Shown here: in pieces, positions 1 to 341 of the stretch
How positions within the stretch are numbered: position 1 is the first letter of the stretch
Layout of the letters: each line of letters begins with the position of its first letter
Assembly: GCF_003334335.1 (NCBI RefSeq)
Contig: NZ_QOWQ01000213.1
Strand: one strand, 5' to 3'
DNA length: 341 nucleotides
Source of the DNA: Escherichia coli
GTDB taxonomy: Bacteria > Pseudomonadota > Gammaproteobacteria > Enterobacterales > Enterobacteriaceae
Made by a program: the position numbers and the translations under genes
The notes under the pieces: generated by a model
Seen by the model: the letters and a program-made list of their open reading frames with translations, nothing else
What the model was told of the DNA's origin: nothing
Databases searched by the model: none

Positions 1-341
1 AACCAGATTGAAGGCGATCTCGTTAAAACAGTGGGCAAAGCTTTCCCCCGGGACTCCCGTGCACCGGAGCGGTGGCCATCAGGGACCATTACCGTCAGGG
101 TTTATGACGATCAGCCGTTTGACCGGCAGATTGTTATTCCGGCGGTGGCATTCAGTGGCGCTAAGCATGAGAGAGAGCATACTGATATTTACTCCTCATG
201 CCGTCTGATAGTGCGGAAAAACGGTGCTGAAATTTATAACCGTACCGCGCTGGATAATACGCTGATTTACAGTGGCGTTATTGATATGCCTGCCGGTCAC
301 GGTCACATGACACTGGAGTTTTCGGTGTCAGCATGGCTGGT
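1..341 (+). CDS. J: Internal fragment (5' and 3' ends outside the window) of a lambdoid phage tail tip / host-specificity protein J-like gene, covering the C-terminal receptor-binding region
   Basis: Frame 1 (nt 1-3 = first codon) is open for all 113 codons with no stop. Codon choice is typical of E. coli and its phages (CTG Leu, CCG Pro, GGC/GGT Gly, CGT/CGG Arg). The translation aligns gaplessly to my recollection of the lambda J C-terminus (...GDIVKAASAAFPRQRESSVDWPSGTRTVTVTDDHPFDRQIVVLPLTFRGSKRTVSGRTTYSMCYLKVLMNGAVIYDGAANEAVQVFSRIVDMPAGRGN...). Conserved blocks are WPSGT (nt 73-87), DDxPFDRQIV (nt 106-135), YSxC (nt 190-201), NGAxIY (nt 220-237) and DMPAG (nt 283-297). Not verified by any search. 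Confidence 0.8.

Follow-up and report, generated by a model that had tools for sequence, protein, structure and literature searches.

A diverged receptor-binding cassette of the lambda-like tail tip protein J is the majority allele in complete Escherichia coli genomes

The tip of the tail protein J decides which cells are open to a lambdoid phage, and hence how far prophage-borne genes can spread, including those for Shiga toxin on long-tailed Stx phages. A 341-nucleotide stretch of Escherichia coli DNA (the window, by which we mean the whole of the stretch that was analysed) had been read from its letters as the diverged receptor-binding region of a J-like tail tip protein and a candidate host-range variant. 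The locus therefore raises three questions: whether it does encode such a domain, how unusual the domain is among the J proteins of E. coli, and what it is likely to bind.

In a six-frame check, frame 1 of the plus strand was the sole frame open over all 341 bases (113 codons), with several stop codons in each of the five others, and neither a start nor a stop codon lies inside it. No Rfam family scored above threshold over the window (one chance match, at 18.6 bits, fell short of the gathering score of 39), neither strand showed sites resembling promoters or terminators, and the only repeats were short ones at chance level; together with the single open frame, this identifies the window as an in-frame internal piece of one protein-coding gene. 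The K-12 Rac prophage was considered as an origin and rejected, since the window has no counterpart in Rac and ynaA is a tape-measure fragment.

The gene in question is J. A phmmer search of all PDB chain sequences aligned window residues 2-110 with residues 992-1100 of lambda gpJ (8iyk_J, 1132 amino acids; E = 6e-24), within two residues of the interval 990-1100 that had been predicted, and window residues 1-111 with a chain named 'A8 gpJ 713' (9wca; E = 9e-31), while the PHROGs tail-fibre family phrog_2148 matched at E = 4e-68. When the last 290 residues of the full-length J were searched, all of the Pfam model PF12421 (Ig_GpJ_C, the C-terminal receptor-binding domain of tip attachment protein J; model positions 1-135 of 135) was covered by J residues 1027-1157 at E = 1.1e-37, with PF09327 (tail tip fibre) directly upstream at E = 8.7e-23. 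The NCBIfam model NF049904, lambda_TipJ, was satisfied over model positions 1-1163 with 2316.9 bits against a cutoff of 1950, a score that belongs to the 1157-residue protein of a 100%-identical locus in UPEC-245U, the window itself holding only 113 codons. In an AlphaFold2 model of the last 210 residues, pLDDT was 75-95 in the domain, with a mean of 69 and poor values in the shaft, which needs the trimer; the top four Foldseek matches were 9wca, 8xck, 8xcj and 9wcb (E = 7e-19 to 5e-17), which are gpJ fibres, closed and open, from A8 and lambda. From a large protein search came nothing but short fragments of J, each with PF12421, and no further characterised relatives.

What the window encodes is thus the receptor-binding part of a tail-tip protein of the J family, and on this point phmmer, PF12421 and lambda_TipJ agree with the original prediction. 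Over residues 2-111 the protein shares 44.5% identity with lambda J by tblastn (database of 50,697 phage records), or 43% in a MAFFT alignment, so that 55-57% of aligned positions differ, where "roughly half" had been estimated. The scaffold motifs were said to be kept, and so they are: those invariant in all four of the allele groups described below include FP, GT.TV..DD..FDRQ, F.G, NG..I and DMP.G.G..L.F. The features of the window are collected in Table 1.

Table 1. Features of the 341-nucleotide window, in window coordinates; loop and turn orientations are putative.
Feature	Position	Strand	Basis and remarks
Fragment of gene J (central tail fibre / tip attachment protein)	1..341	+	Codons 1017-1129 of 1157, placed by full-length homologues; sole open frame; 100% nucleotide match in gpJ of UPEC-245U
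Linker NQIEGDLVKT (10 residues), from straight central fibre to receptor-binding domain	1..30	+	Alignments; near-identical to the phi330/21 alleles, first 6 residues 100% identical to phi330 and 21
Ig-like C-terminal receptor-binding domain, first 103 of 131 residues	31..341	+	PF12421; Foldseek; final 28 residues, with the fourth receptor-facing loop among them, fall outside the window
Putative receptor-facing loop 1, AFPRDSRAPERWPS	40..81	+	Interstrand loop in AlphaFold model; alignment; equivalent to phi330 loop T918-Y921
Conserved turn DQPFD (in motif DD..FDRQ), probably shaft-facing	109..123	+	D, D, F, D, R and Q invariant in four groups; orientation from strand alternation
Putative receptor-facing hairpin 2, GAKHEREHTD	157..186	+	Alignment; counterpart of phi330 hairpin E953-S962
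Putative receptor-facing loop 3, TALDNT	244..261	+	Loop in model; alignment
Turn PAGH (in motif DMPAGxG), probably shaft-facing	289..300	+	D, M, P, G and G invariant in allele groups

We consider it highly probable that the window represents the variable cassette of gene J in a lambda-like phage or prophage, and codes for the greater part of the Ig-like receptor-binding domain that sits distally on the trimeric central tail fibre. The same nucleotide sequence recurs with 100% identity in five complete E. coli chromosomes, at five places all annotated gpJ. The one examined, in UPEC-245U, is an intact gpJ of 1157 codons (11953-15426 of the examined locus, L004) in a complete lambda-like prophage adjoining prfC, in which the genes run tape measure, M, L, K, I, J, Lom, side tail fibre, assembly protein; in PhiR5_1 as in this prophage, J follows M-L-K-I and precedes lom and the side tail fibre genes (order H-M-L-K-I-J-lom-stf-tfa). 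An intact gene within a complete tail module speaks against the window having come from a decaying, non-functional prophage remnant with no current role in adsorption, and so do the frame that is open throughout and the low dN/dS given below, a sign that the allele has stayed under selection. Defective prophages are common in E. coli, as many as 9 copies of the cassette are found in some genomes, and J fragments are numerous in the protein database, though most of these come from short contigs; origin from such a remnant nevertheless strikes us as very improbable, and it would concern the particular copy only and leave the encoded product unchanged.

How the window differs from its relatives is best seen against phi330. 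The two J proteins are 90-100% identical through most of their length, against 52-70% in residues 1001-1150, and at the nucleotide level identity is 83-100% up to nt 3060, 53-68% over nt 3061-3420, and 86-96% from there through the end of J into lom. The window, at nt 3049-3389 of J, coincides almost exactly with the exchanged segment, and the divergence is therefore that of a discrete exchanged cassette.

Thirteen sampled phages, compared by their identity in the window columns of the alignment, fell into four groups. The group of the window (UPEC-245U, PhiR5_1, PhiR46_1 and PhiR47_1; 89-99% identity among members) is one for which no receptor was found. The phi330/21 group (phi330, YYZ-2008, PhiR30_1, 21 and Stx1_132418) is 57-62% identical to the window and binds OmpC in the cases of phi330 and A8; lambda, alone in its group, is 43% identical and binds LamB; and the group of 434, PhiR63_1 and cdtI is 42-43% identical, with OmpC as the receptor of 434. 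Judged by sequence, the window belongs to an allele group of its own, separate from the LamB allele of lambda and from the two groups that bind OmpC. The closest characterised relatives are A8, phi330, PhiR30_1 and YYZ-2008 (9wca, 9wcb; PMC12502783), which share 58% identity in the window and have an upstream fibre shaft and a C-terminal tail (SISDLLVVVMKK.TAGISIS) nearly identical to those of the window's allele. The window is not a member of this OmpC-specific group: it lacks the phi330 hairpin ENFNSNNQQS (E953-S962), in whose place stands a hairpin 2 shorter by 6 residues, and its loop 1 exceeds that of phi330 by 4 residues. Nor does it belong with 434, with which it shares the domain family and framework motifs, since identity is 42%, loop lengths differ, all receptor-facing loops being longer in 434, and the C-terminal tail is different.

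Within the domain, divergence is graded. Strands were taken from the AlphaFold model, and loops and turns were assigned to the top or bottom of the beta-sandwich by the alternation of strands in this monomer model; the orientation was anchored on the phi330 loops predicted to face OmpC (TSTY, ENFNSNNQQS and ANNWTP). On this division, the putative receptor-facing loops are 17-37% identical to those of the other groups, the strands 41-62% and the putative shaft-facing turns 64-91%, and the positions invariant in all groups number 3 of 30, 18 of 66 and 7 of 11, respectively. If the model has the loops the right way up, this is the pattern expected of a domain that retains its frame and the link to the shaft while exchanging its receptor contacts.

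Variation inside the window's group is concentrated as well, with most amino-acid changes in hairpin 2 (157-186; HEREHTD, HEQDHTD or HERENSD) and at 289-306 (AGHGHM or AGSGVM). The variant forms at these two sites occur in phages propagated on ECOR13, not on E. coli C. Within-group dN/dS is 0.12-0.16 with dS reaching 0.44, from which it follows that the allele is old and under purifying selection, and it is accordingly a conserved, working allele. Phages with the window's allele have been propagated on E. coli C (PhiR5_1, PhiR55_1) or isolated as temperate coliphages (Lambda_2G7b, LR595866).

The allele is also a common one. Megablast matches covering at least 80% of the query were counted in 5,426 complete E. 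coli genomes, a RefSeq set enriched for pathogens, which may inflate the figures. The window's cassette was found in 3,352 of these genomes (62%) at 7,328 places, 30 of them on plasmids, with a median of 2 per genome and a maximum of 9, so that many co-resident lambdoid prophages share one tip allele. Equivalent segments of the phage records (L007:3476-3817, L009:3383-3724, L005:4476-4841 and L006:6748-7089) served as queries for comparison. The cassette of lambda occurred in 96-98 genomes, all matches being at least 99% identical, and that of 434 in 2,093; the counts for phi330 (2,412 genomes) and 21 (2,414 genomes) each include cross-matches of 60-80% to the sub-group of the other. The window therefore carries the majority allele in E. 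coli, and it is the model phage lambda that carries a rare one. As a host-range variant, then, the window stands as diverged from lambda and falls as something unusual. The divergence is already in print for Lambda_2G7b, whose domain has the same protein sequence.

What such a domain might bind has to be approached through its relatives. Lambda J binds LamB (PMC11101478); 434 is cited as binding OmpC; and phi330 fails to plate on the Keio ompC deletion, plating being restored by complementation, while its hairpin E953-S962 was predicted by the authors to enter the OmpC barrel (PMC12502783). The A8 gpJ domain is almost identical to that of phi330, and the structure 9wcb is titled 'Open state of A8 gpJ 713 central tail fiber with OmpC G17 from E. 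coli EDL933'. The main receptors found for the domain family (LamB, OmpC and, for evolved lambda, OmpF) are all trimeric porins, and because every relative with a known main receptor uses one, the receptor of the window's allele is, by analogy, probably a trimeric porin as well. On the model of lambda gpJ with LamB and A8 gpJ with OmpC, three copies of the domain would present their loops at the tail tip, the loops would enter a trimeric outer-membrane porin at its extracellular mouth, binding would spread the three domains apart, and the change would run up the fibre and open the tail tip for DNA ejection (mechanism in PMC11101478).

It might be asked whether the allele instead binds a non-porin or a receptor new to the domain family, such as a TonB-dependent transporter, OmpA, Tsx or a glycan. 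The J protein of Gifsy-1 is reported to bind OmpX and BtuB besides OmpC, the receptor-facing loops of the window are unlike those of any characterised allele, and in the literature searched, which was limited in extent, no receptor is assigned to the window's allele group. A review of STEC phages gives only BamA, plus unconfirmed FadL/LamB, for short-tailed phages, and a 2025 paper on EHEC phages describes the receptors of such phages as often uncharacterised. The domain forms a tip with three-fold symmetry, however, and all the main receptors known for it are trimeric porins; we regard a receptor of this other kind as quite unlikely.

The other reading to be weighed is that the allele still binds LamB and that its divergence reflects drift or adaptation to LamB variants, with no switch of receptor. 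With lambda gpJ (P03749; 8xck closed, 8xcj LamB-bound) the window shares the gene, the position within it, the Pfam domain and the predicted fold, with the shaft-facing motifs conserved; loop 1 and hairpin 2 are exactly of lambda length, unlike those of both OmpC-binding groups, and the framework FPR...WPSGT around loop 1 is common to the window and lambda only. Yet identity to lambda, 43-44.5% overall, drops to about 33% where the loops putatively face the receptor, the C-terminal tails are unlike, the sequence is nearer to the OmpC-binding phi330/21 group (58-62%), and the window is not a member of the LamB-specific allele represented by lambda, HK629 and O276, being unmatched by megablast with the lambda cassette. 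The residues at the positions that we take to be lambda host-range sites differ in every case that falls within the window: S1012 aligns within loop 1 to P, T1040 to A, and V1077 to T87 of the window, in loop 3, while the presumed sites H1104, D1107 and L1127 fall past the 3′ end. In the alignment, the wild-type residues of these presumed sites agree with the lambda sequence at those positions, which supports the numbering. Continued use of LamB is thus, in our judgement, unlikely.

HK97, which we take to be a LamB-dependent phage, offers a side view of the same matter. Compared with the window's J in bins of 50 residues, its J (L008 3142-7032) shows 14-54% identity, and HK97 is absent among the best 40 of the 243 records returned by tblastn for the window's domain; if HK97 does use LamB with so divergent a J, LamB use need not require the window's domain family.

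Within a probable porin receptor, the leading single candidate by analogy is OmpC, since the nearest characterised group uses it. This is a weak guess, to which we would give somewhat less than an even chance, because the phi330 hairpin is missing and the loop lengths are lambda-like, and these same two features keep LamB and OmpF in play. Loop length was rejected as a decisive predictor of the receptor: the loops of 434 and phi330 are unrelated, yet OmpC is the receptor of both. It is conceivable, though on the whole doubtful, that the allele uses a receptor new to the domain family or an OmpC allelic group other than that of A8 and phi330; a porin other than OmpC and LamB we rate below OmpC but above LamB. 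The 'G17' in the 9wcb title may mean that OmpC alleles have been grouped, and the paper behind the A8 gpJ structures (9wca, closed, and 9wcb, open with OmpC; 2026 release) may already treat the window's allele. If differences among OmpC alleles are indeed what the cassettes distinguish, the diversity of J cassettes would track porin polymorphism and would govern the exchange of lambdoid phages among E. coli lineages, long-tailed Stx phages included. The warning that adsorption specificity should not be assumed to be lambda-like was a sound one, the nearest characterised groups (phi330, A8) being users of OmpC; by tblastn and alignment, the window is neither lambda's LamB allele nor near-identical to any allele with an established receptor.

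The window's allele is already represented in a number of known phages. Its protein is 100% identical to that of many Stx2a-converting phages and of Lambda_2G7b and 99% identical to that of the PPompW phages and PhiR5_1, and Lambda_2G7b, Stx2a_WGPS2, VT1-Sakai (Sp15), PPompW, PhiR5_1 and P-EibA all carry the same J allele at 99-100% protein identity over the window. The same-allele phage records differ from it by only 3-5 nucleotides, synonymous save for one residue change in some (98.5% nucleotide identity for VT1-Sakai), and carry the annotation host specificity protein J or tail fibre. The allele is therefore already known: it has been deposited and annotated, its divergence from lambda has been discussed in print, and the sequence itself adds nothing new. 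Ordinary as the feature is, the commonest J receptor-binding cassette of E. coli, often present in several prophages of one genome, is one for which no receptor assignment was found in the literature searched, and it appears to be a useful lead for that reason.

Two minor observations concern the neighbourhood of J and its annotation. Downstream of the side tail fibre genes, the UPEC-245U prophage carries a gene with a YadA C-terminal domain (19098-20201 of L004; Eib-like, of the immunoglobulin-binding type), and the partial record of phage P-EibA, named for the immunoglobulin-binding EibA, holds a J fragment whose protein is 100% identical to the part of the window that it covers. In two phages J is annotated as two pieces, split near the 5′ end in phi330 (L002 17195-17545 and 17482-20610) and inside the receptor-binding domain in D2 (L017 1-904 and 912-1121), both probably the result of frameshifts or sequencing errors.

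Follow-up and report, generated by a model that had tools for sequence, protein, structure and literature searches.

Variable hairpin loops in the receptor-binding domain of a lambdoid tail-tip protein J from Escherichia coli

The C-terminal domain of the tail protein J has long been held to be the host-range determinant of phage lambda. A 341-nucleotide stretch of E. coli DNA, referred to here as the window, encodes a relative of this domain, and a first-pass annotation of its sequence singled out the interval between two conserved blocks (nt 136-276, hereafter the segment) as a candidate determinant of specificity. This raises the questions of whether the segment is unusually variable, whether its variable residues are placed where they could touch a receptor, which receptor that would be, and what has generated the diversity.

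Gene J of a lambdoid prophage

Frame +1 of the plus strand is open throughout the 341 nt, and the DNA match, the translation and the alignment with lambda all identify the window (nt 1..341) as coding sequence for residues 1017-1129 of a 1157-residue lambdoid tail-tip (central fibre) protein J. The window DNA is 100% identical to sequence inside the annotated gpJ of E. coli UPEC-245U, whose gene J is 1157 codons long, and to several complete E. coli chromosomes; phages 2G7b and PhiR5_1 are 99.1% identical to it, and VT1-Sakai, many Stx2a-converting phages and the PPompW phages are 98.5% identical. Matches of at least 80% identity are carried by 3359 of the 5426 complete E. coli genomes, ~7300 copies in total; the median is two copies of the window region per genome and the maximum nine.

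The surrounding genes have the order expected of a lambda-like tail cluster. In NZ_CP049845 the annotated neighbours run from the tape measure through a tail protein, minor tail protein L, a C40 peptidase and a tail assembly protein to gpJ, which is followed by an Ail/Lom (lom-like) gene and then by tail (side) fibre genes, placing J where it lies in lambda. The full protein belongs to NCBIfam family NF049904 (lambda_TipJ; 2316.9 bits, cutoff 1950, over residues 1-1157), and its C-terminus belongs to Pfam PF12421 (Ig_GpJ_C; i-Evalue 6.8e-38, model positions 1-135 of 135), a family named 'Tip attachment protein J, C-terminal receptor binding domain'. The Pfam match spans J residues 1027-1157, or aa 11-141 in window numbering, and the segment lies entirely within it. 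The window is part of a lambdoid prophage tail-tip gene J and encodes part of its C-terminal receptor-binding domain (RBD).

Other readings of the DNA were considered and discarded. A 66-codon open reading frame in frame +2 (nt 8-208) is backed solely by frameshifted database entries, two short minus-strand frames have no independent support, and an Rfam scan of the window returned one sub-threshold chance match (18.6 bits, gathering score 39, E 0.29). A run of five C residues (TTCCCCCGGG, nt 44..48, plus strand) is the likely frameshift site in some database copies: P0019, P0036 and P0038 each shift to the +2 frame peptide GTPVHRSGGHQ... directly after KAFP, and P0098 is out of frame already far upstream of the run. 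This run is no part of the variability described below.

Variability and fold of the receptor-binding domain

The window aligns without gaps to lambda J residues 992-1100 (phmmer E 6e-24, and likewise with MAFFT), and the full window maps to lambda 991-1103, with window aa n corresponding to lambda residue n+990. The whole protein is about 65% identical to lambda, but the figure varies along its length, from about 70% in the N-terminal part to about 41-50% within the RBD and 28% across the final 40 residues. The segment itself, aa 46-92 (IPAVAFSGAKHEREHTDIYSSCRLIVRKNGAEIYNRTALDNTLIYSG; lambda 1036-1082), retains 15 of 47 residues (32%), and these are exactly the isolated anchors that the first-pass annotation had listed within a gapless lambda alignment. 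Its description of the surroundings was equally accurate: the upstream block at nt 106-135 encodes DDQPFDRQIV, identical to lambda DDHPFDRQIV at nine of ten positions, the downstream DMPAG block (nt 283-297) is identical at all five, and AKHEREHTD (nt 160-186), noted as a change from basic to acidic character, has a net charge of about -1 with two histidines where lambda SKRTVSGRT has +3.

To place the segment within J as a whole we aligned 80 IMG/VR loci with full-length relatives together with L001 and lambda, giving 74 distinct J proteins. Entropy averages 0.395 bits per column across the whole of J, and rises from 0.30 in residues 1-983 to 1.06 in the RBD and 1.30 in the segment. The segment ranks fifth among 1111 sliding windows of 47 residues, and the ten top-ranked windows all start at J 1058-1070. 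A second, more diverse set of C-termini was drawn from a word search of 5.8 billion proteins and a HMMER search of 1.84 billion representatives, and comprises 27 sequences that are 43-94% identical (Neff 12). The word-indexed search returned mostly fragments and frameshifted or chimeric open reading frames, and eight sequences (P0019, P0025, P0027, P0034, P0036, P0038, P0098 and P0155) were left out of the alignments. In the 27 C-termini the segment averages 1.85 bits where the remainder of the domain averages 1.25, and it ranks fourth of 127. Its variability exceeds chance and places it among the most variable 47-residue windows of J; as the annotation had anticipated in proposing a multiple alignment, it forms the variability maximum of the protein, between near-invariant DDxPFD and DMPAG turns.

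The variation is not spread evenly. Four continuous high-entropy, indel-bearing runs, here termed L1 to L4, lie at aa 17-25, 54-63, 80-88 and 110-122, and the segment holds two of these hot spots (L2 and L3) rather than constituting one isolated block; with L2 and L3 removed its mean entropy is 1.38 bits. The proposal of a single variable stretch with conserved flanks thus stands as regards the high variability, but the stretch is made up of two loops plus scaffold strands and the flanks are conserved only locally. The indel-rich L1 (nt 49-75) lies just upstream of the DDxPFDRQIV block, and positions 100 and 102, followed by L4, vary downstream of DMPAG.

Essentially the same positions emerge from published alignments. 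Maddamsetti et al. 2018 (PMC6646904) aligned 1207 J homologues, defined residues 960-1132 as a 'specificity region', and saw amino-acid and gap entropy peak at lambda 1012, 1048-1049, 1077-1078 and 1107, positions that map to window aa 22, 58-59, 87-88 and 117, and hence to L1-L4. A deep mutational scan of the last 150 residues of lambda J by Andrews and Fields (bioRxiv 2020.06.25.171868) assigned the receptor-binding portion to positions ~50-100 (lambda ~1032-1082), which is almost the segment, and reported diversity peaks at lambda 1012, 1049, 1079 and 1090, of which 1049 and 1079 are positions 67 and 97 in their own numbering.

The arrangement can be traced on the fold. An AlphaFold2 model built from the alignment (pLDDT 83, pTM 0.73) has eight strands, at window aa 8-13, 28-36, 42-52 (continuing to 57), 62-73, 76-83, 87-95, 101-113 and 126-132. 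Foldseek matches it to the solved gpJ RBDs with probability 1.00 and TM scores of 0.78-0.83: to 9wcb ('Open state of A8 gpJ 713 central tail fiber with OmpC G17 from E. coli EDL933'; TM 0.78, 63% identical), to 9wca, and to lambda in the closed (8xck, TM 0.83) and LamB-bound (8xcj, TM 0.79) states, and the domain shares their fold. The four variable runs are the beta1-beta2, beta3-beta4, beta5-beta6 and beta7-beta8 connections. Because successive runs are two strands apart, they share one end of the sandwich, and the three conserved turns are at the opposite end; because the chain enters the RBD from the fibre shaft, the beta1-beta2 connection would be distal, and the other three variable loops along with it. 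Ge and Wang 2024 (PMC11101478) describe exactly four bottom loops, L1-L4, that insert into LamB. Neither the main text and supplements of that study nor the Ur-lambda paper gives residue ranges for them, so our loop assignment rests on the strand order of the model, and the placement of L2 and L3 at the distal ('bottom') end, which we infer from strand topology together with the published count of four loops, is presumably correct for this allele. Mean entropy follows the same division: the bottom loops average 2.22 bits and the three top turns 0.42, with 1.20 for the remaining positions, most of them in strands (Mann-Whitney, bottom loops against all other positions, p 5e-11; top turns against the rest, p 8e-4).

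Among the conserved turns, all of them on the plus strand and predicted to lie at the fibre-proximal ('top') end, DDQPFD (nt 106..123) joins beta2 to beta3 and is without strand at aa 37-41 in the model. Variation is absent or slight at four of the six residues (0 bits at D36, D37 and F40, 0.12 at D41), Q38 (0.98) and P39 (2.53) vary, and the DDxPFD motif is kept even in L076/L081, the most divergent RBD seen. The NG turn between beta4 and beta5 (aa 74-75, nt 220..225) has zero entropy at both positions and falls in a gap between model strands, and the DMPAG turn between beta6 and beta7 (aa 95-99, nt 283..297) is near invariant at 0-0.65 bits.

The segment begins in the second half of strand beta3 (aa 42-53, RQIVIPAVAFSG, nt 124..159; DSSP strand at model residues 75-85, window aa 42-52) and continues through L2, beta4, the NG turn, beta5 and L3 to the start of beta6. 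Hairpin L2 (aa 54-63, AKHEREHTDI, nt 160..189, lambda 1044-1053) contains the acidic/His-rich AKHEREHTD and is the strongest hot spot of variability and indels, with 2.1-3.3 bits and an insertion after aa 59 in 73% of the weighted 27 C-termini. Strand beta4 (aa 64-73, YSSCRLIVRK, nt 190..219; DSSP strand aa 62-73) alternates across aa 66-72 (2.9, 0.4, 3.1, 0.4, 2.9, 0.0 and 2.3 bits), as would be expected of a strand with one exposed and one buried face. Hairpin L3 (aa 80-88, NRTALDNTL, nt 238..264, lambda 1070-1078) has 1.8-3.0 bits and carries an insertion after aa 84 in 17% of the weighted 27 C-termini; L076/L081 have a 19-aa insertion nearby, after window aa 92. The model puts AKHEREHTD at the tip of the beta3-beta4 hairpin (REHT, aa 58-61, nt 172-183) and NRTALDNTL at the beta5-beta6 hairpin (tip LDN, aa 84-86, nt 250-258), in keeping with the surface exposure that the annotation had expected a structure to reveal.

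Outside the segment, the L1 core (aa 17-25, RDSRAPERW, nt 49..75, lambda 1007-1015 including S1012) is hypervariable and indel-prone, with 1.8-3.0 bits and a gap fraction reaching 0.47. L4 starts in the window (aa 110-122, SAWLVNNWYPTAS, nt 328..341, lambda 1100-1112 including N1107) and extends past its 3' end, with 1.7-3.0 bits and indels at aa 115-121. L1 and L4 are equally important determinants. The reading of the substituted residues as receptor-contact loops on a conserved fold is therefore supported by the alignments, the fold matches of the model and the published peaks; neither of the two results that the annotation had named as counting against it, a place in the buried core or variability no higher than elsewhere in J, was obtained.

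Selection and recombination

To gain insight into how this diversity arose we estimated dN/dS by the Nei-Gojobori method, pooled over all pairs of the 74 genes; the method is crude, and recombination is present in the data. The annotation had suggested this analysis, and dN/dS is raised in the segment, at 0.39 against 0.20 in J 1-983, but stays below 1. The corresponding values are 0.31 for the whole RBD, 0.04 for DMPAG, 0.74 for L1, 1.1 for L3 and 0.49 for L4; the value of 0.20 for L2 is unreliable, since dS is saturated (pS 0.68) and the alignment crosses indels. A ratio above 1 was thus not seen for the segment, either pooled or among close alleles (0.14), and L3 alone reaches about 1.1. 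Diversifying selection on the segment is plausible on the strength of the spatial pattern and the literature, although our own dN/dS estimates fail to demonstrate it.

These aggregate values below 1, and the general tolerance of surface loops to change, would suit a view in which the substitutions are neutral drift in weakly constrained loops with no effect on host range. Against it, the variation is concentrated at one end of the domain, the C-terminal 150 residues of lambda J proved unusually intolerant of mutation, with host-specific variants at diverse, mutation-intolerant positions (bioRxiv 2020.06.25.171868), and the related RBDs 1A2 and A8, discussed below, differ in the OmpC variants that they accept. 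We consider neutral drift very improbable.

Close alleles, with at least 85% protein identity to the window, comprise 32 distinct RBD DNA alleles, of which 31 are distinct over the window. Their replacements cluster in L2 (aa 55, 57, 58, 60, 61 and 63) and L4 (aa 110, 113, 114 and 116), with L2 holding six of the 24 variable residues. Natural L2 haplotypes include AKHEREHTD, AKHERENND and ARHERENSD. Nucleotide diversity is 0.15-0.16 at nt 151-195 and at most 0.105 in every other 15-nt bin. Both classes of change are raised in L2 (pN 0.094 and pS 0.48, against 0.023 and 0.16 for the RBD), and because its synonymous divergence is inflated as much as the non-synonymous, recombination between old lineages is a better account than recent positive selection. 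One allele, L023, is almost identical to the window save for a discrete patch of 11 differences at nt 171-212, and L053 also carries this patch. The pattern bears the signature of patch recombination between old haplotypes rather than of recent sweeps of point mutations.

Exchange on a larger scale is evident in phage 2G7b, whose J matches lambda at 97.5% of residues 1-963 and then switches to the window allele, with 100% identity over lambda 964-990 and 99.3% over 991-1132. Judged from these sequences, 2G7b exemplifies exchange of a whole RBD module at about lambda residue 964. Andrews and Fields likewise describe the 2G7b J as >97% identical to lambda in the first 982 residues but 40-60% across the final ~150, and mention in passing that the host range of the phage is unlike lambda's (bioRxiv 2020.06.25.171868); a search of the literature for receptor data on 2G7b yielded just this remark.

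These observations could be taken to mean that the segment owes its diversity mainly to the exchange of modules and patches between anciently diverged RBD lineages, as a by-product, that this diversity is no sign of a larger share in specificity than the rest of the domain has, and that L1 and L4 may be the real switches, as in lambda. The 2G7b module exchange, the discrete patch in L023 and L053 and the high within-clade pS of L2 all fit, as does the finding that the lambda residues strictly required for OmpF use and the host-range shift, 1012 (L1) and 1107 (L4), are both outside the segment (PMC6646904). Recombination accounts for the spread of variants, but not for the confinement of variation and indels to four loops at the same end with invariant turns opposite. 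Moreover, the four J indels co-occur on long branches, the pair at 1048-49 and 1077-78 alongside the pair at 1012 and 1107, and the region behaves like a module with its own line of inheritance (PMC6646904); the diversity peaks at lambda 1049 and 1079 and the host-specific variants at mutation-intolerant positions also count against it. We regard a mere by-product as unlikely, and favour the reading in which L2 and L3 act in receptor contact together with L1 and L4.

Receptor use and comparison with known J proteins

Which receptor this allele recognizes is suggested by engineered relatives. Brodel et al. 2024 (Nature 632:877, PMC11338833) built chimeras in which lambda gpJ is joined at residue 964 to a natural gpJ C-terminus, and two of them, A8 and 1A2, gave OmpC-dependent DNA delivery into cells without lamB. 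A8 accepts both the MG1655 and EDL933 variants of OmpC, and 1A2 accepts EDL933 but not MG1655 (source data of the same study), delivering into a strain without lamB and ompC when this carries EDL933 OmpC and not when it carries the MG1655 variant. The 'GpJ 1A2' sequence is recoded and was available to us from the machine-read Supplementary Information PDF with insertion and deletion errors; in this form 163 of 173 residues of its C-terminus are recovered as exact 4-mers of the window allele's RBD across three frames. One clear substitution is present, AKHEKEHTD for AKHEREHTD (R58K in L2). The RBD is thus near-identical to 1A2 as machine-read, and 63% identical to A8, both of them experimentally shown to use OmpC.

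From this identity the window allele very probably encodes an OmpC-binding RBD with OmpC-allele selectivity, and the porin that it uses is most likely EDL933-type rather than K-12-type OmpC; L2 and L3 would be expected to contact OmpC. The loop differences alone do not imply a new receptor. Relatives of this domain use differing trimeric porins, and lambda (41% identical) and phage 21 (62%) both use LamB natively while A8 (63%) uses OmpC, so that large loop differences can exist without a necessary change of receptor. The homology of the lambda and phage 21 domains could be taken to mean that the window allele binds LamB as they do, with its loop differences tracking LamB polymorphism alone. 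This is improbable, as the near-identical 1A2 RBD works in a host without lamB and ompC only when given a suitable OmpC, and the homologous A8 RBD has been solved bound to OmpC.

Taken together, these data lead us to assign a probability of about 0.85 to the reading that the segment is the central part of the Ig-like beta-sandwich RBD of J, that L2 and L3 are contact loops, that OmpC is the most likely receptor, and that the domain diversifies by module and patch exchange. By analogy with the published structures, L1-L4 at the distal end of each RBD would penetrate the extracellular vestibule of a trimeric porin in the outer membrane, and porin binding would spread the RBDs apart, leading to opening of the tail tip. 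Since L2 and L3 would be two of the four contact loops, their sequence presumably contributes to the choice of porin and of porin allele. The DDxPFD, NG and DMPAG turns would face the fibre shaft and be constrained by the fold and by trimer packing. Diversity probably enters through two sources, the swapping of whole RBD modules at about lambda residue 964 and shorter recombination patches over the L2 hairpin, and would be maintained by selection from polymorphic host porins.

A more specific proposal is that the L2 and beta4 patches (about nt 156-213) act as cassettes that retune the accepted OmpC alleles and are swapped among co-resident lambdoid prophages, the acidic/His-rich L2 discriminating EDL933 from K-12 OmpC. 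We offer this as speculation that is probably not correct. The patch in L023 and L053, a synonymous divergence in L2 three-fold that of the RBD, and a copy number of the window region with a median of two and a maximum of nine per genome are compatible with it and do not prove it.

Earlier publications already cover the hot spots, the part that they play in the structure and the use of the near-identical 1A2 RBD in engineering, and the variable segment is in this sense a correct but ordinary finding. Structures of J RBDs exist with LamB (2024) and with OmpC (2026), and the swap at residue 964 is already in use to retarget lambda particles. For annotation, the value lies in labelling the allele as a probable OmpC-type RBD equivalent to '1A2'; it is common in E. 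coli and found on Stx-converting phages, and the L2 hairpin is the site at which close alleles differ most.

The allele can be compared with four known systems. The lambda gpJ RBD (~990-1132; PDB 8XCK and 8XCJ) is related by gapless homology, has the same fold and the same Ig_GpJ_C domain, and shares both the variable distal loops, four in number, and the conserved turns DDxPFD, NG and DMPAG; it differs in sequence (41% identical over the RBD and 32% in the segment), in its receptor, LamB as opposed to most likely OmpC here, and in a basic rather than acidic/His-rich L2. The phage 21 J RBD (62% identical) belongs to the same family and can evolve use of a new porin through a few J mutations, but its native receptor is LamB and its loops are of the A8-like length class. 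The A8 gpJ (PDB 9WCA, closed; 9WCB, with EDL933 OmpC) is the best match of solved structure (E 9e-31) and an OmpC-binding member of the same RBD family, but differs by a deletion of four residues in L1 and by an insertion of five in L2 (GKHENFNSNNQQSYW), the latter right at the AKHEREHTD sub-segment, and it accepts K-12 OmpC whereas 1A2 does not. The fourth is 1A2, whose C-terminal module from lambda 964 onward reads as the same protein with R58K as the single clear difference, although 1A2 is an engineered, recoded fusion to the N-terminal 963 residues of lambda and the window is part of a natural prophage gene.

Sequence exchange and motif persistence in the receptor-binding domain

In two of the aligned J genes (L023 and L053), near-identity to the window is interrupted by a discrete patch at window 171–212, in which 11 nucleotides differ and which spans the tip of the variable hairpin L2 (nt 160–189) and the following strand beta4 (nt 190–219). 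Within close alleles the synonymous divergence of L2 is three times the value for the whole receptor-binding domain (RBD), and together with the patch this suggests that short gene-conversion patches occur inside the RBD, on top of whole-module exchange.

A much more divergent type of RBD is present in loci L076 and L081, in which the C-terminal 190 residues end ...TMKASASGFVES and contain a 19-residue insertion following window residue 92. This type retains the first of the conserved turns as DDQSFDR but lacks the DMPAG turn, and DDxxFDR thus seems to be the RBD's most persistent motif.

Distribution and prophage context

Among complete E. coli genomes, 62% contain the RBD region at ≥80% DNA identity; a single genome has as many as nine copies, and 30 of the places are plasmid-borne. 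The prophage at locus L001 also carries, downstream of J, lom and the side-fibre genes, a gene (10098–11201) annotated as a ‘YadA C-terminal domain-containing protein’; this domain is a trimeric autotransporter adhesin anchor, and the gene sits in the tail-fibre or moron region.

Frame switches in database copies of J

The window contains a run of five cytosines at 44–48 (TTCCCCCGGG) and an open reading frame in the +2 frame at 8–208. Three database proteins (P0019, P0036, and P0038) follow the J sequence as far as KAFP and thereafter continue with the +2 frame peptide GTPVHRSGGHQ..., the position of the switch coinciding with the C5 run; P0019 is back in frame about 20 residues later. In a fourth protein, P0098, the reading frame is already lost far upstream of the C5 run. 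These proteins are either pseudogenised copies of J in decaying prophages or products of homopolymer sequencing errors.

Length of the J shaft

One group of J genes (L059–L073) is 1208–1230 codons long and has a charged, heptad-like insertion of 73 residues (RTEVTQLEEDIRQRMD...SQGQSEN) after J residue 838, within the alpha-helical shaft region. Shaft length therefore differs among J alleles, as lambda J is itself approximately 26 residues shorter than the window's J at this same site.

Follow-up and report, generated by a model that had tools for sequence, protein, structure and literature searches.

A 341-nucleotide Escherichia coli sequence is an internal fragment of the lambdoid gene J and covers most of the segment for its Ig-like receptor-binding domain

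The window, by which the whole stretch of 341 nucleotides under analysis is meant, is occupied from end to end (positions 1-341, plus strand) by an internal fragment of gene J, the gene for the tip attachment or host specificity protein that forms the central tail fibre, with neither start nor stop codon inside. An ORF scan of all six frames found frame +1 open over the entire 341 nucleotides, corresponding to 113 codons, for which the arithmetical chance in random sequence is approximately 0.004. The other five frames contain stops, and the alternative frames and strands were rejected as coding, their ORFs of only 33-66 amino acids being without support. The fragment is 100% identical to gpJ coding sequences in five complete E. 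coli chromosomes (L001 to L005). The scope of the analysis is the window itself, and its flanks were read by proxy in genomes carrying the identical sequence.

The translation matches the Pfam family PF12421 (Ig_GpJ_C; 'Tip attachment protein J, C-terminal receptor binding domain') over window amino acids 11-111 (E 3.5e-31), the NCBIfam model NF049904 (lambda_TipJ) at profile positions 1017-1133 of 1163 (E 1e-44) and PHROG 2148, 'tail fiber protein' (E 4e-68). The best sequence match among solved structures is 'A8 gpJ 713' (PDB 9wca; phmmer, E 9e-31), while residues 992-1100 of the 1132 residues of lambda J (PDB 8iyk) are matched with an E-value of 6e-24. The concurrence of the Pfam, NCBIfam, PHROG and PDB matches confirms the identification as gene J, which had been proposed from the letters of the sequence alone. 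The 113 amino acids score 152 bits against the full-length cut-off of 1950 for lambda_TipJ, staying below it, as any fragment does, because they are a fragment. In copies that are 91-92% identical to the window, 16-21 of the 26-30 differences fall on third codon positions, and pN/pS in frame +1 against diverged copies amounts to 0.09-0.17; the low ratio combined with the third-position bias demonstrates that this frame is protein-coding and under purifying selection. With respect to structured RNA in the window, a search of Rfam with E-values up to 1 gave one match at chance level, of 18.6 bits versus a gathering score of 39.

In four of the five identical copies, the window corresponds to nucleotides 3049-3389 of a gpJ gene of 3474 nucleotides encoding 1157 amino acids (lambda J has 1132), thus covering codons 1017-1129 and two nucleotides of codon 1130. 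Only 28 codons and the stop follow 3' of the window in the identical genes, in line with the prediction that a few tens of J codons would be remaining. The full-length J of L001, which contains the window exactly, reaches 2317 bits versus the curated lambda_TipJ cut-off of 1950 and is composed of the domains FNIII-A_GpJ, Phage-tail_3, Ig_J, Ig_J_second, Phage_Tail_Tip and, at residues 1027-1157, Ig_GpJ_C. In the fifth copy, L003, J is annotated as frameshifted. Gene I and the frameshifted J of this locus are separated by a partial ORF and a TnpB accessory gene of the IS66 family (L003 11122-12039), and this ompW prophage has probably already been inactivated, although its receptor-binding segment is identical to the window. 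The five identical copies occupy three chromosomal sites, prfC, yecD/aspS and ompW, and the head and tail-shaft modules of their prophages are of two kinds. As the exact 341-mer is present at three sites, the window's own flanks are not uniquely assignable.

Going by the identical copies, the order around the window would be that of a tail module ending in H-M-L-K-I, followed by J, a terminator-like hairpin, lom, a stf-like and a tfa-like gene, with lysogenic-conversion cargo beyond them in four of the five. Upstream, the rest of J is present in all five identical copies (in L003 in its frameshifted form), as are, likewise as the sequence-only reading had expected, the tail genes H, M, L, K and I, with the tail-tip genes M, L, K and I next to J. 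Three of these loci carry the lambda-type series Z-U-V-G-T-H-M-L-K-I, and two carry HK97-like head closure, major tail subunit, chaperone and tape measure genes before M, L, K and I. Downstream, the anticipated lom and stf/tfa homologues follow in all five: an Ail/Lom gene begins 68 nucleotides 3' of the J stop and is succeeded by two further genes, a stf-like one annotated as 'prophage tail fiber N-terminal domain' and a tfa-like one with DUF4376. For L001 the assignment to PHROGs was phrog_108 for Lom and phrog_366 and phrog_1141, both tail-fibre families, for the genes thereafter. The same J-lom-fibre order is found in the free phages PhiR5_1 and 2G7b, each 99.1% identical over the window, and M, L, K and I also precede J in these two phages and in one phage-plasmid. 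A lom gene was absent downstream of J in phage 21 and in a relic of E. coli B.

Between J and lom of L001, a terminator-like hairpin with a T-run lies on the plus strand at 15445-15464, 19-38 nucleotides past the J stop and inside the near-identical cassette described below; terminators are annotated at the same J-lom position in the records of phage 21 and mEp460.

Accessory cargo downstream of the fibre genes had also been predicted, and it is present in four of the five identical loci but not in L003, which ends at ompW. The cargo of these four consists of a YadA-like adhesin, small hypothetical proteins, an S6 peptidase in one locus and DinI, after which bacterial core genes follow. Cargo is not confined to the downstream side, as two of the five loci carry some upstream as well, inside the tail-tip operon.

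The accessory genes themselves differ among loci. A YadA-like trimeric autotransporter adhesin is encoded in L001 (19098-20201), L002, L004 and L005, and an adhesin/invasin-like ORF takes its position in a further locus, L006. Besides the adhesin, L004 carries an S6-family autotransporter protease gene of about 4 kb (cargo at L004 18811-20337 and 21170-25177), and the cargo of phage 2G7b (L007 17394-21225) comprises an omptin, an alpha/beta hydrolase and a methyltransferase. The upstream cargo belongs to the two prophages at yecD/aspS with the HK97-like head and tail shaft, L002 and L005. In these, a porin gene annotated as ompC is located between the tail genes M and L (L002 6202-7365; L005 6198-7361), and clpP and arc, on the minus strand, together with ylcI and ant lie between L and K (L002 8317-10329; L005 8313-10325).

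The interval between I and J also differs among loci. L001-type prophages possess a gap of approximately 340 nucleotides before J (L001 11612-11952, about 3.3 kb upstream of the window position), which the lambda-like phage 2G7b lacks, its I-J gap being about 60 nucleotides. On the minus strand of this gap (L001 11750-11615), a near-consensus promoter, TTCACA-16-TATAAT (11/12), is followed by a stretch of about 95 nucleotides and then by a hairpin and a U-run. All three parts of this unit, from the promoter through the body to the terminator, are conserved in five loci, in contrast to the J-proximal side of the gap, which is variable; the unit occurs in 63 phage records, mostly unannotated. 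A search for Rfam families gave no match to it, and the z-score of its fold is only -1.6. The small RNA PasB has been described as embedded in a phage structural operon (preprint 10.64898/2026.05.13.724894), and the minus-strand unit may plausibly be a candidate for this sRNA.

The distribution of identity around the window is that of a mosaic cassette, the boundaries of which were derived from gapped blastn and MAFFT alignments anchored on the window with L001 as the reference. Across the window, identity to L001 is 98-100% for L003 and 2G7b and 86-100% for the diverged Qin-like and DLP12-like copies. Upstream it falls to about 70% within 100-200 nucleotides and to 24-55% deeper in the J stalk, while downstream it persists through the J stop and the intergenic hairpin and falls off where lom begins in L003 and 2G7b, further on in other loci. 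The near-identical block thus extends over approximately 600 bp, from 100 nucleotides before the window to 500 after it, and comprises the receptor-binding domain and the last turns of the beta-prism. The surroundings of the cassette are diverse: it occurs with no fewer than two J-stalk alleles, with several alleles of lom and of the genes downstream and with two head and tail-shaft types, on chromosomes as well as on a plasmid. L003 and 2G7b (L007) carry similar J-stalk and lom alleles around it, with 88-98% identity over 500 nucleotides upstream; as their flanking alleles are alike, the two are not independent events and could be accepted only in part as independent recombinant backgrounds, so that the support is for a minimum of two stalk backgrounds and several downstream backgrounds, and not for a large number of independent events. 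The sharp breaks in identity, one about 100 nucleotides before the window and one where lom sets in, substantiate the suggestion that the region is a recombination hot spot between prophages. The block represents the classical, already known mosaicism of lambdoid host-range determinants.

Most of the C-terminal Ig-like receptor-binding domain is located at positions 31-333 on the plus strand, as delimited by Ig_GpJ_C model positions 1-104 of 135, the sequence matches to PDB entries and an AF2 model. In the model, which is based on an alignment of six sequences only, the domain is all-beta with pLDDT values of 76-94; over the trimeric prism it is poor, as expected since a monomer was modelled. 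The four best Foldseek matches in the PDB are all chains of gpJ receptor-binding domains, 9wca, 8xck, 8xcj and 9wcb, with E-values of 5e-20 to 3e-18 and TM-scores of 0.63-0.70. Two of them, 9wca and 9wcb, are A8 gpJ at 63-64% identity, in 9wcb complexed with the OmpC of E. coli EDL933, and the other two, 8xck and 8xcj, are lambda gpJ at 49-50% identity, 8xcj being the complex with LamB.

An alignment of six types of the domain (the window type, phage 21, a Stx1a type, Salmonella phage SPF_0923 representing the A8 type, lambda and mEp460) displays an invariant scaffold, including the motifs FDRQ, NG and DMPxG, which is broken by four variable, indel-bearing segments at window amino acids 18-26, 54-63, 79-90 and 108 onwards. 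Segment 1, DSRAPERWP (positions 52-78, plus strand), and segment 2, AKHEREHTDI (positions 160-189, plus strand), are putative receptor-contact loops, and a similar loop role is predicted for segment 3, YNRTALDNTLIY (positions 235-270, plus strand), where a within-type change is found at amino acid 89. The start of segment 4 (amino acids 108-113; positions 322-341, plus strand) runs past the end of the window. Segment 2 has the same length as in lambda and is 6-8 residues shorter than its counterparts in the phage 21, Stx1a, A8 and mEp460 types. Amino-acid changes within the type cluster at window amino acids 52-61 and 89-102.

Segments 1, 2 and 4 coincide with residues known to determine specificity in lambda, where the receptor-switch mutations S1011R, S1012G, S1049R, T1053K and N1107K have been experimentally selected (PMC8890733). 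In the ungapped register between the two proteins, S1011R and S1012G correspond to window amino acids 21 and 22 in segment 1, S1049R and T1053K to amino acids 59 and 63 in segment 2, and N1107K to amino acid 117 in segment 4, four residues past the end of the window. The window encodes about 80% of the Ig-like receptor-binding domain of the trimeric central tail fibre. Of the four variable segments, which would set its specificity, it contains three and a half.

The two structurally characterized relatives resemble the window in different respects. With lambda gpJ (8xck, 8xcj, 8iyk) it shares the position of the gene, the Ig_GpJ_C domain, gene I upstream and lom downstream, and window amino acids 2-110 align with lambda residues 992-1100 free of gaps, which makes the loops equal in length; the predicted fold agrees as well (Foldseek E 3e-19). 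Protein identity over the domain is, however, only 41-50%, and the differences are concentrated in the segments of the lambda LamB/OmpF specificity mutations. The closest solved relative is A8 gpJ 713, available in a closed (9wca) and an open, OmpC-bound form (9wcb), which has the same fold and 64% identity in the structural alignment and whose domain sequence is essentially that of Salmonella phage SPF_0923. Compared with A8 gpJ, segment 1 of the window is longer by four residues and segment 2 shorter by five; these two indels sit exactly where specificity is expected to reside, and OmpC binding is therefore not simply transferable. A literature search found no paper describing A8. By profile, by fold and, as read by proxy, by synteny, the window belongs to the lambda TipJ family.

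In lambda, four bottom loops of each receptor-binding domain insert into the LamB trimer, upon which the bases of the domains spread, the beta-prism twists, the helical shaft flips and the tip opens (PMC11101478). By analogy, the three domains at the distal end of the fibre encoded in part by the window would put their bottom loops into an outer-membrane beta-barrel trimer, and binding would spread the bases of the domains, twist the beta-prism above them and open the tail tip for DNA ejection. The domain is a putative binder of an outer-membrane receptor and would set the host range. The most likely class of receptor for this allele, as a best guess, is a trimeric porin, because OmpC is bound by the nearest relative of solved structure (64%) and LamB by the second nearest (50%); while the loop lengths are those of lambda, overall identity is higher to the OmpC binder. 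A search of the literature gave no paper or experiment naming the receptor of this domain type, and a preprint on receptor prediction covers GpJ domains of the Drexlerviridae type only. Gifsy-1 J was considered as a proxy for OmpC binding and set aside, as its paper gives no alignable sequence.

As ompC is present in the tail-tip operon of two of the five loci and the closest solved domain binds OmpC, a role of the prophage porin in receptor replacement or in exclusion is conceivable. A more far-reaching reading holds that the allele, in view of its frequency in complete genomes, may be the commonest J receptor-binding cassette of E. coli, that its target could be an outer-membrane protein or porin variant beyond LamB and OmpC, and that prophage-borne ompC possibly replaces or supplements the phage's own receptor in lysogens as a barrier to superinfection, which is a speculation we consider improbable.

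The allele is widespread. DNA similar to the window (megablast, at least 80% identity) is found in 3359 of 5426 complete E. coli genomes (62%), at 7328 places with a median of two per genome, 7298 of which are chromosomal and 30 not. Among the 30 best matches (at least 99.7%), 28 are named full-length J. VT1-Sakai (Sp15), the PPompW prophages, many Stx2a phages and the phages 2G7b, PhiR5_1 and PhiR55_1 carry the same allele of the domain with 98.5-99.1% nucleotide identity and the same J-lom-stf order; there is no difference of substance from any of them, and the window is a further copy. We regard the window, with good though not complete confidence, as an internal piece of J from a lambdoid siphovirus in E. 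coli, the source being most probably a prophage that is integrated in the chromosome and has its tail module complete.

The most serious competitor is a defective prophage that has lost the upstream head and most tail genes by deletion and retains no more of J than its 3' part; the fragment would be a non-functional relic, possibly acting as a reservoir for recombination by incoming phages. Remnants of J without upstream tail genes, named in the sequence-only reading as a finding that would speak against its prediction of a tail module, do exist and are not rare. In a spread sample of 60 genomes, for each of which the best place was considered, the annotation gives a full-length gpJ at about 44 of these places and a name of the fragment type at about 15, and a truncated J with this segment was seen in all five relics inspected, four of them copies annotated as non-full-length and the fifth with a match of 93 nucleotides only. 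None of the five exact matches is of this kind, however: all five lie in a full-length J (one annotated as frameshifted) with a complete upstream tail module, the best matches cited above are in the large majority full-length genes, and every relic inspected differs from the window by at least two nucleotides. A relic as the source is thus unlikely, even if it is the alternative to be taken most seriously.

In all five relics the upstream tail genes M, L, K and I are absent, and the truncated J directly follows early genes or a terminase or portal remnant. A dusA-integrated element of the O157:H7 strain F8797 has retained 723 nucleotides of J after early genes, with 99.4% identity, and 3' of J lom, stf and three DUF1076 genes (cargo at L008 11854-13851), the latter presumably encoding NleG-like effectors. 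Res13 and HS possess Qin-like relics of 91-92% identity, in which J is fused after a truncated portal or terminase gene; EcPNK006 has a Rac-like relic with window nucleotides 1-93 only; and the DLP12-like relic of E. coli B, with 92% identity, has an N-terminally truncated J after the small terminase gene and no lom. Decay appears as a recurrent process in these loci (L008-L012): head and tail-shaft genes are lost through a deletion that begins in the terminase, portal or early region and reaches into J, after which the 3' end of J usually persists with the side-fibre gene and, mostly, with lom, at dusA, Qin, Rac and DLP12 sites of unrelated strains.

That the window derives from a free phage genome or an extrachromosomal phage-plasmid instead of an integrated prophage is very improbable. 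The segment does occur in 57 phage records, with up to 99.1% identity, and in 37 plasmid records, among them a linear element of 50.7 kb with sopA/parB, but none of those records is 100% identical, as the five chromosomes are, and nearly all places in E. coli genomes are chromosomal; gene, function and local neighbours would in any case be the same. The linear element (L013; NZ_CP104505.1, 'plasmid p2') carries the receptor-binding segment at 12001-12341 with 99.1% identity and a complete lambda-like head and tail module adjoining sopA/parB. One of its ends carries an additional, inverted copy of the fibre and partition genes, and the element looks like a linear phage-plasmid of the N15 kind, assembled across its hairpin telomere. 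A non-phage machine derived from a tail, such as an F-type tailocin or an element resembling a gene-transfer agent, considered because the sequence-only reading had named a tail-like system of this sort as a refuting case, is effectively refuted, as all inspected contexts are lambdoid prophages, phages, phage-plasmids or relics with terminase, portal, capsid or lysis genes near, the nucleotide identity to cultured phages reaches 99.1% and no supporting point was found.

With respect to its significance, the window as an internal J segment of a probable lambdoid prophage does not depart in anything from a known allele and is in this sense already known. The segment is very common and well annotated, with the NCBI pipeline naming it correctly in thousands of genomes, and carries little weight as a discovery. 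Its practical value is that of a marker, as the sequence flags a lambdoid prophage or a relic thereof, and the adjacent region of lom, stf and cargo often holds genes with a bearing on the pathotype of the strain, for adhesins, autotransporter proteases or type III effectors.
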